Positions 1-47,281 of a stretch of DNA of 47,281 nt are shown piece by piece; within the stretch, counting starts at the first letter, position 1; every line of letters starts with the position of its first letter. A program made the position numbers and the translations under genes. The notes below the pieces were generated by a model. That model worked only from the letters and a program-made list of their open reading frames with translations, ran no database searches and was not told the origin of the DNA. This DNA is from a virus (lineage: Duplodnaviria > Caudoviricetes), in IMG/VR virus record IMGVR_UViG_3300010234_000017, positions 1-47,281 of that record; one strand, written 5' to 3'.

Positions 1-61
1 AATCCCGAAGGATGGGAAAACCCAAAATGCAAAGGCCTCATTGAATTACGAATAAAACAAA
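1..61. repeat. Terminal overlap (assembly circularity), left copy
   Basis: 1-61 equals 47221-47281 except position 7 (G) vs 47227 (T); it falls inside a gene, so it is an assembly overlap rather than the biological terminal repeat. Confidence 0.9.
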
Positions 62-533
62 CTTTCTTTTTCACTTTATCGTAATATTGTAGTGCATAGG
101 CAGGGTCTTTATCTTCAACTTCCTTTAAGGCATATTCAATACCATGTTCATTAATAAGGGCGTAGAGAGCTTCACTGTCTGTTCCATATTCATCTGAACC
201 TTCAAAGCTCTTAGAGATTGTACCATTGTGCATACCAACTACATTTTTAAATGTAAATGGGTGGCAGTTATTAATATCTACTTCACCCTTAGTTGCATGA
301 CGACAATGCCCCAAAAGAAACTTGCTGTTTTTAGCGTCTTTCAGTAATGAAGGGTTATCGTCTAAATAACTATAAGAAGGCTTCATTGACTTAAAAGTCT
401 TAACTACTTTGTCACCAACTACAATACCTGTACTATGATGTCCTCTCCATACATTTAAATGTAATAGGTCAGAAAACATACCGATATCAGATTCCCATAG
501 TGATCTGTCTAAAATACCAGTTAATCCACACAT
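1..533 (-). CDS. Class II (Ntn) glutamine amidotransferase, N-terminal part; gene wraps across the contig ends
   Basis: Not in ORF track. ATG at 533 reads MCGLTGILD...RGHHSTG...LGHCRHATKG...NCHPF...MHNGTI...TDSE (Cys2 nucleophile, Ntn motifs); continues in frame into 47220-46944 for a 269-aa protein. Confidence 0.9.
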   Translation of the reverse strand, partial: MCGLTGILDRSLWESDIGMFSDLLHLNVWRGHHSTGIVVGDKVVKTFKSMKPSYSYLDDNPSLLKDAKNSKFLLGHCRHATKGEVDINNCHPFTFKNVVGMHNGTISKSFEGSDEYGTDSEALYALINEHGIEYALKEVEDKDPAYALQYYDKVKKKVCFIRNSMRPLHFGFSHPSG

Positions 534-543
534 ATATCTCTCC

Positions 544-954
544 TTATGCCCAAACTACAATATTGTTTTCATCAGGTTCACACAACTGAACACCTGAGTG
601 ATCAAAGATATCTGCTGCATCTTTAGATACATAGATATCAACTTCAATTTGACCATCTTTAAAATGAACAGTCTCTTTTTCACGATCATAAAATGAAGGA
701 TATCCTTCATAAGAATCTAAAGAACCTAGAACAGACGGATCAGTTACTTTGAATACTTCACCCTTGATATAAGAGCCTTGATCATCTCGTTTTGTACGGG
801 GGAAACCATGAGCCTTACTAGACATAATAAACTTTGTCTCTGTGACTGCTTCACCCATATACTCTGAGTTCCCAAAACAATAAGAACCACTATGACCTTT
901 TTTGAGTGTACCGTATACAAACACGAACACTGGATTTTCTTTATTAATATTCAT
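544..954 (-). CDS. Gamma-glutamylcyclotransferase (AIG2/GGACT-like)
   Basis: VFVYGTLKKG, IKGEVFKV, LDSYEGYP..YDR motifs. Confidence 0.92.
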   Translation of the reverse strand: MNINKENPVFVFVYGTLKKGHSGSYCFGNSEYMGEAVTETKFIMSSKAHGFPRTKRDDQGSYIKGEVFKVTDPSVLGSLDSYEGYPSFYDREKETVHFKDGQIEVDIYVSKDAADIFDHSGVQLCEPDENNIVVWA

Positions 955-982
955 CTTATTTCCTTTATATTAGATGATAGGA

Positions 983-1327
983 TTAACTTCTGTGGAAGAT
1001 GTGACAAGTATTGCCACTGTTAGGGTTAACAAAAGAGTTAACTTTTTTGAAGCCTCTTTTAATAAGCTCGTCTTCAAAGTAAGGGAGTTGATAATCTGTA
1101 AGAATAGCTTCTAAAAGAAGAGTCCCAGATAATTCAGCTTCCTCTAAATAATTAAATATTTTTTTATATACATGATCTTTAAAAGGTGCATCCTCTTCTT
1201 CAACGCCACTTAGTTCAATGTATTTGTCTAGTTGTTGTAGAGTTTCCTTAACTTCACTTGAGCTGAAGCCAAAAATATTAAACATACCACAACAATAACC
1301 TGAGTGAGCACTAATTTCAAGTCCCAT
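983..1327 (-). CDS. Hypothetical protein, possibly a distant GNAT-like fold
   Basis: 114-aa ORF with GGAG RBS; YCCG N-terminus and LIKRGFKKV..F.NPNSGN C-terminus. Confidence 0.6.
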   Translation of the reverse strand: MGLEISAHSGYCCGMFNIFGFSSSEVKETLQQLDKYIELSGVEEEDAPFKDHVYKKIFNYLEEAELSGTLLLEAILTDYQLPYFEDELIKRGFKKVNSFVNPNSGNTCHIFHRS

Positions 1328-1328
1328 A

Positions 1329-1844
1329 TTAATTCTCCTTTAGTATTTCTACGTTAATAAGTTTGTCATCTTCAAAGGTATATTCAACATTTGAAAGAGA
1401 CCCTGCCCCGCGTAGATTTCTTACACCCTTTGTACAAGTGAGAAATACTTGGCACTTAACTTTTTCTATTACACCAATCTCTGTCCAATGGTATTGATGA
1501 TCACTGCCAACCTTGCCACAACGTGATTGATATCTGTCTTGACCAGTTCGGTTTTTATCATCAATAAATCTGACAACACATTTACCTTGATCATGTCCAA
1601 TGCAGATAACCTCACTATCTGTAGAGTTTTGACGGTAGCGTTTACCAATTTTCATCTTATCTGTGTAGTGTTCTACACGGGAAGAGTCAATGACTATCTT
1701 GTCGGGAAGACCAAAGTCTACGCTAGGGTATCCGTTTGAGTAAATATCACAAACTGTACCTACAGCCCCCACCTCATTAAAATTATTTTTAATATTAGTA
1801 CTTTTAGTGACAACAACTTTATCACCTACTTTAAATTTAGACAT
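1329..1844 (-). CDS. Hypothetical protein with KOW/SH3-like modules
   Basis: MSKFKVGDKVVV start and a second MKIGKRY module. Confidence 0.65.
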   Translation of the reverse strand: MSKFKVGDKVVVTKSTNIKNNFNEVGAVGTVCDIYSNGYPSVDFGLPDKIVIDSSRVEHYTDKMKIGKRYRQNSTDSEVICIGHDQGKCVVRFIDDKNRTGQDRYQSRCGKVGSDHQYHWTEIGVIEKVKCQVFLTCTKGVRNLRGAGSLSNVEYTFEDDKLINVEILKEN

Positions 1845-1873
1845 TTTATTTTCCTTACAATATCTTTAAGATT

Positions 1874-1950
1874 TGGTCTCCACTGAGGGATTCGAACCCC
1901 CGACCTACGAATTAGAAGTTCGTTGCTCTGTCCAGCTGAGCTAAGTGGAG
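1874..1950 (-). tRNA. tRNA-Arg(TCT)
   Basis: CTCCACT/AGTGGAG acceptor stem, AGCTCAGCTGGACAGAGC D arm, ACGAA-CTTCTAA-TTCGT anticodon arm, GGTTCGAATCC T arm, encoded CCA. Confidence 0.95.
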
Positions 1951-1958
1951 GTAGATTA

Positions 1959-2372
1959 TTAATCTCTCTCGGCGTACCAAGTTGGAGACCCTGAATCAGA
2001 AGCCCCTGCTTCGTCATTTTTAATCTTCTCGTTAACTGCATCTAACAAGAAAGAGCAATCACCAGAGTGCATAATTGAACTCCGATAATCCCCTCTTGAC
2101 GTGATTAAGCCAAAGGCTTGAATGATTTTTCCATGATTATCATCAGTAGATAAGACATAGTCATCAAGCTTCACCTCATTCACAACAGTCTTCTTTGTGA
2201 TGAGGACATTATGCACTTTAATAATAAACAACCGTAAGATTGCAACAACTGCACCAGTTGTACCAGCAAAAAGTAGTAGTTGGTATAAGATGTAACCAAC
2301 AAGAACGTAGATTACTGTACCTTCCATACCAGCAACAGCGTCAATTAGGATTTTTAGATCGTCAATAACCAT
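1959..2372 (-). CDS. Hypothetical membrane protein
   Basis: Long N-terminal hydrophobic segment; AAGGAG RBS. Confidence 0.75.
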   Translation of the reverse strand: MVIDDLKILIDAVAGMEGTVIYVLVGYILYQLLLFAGTTGAVVAILRLFIIKVHNVLITKKTVVNEVKLDDYVLSTDDNHGKIIQAFGLITSRGDYRSSIMHSGDCSFLLDAVNEKIKNDEAGASDSGSPTWYAERD

Positions 2373-2384
2373 ATTAGTTCTCCT

Positions 2385-2612
2385 TTAGAACTTGATTGTA
2401 ATTTCATCACCCTCATAGATGGGGTAAGTTGTATCTGATATATAGAAGGATGATTCATGTACAGGATTTACACTACTCCAAACATTTGTCTTACCATCTG
2501 GTAAGATATACATAGATAGCATCTCAGTGTGGTCACTGTTTAGGATAAGGTTACCTTCATGCACCCACCCAATAAACTTATTATCAGGTGATCTTCTAGA
2601 TGTAATTTTCAT
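2385..2612 (-). CDS. Hypothetical protein
   Basis: 75-aa ORF with AGGA RBS, tight packing. Confidence 0.65.
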   Translation of the reverse strand: MKITSRRSPDNKFIGWVHEGNLILNSDHTEMLSMYILPDGKTNVWSSVNPVHESSFYISDTTYPIYEGDEITIKF

Positions 2613-2693
2613 TTTTATAGTCCTATTAGTTTAAAAAATATTGCAATTAATGGAAGTAACTGGCCATAATAAGTAATCATCTCAATAAGGGTC

Positions 2694-2888
2694 TCAGACA
2701 TTAGTGCCCTTGTAATAAAGCCTGAATGTCTCTATTTTCCCACAATGTTTACACTTAGAAGGCTGTACTTTTGTAGGTACGTTTGGTTCATCGTCAAAAA
2801 GAGTAATAGCATCTCTTTCTTTGCCATAAGGTTCCCATTCACATAAATGCCAATCACCGGTAAATAAAAATTTAATTATTCTTAACAT
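2694..2888 (-). CDS. Small Zn-ribbon-like protein
   Basis: HLCEW...CKHCGK; GGAGG RBS. Confidence 0.7.
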   Translation of the reverse strand: MLRIIKFLFTGDWHLCEWEPYGKERDAITLFDDEPNVPTKVQPSKCKHCGKIETFRLYYKGTNV

Positions 2889-2933
2889 TAGTCACCTCCA
2901 TACCTCTTGTCCATTTTAAAGGGGGTACATTAA

Positions 2934-2980
2934 GCGCTAGTGTCATGATAGGAACAATCTACTATGAAATACACTAACGC
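2934..2980 (-). promoter_or_regulatory. Long imperfect hairpin, possible RNase III processing site
   Basis: Minus strand GCGTTAGTGT...CATAGTAGA-TTGTT-CCTATCATG-ACACTAGCGC, intergenic. Confidence 0.45.
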
Positions 2981-2999
2981 CTCTGTACGGTTAATTTAA

Positions 3000-3086
3000 T
3001 CACTGGTCCCAAACTACCCAACATATAAAGGCAAGGTTTAGTGATATATAGAAGAATAGTTCAGGGATTGTGACTGAGAAATCCAT
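3000..3086 (-). CDS. 28-aa membrane peptide MDFSVTIPELFFYISLNLAFICWVVWDQ
   Basis: Read by hand; AGGA RBS; single TM helix. Confidence 0.55.
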   Translation of the reverse strand: MDFSVTIPELFFYISLNLAFICWVVWDQ

Positions 3087-3097
3087 TATTTCCTAAA

Positions 3098-3175
3098 TTA
3101 TATTAATAGAAACTGCACGGCAAAACCAATAACAGCTCCTATTAAAAATAATGTCCAACTAAATTCTTGTTCCAT
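3098..3175 (-). CDS. 25-aa membrane peptide MEQEFSWTLFLIGAVIGFAVQFLLI
   Basis: 3' part of track ORF 3098..3283; AAGGGA RBS before ATG at 3175. Confidence 0.55.
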   Translation of the reverse strand: MEQEFSWTLFLIGAVIGFAVQFLLI

Positions 3176-3179
3176 ATTA

Positions 3180-3299
3180 TTATTTCCCTTGTTTTTTAGC
3201 CAGGGCTGCAAGTAGTGCAACGGCAATAGGCTTACTGTTATTAGCCTGTTTTGTGTTGTGCTGTTTGGTTGCATGTGCTGCAAGTTCTTGAGTATTCAT
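3180..3299 (-). CDS. 39-aa peptide MNTQELAAHATKQHNTKQANNSKPIAVALLAALAKKQGK
   Basis: Read by hand; AAAGGA RBS; tightly packed with neighbours. Confidence 0.6.
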   Translation of the reverse strand: MNTQELAAHATKQHNTKQANNSKPIAVALLAALAKKQGK

Positions 3300-3327
3300 A
3301 GTAATATTCCTTTGTTAAATTGTTGAT

Positions 3328-3489
3328 TTATTTAAGGGTTTCAATACAAGTCTCATTAGAAAAAAGACTTCTGCATTTTTCATAAGACTCTTCATTGGAG
3401 ATTGTAACACTAATTAAAGATACCCATGCGATAAACATAATTACAAACATAGGTGTGATAGGAACAAATTCTGATAATCTATTAAACAT
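3328..3489 (-). CDS. 53-aa membrane protein with a C-terminal Cys pair
   Basis: MFNRLSEFVPITPMFVIMFIAWVSLISVTISNEESYEKCRSLFSNETCIETLK, read by hand. Confidence 0.55.
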   Translation of the reverse strand: MFNRLSEFVPITPMFVIMFIAWVSLISVTISNEESYEKCRSLFSNETCIETLK

Positions 3490-3518
3490 TTATAGAGCCT
3501 TTACATTTTGTGTTTGTG

Positions 3519-3710
3519 CTAAATTGACTCACTAGTTCTATACAATGAGCCATTTGCTGCTAATAGCACATCATGCCCATATTCAGAGCAATCAACCAAG
3601 TAGCGATTCACAGTATCAAGATAAAGAAAGCCTTTAGTTTTAACACCCCGTGTTACCTAAAGTCTATAAGCTTCTTTAGCTTTGATGATGGACTTTTGTC
3701 TATCAGTCAT
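3519..3710 (-). pseudogene. Paralogue of 4977..5171 interrupted by an in-frame TAG
   Basis: MTDRQKSIIKAKEAYRL*VTRGVKTKGF...NRYLVDC...GHDVLL...GSLY aligns end to end with MTNRQQAIIKAKEAYRLWITKAVKVKGF...NRYLFNC...GYDVLL...GSLW; TAG at 3657-3659 replaces TGG. Confidence 0.75.
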
Positions 3711-3838
3711 AATATTAATCCTTTTTTCAATACATTGCTTACACTGTAAACACCCGCTAGGGATATTTTTGTACAAATAGAAGGTGTTGCCACATTTTGA
3801 GTTACAACACACAACTATTTTTTCAGTGCCCATATTAT

Positions 3839-4411
3839 TTAGTGATCTTCAGGTTGAGCCACTGGTGCTTCAGACAAGAAACCACTAGATTGCAAAGACT
3901 TTGTGAGCTTTTCAACATCTTTAGTGTCGAAATCTTTGGCTTTACCGTCTTCAATGGCTTTATTTGCCTGAGTTAGCAGCGATTGAATGCGAGAATTAAG
4001 GTCAAACATACGAGTATTCTCGATGACCAGATCAAAGAAAGAGACTTCAAAGTGTTGTTCGCCCTTTGAGTTAGGTACGATTTCACGTTTTGTACCTTTT
4101 ACGTGACGGATTTCTTTTTCTTTTTCATCATAGCGTAGTGAGTTTGAGAATGATAGGAGCCATTTATAGAATGCAGTTGCACAACCTTTTGTATAAGCTG
4201 ATGCAATAGTATCATGAATAGCCTTGGCATTCGACATGTCACCAGTTTCAACATAATGAAGCAAGAAACCATTGACCAGTGCAATAGTATCAGATTTCAG
4301 AGTGTTGCCACGACGGGCAATTGAACCAATCATTTTAGTTTGGGTTGCAGTGTTAACACTTTTGAAAGTGTTTGTGTTAATTTTAGCTGCTTTATTTGAT
4401 TTATTAGTCAT
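3839..4411 (-). CDS. Early phage protein of unknown function (190 aa)
   Basis: Good RBS (GAAAGG); IGSIARRG..LK...LLHYVETGD...FYKW pattern resembles early proteins I recall from other podoviruses. Confidence 0.8.
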   Translation of the reverse strand: MTNKSNKAAKINTNTFKSVNTATQTKMIGSIARRGNTLKSDTIALVNGFLLHYVETGDMSNAKAIHDTIASAYTKGCATAFYKWLLSFSNSLRYDEKEKEIRHVKGTKREIVPNSKGEQHFEVSFFDLVIENTRMFDLNSRIQSLLTQANKAIEDGKAKDFDTKDVEKLTKSLQSSGFLSEAPVAQPEDH

Positions 4412-4437
4412 AATATTAACCTTTCAAGTTATAGTTT

Positions 4438-4957
4438 ATGGTATTTGCACCAATAACCCCATGCTTATTTACATGAGGTTAAAATTGCAAATCCATGCCA
4501 AGGTTTTCACCGTATTATATAACCTAATTCATACATGATTAAATTATATCGTCAATTGGTCTTATTTATTAAGGTGCAAGCCATACAGGCATCAAATCCT
4601 TAGTACCTATATCAATCTACATTTAAGCTTTTTGATATCAATACATTTATGTTGTCACCGCCAATTGTGTACCATGTGCCCCAACTCTGGGTAGTTCTCA
4701 TTGTGAGTGAATAGAATAAGGGTTGATAAGCCTTAAGCATTCAAACAAGTTCTATATTAATCTTTGCCTATCGCTGATTATCCGTGCATGATAGGAATAG
4801 AACTCACCTCAAAATTAAATTATAGCGTTCGGGGTTCAACAGTGGCACGAGTGCCAAAGCATCTTATTATAACATCCATACTTACTATAACCGCTCATAA
4901 GAGGGTTTTCCAGAATAATTACTGGCATATATACACCGTATATCATTGATGTATATA
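4438..4957 (-). ncRNA. Candidate large structured non-coding RNA or structured leader
   Basis: About 13 helices tile the interval, several needing G-U pairs that exist only on the minus strand; no credible ORF. Confidence 0.6.
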
Positions 4958-4976
4958 AGTCAACAATTATTTTTCT

Positions 4977-5171
4977 TTATATCTGATTTCGGTCTACTGC
5001 TTCCCATAATGAACCACAATCATTTAATAAAACATCATAGCCGTTATCACAATTAAACAAGTATCTATTTTCGTTACTAGGTACAATGAAACCTTTTACT
5101 TTAACGGCTTTTGTTATCCAAAGTCTATAAGCCTCTTTAGCTTTAATGATGGCTTGTTGTCTATTAGTCAT
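4977..5171 (-). CDS. First early gene, 64-aa hypothetical protein
   Basis: AAGGA RBS, immediately after a sigma70 promoter; has a paralogue at 3519..3710. Confidence 0.8.
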   Translation of the reverse strand: MTNRQQAIIKAKEAYRLWITKAVKVKGFIVPSNENRYLFNCDNGYDVLLNDCGSLWEAVDRNQI

Positions 5172-5200
5172 AAGGTCAATCCTTGTTTGTTTCTAGATAT

Positions 5201-5229
5201 ACATTACCAAAAGAATATAAGAAATGCAA
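5201..5229 (-). promoter_or_regulatory. Leftward early sigma70-type promoter
   Basis: TTGCAT (5229-5224), 17 bp, TAATGT (5206-5201) with extended TG. Confidence 0.65.
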
Positions 5230-5262
5230 GTAACATAATGTAACAGAATGTAACATAATGTG
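5230..5262. repeat. Three tandem 10-bp repeats GTAACA(T/G)AAT
   Basis: GTAACATAAT GTAACAGAAT GTAACATAAT GTG directly upstream of the leftward -35. Confidence 0.8.
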
Positions 5263-5444
5263 ATCTATCTATAGGTAGATGATATCAAATGAATGCATAC
5301 GTTATACATTGATCAAATCAATTGTATTCAATAGGATAGGTCAATTAAATGGTATTAACCCATTTTAAGTTAATTAATGTAATACTATTACATAGAACCA
5401 AAAAGTATCATAATAATCTTAGTGATCAATGAATCATTAGTATA

Positions 5445-5460
5445 CATATGATATCATATG
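5445..5460. promoter_or_regulatory. Perfect 16-bp palindrome CATATGATATCATATG (operator-like)
   Basis: Self-complementary; second copy with 15/16 match at 5691-5706. Confidence 0.6.
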
Positions 5461-5488
5461 GGGCTAGGGGTACAAAGGGGGGTACGGG
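5460..5488 (+). other. G-rich tract matching the canonical G-quadruplex pattern; candidate genome-end signal
   Basis: GGGG-CTA-GGGG-TACAAA-GGGGGG-TAC-GGG in an otherwise very AT-rich intergenic region between divergent promoters. Confidence 0.55.
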
Positions 5489-5585
5489 TGTCCCACGAGG
5501 AGTTGTACTGACCCTCATTATTTTCTCATAAAAATTACTCATTTTACTTTTTTTGAATTATTTTGAATTATTTTGCATTTTTTAC

Positions 5586-5614
5586 TTGACATTCATTTAG
5601 AAACATGGTATAAT
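5586..5614 (+). promoter_or_regulatory. Rightward consensus sigma70 promoter with UP-like T tracts
   Basis: TTGACA (5586-5591), 17 bp, TATAAT (5609-5614) with extended TG; TTTTGAATTA repeats upstream. Confidence 0.85.
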
Positions 5615-5710
5615 ATACTTAGGAAGCATAGAAAAGTAATTGAAAGGTTTTTCTAAAACTGATTAGGGTTACTGAGTATACAATGTATTTCATATGATAT
5701 CATAAGATAG

Positions 5711-5784
5711 ATTGGTATAGTGTAATGGTAGCACGTCAGTCTCCAAAACTGAAAGTGGTGGTTCAAGTCCATCTACCTTTGCCA
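5711..5784 (+). tRNA. tRNA-Trp(CCA)
   Basis: TCAGT-CTCCAAA-ACTGA anticodon arm, GGTGG-TTCAAGT-CCATC T arm, G73 plus CCA; two U-U mismatches in the acceptor stem. Confidence 0.85.
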
Positions 5785-5791
5785 AATTAAT

Positions 5792-5868
5792 GCTGGAATA
5801 GCTCCAATTGGAAGAGCAACTGTTTTGTACTCAGAGGGTTGTAGGTTCGAGTCCTGCTTCCAGCACCA
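5792..5868 (+). tRNA. tRNA-Thr(TGT)
   Basis: GCTGGAA/TTCCAGC acceptor stem, GGTTCGAGTCC T arm, CCA; anticodon arm ACTGT-TTTGTAC-TCAGA has mismatches. Confidence 0.85.
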
Positions 5869-5980
5869 TCACTAAGTTTGTAGCTAACGGTACAGGCTCT
5901 ATAGAGGTTTTATTGATTGTACCAGTGTATACAAAACAATCAATCATTATTTATAAAAATAAAGTAAACGGAGATTACTT

Positions 5981-6121
5981 ATGCCTAAAACTAGAGTTAA
6001 AACAAAATCAGCAAATATGAGAAAAAAACCTATGACACGATCTGAAATGCTGAAAAACAAAGATCGTATAGCTGCTGCTAAAAAGAAAAAGAATACAAGG
6101 CCTGCTACTAAAAAGAGGTAA
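5981..6121 (+). CDS. 46-aa very basic peptide, possible nucleic-acid-binding protein
   Basis: MPKTRVKTKSANMRKKPMTRSEMLKNKDRIAAAKKKKNTRPATKKR; GGAG RBS; below ORF-track cutoff. Confidence 0.65.
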   Translation: MPKTRVKTKSANMRKKPMTRSEMLKNKDRIAAAKKKKNTRPATKKR

Positions 6122-6130
6122 GGAACCCTC

Positions 6131-6634
6131 ATGGATAAATTTAAAAACCAAATGGGAGTATATTACACCAAAGCTTTATTTCTTGAGACATCAGTCACTA
6201 AAGGTATGGAACTATTTACTTTCAAATACAAAGACATTAAGGTGGGCGACAAAACATTTATTTCTTTCCCTAAGAGATTTATCGACCTCAGGGACCCTAC
6301 TGGTTACCTCATCTCCCAAGACCTCTTAGATGGCTACCAACATTGGAAAAGACTAGAAGAGTGTACTTGGTTTGCAGAAGAGCTAGATAAATGGAAAGAA
6401 GAGCTAGAGGTCTTATTAAAGGCAGAGGCTCTCTCCAGAATCAGAGAAGAAGCAGTAGAGGGTAAGAACTCTTATTCAGCTAACAAACTTCTCCTTGAAG
6501 GTGGTTGGATTCCCAAAGAGAAAAGAAAAGACTCAGTTGGCCGCCCATCTAAAGAAAAGATTAAGAAAGAAGCAGAACAACTATTTTCTAATAAGTCAGA
6601 AGTTGATGCAGATTTAAAAAGATTAATTAATTAA
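6131..6634 (+). CDS. Putative terminase small subunit
   Basis: Position at start of the packaging module; helical 167 aa with C-terminal GRPSK motif. Confidence 0.65.
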   Translation: MDKFKNQMGVYYTKALFLETSVTKGMELFTFKYKDIKVGDKTFISFPKRFIDLRDPTGYLISQDLLDGYQHWKRLEECTWFAEELDKWKEELEVLLKAEALSRIREEAVEGKNSYSANKLLLEGGWIPKEKRKDSVGRPSKEKIKKEAEQLFSNKSEVDADLKRLIN

Positions 6635-6645
6635 AGGGTTATAAA

Positions 6646-8673
6646 TTGCCAAAACTAAATTTAGACGATGTAGCAAATATCTCAGGTGCAGAGTCAACAG
6701 CACTCTCTACAATCAATACAAACTCAGATAGAATTGAAACTGCCCTAGAAAATACATTATCTAGAGATGGCACCACTCCTAATACTATGTCTGCTGATTT
6801 TGACATGAATGGGAATGATATTCTTAATATTGGTAGTCTTGGTTTCTCAGGTGGTGACACCATACAAGACCTAGCTGATCAAGCAGCAGCAAGTGCATTA
6901 GCAGCAGCTTCTTCTGAAGCAGAGGCAGAAACAGCAGAGGCAAACGCAGTGGCCGCGGCAGCAATAGCACTAGGCTTAATTGATATTACTTCTGCTGATA
7001 CAAGAACAGCCCTCAAGGCAATAGACACAACAGAGACTACTACAGCCTACCTTAAAGAAGAAGGGCGTGAGGGTATTTTTCTTTACCGAACAGGTGATTT
7101 CTCAACACTAGTTGCAGCAGATACAGAAGAAGGATGTTACCTAGCTGCTGATGGTATAGCTACTACAACTGGTGCATGGGTAAGGCAACACAATGCTGTT
7201 ATAAACGCAAAACATTTCGGCGCAGAACCATCCAATACAGCAGCAGAGAATACTACAGCTCTTCAGGCATGGATAGATATGCTAACACATTTACCGGGTA
7301 TGGGATTTCTCCCTAACGGTACTTACCAATTTGATACTAAGCTATCGATGCTATCTGGAAGTACAGGTATTTATGGTGAAGGGCAAGGTTCTATTCTACA
7401 GTATGTAGGTACAGACCTAACTTCAGATGTATTAGAGATTTCTTCAGGTACAGATATTTCTTTTGTTACTATTAAAGATTTATCTATTTATGGCGTAGGA
7501 AGTGCCACAGATGGTGCAAACCTAAAGATCAATAGAAGTACAAGTGTTAAGGTAGAGAATATTTATATGACTTCCGGGCACGATGGTATTGTTACTGACA
7601 ACGCTCACGTATATGATATCAGACATGTACTTATTACTAACCTACAGAATAACGGTGTAGGTGTTACTATTCAAGGTGATGGCTCGGCTTCAGCGTCCCT
7701 AGAGAATTATCTCTACAGGATTTTTATTCAAGGTGACTCTACTAGATCATCAGCCCCTAGACATGGTTTCTTGGTCGAAGATAACCAAGCGCTCTTAATG
7801 GAGTGGTGTACTGCCCTTTATTGTGAAGATGGCCTTACAGTTAACCCAGACAACGCACAAAACAAAGTGGAGCATATTTTTGTTACTTCTTGTCTAATGG
7901 ATTTGAATCATAACATTGGTGCAAACTTCCTTACAGGAATAGGAGAAACAAACCGAAGAATCCTTATTAATGGTTCATGGTTCGCATCGTCAGGTGCGGC
8001 AGGCCTTGTATTCGATGGAGCTTCAGCTGACGGTATTAGTGTTATAGGTTGTCAGATGGTTGCTAATGGTACACAAGGTATCTGGGCTAAGACAGTAGGT
8101 GATATTAATATTATTGGTAACTTAGTAGCAGGTAACTCAGGGTTATCAGCCTCTACATATGCAGGTATTGAGATTGGTACTTCTGGCGGTGGTTCTGGTA
8201 ATGGTATTGTTATTACTGGTAATAGGTGTGGACCTGCGGGTGGTTTTGCTACAGTACAGAAATATGGTATCTTCTTAAATGCCACAGCTACAGATAACGT
8301 AGTTATTTCTTCTAATGACTGTAGAGGTAATGCCACAGCAGGTATTCAAAATGATGCTACAGGCGGTACGATACAAATCTTTGGTAACCTGCCTATTGGT
8401 GGTATTACAGATGGTTATTATGGTTCTGCAACATGGGACCCTGTCTCAATTGGGAACAACACATCTACAGCAACAACAGTGGGTGTAACAGGCGCTTCAA
8501 TCGGTGATCCAGTTTCAGTAGGATTTACTTCTATTACAGCAGGTAATATTTTCCTGAATGGTCATGTTACTTCTAACTCAACAGTTACTGTATCTCTTTA
8601 TAATGCATCAGGAGGAACACTTGATTTAGCAAGTGGTACACTAAAGGTTCTGGTACACAAAACAGGAAACTAA
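6646..8673 (+). CDS. Tailspike / right-handed beta-helix depolymerase
   Basis: N-terminal virion anchor (IETALENTLSRDGTTPN), INAKHFGA...NTTALQAWID...PNGTY pectate-lyase-like start, G/N/I-rich beta-helix repeats; TTG start. Confidence 0.85.
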   Translation: MPKLNLDDVANISGAESTALSTINTNSDRIETALENTLSRDGTTPNTMSADFDMNGNDILNIGSLGFSGGDTIQDLADQAAASALAAASSEAEAETAEANAVAAAAIALGLIDITSADTRTALKAIDTTETTTAYLKEEGREGIFLYRTGDFSTLVAADTEEGCYLAADGIATTTGAWVRQHNAVINAKHFGAEPSNTAAENTTALQAWIDMLTHLPGMGFLPNGTYQFDTKLSMLSGSTGIYGEGQGSILQYVGTDLTSDVLEISSGTDISFVTIKDLSIYGVGSATDGANLKINRSTSVKVENIYMTSGHDGIVTDNAHVYDIRHVLITNLQNNGVGVTIQGDGSASASLENYLYRIFIQGDSTRSSAPRHGFLVEDNQALLMEWCTALYCEDGLTVNPDNAQNKVEHIFVTSCLMDLNHNIGANFLTGIGETNRRILINGSWFASSGAAGLVFDGASADGISVIGCQMVANGTQGIWAKTVGDINIIGNLVAGNSGLSASTYAGIEIGTSGGGSGNGIVITGNRCGPAGGFATVQKYGIFLNATATDNVVISSNDCRGNATAGIQNDATGGTIQIFGNLPIGGITDGYYGSATWDPVSIGNNTSTATTVGVTGASIGDPVSVGFTSITAGNIFLNGHVTSNSTVTVSLYNASGGTLDLASGTLKVLVHKTGN

Positions 8674-10227
8674 ATGGTAAATAAAGCTGATGAAATCAGA
8701 AAACTTGCTGAAAGTGATCTAGAGACTTTTATTAAGCTTGTCCACCCAATGAGGGTACTAGGAAGTATCCATAGTGAACTCTTAGCATGGTGGAATAGAG
8801 CAGACAGTAAAAGTCACCAACTAGTCCTTTTACCACGAGATCATGGTAAATCAGCTATGGTAGCTTATAGGGTGGCTTGGGAGATTACAAAGAATCCTGC
8901 AATTAGAGTTCTTTATATTTCTTCTACAGCCAACCTAGCTACAAAACAATTAAAGTTTATTAAAGATATCCTTACTTCTAAAATTTATAGAAGATACTGG
9001 CCAGATATGGTTAAGGAAGAAGAAGGTAAACGAGAGAAGTGGACAGAGACAGAGATTTCTGTTGATCATCCACTAAGAGCAGCAGAGGCTGTTCGTGACC
9101 CTACAGTATTTACAGCTGGTCTAACCACAGGTATTACTGGTATGCACTGTGACATCGCAGTAATGGATGATGTGGTTGTTAGAGAAAATGCCTATACAGA
9201 AGAAGGCCGTAAAAGAGTTCAAACTCAATACTCACTTCTTTCTTCTATTGAGGGTGCAGACTCTAGGGAATGGGTAGTAGGTACTCGATACGATCCTAAT
9301 GATCTATATAATGAATTAAATGGTATGTTAGTTCAGGATATTGATCAACAAGGTAATCTACTTGGAGAAGAACCTCTTTATGAAGTATTCGAAAGACAAG
9401 TGGAAGACTTTGGGGATGGTACTGGTGAATACCTCTGGCCTAGACAACAAAGATACGATGGTAAGTGGTTTGGGTTTAATCAACAAATCCTAGCTCGTAA
9501 GAGAGCACAGTACTTAGATAAGACACAGTTTAGAGCTCAGTATTATAATGACCCTAACGATATGTCTGAGAGCCCAGTATCTTCTGACTTGTTCCAGTAC
9601 TACAATAAATCATCTTTATATAGCGTGGATGGTTATTGGTATTATGGTGGTTCTCGATTAAACATTGTAGCTTCGGTTGACTTTGCTTTTTCTTTATCTA
9701 AACGATCTGATTATACAGCCATTGTGGTTGTAGGAACTGATTACGAGAGGAACCATTATATCCTCGATATTGAAAGGTTCAAGACAGACCAGATTAAGGA
9801 CTACTTCGATAGAATCCTTAAGCTCCATAATAAATGGGGGTTTAATAAACTAAGAGCAGAGGTATCAGTAGCCCAGAAGGTTATTGTTAATGATCTTAAA
9901 ACTAACTATATTAAACCACATGGACTAGCCTTGTCTGTAGATGAACATAGACCTACTAAGGCAGACGGTGTTAAAGAAGAACGTATTGATGCTACTTTAA
10001 GACCTAGATATGAAAACCTACAGATGTGGCACTATAAAGGTGGTAACTGTCAAGTTCTTGAAGAAGAGCTTGTCTTAAGAAGACCTCCACATGATGATGT
10101 TAAAGATGCCTTAACCGCAGCAATTGATATTGCAGTAGCTCCCTCAGGGAACTACAGACAGGCAAGAGATAAAGGTAAACAACTTAGAATGCAATATAGT
10201 AATTCTCGGTTTGGAGGAATTGGATAA
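8674..10227 (+). CDS. terL: Terminase large subunit
   Basis: LLPRDHGKS Walker A, AVMDD Walker B, VVGTRY coupling motif, RNase H-like domain (VDFAFS..SDYTA, HDDVKDAL). Confidence 0.95.
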   Translation: MVNKADEIRKLAESDLETFIKLVHPMRVLGSIHSELLAWWNRADSKSHQLVLLPRDHGKSAMVAYRVAWEITKNPAIRVLYISSTANLATKQLKFIKDILTSKIYRRYWPDMVKEEEGKREKWTETEISVDHPLRAAEAVRDPTVFTAGLTTGITGMHCDIAVMDDVVVRENAYTEEGRKRVQTQYSLLSSIEGADSREWVVGTRYDPNDLYNELNGMLVQDIDQQGNLLGEEPLYEVFERQVEDFGDGTGEYLWPRQQRYDGKWFGFNQQILARKRAQYLDKTQFRAQYYNDPNDMSESPVSSDLFQYYNKSSLYSVDGYWYYGGSRLNIVASVDFAFSLSKRSDYTAIVVVGTDYERNHYILDIERFKTDQIKDYFDRILKLHNKWGFNKLRAEVSVAQKVIVNDLKTNYIKPHGLALSVDEHRPTKADGVKEERIDATLRPRYENLQMWHYKGGNCQVLEEELVLRRPPHDDVKDALTAAIDIAVAPSGNYRQARDKGKQLRMQYSNSRFGGIG

Positions 10228-12035
10228 TGGCAGGTAAGACACTTGACTTTAATGAAATACTCTCTCCTGACCAACTAGGTACAGAAATCTCTAGATTGTT
10301 TCAAGAGTGGGATAGTTATAGAGAAACATGGAAGAGAGAACGAGTAGAGGCCAGAAAGTATATTTTTGCTACCGATACTTCCACTACTTCTAATAATACA
10401 CTCCCTTGGAGTAACCAAACACACATCCCTAAACTATGTCAGATTAGAGATAACTTATATGCAAACTATATCGCTTCTCTATTTCCTAAAAGGAAGTGGT
10501 TGAAATGGGAAGGTGCTTCTGAAAAAGATGAAGACCCTCAGAAGATTGCAGCTGTTAAAGATTATATGACATGGGTTATTAGTCAAAAAGAGTTTAAACA
10601 AACTTTAGAGAAACTTGTTCTCGACTATATTGATTATGGTAATGTATTTGGTTCTGTTGAATGGTTTGATGGTTCTAGAGTAGATGACACAATTAAGCCT
10701 TCTTATGTAGGACCTAGACTAGTTAGAATTAATCCTATGGATATCGTAATGAATCCTGTAGCTAATTCTGCCACAGACAGCCCTAAGATTCAAAGAAGTC
10801 TTATGACTCTTGGTGAAGCTAAGAAAGTTATCGATCAAGAGACTTCTACACCAGAGGAAAGGGAAACAGCAGAGGCTGTATGGAATTACCTCATGGAAGT
10901 AAGACAAGCCTCAGCAGTACACTCAGGTGACTATAAAGAGGTTGATGAGTATTTACAAGTAGATGGCTTTGATTCTTATAGAGCTTATCTAGGTAGTAAC
11001 TACACAGAGCTTCTTACCTTTACTGGTGACTTCTATGACATCGAAAAGAATGAGTTCCTAAAGAACCAACTAATCGTAGTCATTGACAGACATAAGGTTA
11101 TTATTAATAAACCTCACCCAATGAGAGCAGGGCATATCCCTATTCATCATTCTGGTTGGAGAATTAGACAAGATAACAACTGGGCTATGGGTCCACTAGA
11201 TAATCTTGTTGGTATGCAATATAGAATTGATCATGTCGAGAATATGAAAGCAGACATCTTCGATCTAACAGCATATCCTCCTATTAAGATTAAAGGTGCA
11301 GTGGAAGACTTTGAATGGGGTCCGTTTGAACGAATCTATGTAGATGCTGAAGGTGACGTAGAACTTATGTCTCCTAAATCAGATAGTATTAGTGCCAACA
11401 TTGAAATCCAAGGCTATGAAGCTCGTATGGAGGAAATGGCTGGTTCACCTAGAGAAGCAATGGGCTTTAGAACACCGGGTGAGAAAACTAAGTATGAAGT
11501 ACAGCGTCTAGAGAATGCAGCTTCACGTATCTTCCAAAGTAAGATTAAACAGTTTGAAGAGCAGGTCTTAGAACCACTTCTAAATGACATGCTAGCCCTA
11601 GCTAAAGTGAACTTAACATCAGCTACTATTCGAGTAATTGACGATGAGTTTAAATCAGTTGGTTTCTCAAGCCTCACAGCTAAGGACTTATCTGCACAAG
11701 GTAAGATTAAACCAATTGCAGCTAGACACTTTGCAGAGCAAGCTGAGCTAGTACAGAACCTAAACAACTTCTTTAGTTCACCTATTGGACAAAACCCAAT
11801 GGTTAACATTCACTTCTCAGGTGTTAAGATGTCTGAGATGTTTGAGGAAATCTTTGATCTAGGCGAGTTTGAGGTAGTCCAACCTTATATTGGTATTGCT
11901 GAACAAGCTGATGCTCAAAGACTATCTAATGCAAATCAGGAACAGGTTGATACAGAAGTAATGACCCCAGCTGGTATTGCAGAGGATGATTTTGATGAAG
12001 GCCTAGAGGAGGTCCCAGATGACCCAGAGGGTTAA
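10227..12035 (+). CDS. Portal protein
   Basis: 602 aa directly after terL; DYIDYGNVF, WAMGPLDNL patterns; acidic tail. Confidence 0.88.
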   Translation: MAGKTLDFNEILSPDQLGTEISRLFQEWDSYRETWKRERVEARKYIFATDTSTTSNNTLPWSNQTHIPKLCQIRDNLYANYIASLFPKRKWLKWEGASEKDEDPQKIAAVKDYMTWVISQKEFKQTLEKLVLDYIDYGNVFGSVEWFDGSRVDDTIKPSYVGPRLVRINPMDIVMNPVANSATDSPKIQRSLMTLGEAKKVIDQETSTPEERETAEAVWNYLMEVRQASAVHSGDYKEVDEYLQVDGFDSYRAYLGSNYTELLTFTGDFYDIEKNEFLKNQLIVVIDRHKVIINKPHPMRAGHIPIHHSGWRIRQDNNWAMGPLDNLVGMQYRIDHVENMKADIFDLTAYPPIKIKGAVEDFEWGPFERIYVDAEGDVELMSPKSDSISANIEIQGYEARMEEMAGSPREAMGFRTPGEKTKYEVQRLENAASRIFQSKIKQFEEQVLEPLLNDMLALAKVNLTSATIRVIDDEFKSVGFSSLTAKDLSAQGKIKPIAARHFAEQAELVQNLNNFFSSPIGQNPMVNIHFSGVKMSEMFEEIFDLGEFEVVQPYIGIAEQADAQRLSNANQEQVDTEVMTPAGIAEDDFDEGLEEVPDDPEG

Positions 12036-12291
12036 AGATATATCCTCTGATTGGATTAAACATAAACCAAGAGGTTCAAAAGAACAAGAGGAGTTTGCTA
12101 GTCTAGTTAGGAACTCCACTCTCATCCTCGAAAGGCTCTCAGAGATTATCGAGACTAAAGAAAAAGAAATACTAGATTTAGAGTCTAATGAAGCTCAGTA
12201 CGATAAGAACTGGGCAGTACTACAGGCTCACCGTAATGGGAAGAAGGAAGCACTTAGGTACTTCAAGACTCTCACACAACATTTAAAATAA
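12019..12291 (+). CDS. Hypothetical protein between portal and scaffold
   Basis: 90-aa helical ORF with GGAGG RBS. Confidence 0.75.
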   Translation: MTQRVKDISSDWIKHKPRGSKEQEEFASLVRNSTLILERLSEIIETKEKEILDLESNEAQYDKNWAVLQAHRNGKKEALRYFKTLTQHLK

Positions 12292-12300
12292 AGGTAAACC

Positions 12301-13041
12301 ATGACCGATAACATATTCTCGGAAGAGAACAATTCATCTCAAGTAACCATCCCTGAAGGTGAAGCCCTTAGTACATTAGTGGGTGAAGACAAGAAATTTA
12401 AAGACTTGGAATCACTAGCAAAAGGTAAACTAGAGTCTGACAATTATATTGCCAAGCTTGAAGAGAACCTCACTAAAGTACAAACAGAGCTAGAGAAACG
12501 ATCTACTCTTGATGATGTGATGAACCAAATCAATCAAAGTAGACAATCACAGGAAAGTACACAGGAGTCACAAGCTCATGTCGAACAATCAAGTGATCAA
12601 GGCTCCACAGAGCAAGTAGACATTGATAAACTTCTGGAAAGTAAATTGTCTGAGTATGAAAAAGCGAAACAGGAAGAGAATAACCTTTCATTTGCTGCTC
12701 AGGAACTTAAGAAAATCCATGGAGACAGTGCTCAAGCTCACTTAAACGGAAAAGCAAAAGAATTGGGAGTTACGGTGAAAGACCTAGAGTCTTATGCTAA
12801 AAGTAACCCTAAGGTTTTTCTAAGTCTTGTTTCAGGACAGTCACAAGGTAATAACACACAAAGTCCTAACTTTACAGGCAGTGTTGATACTTCTAAGAAT
12901 TATACTAGTAACACTGGTGAAAAAAACCAGAGTTATTATAATAAACTTAAACAGACTGATCCAACTCTATATAGATCACCTAAGATTCAAATGGAGATGC
13001 ATGAACAAGCAATTAAACTAAGAGAAAACTTTTTTAAATAA
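12301..13041 (+). CDS. Capsid scaffolding protein
   Basis: Coiled-coil, Q/E/S-rich, immediately before the major capsid gene. Confidence 0.8.
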   Translation: MTDNIFSEENNSSQVTIPEGEALSTLVGEDKKFKDLESLAKGKLESDNYIAKLEENLTKVQTELEKRSTLDDVMNQINQSRQSQESTQESQAHVEQSSDQGSTEQVDIDKLLESKLSEYEKAKQEENNLSFAAQELKKIHGDSAQAHLNGKAKELGVTVKDLESYAKSNPKVFLSLVSGQSQGNNTQSPNFTGSVDTSKNYTSNTGEKNQSYYNKLKQTDPTLYRSPKIQMEMHEQAIKLRENFFK

Positions 13042-13054
13042 ATGGAGAATTTAG

Positions 13055-14002
13055 ATGGCTGGATTTGCAACATCTAATGACGATCACCTAATTCGCTCAA
13101 ATCTTTGGTCTACGCAGATCAAGGATGTACTCGAAGAAGAGTTGTTCGCAATGAAATACGTAGACATGATTTCTGACTTCCCGGATGGTGATACTATTAA
13201 TATCCCTTCACTCGGTCAGGCACAGATCAATGACTATGCCGAAGGTCAAGCGATTAAGTATACAGCAATGGATACAGGTAACTTTACCTTTACAATCACA
13301 GAGTATAAAGCCTCTGCAACTTACATCACAAACAAAATGAAACAGGATTCATTCTATATGTCTCGTCTAGTTTCTTCTTTTGTTCCTAAACAGGCTCGTG
13401 TGATCGCAGAAGCTATGGAAGCTGATGTCTTGGCCTCAGGTCCAGACGGTCAAACAGCTAGTAACTTGAATACAATTAATGGTGCAAACCATAGATTTAT
13501 TGCTTCAGGTACTAACGAAGTTATGGCACTTAAGGACTTTGCCCTTGCTAAATTTGCATTGCGTAAAGCTAACGTACCTATGACTAACCTAGTGGCTATT
13601 GTAGACCCTTCAGTTGAATATGAACTTTCTACTCTTGTTACTACAACTTACGATGCTAACCCATATTGGGAGCGTATTGTTAAGGATGGTGCCTCAACAG
13701 GTATGCGTTTCTTTAACACTATCTATGGCTTCGATGTGTATGTATCTGACTTCCTTAAAACTGGTGTTAATGAGACAATTGACAGTAAGACATCTGCCTC
13801 TGGCGTTGCCAACCTGTTCTTCTCTGCATCATCTGATGTACTACCGTTCGTAGGTAGTGTACGCCAAGCTCCTAAGGTTGACTCAGAATACAATAAAGAT
13901 TTGCAACGTGATGAGTATGTCACTACTTCTCGTTGGGGTAATAAACTTTACCGCCCTGAGAACATGGTTACAGTTATCACTGATACAGATCAAGTTAGCT
14001 AA
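13055..14002 (+). CDS. Major capsid protein
   Basis: 315 aa; GDTINIPSLG, IYGFDVYVS and WGNKLYRPE HK97-fold patterns; strong RBS. Confidence 0.9.
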   Translation: MAGFATSNDDHLIRSNLWSTQIKDVLEEELFAMKYVDMISDFPDGDTINIPSLGQAQINDYAEGQAIKYTAMDTGNFTFTITEYKASATYITNKMKQDSFYMSRLVSSFVPKQARVIAEAMEADVLASGPDGQTASNLNTINGANHRFIASGTNEVMALKDFALAKFALRKANVPMTNLVAIVDPSVEYELSTLVTTTYDANPYWERIVKDGASTGMRFFNTIYGFDVYVSDFLKTGVNETIDSKTSASGVANLFFSASSDVLPFVGSVRQAPKVDSEYNKDLQRDEYVTTSRWGNKLYRPENMVTVITDTDQVS

Positions 14003-14015
14003 GAGGAATATATAA

Positions 14016-14498
14016 ATGGCTTGGAATAACGACGACGGACTATATATCCGTTTTGGTACAGAAAAACAAGAAGTAACTCATGGTGGTGAGTCTAGCACAG
14101 ATGGCAATAACAGAGTTATTACTGTTGACCTAGACTACACAGACTTTGCAGCTACTGGTACAGCTAAAATCATCGCAGAGGATGTAAAAATCCCTGATGG
14201 TGCTGTAGTTAAAGCTTCAACGCTCCATGTGTCTACTGCCTTTACCTCTGGTGGTTCAGCTACACTAACATTGGGTCTTAATGACACTGATCGTACAACT
14301 GTGTATGATGCAGATGGTATTGATGCCACAATCGCAGTCGCTGCTCTAACAGCAGGTGCTACAATCACCAATGATGGTGCCGTAGTTGGTAACCTTATTA
14401 GTAACTCTGGTACAGCCGTACTACTTACTGCTACTGTGGGCACAGCTGCCTTCACAGCAGGTAAGGGTCAGCTAGTAGTAGAATACTACATTCCGTAA
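14016..14498 (+). CDS. Putative capsid decoration / minor capsid protein
   Basis: A/T/G-rich beta protein co-transcribed with the capsid gene before a hairpin. Confidence 0.65.
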   Translation: MAWNNDDGLYIRFGTEKQEVTHGGESSTDGNNRVITVDLDYTDFAATGTAKIIAEDVKIPDGAVVKASTLHVSTAFTSGGSATLTLGLNDTDRTTVYDADGIDATIAVAALTAGATITNDGAVVGNLISNSGTAVLLTATVGTAAFTAGKGQLVVEYYIP

Positions 14499-14509
14499 TG
14501 AATGAAACA

Positions 14510-14531
14510 GAGGGGGCCTTAGTGCCCCTTC
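14510..14531 (+). terminator. GC-rich hairpin after capsid genes (probably leaky terminator)
   Basis: GAGGGGGC-CTTAGT-GCCCCTTC; weak U tract. Confidence 0.6.
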
Positions 14532-14551
14532 TACACTAAAGAGAGTTATAG

Positions 14552-15241
14552 ATGACATCACACGTAAACTTACCTGATGCAGACTTACATGAACCAAAAG
14601 GTGCTGCTACAGCAACTAATAAACAAGTATATATTGCAGATGGTGCAGGATCAGGTGCTTGGGCAAAGGTAGCCTCAGCTGATGTGACTGTAACCGACAC
14701 AGATTCTTATTACACAGCAACTGATGTAGAGAACATCCTTAAAGAACTAAGAGACCAAGACCCTACGGGTTGGTGTTATTATTCAGATGCCACATATGCC
14801 TCATCAGGTGCTACAGAGTTAGATATTGTTTCTACAGGCAGTGGTACACAAATCCTTTGCGATGGTGATACTACACTGGAAACACAATCTCCAAGAGATA
14901 TGTCTAGTTCTCTTTGGAACACATCCACTAATAAAATTGTCCCTATTAATACAAATGATTTTTACCTTATTAGATTAAACTTCACTGTAAGCACAAGTAC
15001 TGGTACTCTAAACTTTATGGAAGTTGATCTAGATATTGGTGGTTCACAGGGCATTATTTGGTCTAACACAGAAACTATTGATAATAGTACCAGTGAATCT
15101 TTTTCATTCTTAATGCCAGTATTTACTGGTTCAACATTTCTTTCTAATGGTGGAACTATTTATCTTAGGAAAGACGGTAGTGGGACCTTAAAGATTCAAG
15201 ATATTAATATCCTTATTACAAGGGTACATAGAGGTAGATAA
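14552..15241 (+). CDS. Virion structural protein (head or tail fibre-like)
   Basis: HVNLPDADLHEPKG N-terminus, S/T/G-rich beta-sandwich C-terminus. Confidence 0.6.
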   Translation: MTSHVNLPDADLHEPKGAATATNKQVYIADGAGSGAWAKVASADVTVTDTDSYYTATDVENILKELRDQDPTGWCYYSDATYASSGATELDIVSTGSGTQILCDGDTTLETQSPRDMSSSLWNTSTNKIVPINTNDFYLIRLNFTVSTSTGTLNFMEVDLDIGGSQGIIWSNTETIDNSTSESFSFLMPVFTGSTFLSNGGTIYLRKDGSGTLKIQDINILITRVHRGR

Positions 15242-15242
15242 T

Positions 15243-15995
15243 ATGAATATGAACTTAGGCTATACCCAGCTTATTATTAAGGAATGTAAACAATATGGAT
15301 GTCTAAGAAACCAAGTTGCTTATATTCTTGCTACGGCTTACTGGGAAACAGCTCGTACAATGAAGCCTGTCGTAGAGGCATATTGGTTGTCTGAGACATG
15401 GCGTAAGAATAATCTTCGTTATTATCCTTGGCATGGACGGGGTTTTGTCCAACTGACTTGGGAAGCCAATTATAAAAAAGCAAGTAGAGAACTTGGTATT
15501 GATTTTATTGCCGACCCTGATAAGCTGTTAGAACCAGAAAACTCAGCTAAGATTCTAGTTAAAGGTTCTATGGAAGGTTGGTTTACTGGTAAAGGTATCC
15601 CTAACTATATTACCCTAAGTAAGTCAGACTTTGTAGGTGCCCGTAGGGTAATCAACGGAGTTGACAAGAAGCATGAGATTGCTGGTATTGCTAGGCAGTA
15701 TGATGTAGAGTTAAAGAAAATGGGCTATGGTGAAGAGGCTATTATCCCAGAACCAGTTCCAGTACCTAAGGTCCCTGAAGGTTTAGATAAAGATTTAGTT
15801 AAATCTAAAACTAACTGGTCTACAATCTTACAAGTAATACTAGGAAGTGGTGTAACAGCTTTAGCAGACCTTAATCCTTATGTTCAGGCACTCATTGTGT
15901 TAGCTATTGTAGGCTTTGGTGCAAAGATTATGTATGAACGTAAGAAGTATAGAGATGAAGCACGTTCCATTAAAGCTGTGAACGATGTTAGCTAA
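15243..15995 (+). CDS. GH19 (chitinase/lysozyme-like) endolysin with C-terminal membrane segments
   Basis: AYILATAYWET, HGRGFVQLTWEANY, ARRVING motifs; Pro-rich linker then hydrophobic helices. Confidence 0.88.
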   Translation: MNMNLGYTQLIIKECKQYGCLRNQVAYILATAYWETARTMKPVVEAYWLSETWRKNNLRYYPWHGRGFVQLTWEANYKKASRELGIDFIADPDKLLEPENSAKILVKGSMEGWFTGKGIPNYITLSKSDFVGARRVINGVDKKHEIAGIARQYDVELKKMGYGEEAIIPEPVPVPKVPEGLDKDLVKSKTNWSTILQVILGSGVTALADLNPYVQALIVLAIVGFGAKIMYERKKYRDEARSIKAVNDVS

Positions 15996-16347
15996 AATCC
16001 TTACTTGGCTCTCTGGTGGACTTATTAAGTCTGTTGGAGAGCAACTAAACGAAGCATATAAATTAAAACTTCTTGCTAAAAATGACAAAGATAAACTAGA
16101 CGCAGAAGTGTATATTAAAAACTTAGAGGCAAAGCAGGCTATACTATTAGCAGAACAGGGACACTGGATGACCAGATGGATTAGACCTGCTTTTGCTGCC
16201 CCTTTTGTAATTTATAATTCCAAGATTTTAGTTTGGGATAAAGTTTTAGGTTTCGGTACAACCGATGCTTTATCTCCCGAATACTGGGAACTACAAATGA
16301 TTGTATTTGGGGCCTACTTCTTAGTGAGGCCGTTTGAAAAAAAATGA
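15985..16347 (+). CDS. Putative holin
   Basis: Follows the lysin; TRWIRPAF motif and TM segments ending IVFGAYFLVRPFEK. Confidence 0.65.
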   Translation: MLAKILTWLSGGLIKSVGEQLNEAYKLKLLAKNDKDKLDAEVYIKNLEAKQAILLAEQGHWMTRWIRPAFAAPFVIYNSKILVWDKVLGFGTTDALSPEYWELQMIVFGAYFLVRPFEKK

Positions 16348-16547
16348 ACAATAAAAACGATGAAATTTATTCACAAGAAGAGTTAATAAATATTAAACTA
16401 AGTAAGAAAGATTATCTTGTCCTTAAGCATATTATTGAAAGAGACAAGAGTTTGAAATTTGCAGGTAAACTTCTTTTCTCAGTGATTGGAGGTATTATTA
16501 CTCTTTCTGTTCTTATTAAGACAGGTGTTTTTAAATGGTTAAATTAA
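16344..16547 (+). CDS. Small membrane protein (lysis module)
   Basis: C-terminal TM helix; ATGA overlap. Confidence 0.6.
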   Translation: MNNKNDEIYSQEELINIKLSKKDYLVLKHIIERDKSLKFAGKLLFSVIGGIITLSVLIKTGVFKWLN

Positions 16548-16951
16548 TATTATTTATAGGTTTTATTATTGGTTGTTTTATTTCTCTACCATTAAATACT
16601 TGGTACGCTGACAAGAACCCTGTTGTACAAGATATGAAATCATATAGTACCTCAAGAGCAGATGGTTATTTGTATTTAGGAGTAGAGGGGAATAAAGCCA
16701 GAGACTGTGGACCTCCATTAGCTATTACAGGTTATTATGGAGATAAACAATTTATTAATATTGATTTCTTAGATGATCAACAAGGTAAAGAGTTTCTAAA
16801 ACCTGATAGTCAAGCCTTAGGTAATAATGACTTCGGTATTTGGAGGTTTTCACCATCTACGGACCAGAAAGAGATATTAGTACATACATTCCATAACTGT
16901 GATGGTACTATAGTTAAATCAGAATTTATATTAAATACTAAGGAACAATAA
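16535..16951 (+). CDS. Membrane-anchored or secreted protein
   Basis: N-terminal hydrophobic segment, Cys pair in the soluble part. Confidence 0.6.
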   Translation: MVKLILFIGFIIGCFISLPLNTWYADKNPVVQDMKSYSTSRADGYLYLGVEGNKARDCGPPLAITGYYGDKQFINIDFLDDQQGKEFLKPDSQALGNNDFGIWRFSPSTDQKEILVHTFHNCDGTIVKSEFILNTKEQ

Positions 16952-17721
16952 TGAGATACACCCTTTTACAAATGACTCAAAGAATCTTAGAGTCTATGGA
17001 TTCTGATGAAGTAAATAGCCATGCAGATACTATTGAGTCTAGGGCAGTGGCTAATGTTATTAAAGAGAGTTATGAATACTTAGTAAGTAAATCTGAACTC
17101 CCTAGTCTACACACACTATTTCATCTAGATGCCTCTGGTGACTCAACAAAGCCTTGTCTCATGACGTTACCTAGTAATGTTATTGATGTAGATTATATTA
17201 AGTATAAGATTTCTGGTAGTTCAGATGATATAGAGTATAGAACATTAGAGTACTTACCCCTAGAAGATTTTATTGATATGACCCTAGCTTTAAAGGAAAG
17301 TCAATCTTATGTCTCTACTATGACGGTAGCACTTAATGGTAATGACTTTACTTTCAAGTATCGTAATGACAATATGCCAACTTACTACACAAATATTGAT
17401 GATTTCAATCTTATCTTTGACTCCTATGACTCTACAGTAGATACTACTCTTCAGAACTCAAAGACTTTATGTAGAGGTAGGATAGTACCTACTTTCACTA
17501 TGGAAGATTCCTTTATTCCTTCTATAGAGCCTGATCAATTCCAATACCTTTTAAATGAGGCTAAGTCTCAGGCTTTTGTAGAATTAAAACAAACAGAGAA
17601 TGCTCACTCATCTAGACGAGCTGGTAAGATGCAAATGCATACCCATAAAACAAAACATAATATCCCTACTGGTATTCCAGAAGTGAGAAGAAGAGGTGGA
17701 TATGGTAAGACACGTGGTTAA
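16951..17721 (+). CDS. Tail adaptor (tail tubular protein A-like)
   Basis: MRYTLLQMTQRILESMDSDEVNS start typical of podovirus adaptor proteins; position. Confidence 0.75.
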   Translation: MRYTLLQMTQRILESMDSDEVNSHADTIESRAVANVIKESYEYLVSKSELPSLHTLFHLDASGDSTKPCLMTLPSNVIDVDYIKYKISGSSDDIEYRTLEYLPLEDFIDMTLALKESQSYVSTMTVALNGNDFTFKYRNDNMPTYYTNIDDFNLIFDSYDSTVDTTLQNSKTLCRGRIVPTFTMEDSFIPSIEPDQFQYLLNEAKSQAFVELKQTENAHSSRRAGKMQMHTHKTKHNIPTGIPEVRRRGGYGKTRG

Positions 17722-17902
17722 TGAACGGGAAGTAGGTATAGAGCTTGATGGTAAGGTTTATAGTGTAAGGCGTAATTATGAAAATAATCTATGGTCTATC
17801 TACTCAGGACCAAACGAACTTAACGGGTTATATACTACTTTAGATAAGGCAGAGACTTTTATTAAAAACTTTGTCCCTAAGAAAAAAACTAAACGAGGTT
17901 AA
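17696..17902 (+). CDS. Hypothetical protein
   Basis: Small ORF between tail genes; probable start ATG at about 17702. Confidence 0.6.
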   Translation: MDMVRHVVNEREVGIELDGKVYSVRRNYENNLWSIYSGPNELNGLYTTLDKAETFIKNFVPKKKTKRG

Positions 17903-17904
17903 TT

Positions 17905-20100
17905 ATGGGCCGTTCTTCAGGTTACATTGTAGAAAACTCCTTTACTCAAGGACTAAAAACTGAGGTTACTGGTCTAAACTTTCCTGAAGATGCTGTCACT
18001 GAGTCTGATAATTGTATTTTTAGTAAGACGGGTGAAGTTACTAGACGACTTGGCTTAGATATTGAAGTTGGCTCTACTTATGCTGACTTAGAAGCACAAG
18101 GGCTTGTAAAGACATTTAACTGGGAGTCTGCTTCCCAAGTTGGTACTAATAACTTTATTGTAGTGTCTATCGGCTACTATATTTATTTCTATGACAAATC
18201 AGAATTTCCTCTGTCTAGTGGTAAAAAATCTTTTACTATTGATCTAAGGAATTATAAAACATCAGAAGCAGCTACAGAAGATATTTTAAAGCTTCCTGCT
18301 TCCTTCTCAAGTGGTAATGGTTATCTATTTATTGCTCACCCTAAATGTGAACCTACATATACAAGTTACGATCTTGTTACAGATACTATCTCTACTAATT
18401 CTATTACTATTAAGATTAGAGATTTCCAAGGTTTAGATGATGGACTAGAAGTCACAGAAAGACCTACTACTCTCTCTTTAGAGCATGAGTATAATCTCCA
18501 TAACCAAGGTTGGCACTCAGCAGTAGGTGGAAGTAACCCTATTGAACAATGGAGAGCTGCAAACCTAGATAATGGAAGCCCAAACTATCCATCTAATTCA
18601 GATATCTACTATCTTTATAAAGATGCTAATGATACTTTTGTACCATCTAATTCAACTAACAGTGTGTTACCTAATACAGAAGCCCCTCAAGGTCATAAAA
18701 TCCTAGATGCTTTTTCCCTTAGAAGAGAATTAGATCACTCTTTATATAACTTTAATCCTCCTACTGGTTCAACAGCTACTAATGGCACTACAACACTGGT
18801 GTCTTTATTAACTACATCAGGTAACAGACCATCTCAAACAGAGTTCTATTCTTCACGAGTATGGTGGGCAGGTGTTAATAAAGAAGAGTTCGCATCTAAT
18901 ATATACTACTCTAAGATTATTGAAACAGAATCTGATTTCGGTAAGTGTTACCAACAAAACGATCCTACCTCAGAATTTATCTCAGACCTGCTGTCTAGTG
19001 ATGGTGGGGTTATTAAAATCCCTGAGGTCTCTGAGATTGTCCTTATTAAGGCTGTAGGTAACTTCCTTGTTGTATTCGCTAAGAATGGTATCTGGTCTAT
19101 TTCAGGTACTGACTTGACATCCTTTATTGCTGACTCTTATAAGATCACAAAGATTTCTGAGATTGGTGCTATTTCATCTCTCTCCTTTGTATCAGCAGAT
19201 GGTATTCCTGTTTGGTGGAACACATCAGGTATCTATACACTGTCTATTGATGGTTCTTCAGAAGGTGCTAAGGTAGTCTCTATAACAAACAATACTATTA
19301 AAACCTTCTTTGAGAATATTCCTTCTGAGTCTAAGTACTATGTACAGGGCGCTTTTGATCTACTAGAAAAAACTATTACTTGGGTATATAGATCAACACA
19401 ACCGGGTGGACTAGATTATTTTGATCAATTCTACTACGACTCTGCATTAGTCTTAAACTTGGATACTTCAGCTTTTTACCCACACTCGTTTCCCTCTACA
19501 GATGTTTATATTGGAGGTATTATTAATATCTCAGGTAACTTTGAAAGATTAGTAGAACAAGTGGTTACAGATGGTTCAGGTAATACAGTTACAGACGGAT
19601 TAGGTAATGATGTAACTTCCCCTGTATTAGAACAAACATTTACAGATTCTGTAAATAAGTTCTTTGTACATAAGGTATCAGCTACATCAGGTAATAGAAA
19701 CTTCTCATGGGGTGACTTAACAGACATCAGATACTTAGACTTCTATACAGAGGATTCTACAGGAGTTGATTACTTATCTTACTTTATCTCAGGTTATAGA
19801 CTTAGAGGTGATGGAATGAGAGATTTTCAGAACAACTATATTACTATATACTCTAGAGTAGAGGATAGCTCATCTTTCTTTATTTCAGGTAAGTGGGATT
19901 TCAGTAATAATACTAATAGTCTAAGAGATACTACTAAGCAACAAGGATATTCCAGTAAACCTTTCCAAGAGTATTCCTTTAGGAAATTAAAAATTAGAGG
20001 TACTGGTAAGTCTCTTCAATATAGACTTGAATCAGAAACTGGTAAACCTTTTAACATTATTGGTTGGTCAGTATTTGATACAGTTAATAACATAGGTTAA
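17905..20100 (+). CDS. Tail nozzle (tail tubular protein B / stabilisation protein)
   Basis: 731-aa beta-rich protein, F..GL start, IYYSK and LVVFAKNGIWSI propeller motifs, RGTGKSLQYRL end. Confidence 0.8.
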   Translation: MGRSSGYIVENSFTQGLKTEVTGLNFPEDAVTESDNCIFSKTGEVTRRLGLDIEVGSTYADLEAQGLVKTFNWESASQVGTNNFIVVSIGYYIYFYDKSEFPLSSGKKSFTIDLRNYKTSEAATEDILKLPASFSSGNGYLFIAHPKCEPTYTSYDLVTDTISTNSITIKIRDFQGLDDGLEVTERPTTLSLEHEYNLHNQGWHSAVGGSNPIEQWRAANLDNGSPNYPSNSDIYYLYKDANDTFVPSNSTNSVLPNTEAPQGHKILDAFSLRRELDHSLYNFNPPTGSTATNGTTTLVSLLTTSGNRPSQTEFYSSRVWWAGVNKEEFASNIYYSKIIETESDFGKCYQQNDPTSEFISDLLSSDGGVIKIPEVSEIVLIKAVGNFLVVFAKNGIWSISGTDLTSFIADSYKITKISEIGAISSLSFVSADGIPVWWNTSGIYTLSIDGSSEGAKVVSITNNTIKTFFENIPSESKYYVQGAFDLLEKTITWVYRSTQPGGLDYFDQFYYDSALVLNLDTSAFYPHSFPSTDVYIGGIINISGNFERLVEQVVTDGSGNTVTDGLGNDVTSPVLEQTFTDSVNKFFVHKVSATSGNRNFSWGDLTDIRYLDFYTEDSTGVDYLSYFISGYRLRGDGMRDFQNNYITIYSRVEDSSSFFISGKWDFSNNTNSLRDTTKQQGYSSKPFQEYSFRKLKIRGTGKSLQYRLESETGKPFNIIGWSVFDTVNNIG

Positions 20101-20101
20101 T

Positions 20102-20542
20102 ATGCTAAAGATACTTAATAGAGAAGATAAACAAAATTGTATGGAGTTGCTTGAGGCTTTTTTCCTTGAGTCTCCATACAACACAATGACATACTCAGAA
20201 GATAAAGTCTCTGATGCTCTTGAAAATGCTTTTGACAACAAGGATATGATTATACTAGGCTATGTAAAAGATAATGAAGTAGTTGGTATTATTATTGGAG
20301 GTACTATCTCCTGTATGTTTTCAGAAGACTTAATTGCAAGCGAACTTGTGTGGTTCATGAAGAAGGATCACAGAAACGGTCTTAGTTCTGTAAAATTACA
20401 TAAGGCTTTTGAGTATTGGGCTAAAGAAGTTAAGAAAGTAAGTGGAGTTGTTATGGCACACTTAAATGATGATAAAGTTTCTAAATATTATAAAAGACAA
20501 GGCTACGCTAAACGCGAAGAAGCCTATTACAAGGAGTTTTAA
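20102..20542 (+). CDS. GNAT-family acetyltransferase
   Basis: ELVWFMKKDHRNG...AFEYWAKE...YYKRQGY. Confidence 0.8.
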   Translation: MLKILNREDKQNCMELLEAFFLESPYNTMTYSEDKVSDALENAFDNKDMIILGYVKDNEVVGIIIGGTISCMFSEDLIASELVWFMKKDHRNGLSSVKLHKAFEYWAKEVKKVSGVVMAHLNDDKVSKYYKRQGYAKREEAYYKEF

Positions 20543-20974
20543 ATGGCTGCACTAACTACAATTATCGCTGCTGCTGGTGTCGGTCTTTCAGGCGCTGGTG
20601 CATATCAGCAATACAGAGGACGTAAGAAAGCAGAAGCTGCACAAAGCCAAGCTGCAAGACTTCAGGCTGCAAGAGATCGTAGAAGTCAGGTAAGAAATCT
20701 TATTTTAAACAAAGCAAGAGCTCAATCGGCTGCAAGTGCTTCAGGTGCTCAGTTTGGTTCATCTCTACAAGGTGGTTTAAGTTCACTAACAGGTAATACA
20801 GCAGGTAATTTACAAGGTATTAACCAAGGTGAACAATTAGGTGCTGAAATTACGTCAGGTAATGCTCAAGCAAATATGGGTGGAGCTATCTCTTCTTTAG
20901 GTGGAGCCCTCATCAGAAACTCTCAAACAATTAGTAGAGTAGGACAACAATTTGGTTTACCAAACACCATTTGA
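20543..20974 (+). CDS. Small internal virion (ejection) protein
   Basis: A/G/Q-rich, amphipathic N-terminus; precedes large internal proteins. Confidence 0.7.
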   Translation: MAALTTIIAAAGVGLSGAGAYQQYRGRKKAEAAQSQAARLQAARDRRSQVRNLILNKARAQSAASASGAQFGSSLQGGLSSLTGNTAGNLQGINQGEQLGAEITSGNAQANMGGAISSLGGALIRNSQTISRVGQQFGLPNTI

Positions 20975-23900
20975 TCAAGAAGATGATTCTCCTAAGATTG
21001 ATCTAGGCTTTAAAGACCCTCTAAAACGCTCACAGGAGGGTCTAGACGAGCGTAAGACTGTTGCTATGATTGCTGGTACCTCAAAAGGTGAAGAGGAAGT
21101 CTACAGGGCTTACAAAGAAGGTGAAGAAGAATCTATCTTTAATGAGATTGGGCAGATTAGACAAGAAAGAGATAACGAAAATAAGAAATCTCTTCTCTCT
21201 GATGCTGCTCAGTACAACAAAGAGCTTCTTCCTGATCTTGTAGAGGGTATGGCTAATGAGTCTCCTACAGACCATTCTGCTAACTCAGTAGATAAAGAGT
21301 ATGCACGTAAGGTTACAGAGGCTGTATCATTAGGTTCTATTACCCTTCCTGAGACTCTAGAGCAAGAACCTGAATCTGCTTATGCACAGATGGATGCCCT
21401 TGAGGAGTTCACTGCCAAGTCTTCTATTATTAGGGATATTGTAGATCAGACACGATCAAAGTTTAATGATAATAGTTTCTTTGATAAATCAGTAGATACT
21501 GCTAAAACATTTATCCCTTTTTATAGCTGGTATCAAAAACAAAATGCTGTAGAGAATGCACCTACATCTTCTTTCTTACCGGGAAATAACCTACAAGAAC
21601 AAATTCAATACCTATGGGCATTACCTATAGACAGAATTGGTCCTGAGTTCCAAGCTGCTGTTGACAGTATTGCTGAGAGCTCTGACCTAGAAGCTATGGT
21701 ATTTGCAGATGCATTTATTGAGTTTTCTAAGGATGACAAGAATCTTGAGAATATCTTTGGTGTTCTTGATATTGGCTCTTTAGTTCCGGGTACTCTAGTC
21801 TTTAAGGCTGGTACTAAGGTTGGTTCTAAATTAGCTCAAAAGAGTGGACAGACAGTTAAAAGTGCAGGTAAAGCTCTTATGGAGAATGGACCTGATCTTA
21901 AACATGTGGCTGATACACTAGGTAATACTCCTGTGGCTGCTACAGAGACTATCGTAGATGCAGGTATTGATACTGCTAAGGTTATTACAGATACTAAAGA
22001 CTTAGATAAAATCTTACCTTCTGTATATTCTATGTCAGATATCTTTAAGGATGTGAAGAACGTCTCTTCTAGTTCTATTCGTAAGCTTAAAGAGGCTGCA
22101 ATGGATAGAGGTGAGATGCTTAAACAAATCTCTCTAAACTCTGTTGGTGTCGATGTTATCACAGCAGCTGAACGTAAACTTATTGCTCAAGATATCTTAG
22201 AAGATATTAAGAAGGTACACCCTAATCTTAGAAACTCTGTTATTAATACGGATATTACCCCAGCTGAGAATACACTGGATAATGTTGATACCGTAGATAT
22301 CCTTTTTGGTAAACAAGATGGCTCTCTCTTTAAAACAGAAGCTAGTGCTAAGACTTGGATTAAACGTAACTTACAATTTAAGGATGCTGAGGTTAAGCCT
22401 ATTGGTGATGCTTTTGGTATTACTTATAGTAAACCTATTCCTGCTGCTGACAGATTAGAATCTATTGAATTAACCACAGATGCTGTTACTCCTAATAGTG
22501 CAGGTGGTTGGTTTAGACATCTACAGTCTGATGGTTATAATGGCTCTATGCAAGCTATTAAAGATAGACGTACAGTATCTGATTTATCTGAGAAGATGGG
22601 TAGAGTTATTGAGGCTGTCGGTGAACCAATTCAGAAGCTAAGTAATAAAGGTAGACAAGAAGTTGAGAAGGTTCTTTCTTTTACTAGAGAGAATGTTAAA
22701 CCTGATGGAACTCGTTCATGGTTAAACCTAGATGAGTTTGTAGATGAGTTTAAAAGACTGAATGATAAACTACCTACTGATGGTCAAGTAGAAAGCTATG
22801 TGGCTGCAAGACAACTAAACGAACTAGATTATGTATTCAGAGATATCTCTTTGATGAATAGAAAGAAACGTCTAGGTGTTGAGAAGTTCCGAGTAGGTCC
22901 AGATGTAGAAGAGTTTGAAGGTATCCAGAGAAAAGAAATTCCTTTTGGGGACTCTGATTTCTTTACAGTGGTTGCCATGAAAGATGGTAAGGCACTAAAG
23001 ACAGCTTCAAATAATACTACAGCTAAGAACCAAGAGTTCTTTAAGAACCTTATAGATGAAGGTTGGACACTCATTCAATCTTTTGAAGGTTCAACTAAGT
23101 ATGCCAAGAATAAAAGAGCTACATTTATTCTAACACAAGCCCCTGAAAGAAGACAAATCAGATTTGGTGAGTCTCTTAATTATCAAGCAGGTGGTCACAT
23201 TGTTCCTAAATACCCTTTCTATATTAAACAGGGTGATATCCAAATTGGTGCCAATGGTTCTCGTAACTATAAAGGTGATAATACAATCTGGAATGTCATG
23301 TCTAAGAAAGAAGGTCAGGAAATTACTAAGCATCTTGAACATGCCAGACAACTAAAAAAGAATGGTGATGAAGCAGGATTTGCAAAGTATGTAGATGATC
23401 ATTTACCTGAGATGTCAGCTAAGGACTGGAAGAGAATTAACCTTGATGTTCCTTTTGGTGTGACAAGAGCAGGTCAAAGACTTAGTAGTTCTTCTTATCG
23501 TCAAGGTGTAGATTTTGATAATAATCTAACTACTAATAAGTTTAACCTTTCTTCTCAGTTGAATGGTCAATTCGTAGGTGAAAGACAAGATACTGTAGTT
23601 GATGCCCTATTTAGAGAAACAGATTCTTTGATTAGGGTTGAGAAAGCAGAACTTGTATCTCCGTTTGAAGGTATGATGATTGGACTTAGAAGTGCTTTAG
23701 ACCAAAGAGTGATGGATGATTATGTCTTTAAGACTGCAAATGATTTCTCTAGGGAGTTTGGTGATGTACTAGATGCATCAGCTAATGAGATTAGAAGAAA
23801 CCCTATTGCTTTCTTAGCAGACCCTAAGTTTAAAGAGGGTGCTGATCCTGTGGCTGTTACAAAGGCTAAGAAGATTGCTAGTGTAACTAACAACATTCTA

Positions 23901-25580
23901 GGTAGACCAACACCAGCTTCAAGAGCTCTACAAACGTTTAAAGAAACTCTAGCAGAAGATACCTTAGCTAGATTTGGTAGAAACTCTATGGCAACTAAGA
24001 TTGTTAATGAGAGACTAATCCATACAGTAAAAGACCCTGCTGTCTATTTCAGAAGCTTGGCCTTTCATACTAAGATGGGTTTATTTAATGTTAAACAACT
24101 ATTCCTACAATCACAAGCATTAACTCAGATTGCCTCTATTGGAGGTACTAGAGATACATTAGGTTCTATTCCTGCATACATCTATGGCTATGGCCTAAGA
24201 TTAACTAGGAAGCCGGGTATGCTTGAGGATGCTGCTGAGAGAGTTGCTAGAATCCCCGGATCAGGTTTCACTAAGAAAGAGTTCCTTGAATCTCAAAGAG
24301 CTCTGGATGAATCTGGTTGGGATATCATTGGTGGCTCTGTAGCCATGAGGGATATGTATGAAGGTCCAAGTATTACTAGAAGTACTATTGGTAATACCTT
24401 AGAGCTTGGTACTACTCCCTTTAAGAAAGGTGAACATATTGGTCGTGTTATGGCATGGCATGTGGCTTATAAAAACTGGAAGAAAGCGAACCCTAACAAG
24501 ACTCTTGACCGAGCAGGGAAGCAATGGATACAGTTAAGAGCCTCTGACCTTACCTCTAATATGACAAGAGATATGAATGCTTCTTGGCAACGGGGTATGC
24601 TATCTGTTCCTACACAATTCTGGGGCTTCCAAGCTCGTGTGTTTGAGCAGATGATGTCACCTTCTTCTAGATTAACATTTAAAGAACGTGCAAGACTATT
24701 TAGTGGCATCTCTCTGATGTATGGTGTTCCTGTAGGTCTAGGTGCCGCTACCCAATTCCTTCCTGTTAATAAGGCTATTAAATCATATATCCTTGAGGAA
24801 GGTATGGAAGAGCAAGTAGAGGATAGTTTCTTATTAGAGACTGCCAGAGATGGTATCTTCTCTACATCAATTGAAATGCTAACAGGTATGGATTTTGATA
24901 CTTCTAACTTTGGTCCTGCTGGTAATGAGTACTTCTCAGATATGGTAGAAGGTAACTTAGAATGGTATGAAATGTTTGGTGGTGCTGGTGCATCTATTGC
25001 TGCTAACATTGCCTCTGATGTACTACCTGCATTATCAGGCATTGAGGATGCTATTACTTTAGATAATAAAGAGGGTGGTATGTTTAGTATTAATGAGGCT
25101 GAGGTTATTGATCTCTTAAATACATTCCAAGTATCTTCTTTAGATAATGCAACTAAGTTATGGAAAGCATTAAATACAGGTAAGTGGATTTCTCGTAATG
25201 GTACTATCCTTGGTGATGTATCTGTACAAGAGGCTTTCGTTTCATCAATCACAGGCCTTAGCACTGAGGATATCTCAGAGACATTCTTGAGACTAGATTC
25301 AGGTAAGAAAGTAAAAGAGCTTATCCGATCTGGTCAAAAACAAGTTACTTCTGAATACCAAAGAGCTAGGTTAGCTTTAGATAAGAAAGATGTTGATGCA
25401 TTTACTTACCATATGAAGAAAGCTAAGCAATATGGAATTGAGAATGGACTCACTAGTTCACATATGTCTCAATCATATAAAGATGGATTTGATCCAAAAA
25501 CCTTAGAAGAAGTAGGTTTAGAAGTAATGAATGACTATGTTGTTAAACATAAAGAACGTTTAGAAAGAGGAACTAAATAA
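20952..25580 (+). CDS. Large internal virion (ejection) protein
   Basis: 1542 aa helical protein in the ejection-protein position. Confidence 0.75.
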   Translation: MVYQTPFDQEDDSPKIDLGFKDPLKRSQEGLDERKTVAMIAGTSKGEEEVYRAYKEGEEESIFNEIGQIRQERDNENKKSLLSDAAQYNKELLPDLVEGMANESPTDHSANSVDKEYARKVTEAVSLGSITLPETLEQEPESAYAQMDALEEFTAKSSIIRDIVDQTRSKFNDNSFFDKSVDTAKTFIPFYSWYQKQNAVENAPTSSFLPGNNLQEQIQYLWALPIDRIGPEFQAAVDSIAESSDLEAMVFADAFIEFSKDDKNLENIFGVLDIGSLVPGTLVFKAGTKVGSKLAQKSGQTVKSAGKALMENGPDLKHVADTLGNTPVAATETIVDAGIDTAKVITDTKDLDKILPSVYSMSDIFKDVKNVSSSSIRKLKEAAMDRGEMLKQISLNSVGVDVITAAERKLIAQDILEDIKKVHPNLRNSVINTDITPAENTLDNVDTVDILFGKQDGSLFKTEASAKTWIKRNLQFKDAEVKPIGDAFGITYSKPIPAADRLESIELTTDAVTPNSAGGWFRHLQSDGYNGSMQAIKDRRTVSDLSEKMGRVIEAVGEPIQKLSNKGRQEVEKVLSFTRENVKPDGTRSWLNLDEFVDEFKRLNDKLPTDGQVESYVAARQLNELDYVFRDISLMNRKKRLGVEKFRVGPDVEEFEGIQRKEIPFGDSDFFTVVAMKDGKALKTASNNTTAKNQEFFKNLIDEGWTLIQSFEGSTKYAKNKRATFILTQAPERRQIRFGESLNYQAGGHIVPKYPFYIKQGDIQIGANGSRNYKGDNTIWNVMSKKEGQEITKHLEHARQLKKNGDEAGFAKYVDDHLPEMSAKDWKRINLDVPFGVTRAGQRLSSSSYRQGVDFDNNLTTNKFNLSSQLNGQFVGERQDTVVDALFRETDSLIRVEKAELVSPFEGMMIGLRSALDQRVMDDYVFKTANDFSREFGDVLDASANEIRRNPIAFLADPKFKEGADPVAVTKAKKIASVTNNILGRPTPASRALQTFKETLAEDTLARFGRNSMATKIVNERLIHTVKDPAVYFRSLAFHTKMGLFNVKQLFLQSQALTQIASIGGTRDTLGSIPAYIYGYGLRLTRKPGMLEDAAERVARIPGSGFTKKEFLESQRALDESGWDIIGGSVAMRDMYEGPSITRSTIGNTLELGTTPFKKGEHIGRVMAWHVAYKNWKKANPNKTLDRAGKQWIQLRASDLTSNMTRDMNASWQRGMLSVPTQFWGFQARVFEQMMSPSSRLTFKERARLFSGISLMYGVPVGLGAATQFLPVNKAIKSYILEEGMEEQVEDSFLLETARDGIFSTSIEMLTGMDFDTSNFGPAGNEYFSDMVEGNLEWYEMFGGAGASIAANIASDVLPALSGIEDAITLDNKEGGMFSINEAEVIDLLNTFQVSSLDNATKLWKALNTGKWISRNGTILGDVSVQEAFVSSITGLSTEDISETFLRLDSGKKVKELIRSGQKQVTSEYQRARLALDKKDVDAFTYHMKKAKQYGIENGLTSSHMSQSYKDGFDPKTLEEVGLEVMNDYVVKHKERLERGTK

Positions 25581-27994
25581 TGGCTGGTGAATTTGCACCT
25601 AAAATCCAAGACACCGGAGTACAAATTAGAGGGGCTCAAAACCCCACAGCTCTTTCTGATCTATTTAAGGGACTGGGTGATACAGCTATGGACGCTGTCA
25701 ATGTCACAGATCAGGTAATCCAAGGTAACATTCAAGAAGGTGCTGAAGACCTCTTTAATGAGACTATGAAGCCCTATGAGGATTTAGCTGGAATGCCTAC
25801 TGAGATTTCTCAGTCCCAAGATAGAATGGCTAGAATACAAACTGCTTTTGAACAAGGTAAGATTAGTGATACTAGGTTCTATGGTGAACTTGTCTCTGGT
25901 ACTAAGAAACTAAAAGCTAAGTATCCGGGATACACTAAACAGATTGATTCTATTATTCAGAGTGTAACAGGTATCAGACCTGCAAATGCTTTGAGAAACT
26001 CTATTCTTTCTGAAATCCAATCTTCACAAAATGCTGCTGAACAAGCTGCTAGTGATTGGGAGAAGTTTATTATCAGGAAAGATGTTGCAGAGAGTGTATC
26101 TAATTCATTCCCTGATCTCTATACTAATCCTGAGAAATATAATGACCCTGCTATCCAAGCTCAGGTTAAAACCCAGTTTGCTCAATACCAATATCAAAAG
26201 GGTCAATTAGATATCGTATCTAAAGAACTCTCTATTGATAAGGCAACTTACGATAAGAACGAAAGACGTATTAAGTCTGTTGTAAATAACTCAGTATCCT
26301 TTACGGTTAATGAAGCTATTGCAGGACTTGACAGAGCGGCTATTAACTCTTATGGTGTTAATGTTAATAAGTTGATGTCTGATATTTCATCTGGTAAAAT
26401 GAAAATGGATGCAGCAGCTCTTGATGACTTTAGAACACAAGTGGCTATTAGGCGTAATGAGGTTGCCCAGAATGTCCGTAGGGACGTAGCACAGAGTACA
26501 AATGGCTTCATGTCCCCTGAGGATATTGATAAGTCTCTACAGGATGCTCTGAGACCATTTGACGATATCATTTCTTTGATGGGTTCAGGTGAATATGACC
26601 TTGCAGGTAGAGCAGCTAGGGAAACTAAGATTAGACAAGACCGTGATCTGAATGGTTTAATTAAAGGCAGTGATCAACTAAGATTTATTAAAAACTTAAA
26701 TGCTATTTCTCCTGAGCTTTACAGAAAATACTTAGAAGAAAACTATGGCACTGATTTAATGAATACTATTCAGAATATTAATCTGAGTAATATGAACTAT
26801 GATGGTCAATCTATCGGTGAAGCAATTGACAATACCTTATTGTTAACTAATCTAACTGAGGGTGAAAGAACAAGATCAGTACGTTCTACTATTGAAGGTG
26901 CTTCTGTTCAACTAAAAGACCCTAATGCAAACCCTGCACAGTTAAAGAAGATGGTTGATTCTGTTTATGGTGATCCTGAAATCTATGACAAGTTTGGCCA
27001 GAAGTCTCAGTTGGATGTATACAAAAGGTTTGTATCTCCTGAGGTTACTTCAAACATTGTTAAGATGAATGATCAAGAAGCCTTAGATAAGTACTATAAG
27101 TTTGCTGTAGACTCTACCTATAGAATCTCTTATGTTAAAGAGTCTCTTATGAATGTCAATGATATTCAACAAACTAAAGACTTCCTATCAGCGACCTTAG
27201 ATGAAAAAGGTAATGTTGTCCTAGAGGCTGATCAAGAGGCCTTCGAGACATGGGCTGATGGTGCCAATGCTGCTACTGTTAAGCAGATGGAAGGTAAGAT
27301 CAGGGATACTATTAATTCTGTTAACCAAGCTAATACGGTGTTCAGTTCTTTAAGTGAAGTTGCCAAAGCCAAAGGTAACGATCCTAAAGAAGAGATTGCT
27401 ACAATCATGAAGAATCTTTCTATTGACTTAGACATGAGAAAGGGTACTGGATTGATTAGTAAACTAATTGAATCTATTACTGATGTTAGTAAGGAACCTT
27501 CTGCTGATAAAGACCTTAAAGAACGTACTAAGACTAAGTTACAGAACTTATTAAATTCTGATGTCTTTAACCAAGAGGTTAGTGTTAATAAGAATATGAA
27601 CCCATCATTTGGTGGTAAAGGTCTTTCTGCCTTAGTTAAACCTAAAGCTACAGCTAGCATGGATTCGCTCTTGAAGAATGAATATCAAACAATGAGTAAG
27701 ATATTTAAATCTAAGACAGGTAAGGATGTTATGATTAATGATGCTATAGCTAAGAAAGGTACAACAAGAGTTAAGAATACTCCTAACTCTAGGCACTTCC
27801 ACGGCGATGCACTAGACTTATCTACAAGAGATATGACTGATGCAGAGAAGATGGAACTTGTTAAGGCAGCTAAAGAGGCTGGGTTTACAGGATTTGGTTA
27901 CGGTGAAAACATTCTACATGTAGATAAAGGTAAATCTCGTAAATGGATGTATAAGAATAAAACCTTTGCTGGTCTTTCCTTAGATAAACTTTAA
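25580..27994 (+). CDS. Internal virion protein with C-terminal peptidase M15-like domain
   Basis: NSRHFHGDALDL...GFTGFG...LHVD zinc-peptidase motif (H-x6-D...H). Confidence 0.78.
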   Translation: MAGEFAPKIQDTGVQIRGAQNPTALSDLFKGLGDTAMDAVNVTDQVIQGNIQEGAEDLFNETMKPYEDLAGMPTEISQSQDRMARIQTAFEQGKISDTRFYGELVSGTKKLKAKYPGYTKQIDSIIQSVTGIRPANALRNSILSEIQSSQNAAEQAASDWEKFIIRKDVAESVSNSFPDLYTNPEKYNDPAIQAQVKTQFAQYQYQKGQLDIVSKELSIDKATYDKNERRIKSVVNNSVSFTVNEAIAGLDRAAINSYGVNVNKLMSDISSGKMKMDAAALDDFRTQVAIRRNEVAQNVRRDVAQSTNGFMSPEDIDKSLQDALRPFDDIISLMGSGEYDLAGRAARETKIRQDRDLNGLIKGSDQLRFIKNLNAISPELYRKYLEENYGTDLMNTIQNINLSNMNYDGQSIGEAIDNTLLLTNLTEGERTRSVRSTIEGASVQLKDPNANPAQLKKMVDSVYGDPEIYDKFGQKSQLDVYKRFVSPEVTSNIVKMNDQEALDKYYKFAVDSTYRISYVKESLMNVNDIQQTKDFLSATLDEKGNVVLEADQEAFETWADGANAATVKQMEGKIRDTINSVNQANTVFSSLSEVAKAKGNDPKEEIATIMKNLSIDLDMRKGTGLISKLIESITDVSKEPSADKDLKERTKTKLQNLLNSDVFNQEVSVNKNMNPSFGGKGLSALVKPKATASMDSLLKNEYQTMSKIFKSKTGKDVMINDAIAKKGTTRVKNTPNSRHFHGDALDLSTRDMTDAEKMELVKAAKEAGFTGFGYGENILHVDKGKSRKWMYKNKTFAGLSLDKL

Positions 27995-28010
27995 TAACTA
28001 AATAGTAGAC

Positions 28011-28054
28011 AAAAAGAAACCCCTGAAGTTCACATGGAGCTTCAGGGGTTTTCT
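28011..28054. terminator. Bidirectional rho-independent terminator between convergent arms
   Basis: AAAAAG-AAACCCCTGAAGTTC-ACATG-GAGCTTCAGGGGTTT-TCT. Confidence 0.9.
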
Positions 28055-28058
28055 GTAT

Positions 28059-28274
28059 CTACTCATAGTCTTCTAATAATACCTCTAGCATATGGATAGC
28101 TTTTTTAATATCTTCTTTGCCGCCCTTCTTCCTGTGCCTAGATACATACTTAATTACATTACCTTCTACAAAGGGTATGTTATTAGCAATACAGTATTCT
28201 AGGGGTTGGATAGCCATATCTTTGTAATGACCACCACCTATTTGAATATCAAGTGGCTTTTTTGGGTTGCTCAA
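28059..28274 (-). CDS. DUF3310 (T7 gp1.7 nucleotide-kinase-like) protein
   Basis: QIGGGHY...IQPLEY...EGNVIKYVSRH..KGG.EDIKKA; probable TTG start at 28274 after AGGAG. Confidence 0.85.
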   Translation of the reverse strand: MSNPKKPLDIQIGGGHYKDMAIQPLEYCIANNIPFVEGNVIKYVSRHRKKGGKEDIKKAIHMLEVLLEDYE

Positions 28275-28464
28275 TACTATTCTCTCCTGTACCTTTAACA
28301 AAGATTTTTGCAGTCCACTTATTTGTTGTCTCATCAAACTCAACATCTTTTCTTACTGAGACACCAGATTGTTTAATATCTTTGCTCTTCTCTTCTGCCC
28401 ATTCCGTAGCTTTTTGTTGAGTAGGGAATGATCTACTCTGTGCTAATCTTGCATATTGTGCCAT
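28249..28464 (-). CDS. Hypothetical protein
   Basis: 71 aa, SRSFPTQQKATEWA motif, GAGGA RBS. Confidence 0.65.
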   Translation of the reverse strand: MAQYARLAQSRSFPTQQKATEWAEEKSKDIKQSGVSVRKDVEFDETTNKWTAKIFVKGTGENSIEQPKKAT

Positions 28465-28848
28465 TTAGAAATCCTCTACTTTATAAACATTGTTAGGAAA
28501 GTACCCTTTTTCTTGTTTTTCTTCATCCTGTAGCTTCTTAATATAGTTTGCTAGTCTTTGTGCTATATAGTTTGCTTCAGCCCAACTACTAAAATTTTTT
28601 GGATAAACTCTGTCAATATTCCAAAAACCCCCCTTTTTAAGGTACCTCAAAGTTGCTCTGGGTATTGAGTTAACCCTTCGTGCATATTCTACAGGTCTTG
28701 TCTTAGGACAAGGGAGGCTTTTCATTTCCTTTTTTTCATCCACAGTAAGAAGCTCAATTTTATAAAACCCCTTTTTTATTCGTACTACTTTAACATACTT
28801 TATTCGTAAGAATGGTATATCTTGTATACTATTTAAGTAATTATCCAT
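28465..28848 (-). CDS. Hypothetical basic protein
   Basis: 127-aa ORF with GGAG RBS. Confidence 0.65.
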   Translation of the reverse strand: MDNYLNSIQDIPFLRIKYVKVVRIKKGFYKIELLTVDEKKEMKSLPCPKTRPVEYARRVNSIPRATLRYLKKGGFWNIDRVYPKNFSSWAEANYIAQRLANYIKKLQDEEKQEKGYFPNNVYKVEDF

Positions 28849-28849
28849 A

Positions 28850-29215
28850 CTAATCTCCTATTTGATGTACTGGGATATTCTTTTTAGTAGATTGCTCAAC
28901 CATATGAGCTGTACCATTACCTCCTTTAAAAGCAATCACCATATCAGGTTCAGCATCTAACATATCTAAATTCCTAATAACCCCAGCAGCTTTACCATAC
29001 TTTTTCCAATTAGCTCTGTATTCAGTACAAGGGACTTCCATTTCTTTTGCCCACTCTTTTGCTAATCTATCTGCGCCTTTTGCTCCACCTTGAATAATAT
29101 GTAAGTTTTTATATTTACTATTTAGTGAGTCTAGGGTACGTCCCACTGTTTCCCAATCTGTAAAATCTCTTCCTCCACATACAAGTACTTTATACATATG
29201 TAGCCTCATCTCCAC
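28850..29215 (-). CDS. SLOG superfamily protein (YspA/DUF2493-like)
   Basis: VLVCGGRDF, IIQGGAKGADRLA, YGKAAGVIRN, GTAHM; real start probably MYKVLV at 29197. Confidence 0.88.
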   Translation of the reverse strand: MEMRLHMYKVLVCGGRDFTDWETVGRTLDSLNSKYKNLHIIQGGAKGADRLAKEWAKEMEVPCTEYRANWKKYGKAAGVIRNLDMLDAEPDMVIAFKGGNGTAHMVEQSTKKNIPVHQIGD

Positions 29216-29414
29216 GTTTCTTTGTCATAATAAATACCATTGCCATCCTCTTACATAACCTTTCCCAGTCAGGTATATCTGATTCTGTAAAGTATTCTTT
29301 ATGGTAAATAGAATAGTTGAGGGATTTATTAAATAGGTGTCTCTCATACTCATCCATTGCTTTCCAGAACTTAGGAGAACAACGGTGAGTATTTTTTGCT
29401 TTAGGTTCCCTCAT
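29190..29414 (-). CDS. Hypothetical protein
   Basis: 74-aa ORF, translationally coupled. Confidence 0.6.
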   Translation of the reverse strand: MREPKAKNTHRCSPKFWKAMDEYERHLFNKSLNYSIYHKEYFTESDIPDWERLCKRMAMVFIMTKKRGDEATYV

Positions 29415-29644
29415 TAAGCAATCCTTTTTAAGAGAGTAACCTCATACTTCTTAAGATCATTAGTAATTTTAATCTCTTTAAGGTTATAGCTTTGTAGATA
29501 GAAAGTATCTAGAAAATCTAGAACTTCTCCCCAATTCTTAAACTTGTATGTTTCATAATTACTATTTTCACTTTCCAACATACCTTTATCAACATAATTC
29601 ATTTTCATATTATTCCTCCTTAAAATTACAGTCACATAGGGCAA
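29414..29644 (-). CDS. Hypothetical protein
   Basis: Probable start MKMNY at about 29608 after GGAGG. Confidence 0.6.
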   Translation of the reverse strand: MPYVTVILRRNNMKMNYVDKGMLESENSNYETYKFKNWGEVLDFLDTFYLQSYNLKEIKITNDLKKYEVTLLKRIA

Positions 29645-29840
29645 ATACCCTATAATCTTGTTTATCTAAATCATAGCCCTTCATAAGCCATTGTCTATCT
29701 GGATGAAACTCTGTAGAACCAAAGCTTATAGCAATTGGCTCCACAGTTCTCATGGATGTTACTCCCTTATAGTTGGTATAGGAAAACCTAACAACCTTAG
29801 GACCCACAGTAACCTCCTCCTGTGATATCACAGACATCAT
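29610..29840 (-). CDS. Stand-alone WYL-domain-like protein
   Basis: FSYTNYKG..SMRTVEP...QWLMKGYDLDKQDYRVFAL. Confidence 0.75.
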   Translation of the reverse strand: MMSVISQEEVTVGPKVVRFSYTNYKGVTSMRTVEPIAISFGSTEFHPDRQWLMKGYDLDKQDYRVFALCDCNFKEE

Positions 29841-31446
29841 TGATTTCTAGGTGTTCTTCTACTTCTTCACCAAGCTTATTGTGTGCTAGGCTATAAGGAA
29901 CAGAAGTAAGAGGTTGACCTCCTCTACTACCATCAGGGTAGCATGTGAAGCCTCTTAGTCTAGATGCATAAGATGCAAGAGTATTTGCAAACTCTTCTGT
30001 AGTAAACTTTTGGTCTTTCTTAGGTGGTAGATTAATAGTAGAAGAAATAGCCATATCAACATAGTCCTGAATATCAGCTTGGAACTTAATCCGTCTCTCA
30101 TAATCATTAGCTAAATCAATAGCACTCTCTACACTATCTGGATCAACTCCCGTCTCATTAATAATTGTCTGAGCAGCATGGTCCACAGCATACTGGAAAT
30201 GCCACCTATTATTCTTAAGGTAACGTCTCTTGTATGCCACAGAGTACACAGGCTCAATACCTGTTGTAGTACCTGCTACCATCCCGATTGTACCTGTAGG
30301 AGCAATTGCCCTATTAGCAACAGGACGCGAAATACCAAAACTATCAGCATATACTTTAGAAGTATGATCACTGACACCTTTATATACGGCCATCCAATTA
30401 TGAAGCTCTGGAGTAACTTCATATTTATACCCTCGTTGTAAAAGCCACTCATGGATACCCATAAGACCTAAACCAAGTCGTCTATTCTTTTCTCTGGTTA
30501 GGTGTACTTTATCATAAGGTAGATCAGCTTCCATAGTACCACATAATAAGAAAATTGTAGCCAATTCAGTAATCTCTGCAAACTCTCTAATAGACTCAAT
30601 ACGAGACATATTAAGAGAACCTAGATTACATACATCACTGTCATCTTCAGATGTCACCTCTGTACAAGCATTACGTAGTGTCTCATTCTCTTTCTCAAAG
30701 AAGTTAAAGGAGAATCCCGGTTCAGCACCAGTTAGTGCCTGATGGACATTCTTCATAAATACTTCACCTACTTCACCAGTCTTATAATAATCTAAGAGCC
30801 ATTTGGTGTCATAGTTAACAGAGATGTTAGTCATATCTAATGGAGCAGGAAAATTAAAATCAACATTCTTAATATCTGCTAATGATTGACCTGTATCACC
30901 TACAGGTATACTCTTCCAATCTTTTACAGTTAGGAAAGTTTCGATATCTCCATGTCCATGATTGAGAGATGCGTAAATAGCACTTCTCCGGCTACCTCCC
31001 TGCATAACTCTACGTCCAATTTCGTTGAGCATAAGCATCTTTGGTATAGGTCCTGAAGCCTTGCCTCCCGTGCGGGAAATGGTGCTATTGGAATCTCTAT
31101 AAGTAGTGTAATCAGCCCCAATACCTCCCCCTGTAAGAAGACATGACTCCGCTTTCCAGCTAAGATTTGCCCAATCTTCTCTTGTATCTTCTTCTGCCTT
31201 AAGAAGGTAGCAATTGTTGAAGAACTTGACAGGCCTTCCAGCATAGTATAAGTATCTCCCTCCCGGAATAAACTTCATATCCCTGATGGCCTCAAAGATT
31301 TTATCTTGGATATCTTTTGGTACATATTTACCAGTGACTTGTGTTGTTAATGTTCTAGCTAAGTCTTCCCATGTCTCACAGCCATCGTGTGAGTACTTAT
31401 TATAGAAGATGCTTTCTGATAACTCTGTCCTAAACTGTTTATTCAT
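29797..31446 (-). CDS. nrdJ: Class II (adenosylcobalamin-dependent) ribonucleotide reductase
   Basis: FIPGGR, NNCY, GGSRRSA, RNACTE finger loop, VCNLGS, IAPTGT, C-terminal Cys pair; no small subunit gene seen. Confidence 0.88.
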   Translation of the reverse strand: MNKQFRTELSESIFYNKYSHDGCETWEDLARTLTTQVTGKYVPKDIQDKIFEAIRDMKFIPGGRYLYYAGRPVKFFNNCYLLKAEEDTREDWANLSWKAESCLLTGGGIGADYTTYRDSNSTISRTGGKASGPIPKMLMLNEIGRRVMQGGSRRSAIYASLNHGHGDIETFLTVKDWKSIPVGDTGQSLADIKNVDFNFPAPLDMTNISVNYDTKWLLDYYKTGEVGEVFMKNVHQALTGAEPGFSFNFFEKENETLRNACTEVTSEDDSDVCNLGSLNMSRIESIREFAEITELATIFLLCGTMEADLPYDKVHLTREKNRRLGLGLMGIHEWLLQRGYKYEVTPELHNWMAVYKGVSDHTSKVYADSFGISRPVANRAIAPTGTIGMVAGTTTGIEPVYSVAYKRRYLKNNRWHFQYAVDHAAQTIINETGVDPDSVESAIDLANDYERRIKFQADIQDYVDMAISSTINLPPKKDQKFTTEEFANTLASYASRLRGFTCYPDGSRGGQPLTSVPYSLAHNKLGEEVEEHLEINDVCDITGGGYCGS

Positions 31447-31636
31447 CTAACATTTCCGATACTACCCAAGATACATTCCATACAATAGTGCCCCATTCTT
31501 TATCAGATAAGAAAGTTTTAGGGTGTGTTAATAGGTCTTGGTTATCTTCAAGCATTTCATGTGTCTTATTAAACATACGTTTTTGCCTAGGTGTTAATTT
31601 TTTCCAATATTTTTTTGGTACCTTATATTTATTCAA
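31439..31636 (-). CDS. Hypothetical protein
   Basis: 65-aa ORF coupled to neighbours. Confidence 0.6.
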   Translation of the reverse strand: MNKYKVPKKYWKKLTPRQKRMFNKTHEMLEDNQDLLTHPKTFLSDKEWGTIVWNVSWVVSEMLDE

Positions 31637-31988
31637 CTTTTTCCCTCTCTGTATGGTAGTGTTTATTAATCTCTTGAGAGATATATTTCTTATAGGTAGG
31701 GACTAGCATAGATTTAAACTTTGCCATCCACGTAGGGTCTAGGAAGTTTTTCTTTGTCATAACAATAGTATTATAGAATGACCTTTGGTTATCAGCCATC
31801 TCTTTACCAGTTAAGACAGTTAGTTTGTAATTAAGTGTACCTAATCTTTTATCATTATCAACATCTAATCTAATAGATGACTCAGGGTACTGTTCATCAA
31901 ACCAATCGAAGAGTTCTCCATATAAGCCTGAGATTTCCTCAAATTGCTTAATGTCAAACTCTTCTAACATGTGTTGGGTGTTTACCAT
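31629..31988 (-). CDS. Hypothetical protein
   Basis: 119-aa ORF coupled to neighbours. Confidence 0.65.
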   Translation of the reverse strand: MVNTQHMLEEFDIKQFEEISGLYGELFDWFDEQYPESSIRLDVDNDKRLGTLNYKLTVLTGKEMADNQRSFYNTIVMTKKNFLDPTWMAKFKSMLVPTYKKYISQEINKHYHTEREKVE

Positions 31989-32503
31989 TTTCTCAACTCT
32001 TCAATATTTATAGGAGTGTAGTTTGTATGCTCAACACATACACAACGATGGTCCTCAGTAGGACTTTGTTTATTATGTATATGTCCGTGAATATTTAAAA
32101 GCTTAGGTGGGTTTTCCTCATTACCTGTTTTACCTCTAAATAAAGAACTAGGGTCTACAGGAACATGAGTTAGTAATAAACCAAACTCAGTAAACATTCT
32201 CCAAATTGTTATTTTCTGAAAGTTTCTTTGTAGTATCTGATCTTTACCATTATCATGGTTACCTAATATAAGTCTTTTACGTCCTTTTAATTGTGAAAGA
32301 AGGTGATATGTTTCTTGTCTATCTCCTCCCATATATACATCACCTAGATGATATACAATATCTTGATCCTTAACTACAGAGTTCCAATTTTCAATTAAAC
32401 ACTCATTCATTAGCTCAGAATTGCCAAATGGTCTCCCACAATACTGAATAATATTTGTATGATTAAAGTGGGTATCACTGGTTACCCAAATATTTCTTTC
32501 CAT
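31982..32503 (-). CDS. Calcineurin-like metallophosphoesterase
   Basis: SDTHFNH, HLGDV, LGNHD, THVP, HGHIH. Confidence 0.92.
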   Translation of the reverse strand: MERNIWVTSDTHFNHTNIIQYCGRPFGNSELMNECLIENWNSVVKDQDIVYHLGDVYMGGDRQETYHLLSQLKGRKRLILGNHDNGKDQILQRNFQKITIWRMFTEFGLLLTHVPVDPSSLFRGKTGNEENPPKLLNIHGHIHNKQSPTEDHRCVCVEHTNYTPINIEELRKW

Positions 32504-32514
32504 ACTTTACCTCA

Positions 32515-32649
32515 TTAATTAATAGACCTAAGGATTGCAGGGATATCAGAACGTGAAATACCAATATCTCTTAGCTCTTTGTCTGACAACTGTTCAAGCT
32601 CACGACGTGTTTGTAATCGATGTGCATAAGATTTTAGTTTTCTAAACAT
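32515..32649 (-). CDS. DUF1127 (YjiS-like) small protein
   Basis: Read by hand: MFRKLKSYAHRLQTRRELEQLSDKELRDIGISRSDIPAILRSIN; AAGGAG RBS; TAATG coupling. Confidence 0.9.
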   Translation of the reverse strand: MFRKLKSYAHRLQTRRELEQLSDKELRDIGISRSDIPAILRSIN

Positions 32650-33041
32650 TAATGTACTCCTTCAAATAAATCTCTTAGTACAGGTGGTTCATAGTTATCA
32701 CCCTTAAGAATTTTACCATCATCTCGTTTATTACCAAGCTCTTTGGTCATATTACTTTCATGCACTCTTTTAAAGGTTTCCTCCAAAGGAAGTCCCCAAT
32801 ATACAGCAGCGCCTACAGTTACATATAAAATATCAGCTAATTCTTTTGTAAGAGCTTCTTTATCTACATGAACAGGCCTTAAGGCTTGTCCAAAGCTGTT
32901 ACACATCTCTTCTGAAGCTTCTACAGACTCTTCTAAAATAAGAGTATTACGTAGGGCTAAAGAATCCTCATCAATCGGTTGATTAATACCTGCATTATAC
33001 TTCTTATGAAAGTCTTCTACAGCTTTAAAAATATTAAACAA
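32649..33041 (-). CDS. MazG-like / PRA-PH family NTP pyrophosphatase
   Basis: LILEESVE, KELADILYV, VHESNMTK, DGKILKG.NY. Confidence 0.9.
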   Translation of the reverse strand: MFNIFKAVEDFHKKYNAGINQPIDEDSLALRNTLILEESVEASEEMCNSFGQALRPVHVDKEALTKELADILYVTVGAAVYWGLPLEETFKRVHESNMTKELGNKRDDGKILKGDNYEPPVLRDLFEGVH

Positions 33042-33330
33042 TGTTTATTACCTCTTTGTAAAAGTTACTCTTCCAGTTCTTGACAGAGTATATTGTATTT
33101 AAAGTCTCAATTTCTTTTTCGGAAATATTAACAATAAGGGATGTACGAATAGTCTCATTATCTCTGAATCTATTTTTTTGGTCTGTAAGTAACTTCCCAT
33201 ATACAAGTAAACATTCTTTTTCTTTACTAAGGGGGTTTTCAATTACTAAAGCCTTTTTATAAGACTTAGAGTAATCATTGGTTAAGAGGATTTCAGCGTC
33301 CACTAGTGTCCCACCAAATTGTTTATCCAT
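33034..33330 (-). CDS. Hypothetical protein
   Basis: D.KNRF.D...IRTS.IV...IETLNT.Y conserved-looking phage motif. Confidence 0.7.
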   Translation of the reverse strand: MDKQFGGTLVDAEILLTNDYSKSYKKALVIENPLSKEKECLLVYGKLLTDQKNRFRDNETIRTSLIVNISEKEIETLNTIYSVKNWKSNFYKEVINIV

Positions 33331-33584
33331 TAGTCTTGTTTCCCATTACGTTTCGGTTGCTTCTTACGGTTAGTTTTCTTAGAAACAACTCTTGTCTTAT
33401 TACCAAGTTTACCTTTACGGTTCATACCCAAGTGATCTACTTCTTTACCATCACCCTTTTTTACCTTACCTGCCTTAGCAGCTTGGGCTCTGGCCTTATT
33501 ACGTTGGGCTCTTCGTTTCTTTTGTTCAGGGGTACCATGATAATCACGATACTCCTTTTTATAATTTCTAGCTTTCTTAGCCAT
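33330..33584 (-). CDS. Basic HNH-like protein
   Basis: RNYKKEY..YHG, GDGKEVDH, VVS..TNR; start MAKKAR. Confidence 0.7.
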   Translation of the reverse strand: MAKKARNYKKEYRDYHGTPEQKKRRAQRNKARAQAAKAGKVKKGDGKEVDHLGMNRKGKLGNKTRVVSKKTNRKKQPKRNGKQD

Positions 33585-33586
33585 TT

Positions 33587-34108
33587 CTATTCCTCTTCTC
33601 CACAATAGGGTGCTACATATTTCAGGTCTTTACCAAACATATGGAACCAATCTTTAGTTAATCCTCCCCTATTTGCTAATAGCATATGTAGCTTGTTAGG
33701 ATATTGTTGTAAGTACCAATTCTGATAAGCTTCAGGGGATAAACTTACAAACTCTAATGAGAACTGCTTCCTAGTATGAGGGGCATGAAAATGTAATGAT
33801 GCACTTGGGTGAACACAAAACTGATCTGTCTCTACTAGCTTAGTTAGTAAAGTACAGGCAGACCAACAATTACCCACTAGTTCTACCTTAGTACCATCCT
33901 TAATATACTTATCTACTAAGTCAACATACTTTTCAACAACACCACCCGGATCATGTTCAATTTTTACAATCTCAAGAGTAACAGGGTCGATTTTAAAAGG
34001 TTTTTCTTGGGATTTTACAGAGTTTGTTAGTATCCCATAAATACCCAAACAAACAATAGCTGCTGCTATAGCTCTATAAGTATATTCCCACCAACTCCAA
34101 TGTTTCAT
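33587..34108 (-). CDS. Membrane-anchored ClpP/crotonase-fold protein
   Basis: N-terminal TM; HDPGG, GNCWSACTL (Ser nucleophile), FHAP. Confidence 0.65.
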   Translation of the reverse strand: MKHWSWWEYTYRAIAAAIVCLGIYGILTNSVKSQEKPFKIDPVTLEIVKIEHDPGGVVEKYVDLVDKYIKDGTKVELVGNCWSACTLLTKLVETDQFCVHPSASLHFHAPHTRKQFSLEFVSLSPEAYQNWYLQQYPNKLHMLLANRGGLTKDWFHMFGKDLKYVAPYCGEEE

Positions 34109-34320
34109 TACTGTTCTCCCATTAGTGTTTCTAGTAATTCTTCATCAACCAAACCAGCATTAATTAATACATTGAATGCCTGATCTGGAGTAATATCAAA
34201 CCTCTCAAGAAAGGTCTCAAAGTCTTCACTTTCAAGCATCATATAGAGAAATTCCTCATTTCTTCCCATAGATTTTTTCCAATTCATCAATTGATACCCA
34301 TCGTGGATTATAGTTACCAT
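34108..34320 (-). CDS. Small acidic hypothetical protein
   Basis: Probable start MGRNEE at about 34269. Confidence 0.6.
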   Translation of the reverse strand: MVTIIHDGYQLMNWKKSMGRNEEFLYMMLESEDFETFLERFDITPDQAFNVLINAGLVDEELLETLMGEQ

Positions 34321-35026
34321 CTTCTACATTTGTCTTAATAATAACCCCTCTCCACCAGAGTTTATTTACTTCTCCTGCCCATCCTGTATCGTAATCTTGA
34401 AAGACCCCTGCGACCAATCCATTAATACGTTTACCTTCAGGGTTCGTACGAGTACTATAATCAGTAATATGTATATGCCCGCAAGTGCAAGAGGTATATT
34501 GCTTAGTAAGTAAGCTATAAGCAGGATGCTCACCCCCAATAGGCCTACCCATGACTCCCGAAACGAAGAAGTGGGCGTAGTTAACACCATCAATCTTACG
34601 GATTCCCGGAGTTCCACCATTGTATTCAATAACTTCATTATAATTCCTGTCTAAGTCAAAATCTTTAAAGCCCATTAAGCCATCAAGTTCTTGGTATTGA
34701 ATGTCTAATGCTCTCTTAAGTCTATACTCATGATTACCCTCAAAGAAGTATGAGGTAGGTTTCTTTTTCTTTGCTTTCCTAATACCATGCCATATACGAT
34801 CATCAAAGTCTAGTCCGGCATCAAGGTCTTTTCTATATGATCGACCGTTGAAAGACTTCTTACCTTTATCATAACTTGATAATGAGGGTAGGTCCCACAT
34901 ATCCCCTAAGTTAATTACCTTATCAGGCCTTAGGTCTACAATAAGTTTAGATAGTAAGTCTGCTCTTTTATTATGATGCTCAGGATGTGCATGAGGATCA
35001 GGGATAATTAAGTGTGTTTTTCCCAT
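34256..35026 (-). CDS. Metallophosphoesterase (second, different subfamily)
   Basis: IPDPH, LGDMWD, EGNHE, CGHIH. Confidence 0.9.
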   Translation of the reverse strand: MGKTHLIIPDPHAHPEHHNKRADLLSKLIVDLRPDKVINLGDMWDLPSLSSYDKGKKSFNGRSYRKDLDAGLDFDDRIWHGIRKAKKKKPTSYFFEGNHEYRLKRALDIQYQELDGLMGFKDFDLDRNYNEVIEYNGGTPGIRKIDGVNYAHFFVSGVMGRPIGGEHPAYSLLTKQYTSCTCGHIHITDYSTRTNPEGKRINGLVAGVFQDYDTGWAGEVNKLWWRGVIIKTNVEDGNYNPRWVSIDELEKIYGKK

Positions 35027-35093
35027 ATTATTTACTCCATTGTTTTACAGATAATATAACCTATTAGAAAATAGATTATTAGATATCCAAATA

Positions 35094-35369
35094 TCATTTT
35101 TGAGATAGTGTATTGGACATCAACATTTGTTTTGCTAGATCAGTCATAAAGCTGACATTAGCAGAACTTTGTTCACTATCCGAAATAAATGGAACTCCTT
35201 CTTTTGTTAGTCCTATTACAATAAGGTTAATAGGCTTTAAGTCTTTTGTTCTATCTAAGAGAAGCTCACAAGTCTTTAGACGTTCAAGCTCTTCTACTTT
35301 CTTCTCTGTGTCCACAGGTTCTTGTGTACCTATAGCTACTACGTTATCATTATTATTATCGTTACTCAC
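35094..35369 (-). CDS. Hypothetical protein
   Basis: 91-aa ORF coupled to the endonuclease gene. Confidence 0.65.
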   Translation of the reverse strand: MSNDNNNDNVVAIGTQEPVDTEKKVEELERLKTCELLLDRTKDLKPINLIVIGLTKEGVPFISDSEQSSANVSFMTDLAKQMLMSNTLSQK

Positions 35370-35802
35370 TTAGCCACTCCTTAGGCACTTCCCTGATTGC
35401 AAAAACATATCCATGTTGGTTAGCCCAATCTGATTGTCTTCTAAATGAACCATCTTTTCTTTTATTACCGATCTTTCCATCAGAATAAAAAAGGATTCTT
35501 ATATCTTTATCAGGGTGTTGTTTCTTTACTTCTACCATTTTCCTTTGAACTGATGCATCAAAAGCTCTACCGTTACCTTTTGTCTCAATATAAATCTTTG
35601 AACCATCTTTTTTTGTTAAGATAAAATCAGGTTCATAGTTATGAGCTACAGTATATGGTAGTTTTTCTGTCTCATACTCCACGGTAGACTTTGGAGGTTT
35701 TAGGTTGTTAAGTTGTTTATATACTGCTAGTTCGAAAGCATTTTTTAATGTTCTCTTACCAACCTTAGGGAATTTTACTTTAGTTCTTTTTCTTCTTTTC
35801 AA
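35362..35802 (-). CDS. T7 endonuclease I-like Holliday junction resolvase
   Basis: FE..V, EYETEKLPY, YEPDF, IETKG, HPDKDIRILF, W...HG. Confidence 0.9.
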   Translation of the reverse strand: MKRRKRTKVKFPKVGKRTLKNAFELAVYKQLNNLKPPKSTVEYETEKLPYTVAHNYEPDFILTKKDGSKIYIETKGNGRAFDASVQRKMVEVKKQHPDKDIRILFYSDGKIGNKRKDGSFRRQSDWANQHGYVFAIREVPKEWLSE

Positions 35803-35812
35803 AAGTTCTCCT

Positions 35813-36172
35813 TTAATAAATCCATGTAGAAGATAACATTACATTTTTAGGGAGTTTGTTGTTTTTAAACATTATAGCTATATCTGCTTTAGGTATTCCT
35901 GCTAGTCCTGTTCCTACAGGAGTTAACTCAAATAACTCTTGTGGATTTTTTCTTGCATAATCACAGAAATCTTTTATATATTTATTGATTTCTTCTAATG
36001 ACAAAGTTTTTATATTTTTATCTTTAGTGGGTATAGCATAAGAACTCCCTTGTTTACCTATTCCTACACCTTGTTTTGCTCCTTTATACTGTTTAGCAAA
36101 CAAAGCTGCTCCTTTACCATGTCTACCAGCTAAATTAGAACCAAACACAAAAGTTATTCCTGTCTTTAACAT
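35813..36172 (-). CDS. Macro-domain-like phage protein (A1S_2505-type)
   Basis: FVFGSNLAGRHGKGAA, SYAIPTKD, LTPVGTGLAG. Confidence 0.75.
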   Translation of the reverse strand: MLKTGITFVFGSNLAGRHGKGAALFAKQYKGAKQGVGIGKQGSSYAIPTKDKNIKTLSLEEINKYIKDFCDYARKNPQELFELTPVGTGLAGIPKADIAIMFKNNKLPKNVMLSSTWIY

Positions 36173-36181
36173 AATACACCT

Positions 36182-37228
36182 TTATATATTATAATCCCCA
36201 GTGATAATATCAAATCCATCTAACATATCAGCTTCAAAGTATTCCCATTTATCTGAATAAACAAATGCATCGAATGCCTCTACTGTCCAACCTTGTTTCT
36301 CAAGCATTGCTGCATAGAATTTAAGCTGTAAAGATAGTTTAGAAAGTTTAGTATTTGGTAACTTCATACCCTCTGGTAGATTTGTAAGCTGTTCACTTCC
36401 TTTTACATTGAAAGAATGATTAACTTTATAGTCTTGGAGACGACAAGTCTTTCTCTCCCATGATGTAACAAGAAGTCTATCAGCTGTACCACAGAAGCCA
36501 TTCTCAATATCTGTAAGTACTACCTCAGGTAATACATCTCCTTTGAAGCCTAGACTATCGTATAGGTCAAAGAACTCCTGTACAATGTTTTTAAGACCCG
36601 GATGTTTGATATTAAAACAACGAGAACCATCTTTAGATTTAGTATGGTGTCTATATAGGTCTTCAAATTCAAGGGCTTTGTGGATACCATGCCCAAAATC
36701 AATTGAAAATTGTTGATTAAGTTTCCAAGCACTTTGGATATCTTCTGCTGACATCCCCCAACCATCTGCAATACGCTCAGACATGACAATCTTATCAAAT
36801 GGCACAAGGTACTTCTTAATGAATGTAGTACCACCTTTAAACTTCTTACCTTTATATGTATAAGTATGAGAAGCCTCATCAAAGTCAATAGCTACATCTT
36901 CTGTAAAGGATTGAATTAAGTTTGTTTCTTTTGGAACCTCAATATTACAAGCTACAATAGTATCTGCATCATGTTTATTAAACTTATCCCCTTCTGTCTT
37001 ACGGTAGAAATCTGTTACATAAGCTTTCTTAGGGAAATTGTCCCTCTCAAGTTTATATAGATCAGAGTTCTTACCAATATGACCAAGGAGTTCATCTCCA
37101 AAAGTAACGGTTAATGCATTCTCATCAAACTTATTAGAAGGGTCATGGGCAATTAATACCTCAGACCCCTCTTGAATATCTTTCGCATAAGCCTTAGAGA
37201 ACTGTGTCCCAACGATAGATGTCTTCAT
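36182..37228 (-). CDS. HIRAN-domain / PD-(D/E)XK exonuclease fusion
   Basis: N-term IVGTQF...HDPSNKFDENAL.V...LLGHI (HIRAN); C-term FDEASHTY, G.GIH, GTADRL, QDYK, LQL..YA; start MKTSIV at 37228. Confidence 0.8.
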   Translation of the reverse strand: MKTSIVGTQFSKAYAKDIQEGSEVLIAHDPSNKFDENALTVTFGDELLGHIGKNSDLYKLERDNFPKKAYVTDFYRKTEGDKFNKHDADTIVACNIEVPKETNLIQSFTEDVAIDFDEASHTYTYKGKKFKGGTTFIKKYLVPFDKIVMSERIADGWGMSAEDIQSAWKLNQQFSIDFGHGIHKALEFEDLYRHHTKSKDGSRCFNIKHPGLKNIVQEFFDLYDSLGFKGDVLPEVVLTDIENGFCGTADRLLVTSWERKTCRLQDYKVNHSFNVKGSEQLTNLPEGMKLPNTKLSKLSLQLKFYAAMLEKQGWTVEAFDAFVYSDKWEYFEADMLDGFDIITGDYNI

Positions 37229-37229
37229 C

Positions 37230-37673
37230 TTATGACCAAGGGTCCTTACCATCATCGTCTTCAGGTGTCTCAGGTGTTTCCTCAGGGGCATCTGTTACAT
37301 ATGGGATCAATTCAAGTACCTTAACTGAATTAAGTCGGGTACCCTTACCATATTTAGTGTCATATACCTCCACAGAACACTCCACAGTAGAACCATTACC
37401 AATTACAAGGTCAGGGTCCACAGAATCTTTATATTTGATTGTAGGAGCTTCCCAAGAGCCTTTCCAATTATTAGGTGCATCTACTGTTTTTTTAATAGAT
37501 ACTGCATTATCTTCTTTAACTTTAAGTCTGGAACCAGATGCCTTAAATGTTTCTAAGGATTTATCATCCATTGCTAGATTAATTGTCCAGCGTTCTACAC
37601 CTAAGTATTCATCAGGTTGTTGTAGTTTTGCCCAGCTTGCTTCACCAGTTAGTTTAATTGTTTTACTTGCCAT
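37230..37673 (-). CDS. Single-stranded DNA-binding protein (T7 gp2.5-like)
   Basis: WAKLQQPD, IGNGSTV, RLNSVKVLELIPY, acidic tail ending in PW. Confidence 0.8.
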   Translation of the reverse strand: MASKTIKLTGEASWAKLQQPDEYLGVERWTINLAMDDKSLETFKASGSRLKVKEDNAVSIKKTVDAPNNWKGSWEAPTIKYKDSVDPDLVIGNGSTVECSVEVYDTKYGKGTRLNSVKVLELIPYVTDAPEETPETPEDDDGKDPWS

Positions 37674-37691
37674 TATTATACTTTTCCTTTT

Positions 37692-39542
37692 TTAGTGAAT
37701 TTGTCCATAATTTTCTCCAAATTGTACATCAACGTCTAGTTTACGTCTTAGTTCTAAGAAATCATTAACTTTATTAATACTTCTTTTTAAAATAGAAGTT
37801 ACTTCATCTTTTTCCTCCGGCTTAATTTCTAAGATTACCTCATCGTGGAACTGACCTGTTAGTTGAGGCCTTTCTTTGATAATAAAAGCTACCCACATAT
37901 CAAAACAGAATGATCCTGTACCTTGATTAAGGGTACTAAATCTATCTTTTTCATATCTAAGGGAGTACCACATTTCAGCTACTGGGTTCCATAACCATTT
38001 CTGACCATCAAACTCTCTAACTGTACAACTCTTGGCTATCTCTTCAATAGCCCAGTTACGTTGCCAATAAATATTCCATAAGATTGTTGCTTCATCTAAA
38101 GGTATATTGGCACTAACGGCAATCTTCTTAGGATATGCACCATATGTACAAGAATAGTTAGTAGTCTTTGCTCCGTGTCTAACTAATTTTAGACGCTTCA
38201 TATCAGGACCACCTTGTCCAGACTTATAGTAGTCTACCTCTTCTTGTGTCATCATATTAGCTAGTACGGCAATATCTAAGTGAGGGTCAAAACCTTCAAC
38301 ATTCATCTCTTCGACATACTCAGGGTCGTAAGGAACCATGTAATGTTGTTTTGTTCTGTCCTCTAGGCCTGACATATCAGACCCACATAAGAGCTTACCC
38401 TCTCTAGCTACTAGTGAAGGTCTAATATACTCTCCATAATTAGAACCCATAGATGGGAGATTAACTACAGTAGTATGTTTAAACCTTAGGGTATTAGTAA
38501 ATCCACTGACTTGAGCCTTAACGAAGCCATCTTCCTGATTCTTTAAGAAACCATTTAGAGTAGAGATACGGTGATTAATAGTAAACAGGCCATCAAGTTC
38601 TTTAACTGCTTCATTGTCAATGTTTAAGATTGACTCACAAAGACCAGACTTATCTAACTTAATTAATTGGGGTACTTCATTACCTTTATCATTAGTCTTA
38701 AAAGTCTGAGGTTCCCAGCCTAAGCTGAACAACCATTCTTTTACTTGTTGGTGACTGGAAGGATTAGGTTCTTCATAATGAGATATACAGGTTATTTCTT
38801 CTGTAGTCTCAGGCTCTAACCCTTGCTCCTTACAATCATTATACCATCTTTCACCTGCCTTTGTCAAGGAAAAATCTTTCTTTCTTAGATTTTTTGGTCT
38901 ACTTCTTTTATTTTTCTTAACAACCTTAGGCATCACAGCCTTAAGTATCTCTAATTTCGGTGAGGTTAACTCCTCAAGAGCTTCAATAGATTTTTTGATG
39001 TGAGGTACATCAATCTTCCAACGGCTCTCTTCGGCTAATCTAGCGCATTTTAATTTGAAGGTAAGATAGCTACAAACTCTATAAACATGTTTCATTGATC
39101 CATACATCTTCAATAACTGGGACTTCATTTGTTCCCAGAGAAGATAATTAATCTCTACATCACGTTCACATCTTTGTTTATACTCTTCATAAGAAAGGTT
39201 TTCCCAATCATCAATTTGGACTTTAGGGAAACCCAACTTCTCGCCCCAATACTCTAGGCCATGCCTTTTAATCTTAGGGTATAGATACCAACTAACAGCA
39301 AGGGTGTCAATAAAATCGCAATCTTTGGTGTCCGTTCCAACGATCCTATTAATCGCAGGCTCATCATATAAGATAATATTGTGACCGATATACTTACGGT
39401 TAGGATTATCGTTAGAAAAGAGTGAAGTAACATGCTTATGCTCCTTAACTGTAGTTACTTTATTATTAACTCTAGCACTAAGGCAATGTATTTTAGTAGG
39501 AGCTAAGCTATCGAACTCTGCATCAAATACAATTTCATCCAT
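37692..39542 (-). CDS. Family A DNA polymerase with 3'-5' exonuclease
   Basis: FDAE and GHNIILYD exonuclease motifs; SDMSGLE (A), AKTTNYSCTYG (B, Tyr at the E. coli 762 position), QFHDE (C). Confidence 0.95.
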   Translation of the reverse strand: MDEIVFDAEFDSLAPTKIHCLSARVNNKVTTVKEHKHVTSLFSNDNPNRKYIGHNIILYDEPAINRIVGTDTKDCDFIDTLAVSWYLYPKIKRHGLEYWGEKLGFPKVQIDDWENLSYEEYKQRCERDVEINYLLWEQMKSQLLKMYGSMKHVYRVCSYLTFKLKCARLAEESRWKIDVPHIKKSIEALEELTSPKLEILKAVMPKVVKKNKRSRPKNLRKKDFSLTKAGERWYNDCKEQGLEPETTEEITCISHYEEPNPSSHQQVKEWLFSLGWEPQTFKTNDKGNEVPQLIKLDKSGLCESILNIDNEAVKELDGLFTINHRISTLNGFLKNQEDGFVKAQVSGFTNTLRFKHTTVVNLPSMGSNYGEYIRPSLVAREGKLLCGSDMSGLEDRTKQHYMVPYDPEYVEEMNVEGFDPHLDIAVLANMMTQEEVDYYKSGQGGPDMKRLKLVRHGAKTTNYSCTYGAYPKKIAVSANIPLDEATILWNIYWQRNWAIEEIAKSCTVREFDGQKWLWNPVAEMWYSLRYEKDRFSTLNQGTGSFCFDMWVAFIIKERPQLTGQFHDEVILEIKPEEKDEVTSILKRSINKVNDFLELRRKLDVDVQFGENYGQIH

Positions 39543-39558
39543 TACTTCTCCTCTTTTA

Positions 39559-39726
39559 TTAATGGTATACCCAATTTTCTATTACCCAACGCGGATAAAG
39601 ATTAGGGTCAGATGTGTAAGAACGTTTCTTTTCCTTATCCATATCATCCCAATATTCGGCAGAGAATCTATGTATCTCCTTCCCACGTCCTGCTACGGGG
39701 TGATCTTTAAAAATAATGTATATCAT
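39559..39726 (-). CDS. 55-aa hypothetical protein
   Basis: Read by hand MIYIIFKDHPVAGRGKEIHRFSAEYW...; TAATG coupling to the helicase gene; fills the gap. Confidence 0.55.
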   Translation of the reverse strand: MIYIIFKDHPVAGRGKEIHRFSAEYWDDMDKEKKRSYTSDPNLYPRWVIENWVYH

Positions 39727-41267
39727 TAATATTCTCCATCTAATAAAACTAAGTTTTCTTTATCATACATACCAAATCCTGCATTACCTGTTGTAGACCC
39801 AGCAATACGTCCCTTCTCCACTAAGAGGTTAGTACGTAATCTGATATTCTCAATAGGGCTTACCTTATCCCTTTGTAGGTGGATAACAGTATCGGCAGCT
39901 TTTGTAATGTTTCGTGAACCCCTAGTCTTACCTTCATCATTTGTATGAGAAATCACAACAAGGCAGAAGTTTAACTCTTTAGCCAGAAGCTTAAGTCTCT
40001 GAGAAATGTTATCTAGTTTCTTACGTTCATCATCACTTTCAATACCTGTGGCAAGCCATGTAATGTGATCTAAGAAAATAAAATTACACCCACATGCAGA
40101 AACCAAGAATCTGATATTATCAATTAAGATATTATGATCTTCTACATCAAAGGACTCATAGATATACACACGTTCATCATTATCATTTAATGCCTTCATA
40201 TATGTCTCAAAGATTTCATCTTCTTTATAAGCATTATCAGGATGTAGATAAGGATAGTTGGCGTAGTAGTTAGCAATACCTTTCACCGTCTGAGCATTAT
40301 CTTCTTCTAGGTGAAAGATGCCAATCCTATTTTCATCAGACTCTTTTAGTAGGTGGTTCTGTAAGGCTCTAAATACCTCAGTCTTACCTATACCTTCATC
40401 ACCCTTAAAGATAACAATCTCACCCTTATGTAGTCCATGTAGGGCTGACTGTAAACCTGCGAAGGGGTATGTTCCTATCATGGATTCTTTTGATCCTTTT
40501 AGGATTTCCTTGATCTGAGAAAAAGAATTAGATATACTTGACGGGGTATACTTACTATGAGATTTAAGAGCCTCTAGTAATTCCTTAGAGTCTTTATTCT
40601 GTAGATAATCATTTGCATCTTTATGTTTTACAAACTCTACATTAAAGACTTTATGGTAATCAAATAGAGAAGCAATCTCCCTAGCTGCCTTCTGTCCGAT
40701 ATGGTCATTATCCATAGCTAAGATAATCTTATCAAAAGAGTTTAGATAATCATAATCTTTCTTACAATCAATCTTAGCACTAGACCCAGACCTTACAGAC
40801 ACTGCTGCTTGTTTAGTTACTTCATAAATTGAAGGCGCATCCCACTCACCCTCTGTGATAAAGATAACCTTACCACCAGCTTGAAACTTATCCTTACCGA
40901 ATAGACCAGCATTTGCCATGTCACCAGTAGAATAAAACTTCTTTTGTTTGAAAGCTGAAGCCTTGGTTGCTCCATTAGGATAAATGAAACCAGCCTCAAT
41001 TGGAGTCTCAGGGTCTTTCTTGTAAAACTTACAGAGGATATTATATTTTTCTGTTGTTGATTTAGAAAGACCTCGAATTGGGATATGCTTCATTTCGAAA
41101 TCTTGATCTTCGATAGAACTATCTCCTTTTAAATTAAATCTTTTGTAGCATGAGTAACACCAACCATGGTCATCATCATAAGTACAGTAACCATCACTAG
41201 ACTTACCACATGGGCAAGGGATATGTTGATCAACTATCTTTGACATCCTCATCCTCTTCCATCTCAC
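39726..41267 (-). CDS. T7 gp4-like primase-helicase
   Basis: CPC...CYSC Zn finger, ITEGEWDA and MDND TOPRIM, GDEGIGKT Walker A, FLDHI; start probably MSKIVD at 41246. Confidence 0.95.
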   Translation of the reverse strand: MRWKRMRMSKIVDQHIPCPCGKSSDGYCTYDDDHGWCYSCYKRFNLKGDSSIEDQDFEMKHIPIRGLSKSTTEKYNILCKFYKKDPETPIEAGFIYPNGATKASAFKQKKFYSTGDMANAGLFGKDKFQAGGKVIFITEGEWDAPSIYEVTKQAAVSVRSGSSAKIDCKKDYDYLNSFDKIILAMDNDHIGQKAAREIASLFDYHKVFNVEFVKHKDANDYLQNKDSKELLEALKSHSKYTPSSISNSFSQIKEILKGSKESMIGTYPFAGLQSALHGLHKGEIVIFKGDEGIGKTEVFRALQNHLLKESDENRIGIFHLEEDNAQTVKGIANYYANYPYLHPDNAYKEDEIFETYMKALNDNDERVYIYESFDVEDHNILIDNIRFLVSACGCNFIFLDHITWLATGIESDDERKKLDNISQRLKLLAKELNFCLVVISHTNDEGKTRGSRNITKAADTVIHLQRDKVSPIENIRLRTNLLVEKGRIAGSTTGNAGFGMYDKENLVLLDGEY

Positions 41268-41421
41268 TTAGTGCCTCATCAATTGATTCTACACATCGGT
41301 TACACCTATGTTCACCACTATCTAGAACCTCCCAGTAGGCTATTGGTGTAGAGATACCCATATTTGCTAGAGTGTCTCCACCTTTTCTGTCTGTACTGTC
41401 ACATGTATCACATCGTCTCAT
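41230..41421 (-). CDS. Small Zn-finger protein
   Basis: CDTC...HRCNRC; AAGGA RBS. Confidence 0.7.
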   Translation of the reverse strand: MRRCDTCDSTDRKGGDTLANMGISTPIAYWEVLDSGEHRCNRCVESIDEALSEMEEDEDVKDS

Positions 41422-41430
41422 AAGTATTCC

Positions 41431-41504
41431 TTAGTATTATAAGTAATATAAGTAATCTTAATTAGATTAAAAAAACTTACTAGTATTATTAGTATTATTA
41501 GTAT
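41431..41504. repeat. AT-rich 9-bp tandem repeats, candidate replication origin
   Basis: TAGTATTAT x2 plus TAGTAT (41481-41504) and TAGTATTAT/AAGTAATAT/AAGTAATCT (41432-41458). Confidence 0.55.
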
Positions 41505-41515
41505 CTCTATAGGTT

Positions 41516-41544
41516 ATTATAACACCTATTTTCTTTCTTGTCAA
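41516..41544 (-). promoter_or_regulatory. Consensus sigma70 promoter for the replication module
   Basis: TTGACA (41544-41539), 17 bp, TATAAT (41521-41516). Confidence 0.85.
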
Positions 41545-41552
41545 GTAAAAAG

Positions 41553-42065
41553 TTATAAAAACTCTATTGTAGTTTTATTACCAATATTTACCTTATGAAC
41601 CTTACGACTACTAAAGTAACCATCATTCTTAAATTTAATACCTGTAATACCTTTAAGGTGGAAGAACCAAGCTTGTATATTTCTTGTTTGACCCTTTATA
41701 GAGCACCAGATTTCTTCTCTAGTTACATTAAGTATCTTAGAATTATAGTGTAAATCTAATTTAGTTAGTGTCTGAGAAGGAACAAGGTAAAGCTCTCCCT
41801 TAACCTTAGACCCAATAAAAGAGTTTGGTGTCTTAGTGAAGTAAACATTACCTTCATGCATATGAGGTTCAAACCAATTTGATAATGTCTCACAAGGACC
41901 TATTTTACGTACGTCTGATTCATATTTAAGTAGGTAATGTCTGCCATAATCTTCTCTAATATTATCTGCAATGAATACAGGGATATTAGTTGTACGAGAT
42001 AGTTCAACATAATCAGGAGTACATTGAGTTCTATACTTAAGTTTTTCTACAAGATTTGATTGCAT
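41553..42065 (-). CDS. Degenerate GGCT-fold protein
   Basis: PVFIADNI (for VFVYGTL), VKGELYLV, LTKLDLHY (catalytic Glu absent), QAWFF. Confidence 0.6.
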   Translation of the reverse strand: MQSNLVEKLKYRTQCTPDYVELSRTTNIPVFIADNIREDYGRHYLLKYESDVRKIGPCETLSNWFEPHMHEGNVYFTKTPNSFIGSKVKGELYLVPSQTLTKLDLHYNSKILNVTREEIWCSIKGQTRNIQAWFFHLKGITGIKFKNDGYFSSRKVHKVNIGNKTTIEFL

Positions 42066-43054
42066 TACTTAGCTCCCTTTAGTTTTGAAATAACATCAGT
42101 TGCTTTCTTATGTTTATCTTCTACTGTTTTAAGGTCAGATTCAAGGTAATCATTTTCAACAGCTAATCGGCCAATTTCACTAGCCATAAAAGACATAATA
42201 ACAGCAGCATCATCTTTATGCTTATGTACAATATCATCCCATTCCTTTAAAGTAACTGCTGCAAGAAGACCTGTGTTATTCCCTTCATATATCTCAAGAT
42301 CGTCCCAAAGATTAACTAAATCCTCTACAACATCCTCAATCTTGAAATTAGGAGTAGTACTAGGACTATCAAACAAGACAACATTATTTGCCCCATAACC
42401 ATGCGTAGCGCGAGACTTCTCCTGTAGTATCTTTTTTCTACGCTCATACTCCTCACCTCTAGTAAGTTTATCAAAGTAAGAATCATTACTAGCATTAATC
42501 TTATCTCCATTAACCCCTTTAATCTCAACCCAATTCTTCTTATTTAGGATTAGATCAGGTTGATTATGAGAGATAATTAGACCTCGATTATGATCACCAG
42601 TCCAAAACTTACTTAGTACTGTAAGGTGAATAGAGTCTGAATAGTAGCCACCAGAGGCATCCAAGTAAGGCTTAAGGAAATCCTCTGCAAATACACGAGA
42701 GTCACTACGATCATCATTATCAGATGTTACAGGCTTGTAATTATGTAGTGTACCATTATGGAAAAACAGGATAGGTTTTCCCTCTGTACCTACATTAAAT
42801 GGGTGTAGGTTTTCCTTACCATTATCTCCTGCTGTATTATTACGAACATGGATGTAACGAGTTTTGTCAATATATTTATCAACTAATTTAATATGCTCGT
42901 CTACATCAAGTTCTTTTTTAGTTTTTTGAATAATGATAAACTTTTTCTTATCTCGTACAACTAAAGAGAAACCATCTTCGTTATTGTATACCATATTCTC
43001 AAATTGTACTTTAGTAAGAGACTGTCTAGGCTTAAGCTCAACAATTACGCACAT
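42065..43054 (-). CDS. Class II glutamine amidotransferase (second copy) with C-terminal coiled coil
   Basis: MCVI, N.DGF, IHVRNNTAG, NLHPF, FHNG, SDSRVF. Confidence 0.88.
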   Translation of the reverse strand: MCVIVELKPRQSLTKVQFENMVYNNEDGFSLVVRDKKKFIIIQKTKKELDVDEHIKLVDKYIDKTRYIHVRNNTAGDNGKENLHPFNVGTEGKPILFFHNGTLHNYKPVTSDNDDRSDSRVFAEDFLKPYLDASGGYYSDSIHLTVLSKFWTGDHNRGLIISHNQPDLILNKKNWVEIKGVNGDKINASNDSYFDKLTRGEEYERRKKILQEKSRATHGYGANNVVLFDSPSTTPNFKIEDVVEDLVNLWDDLEIYEGNNTGLLAAVTLKEWDDIVHKHKDDAAVIMSFMASEIGRLAVENDYLESDLKTVEDKHKKATDVISKLKGAK

Positions 43055-43968
43055 TTTTTGAACTCCTTAATGTAGTTCTCTAGTGTAGTTCCTTCAAGAC
43101 CGGGGGCAGTATTAATCTCAAGTACTACAGCCTTGTCATAATAAGAGTTATAAATAACATCAACAGCACCAAAGTCTAGTTCAGTAGCATTAAAGGCTAA
43201 TTTAGCTTGCTCATACACTACATCAGGGACTGTAATATCATTACGTTGAAAGATAAACCCATTTTTATAAGTACGTACTCGGAAATCTACATCTTTGTTG
43301 TTAATAAGTGTACCTCCATCATCCGTCTTACGGAGGACTTTACGTTGTACATCAATAACCTTACCCCCAAAGATATGTACCCTAAACTCTGATTTCTTTT
43401 TAAGGTATTTGACGTATAAATCTTTATCCAGAAAATCAATAAGGCTATCCATACCATCTTCAAAAAAGATAATACCAGAGCCTGAATTACCTTTCTTTGT
43501 TCTGCCCATTACTTGATGACCCTCTTGGGTCCATTTAAGTGCAGTGTCAATATCATCAGTATACTCAGGGATATTTAAACCCTCTACCTTAGACATTAAA
43601 TTAAAGAATCTTAGTTTATCACTACATGTGCCTACAGCAGAAGGTTTATTTAGTAATTTCTTAAACTCTGAGGTATTACCAATCTGAGTTTTACCCCAAT
43701 TGATTAATACACAATCTTTTCTTTCTACACAACCTTTGTGTAAATGTGGTCTTAGTGCCTTATAAGAACCCGAGTAAGGTTTATAAGGAACAATTCTAAA
43801 TTCGTATTCCATCTCTTCGTTATCCTCTATGTTTATTTCTTCACTACTAGAGCCGTAGTAGATCATTTCATCCATTATAATATATTGAGATCCAGTACCG
43901 CCACCTTGGGCGATTTTTTTAATCATCTCATTATATAGGTTTATAGCATCACTCACAATAGTCCACAA
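43045..43968 (-). CDS. ATP-grasp ligase (RimK/GshB-like)
   Basis: LINWG, DKLRFF, GNSGSGI, EFRVHI, LDFGAVDVI, LEINTAPGL; core probably starts at MEYEF (43812). Confidence 0.9.
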   Translation of the reverse strand: MWTIVSDAINLYNEMIKKIAQGGGTGSQYIIMDEMIYYGSSSEEINIEDNEEMEYEFRIVPYKPYSGSYKALRPHLHKGCVERKDCVLINWGKTQIGNTSEFKKLLNKPSAVGTCSDKLRFFNLMSKVEGLNIPEYTDDIDTALKWTQEGHQVMGRTKKGNSGSGIIFFEDGMDSLIDFLDKDLYVKYLKKKSEFRVHIFGGKVIDVQRKVLRKTDDGGTLINNKDVDFRVRTYKNGFIFQRNDITVPDVVYEQAKLAFNATELDFGAVDVIYNSYYDKAVVLEINTAPGLEGTTLENYIKEFKKCA

Positions 43969-44785
43969 AGAAATACTTATTACTATTAGGCTTTTCTTTA
44001 TGGCTTAAATAAAAGGATGATAATCTTTTAGCAAGCATACTAGCTCCAATAGCCTCTGTATTTCCCCCTCTGTTTACTAAGAACTCGTGGTAATTTAACA
44101 AAATAGATTTAAGTTTTGGTATATTATCCCCAATTTCATCAATATGTTCAAAGGTATTACTCTTTGCATACTTAATAATAGTATTAAGAATCATAATCCA
44201 ATTCTTAATATCTTCACTATTATAAGTAGAGTCCATGAACCTAAATTCTAAGGTACCTAGAGTACTTACAGTAGCTAGATTACAAGCTGCATATTTAAAT
44301 TTACCTGTATCGAAAAATTTAAACCAACGGTTTTTATCTATGTTATCCATAATTGAATAATACATATATTCTGCATCTTCCATAGACAGACAAAATAGAT
44401 TGCCTTTTCTATAAGGATTATTTGCAGAGATTAGATACTTTTCAAAATAAGAATAAAGTAAGACTATTTTTAAAATTTCTTCTTGGGTACAATCCAATAC
44501 ATTAAAATGAATATGTAGACCAGTTCTAGAAGATACCTCAGGTTTATAACCATTTAAAGAGTTATCAAAAGACTTCATTAATTCACTAAGATCAGAGATA
44601 TTAGTGGGGTATGATACATACTCTAACCCATCTCTTAAAGAGTCCTCGAATGTAATTTTCCAACCCTGAATATTTTTTTCAGCAAAATCCCCAAAATCTA
44701 AATTTTCTAGTTCAACCTCGATACCAAAATCTTTGGTTACATTAGAATTTACAAAAGATTTAACTTTACATTTCGATGTGAGCAT
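43949..44785 (-). CDS. Putative amidoligase (COOH-NH2 ligase, Amidoligase_2 type)
   Basis: FGIEVELE, DSLRDG.EYVS.P, RTGLHIH, KYAACN, GTLEFR. Confidence 0.9.
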   Translation of the reverse strand: MLTSKCKVKSFVNSNVTKDFGIEVELENLDFGDFAEKNIQGWKITFEDSLRDGLEYVSYPTNISDLSELMKSFDNSLNGYKPEVSSRTGLHIHFNVLDCTQEEILKIVLLYSYFEKYLISANNPYRKGNLFCLSMEDAEYMYYSIMDNIDKNRWFKFFDTGKFKYAACNLATVSTLGTLEFRFMDSTYNSEDIKNWIMILNTIIKYAKSNTFEHIDEIGDNIPKLKSILLNYHEFLVNRGGNTEAIGASMLAKRLSSFYLSHKEKPNSNKYFFVDYCE

Positions 44786-45368
44786 AACCTAATCCTTCAA
44801 ATTGTTTTCTAACTTCACCTAACCCTTTAATACTTTTATTGTAAGTCCAATAAATTGATTTACTGTCGTTAATATACCCAATTCGGTAATACTTCCAAAC
44901 AATAACATAACCATTATCTTTTTTAAGTAAGGCTAAATCACGATTGAGAATAAGAGAACCTTCTTTTTTACCTATATCTAAAAAATTATCATACTCTTCA
45001 TATAAATAAGGTGCTAAGCTTTTGAAATTAAAATCTAGGGTTTTTGTTGTCTCATCTTTTGGTGAATAGCCTATAGTATTATAATAAACTATTCCTGCTT
45101 TCTGCTTTCTGGCAGGAAATCTCATTAGATAATGTATATCAGATTGCTGAAACCTAACAAAACCTAATTTTGGAGAAGACACGTCCAATAAAGGAGACTC
45201 ACATTCAATATTAGTACTTTCAAACTTCCCTTTCCCTTTATAAATAACACCATATGCATTCTTATTTTCAGTACTATTAACAATAAAAGGATATCCATCT
45301 AATGTAACGATGGAACCTTGTAGTCTCATATAAGCATCACTATTGGTTAGATACCTTTGAAAAGACAT
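44766..45368 (-). CDS. Hypothetical protein within the amidoligase cluster
   Basis: 200 aa, overlapping both neighbours; PKLGFV, RFPARKQKAG. Confidence 0.75.
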   Translation of the reverse strand: MSFQRYLTNSDAYMRLQGSIVTLDGYPFIVNSTENKNAYGVIYKGKGKFESTNIECESPLLDVSSPKLGFVRFQQSDIHYLMRFPARKQKAGIVYYNTIGYSPKDETTKTLDFNFKSLAPYLYEEYDNFLDIGKKEGSLILNRDLALLKKDNGYVIVWKYYRIGYINDSKSIYWTYNKSIKGLGEVRKQFEGLGYAHIEM

Positions 45369-46179
45369 TTTCGAAACCTTTCTGTTCTAAGTATGTAATA
45401 TGATCTTTAACCTTGTCTTCACTAACATCACCTAAGAATGTCTCAGGTGAGTAAGGTGCATCATCCCATAGGTTAACACCTTGAGTATAGTAATCCATAG
45501 TCTTAATAGTGTTGTTATAGATCAATTCAATGATAGGATCACTGTCTAAGAAAGCATTACTTAAAGGACGATACTCTACCCCATAAGACTTAGGACGAAA
45601 AGCCCCCATTTGTCCATACAAGGTACGACGTTTCTTATCTGTATCCCACACAAGGGAGGGTACAAACAAGGTACAATCTAGGTTTCGAATAATCTTCGCA
45701 CAATTCTCAAAGTGAGTAGCATTATTAATGTCATATACATCACCTAACCCAATATGAATGTGCCCACCACCTGTACGGAAAGGCTCCTTAGTCTCTGGTG
45801 GAGTATTTTGCTTCATAGAGTATGCATTAAAATCTGGCATACAACCAAGCAACACAGCTTCAGGAGGTAGATTATTGAAATACTCTTCTGTAAATGTTGC
45901 AGTAGGTGTAGCTGTCAAGAAAGCATCAGGGTGAGTTTCTTGGATATAACTTTCCATAAAACTCCGAGTACTCTTAATAAAACTAAGGAACTCTTCTTTA
46001 TTAGATGCTGGCTTAATATTAAACTCAGCTGCAACACCGTCAACCTGTACAGCACCATCACCTACAAAGTAAGGAGAATCTTTATCCCCTACTAGACAGT
46101 CATGAGCACTTAGAAAGTTACCAGTCTTCTTGTCTTTGATAAACAATTCTGGGTCAGCCCCAATTAAAAAATTAGTCAT
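45340..46179 (-). CDS. phiEco32-like COOH-NH2 ligase type 2
   Basis: IGADPELF, QVDGVAAEFN, GCMPDFNAY, RTGGGHIH, YGQMGAFRPKSYGVEYRPLSN. Confidence 0.93.
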   Translation of the reverse strand: MTNFLIGADPELFIKDKKTGNFLSAHDCLVGDKDSPYFVGDGAVQVDGVAAEFNIKPASNKEEFLSFIKSTRSFMESYIQETHPDAFLTATPTATFTEEYFNNLPPEAVLLGCMPDFNAYSMKQNTPPETKEPFRTGGGHIHIGLGDVYDINNATHFENCAKIIRNLDCTLFVPSLVWDTDKKRRTLYGQMGAFRPKSYGVEYRPLSNAFLDSDPIIELIYNNTIKTMDYYTQGVNLWDDAPYSPETFLGDVSEDKVKDHITYLEQKGFENVFSKVSNQ

Positions 46180-46931
46180 TTATTAAACCTTTTTACAAAT
46201 TCAATTTTGGAAAGATACTCATTATCTTTTAAGTCACTGTAGTCAATCTTGGCTTTTTCTTCATCAGTGAAAATGTCAGCCATTTCCTTTCGGTTATATG
46301 CTGTCCGTTCACCCCAAGTACCACCAGTCAAGTCTCTAGTATTACCTTTATAGAAACGAGAGATATTACTAAATGGAGACATGCAGTAATTATTAATACT
46401 ACCATACCTATGCCACGTTTTATGTACAAATAGGTGTGCTGCAATTTGGTCAATCACTTCAATATCTGAATCAAAGCACACTTTAATATTATACTCGATA
46501 TTAATCAAACATTTTAGAAGATTTACAAGAACTGTAGGCTCAAAATTACCATTAGTAAGTAGGAGAGATGGTCTCGTATCGTCATCTAGGAAATAAGTAT
46601 TCCCCAAAGGTAATCCATTTTTCCAAGGAGACTTAATTGGATCAAACACCAACTTTAGAACCTCTCTTGGCATATCACGAAGATGTGCTAATGATATAAT
46701 CAAACCAACTGGCTTACCTTCTGGTAAAGTTTGGGTAAGATCACTAGGTTTCTCTGTATCTGGATCAGTTGATTTTGTACCATAGTCTCGGAGTTCACCA
46801 TAACAAGGTCTACCATATCTAGGATGATAGGAAACCACATTACCATTTTTTAAGGCAACGACATAGGTGTATTTACTATTTGCACTAAAAGTTGGAATAA
46901 ATTGTTTTAGGATAGTGTTTTTGTTAGCCAT
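46176..46931 (-). CDS. Hypothetical protein within the amidoligase cluster
   Basis: 251 aa, AAGGAG RBS, ATGA coupling. Confidence 0.75.
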   Translation of the reverse strand: MANKNTILKQFIPTFSANSKYTYVVALKNGNVVSYHPRYGRPCYGELRDYGTKSTDPDTEKPSDLTQTLPEGKPVGLIISLAHLRDMPREVLKLVFDPIKSPWKNGLPLGNTYFLDDDTRPSLLLTNGNFEPTVLVNLLKCLINIEYNIKVCFDSDIEVIDQIAAHLFVHKTWHRYGSINNYCMSPFSNISRFYKGNTRDLTGGTWGERTAYNRKEMADIFTDEEKAKIDYSDLKDNEYLSKIEFVKRFNK

Positions 46932-46943
46932 ATTTTTCTCCTT

Positions 46944-47220
46944 TTACGAATAGCCATAGTTCCATTGTCTATACTTAGGTACAGGTTTATTATCTTTAAT
47001 ATTTGTAAGGTCCACATACTTAATATTATCTGTAGGATCACCTTTATCTACATTAAATTTTAGTAGGATATTAGGCTTCAAGGTAAAGATACCATCACCT
47101 ACATAATCTACTAAGTCTTTATTAGCTTCTGACCAAACTTTAGTCCTATTCTTAGCAGCATAGAAATAACTATTTTTAGCCATAGCAAAATCAAGAGTGG
47201 CCTTATCAGAAGACCAGAAC
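46944..47220 (-). CDS. Class II glutamine amidotransferase, C-terminal part (continuation of 1..533)
   Basis: In frame with 1..533 across the circular junction (RNSMRPLHFGFSHPSGLFWSSDK). Confidence 0.8.
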
Positions 47221-47281
47221 AATCCCTAAGGATGGGAAAACCCAAAATGCAAAGGCCTCATTGAATTACGAATAAAACAAA
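47221..47281. repeat. Terminal overlap (assembly circularity), right copy
   Basis: 60/61 identity with 1-61. Confidence 0.9.

Follow-up and report, generated by a model that had tools for sequence, protein, structure and literature searches.

The early region of phage T7 combines host σ70 promoters (A1–A3) near the genome end, an untranslated leader and the RNase III sites R0.3 and R1.1. RNAs of the CsrA/Rsm sponge type carry many GGA motifs in hairpin loops. Substrates of E. coli RNase III are described as spanning about two helical turns, with internal loops tolerated (PMC1540722), and the put RNA of phage HK022 as about 70 nt long, with two stems and a triplex (PMC9378689). In the account of ROOL and GOLLD given in PMC12286853, these RNAs are defined by extensive covariation and a pseudoknot network, and the account in PMC10383478 locates phage lncRNAs near tRNA genes. 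For the Zobellviridae, the lack of an RNA polymerase of their own is stated in the description of Klebsiella phage Klyazma (PMC9960094).

We analyzed a window that is the whole virus record, 47,281 bases, in which an earlier note had proposed a large structured non-coding RNA of ∼520 nt at 4438–4957, read from the minus strand. Our analysis bears out a non-coding, constrained and structured leader on that strand, but not one globally folded RNA of ∼520 nt. The leader is probably a real, uncatalogued and functional RNA; a single giant ornate ncRNA is unproven. As we read it, the closest functional parallel would be the early leader of T7 and its RNase III site. Shared with T7 are a predicted σ70 promoter, an untranslated leader and, just ahead of the first large early gene, a stem of two turns interrupted by an internal loop. 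It differs from the T7 case in being 517 nt long with branched domains, in lacking a boxA, in belonging to a phage without an RNA polymerase, and in that its cleavage is predicted only. Like put, it would be a structured RNA made directly downstream of an early promoter for the host polymerase, and no antiterminator protein was identified, but put, known here by description only, is ∼70 nt long against 517 nt. With ROOL and GOLLD it has in common a long ORF-free phage RNA, a size of comparable order and tRNA genes in the genome; in contrast, it has no Rfam match, one covarying hairpin visible in one relative and a core folding at z −0.3, and instead of lying in a tRNA island it is separated from tRNA genes by a gene and about 750 nt, on the opposite strand. 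On the tests possible, it is a member of neither ROOL nor GOLLD nor any Rfam family.

A predicted untranslated leader in the early region

The proteins of the window include terminase, portal, capsid, DNA polymerase, primase-helicase and an amidoligase cluster, and no RNA polymerase gene was found in the 32 ORFs scanned. The terminase shares 50–64% identity with its counterparts in cobaviruses, ICP2 and PA11, and records of this type belong by classification, in those opened, to the Zobellviridae. Judged by its gene content, the window is that of a Zobellviridae-like podophage. Structural genes occupy the plus strand from 6131 on, and small early-type genes the minus strand below 5171. Since the family is without an RNA polymerase, and since in Klyazma the positional equivalent of the leader starts within the 711-bp terminal repeat, the interval can reasonably be placed in the earliest-transcribed region. 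The features around it are as follows.

3839–4411, minus strand: 190-aa early protein (phrog_1448; family match E 1e-11)
4395–4424, minus strand: ribosome-binding and start region, repeat family D2, with copies before three early ORFs
4412–4928, minus strand: predicted 517-nt untranslated leader RNA, suggested by the promoter match, its length and a divergence lower than that of third codon positions
4928–4957, no strand assigned: 10-bp inverted repeat over the promoter spacer and −10 box, from the repeat scan and the fold
4935–4963, minus strand: candidate σ70-type promoter (−35 at 4963–4958, 17-nt spacer, −10 at 4940–4935; 8/12 consensus bases)
4965–4980, minus strand: A/T-rich tract where an UP element would lie, sharing 15/16 bases with the tract upstream of the VPp1-group early promoter (E 1.7, weak)
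4977–5171, minus strand: 64-aa early ORF upstream of the promoter, with a third-codon-position substitution pattern
5201–5229, minus strand: weak upstream promoter candidate (6/12 consensus bases plus TG), read by eye and absent from both scans

The promoter match at 4963–4935 puts the predicted +1 near 4928, and therefore gives a leader of 517 nt up to the start codon at 4411. The pattern TTGACW-17-TANNNT occurs four times genome-wide, three of them in intergenic gaps and pointing into genes; this number is not enriched over chance (2.2 ± 1.8, with 17 of 100 shuffles reaching four), and the 4963–4935 match scores under the threshold of a separate promoter scan. The RNA had been thought to be driven by an early promoter at 5229, but the one at 4963 is the likelier candidate (8/12 versus 6/12 consensus bases). 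Directly upstream of the 5229 candidate lies a 10-nt tandem repeat in three copies (D4, 5228–5263). Because the hairpin 4928–4937/4948–4957 overlaps the promoter spacer and −10 box, it is probably outside the main transcript, and would either form only in read-through RNA or be a DNA operator. Changes in a related strain within 4928–4957 fall in its loop or lengthen its stem.

The 190-aa protein belongs to a set of 28 proteins at E ≤ 0.001, counting itself, with homologues in eight Vibrio phage records, and an atlas search returned viral clusters without names as its sole matches. The ribosome-binding and start repeat recurs at 3694–3723, 4395–4424 and 5155–5184. The 64-aa ORF, which is a real gene by its substitution pattern, has zero matches in phage records. 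A 139-nt direct repeat with 73% identity (3589–3727 and 5050–5188) contains a second copy of the start of this ORF, with an in-frame stop 17 codons in.

The leader is ORF-free and constrained in one related strain

The claim that the interval contains no credible ORF stands: only frames of 20–61 aa lie inside it, plus an 88-aa plus-strand frame over its left end, and the four longest frames had no match in Pfam. The accompanying remark that the genome has almost no intergenic space does not, as other gaps exist, for example 5172–5807. A scan for ribosome-binding sites carries little weight here because it also missed the site of the 190-aa gene itself.

Public contigs mapped to 3400–6200, from four of the six listed runs, yielded one related strain (run X2), whose contigs may stem from different strains. 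One of them, over 4787–5206, has 39 substitutions, 37 among those listed. In the 64-aa ORF, 15 of 22 substitutions are at third codon positions, which is 15 of 65 such positions (23%). Of the 142 positions in the leader part of this contig (4787–4928), 9 are listed as changed and no more than 11 can be. A second contig, over 4129–4771, has 29 substitutions, so that the leader share is at worst 29/360 (4412–4771), or 8%. Measured against the 23% third-position divergence, both leader parts are significantly more conserved (Fisher p 0.0009–0.003 for 4787–4928, and 0.001 for 4412–4771), while against all positions of the neighboring ORF the difference is not significant (p 0.13–0.35). As far as this one relative goes, these counts demonstrate constraint on the leader relative to third codon positions.

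Such conservation would also arise if the region encoded unrecognized small proteins, for example in the 42-aa frame at 4612–4740 on the minus strand. The stretch 4416–4771 is indel-free in the relative, and the 42-aa frame may thus be intact, but the 36-aa and 61-aa frames are shifted there by 1-nt deletions at 4909 and 4914, Pfam gave no match, and the divergence of the leader is far under the third-position rate expected for a gene. We consider a coding explanation very improbable.

It is also conceivable that, at the RNA level, nothing counts beyond the promoter, the 3′ stem and some local hairpins. The remainder would be a spacer under DNA-level constraint (from genome entry, a replication origin or protein-binding sites), and the apparent tiling would be chance pairing in A/U-rich sequence. 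The non-coding DNA at 5223–5722 is conserved to a similar degree (27 changes in about 500), and for that reason the constraint could act on DNA. We think this explanation unlikely.

Local hairpins are favored over a global fold

Complementary segments do occur where the earlier note had placed them, with 13 of 14 two-armed helices pairing throughout when G–U pairs are counted. The helix given as 4889–4896/4901–4907 does pair, but in another register (4889–4892/4904–4907 plus 4894–4896/4901–4903). It had also been stated that the mismatches of four helices become G–U pairs on the minus strand only, and this holds for 4928/4948, 4744/4797, 4517/4538 and 4454/4472; the statement covers all wobbles in correctly registered helices. 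The predicted elements of the leader, from its 5′ end, are these.

4910–4925, minus strand: 4-bp hairpin, which excludes the 7-bp helix closing 5′ to 3′ end (4928–4922/4501–4495); either can dominate
4889–4907, minus strand: bulged hairpin (pairing probability 0.90–0.99), with no substitution in the relative among those listed
4843–4856, minus strand: 5-bp tetraloop hairpin, maintained by compensatory change
4694–4808, minus strand: central branched domain (probabilities 0.5–0.96; z about −1.2, not significant)
4553–4667, minus strand: multiloop closed by 4667–4661/4559–4553 (probabilities 0.65–0.98; z −1.55)
4517–4549, minus strand: 12-bp A/U-rich hairpin (probability about 0.94–0.99; z −2.5 on the minus strand, −0.6 on the plus strand)
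4438–4496, minus strand: RNase III-type stem of 11 bp, a 4 × 4 internal loop and 11 bp, with no U-tract after it

The central domain consists of the helices 4805–4797/4755–4747, 4795–4790/4772–4767, 4735–4731/4721–4717 and 4707–4704/4700–4697; a further hairpin that had been listed, 4680–4683/4688–4691, has a pairing probability of 0.02.

Compared with shuffles, the whole interval folds at z −2.15 on the minus strand, a value equalled by 4 of 100 shuffles, and at −2.44 on the plus strand (1 of 100). The signal is uneven, and most of it comes from the 3′ stem at 4438–4496 (z −6.3). Without this stem, the core (4500–4928) has a z-score of −0.3, with 18 of 40 shuffles folding equally well. Perfect helices of at least 5 bp within a span of 120 nt number 28, against 30.7 ± 6.3 in 60 shuffles. 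Tiling of the interval by helices beyond chance is not confirmed, and given how uneven the z-scores are, thermodynamics proves a strong 3′ stem and not a giant fold.

The core energy, the helix counts at shuffle level, the similarly conserved neighboring DNA and the likeness of the plus- and minus-strand z-scores all speak for a DNA-constrained spacer. Against it, the compensated hairpin sits inside the core and has a wobble that works on the minus strand only, both deletions in the relative hit unpaired positions (4914 being in the loop of the 4910–4925 hairpin), and the share of bases in confident pairs is 0.30 as opposed to 0.19 ± 0.10 in shuffles, a weak signal, with 4 of 25 shuffles as high.

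The compensated hairpin (4843–4856) accumulates 8 substitutions within 12 nt in the relative. At the pairs 4846/4853 and 4847/4852 both sides changed and pairing is retained, the pair 4845/4854 turns into a G–U pair on the minus strand only, and the loop or the flanks of the stem hold the remaining changes. All three pairs would survive by chance with a probability of about 0.07, and the covariation is probably one exchange event, in one contig. In single-sequence folds this hairpin has a probability of only 0.05–0.33. Covariation is thus seen for one hairpin in a single relative.

Pairing between the two ends of the domain (ATGCCA with TGGCAT), which would close it as a whole, is possible, but depends on the assumed 3′ end and on the relative. 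The predicted RNA starts with the same six bases that had been proposed for this helix. The helix is present in the unconstrained MFE structure for 3′ ends at 4436 and 4494 (central pairs 0.95–0.98), falls to a probability of 0.12 with the 3′ end at 4484, and is absent with the 3′ end at 4405. In the relative, a change at 4926 breaks a G–C pair of the helix unless 4497 compensates.

This closing helix is central to a second reading of the leader, in which RNase III would free a discrete and stable RNA of ∼430 nt (4928–4495) whose ends are paired. During early infection this RNA would work in trans: it could lure away a host protein that binds RNA, be it one of defence or of regulation, or it could form an RNA-only scaffold comparable to ROOL and GOLLD. 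The predicted +1 being the first base of the 7-bp helix to 4501–4495, the presence of that helix in the MFE for ends at 4436 and 4494, and constraint along the whole length are as such an RNA would have them. The loss of closure with other 3′ ends, the broken pair at 4926 and the core z-score of −0.3 weigh against it, as does the lack of an Rfam match, of repeats, of a GGA excess and of adjacent tRNA genes. Two further points in its favor come from related phages (see below), and we rate it, on balance, as doubtful though worth keeping in view. The earlier suggestion of an anti-defence decoy or RNP scaffold found no backing, as we detected no repeat arrays, no CRISPR-repeat match and GGA at about the number expected by chance (5 motifs in 493 nt, compared with about 6 from composition), a count that also sets the leader apart from the CsrA/Rsm sponges.

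A strong 3′ stem resembles an RNase III site

The 3′ stem at 4438–4496 (0 of 200 shuffles as stable) ranks among the six most stable 60-nt folds of the genome and stops 26 nt short of the start codon of the 190-aa gene. It has T7-type RNase III geometry, with about two turns and an internal loop. Because E. coli substrates share these properties, we infer cleavage of the stem, and its geometry makes it a probable RNase III cutting site. It does not resemble an intrinsic terminator, the sequence after it being A-rich, and zero minus-strand terminators were found in 2400–6200.

Our preferred reading, to which we give about an even chance, is that the main early operon begins with this RNA as a structured 5′ untranslated leader, which acts in cis and is cut at this RNase III-type stem. 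Host σ70 polymerase would start at about 4928, as the promoter match suggests. The leader would then fold into a series of local hairpins together with two branched domains; one hairpin is backed by compensatory change, and the rest is predicted. As happens with T7 early mRNA, the 3′ stem would be cut by host RNase III, which would free the leader and leave the mRNA with a defined 5′ end. The likeliest job of the core would be to keep the host polymerase transcribing the long early operon without termination. It might do so by hiding the RNA from Rho, being folded and richer in G than in C (19.3% versus 15.5%), and/or by modifying the polymerase in the manner of put, replacing the boxA signals of relatives in this slot. 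This cis role of the core in polymerase read-through is the weakest step of the scheme. The position of the leader between the promoter match and the first large early gene supports the cis-acting reading, as do the constraint, the covarying minus-strand hairpin, the 3′ stem and the structured leaders of relatives (see below); counting against it are a promoter with only 8/12 consensus bases, a promoter pattern that is not enriched, a core that folds at shuffle level, covariation limited to one hairpin in one contig and the similar conservation of non-coding DNA nearby, and we found no terminator on the minus strand in 2400–6200 for the leader to override.

In podophages without their own RNA polymerase, the host polymerase must transcribe a long early operon before any phage proteins exist. 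If the scheme holds, a conserved boxA-free RNA leader with this function, or else a released RNA that targets the host, would amount to a means of takeover that needs no protein.

The leader has no match in RNA families or phage records

Among Rfam 15 covariance models, no family reached its gathering score in the window apart from three tRNAs. At E ≤ 10 there were four hits (E 0.9–7.9), with 11–20 bits against gathering thresholds of 75–160. The classes covered include tmRNA, RNase P, introns, ribozymes, ROOL, GOLLD, OLE and riboswitches, and none of them gives a credible match. The three tRNAs (Arg, Trp and Thr, with zero suppressors) are at 5711–5868 on the plus strand and 1874–1950 on the minus strand.

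No homologue was found by blastn with 601 nt against 50,697 phage records. Searches with the 190-aa protein and its alignment in viral, metagenome and genome contigs confirmed none of the pattern matches (0/5, 0/55, 0/184 and 0/145), and DNA patterns matched viral contigs (8, 87, 21 and 2 matches) and metagenomes (71) without any match being homologous beyond the seed by nhmmer or blastn. A single-sequence covariance model of this stretch of the window, run on 40 and 9 sources, gave best non-self E-values of 1.4 and 0.36. There were no RNA datasets among the sequencing runs listed as carrying the region. In the literature searched, no such leader turned up for Zobellviridae; supplementary catalogues of predicted phage RNAs could list one. 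Because the RNA of the window is a near-singleton with thin structural proof, its value by itself is limited.

Related phages carry different structured leaders in the same slot

The VPp1 group of Vibrio phages also encodes homologues of the 190-aa protein, in genes that belong to the first of the early region and follow σ70 promoters and an ORF-free leader. Across eight relatives, in a set that includes one autographivirus (Micant) and an L029 stretch that may contain a short ORF, the stretches from promoter to first ORF are 205–882 nt long and have whole-leader z-scores of −1.9 to −8.3; in five of the eight, the 100 nt directly preceding the first ORF fold at z ≤ −2.5. A boxA is found in or before the leader in L028–L031, VpJYP1 and G1. 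The rrn-type boxA leaders of VR7901, Klyazma, Asterion and VpJYP1 are like the leader of the window in their slot, in being structured, in length (200–900 nt) and often in having a 3′ stem before the first ORF; they differ from it in showing no sequence or model similarity, and the window has no boxA within two mismatches in 4400–5700.

The leader type of the Klebsiella phages is ∼430–490 nt long and starts at the boxA (L029:4848–5339 on the minus strand, L030, L031, L231 and L232), with VR7901, Klyazma, Asterion and IMG/VR contigs as carriers. In the consensus of five such leaders, 16 of 139 pairs show compensation, for the most part within local hairpins that have been exchanged whole; the closing helix is invariant and uses the boxA in a predicted pairing with the far end (alignment columns 29–35 with 456–462). 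These leaders carry no RNA annotation in the two records opened. That an unrelated leader of similar size also has a closed domain as its consensus fold is one of the points in favor of a trans-acting RNA mentioned above; the other is that whole leaders have been swapped among close Vibrio phages (367 nt in VPp1, 517 nt in IME234).

In IME234 (L010:1250–1766), leader and first ORF are swapped as a block relative to the VPp1 group. A VPp1-type promoter region is followed there by a different 517-nt leader (z about −2.0 to −2.4), which has a possible CCCCC/GGGGG pseudoknot, is unique in sequence among phage records and shows no sequence kinship to the leader of the window. A likeness to this equally long leader was considered and rejected, with a local score of 30 compared with 31.8 ± 4.5 in 200 shuffles.

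Since these relatives have differing structured leaders, the slot appears to carry exchangeable structured RNAs, which raises the prior for a functional leader in the window and says nothing direct on its fold. Going further, the early slot of Zobellviridae might be an exchangeable cassette of folded RNAs of ∼370–520 nt freed by RNase III, with the ∼430-nt RNA of the window acting in trans, a proposal that we regard as rather unlikely to prove right. If it did, the cassette RNA would be a defence decoy or a polymerase modifier, and would represent an early RNA class of lytic phages that is in no database. As cultured VPp1, IME234 and Klyazma carry different RNAs in the slot, swaps and deletions are feasible.

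Other elements in the relatives and in the window

The early leader of VPp1 contains an H-type pseudoknot of ∼75 nt with a hairpin (L004:2598–2675), which is common to the VPp1 group and Autographiviridae and is also present in L002, L003, L005, L009, L006 (G1), L007 (Rambam) and L008 (Micant). In this module 97% of cells are paired and 11 of 19 pairs changed on both sides, with 0 of 500 shuffles as high. It has no match in Rfam, and its topology is reminiscent, as we take it, of SAM-II-type pseudoknots; the idea that it is a put RNA was not confirmed. It is a new RNA motif that is better supported than the leader of the window, where neither a profile HMM nor a model (whose third helix is mis-registered) matched it within the interval. 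A separate case is phage T4S1-k141_502596 (L227:850–1360, minus strand), whose early leader of 502 nt folds at z −8.3; phage records contain one partial homologue of it.

Within the window, a palindromic sequence of 14–16 nt occurs in two copies (D16/I17, at 5445–5460 and 5689–5704) on either side of the divergent promoter region, possibly as operator or packaging sites. A G-rich tract at 5460–5505, C-rich on the minus strand, has similar tracts, by eye, in the same gap of ICP2, PA11, L017, L019 and L227, and is probably a marker of the region of the genome end. A 675-aa ORF (6646–8673) with only weak family matches separates the 167-aa gene from that of the terminase large subunit; genes for tail fibres or lyases are found near this position in relatives. 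A highly stable hairpin at 28001–28060 (z −7.3), at the convergence of the two gene blocks, is probably a bidirectional terminator.
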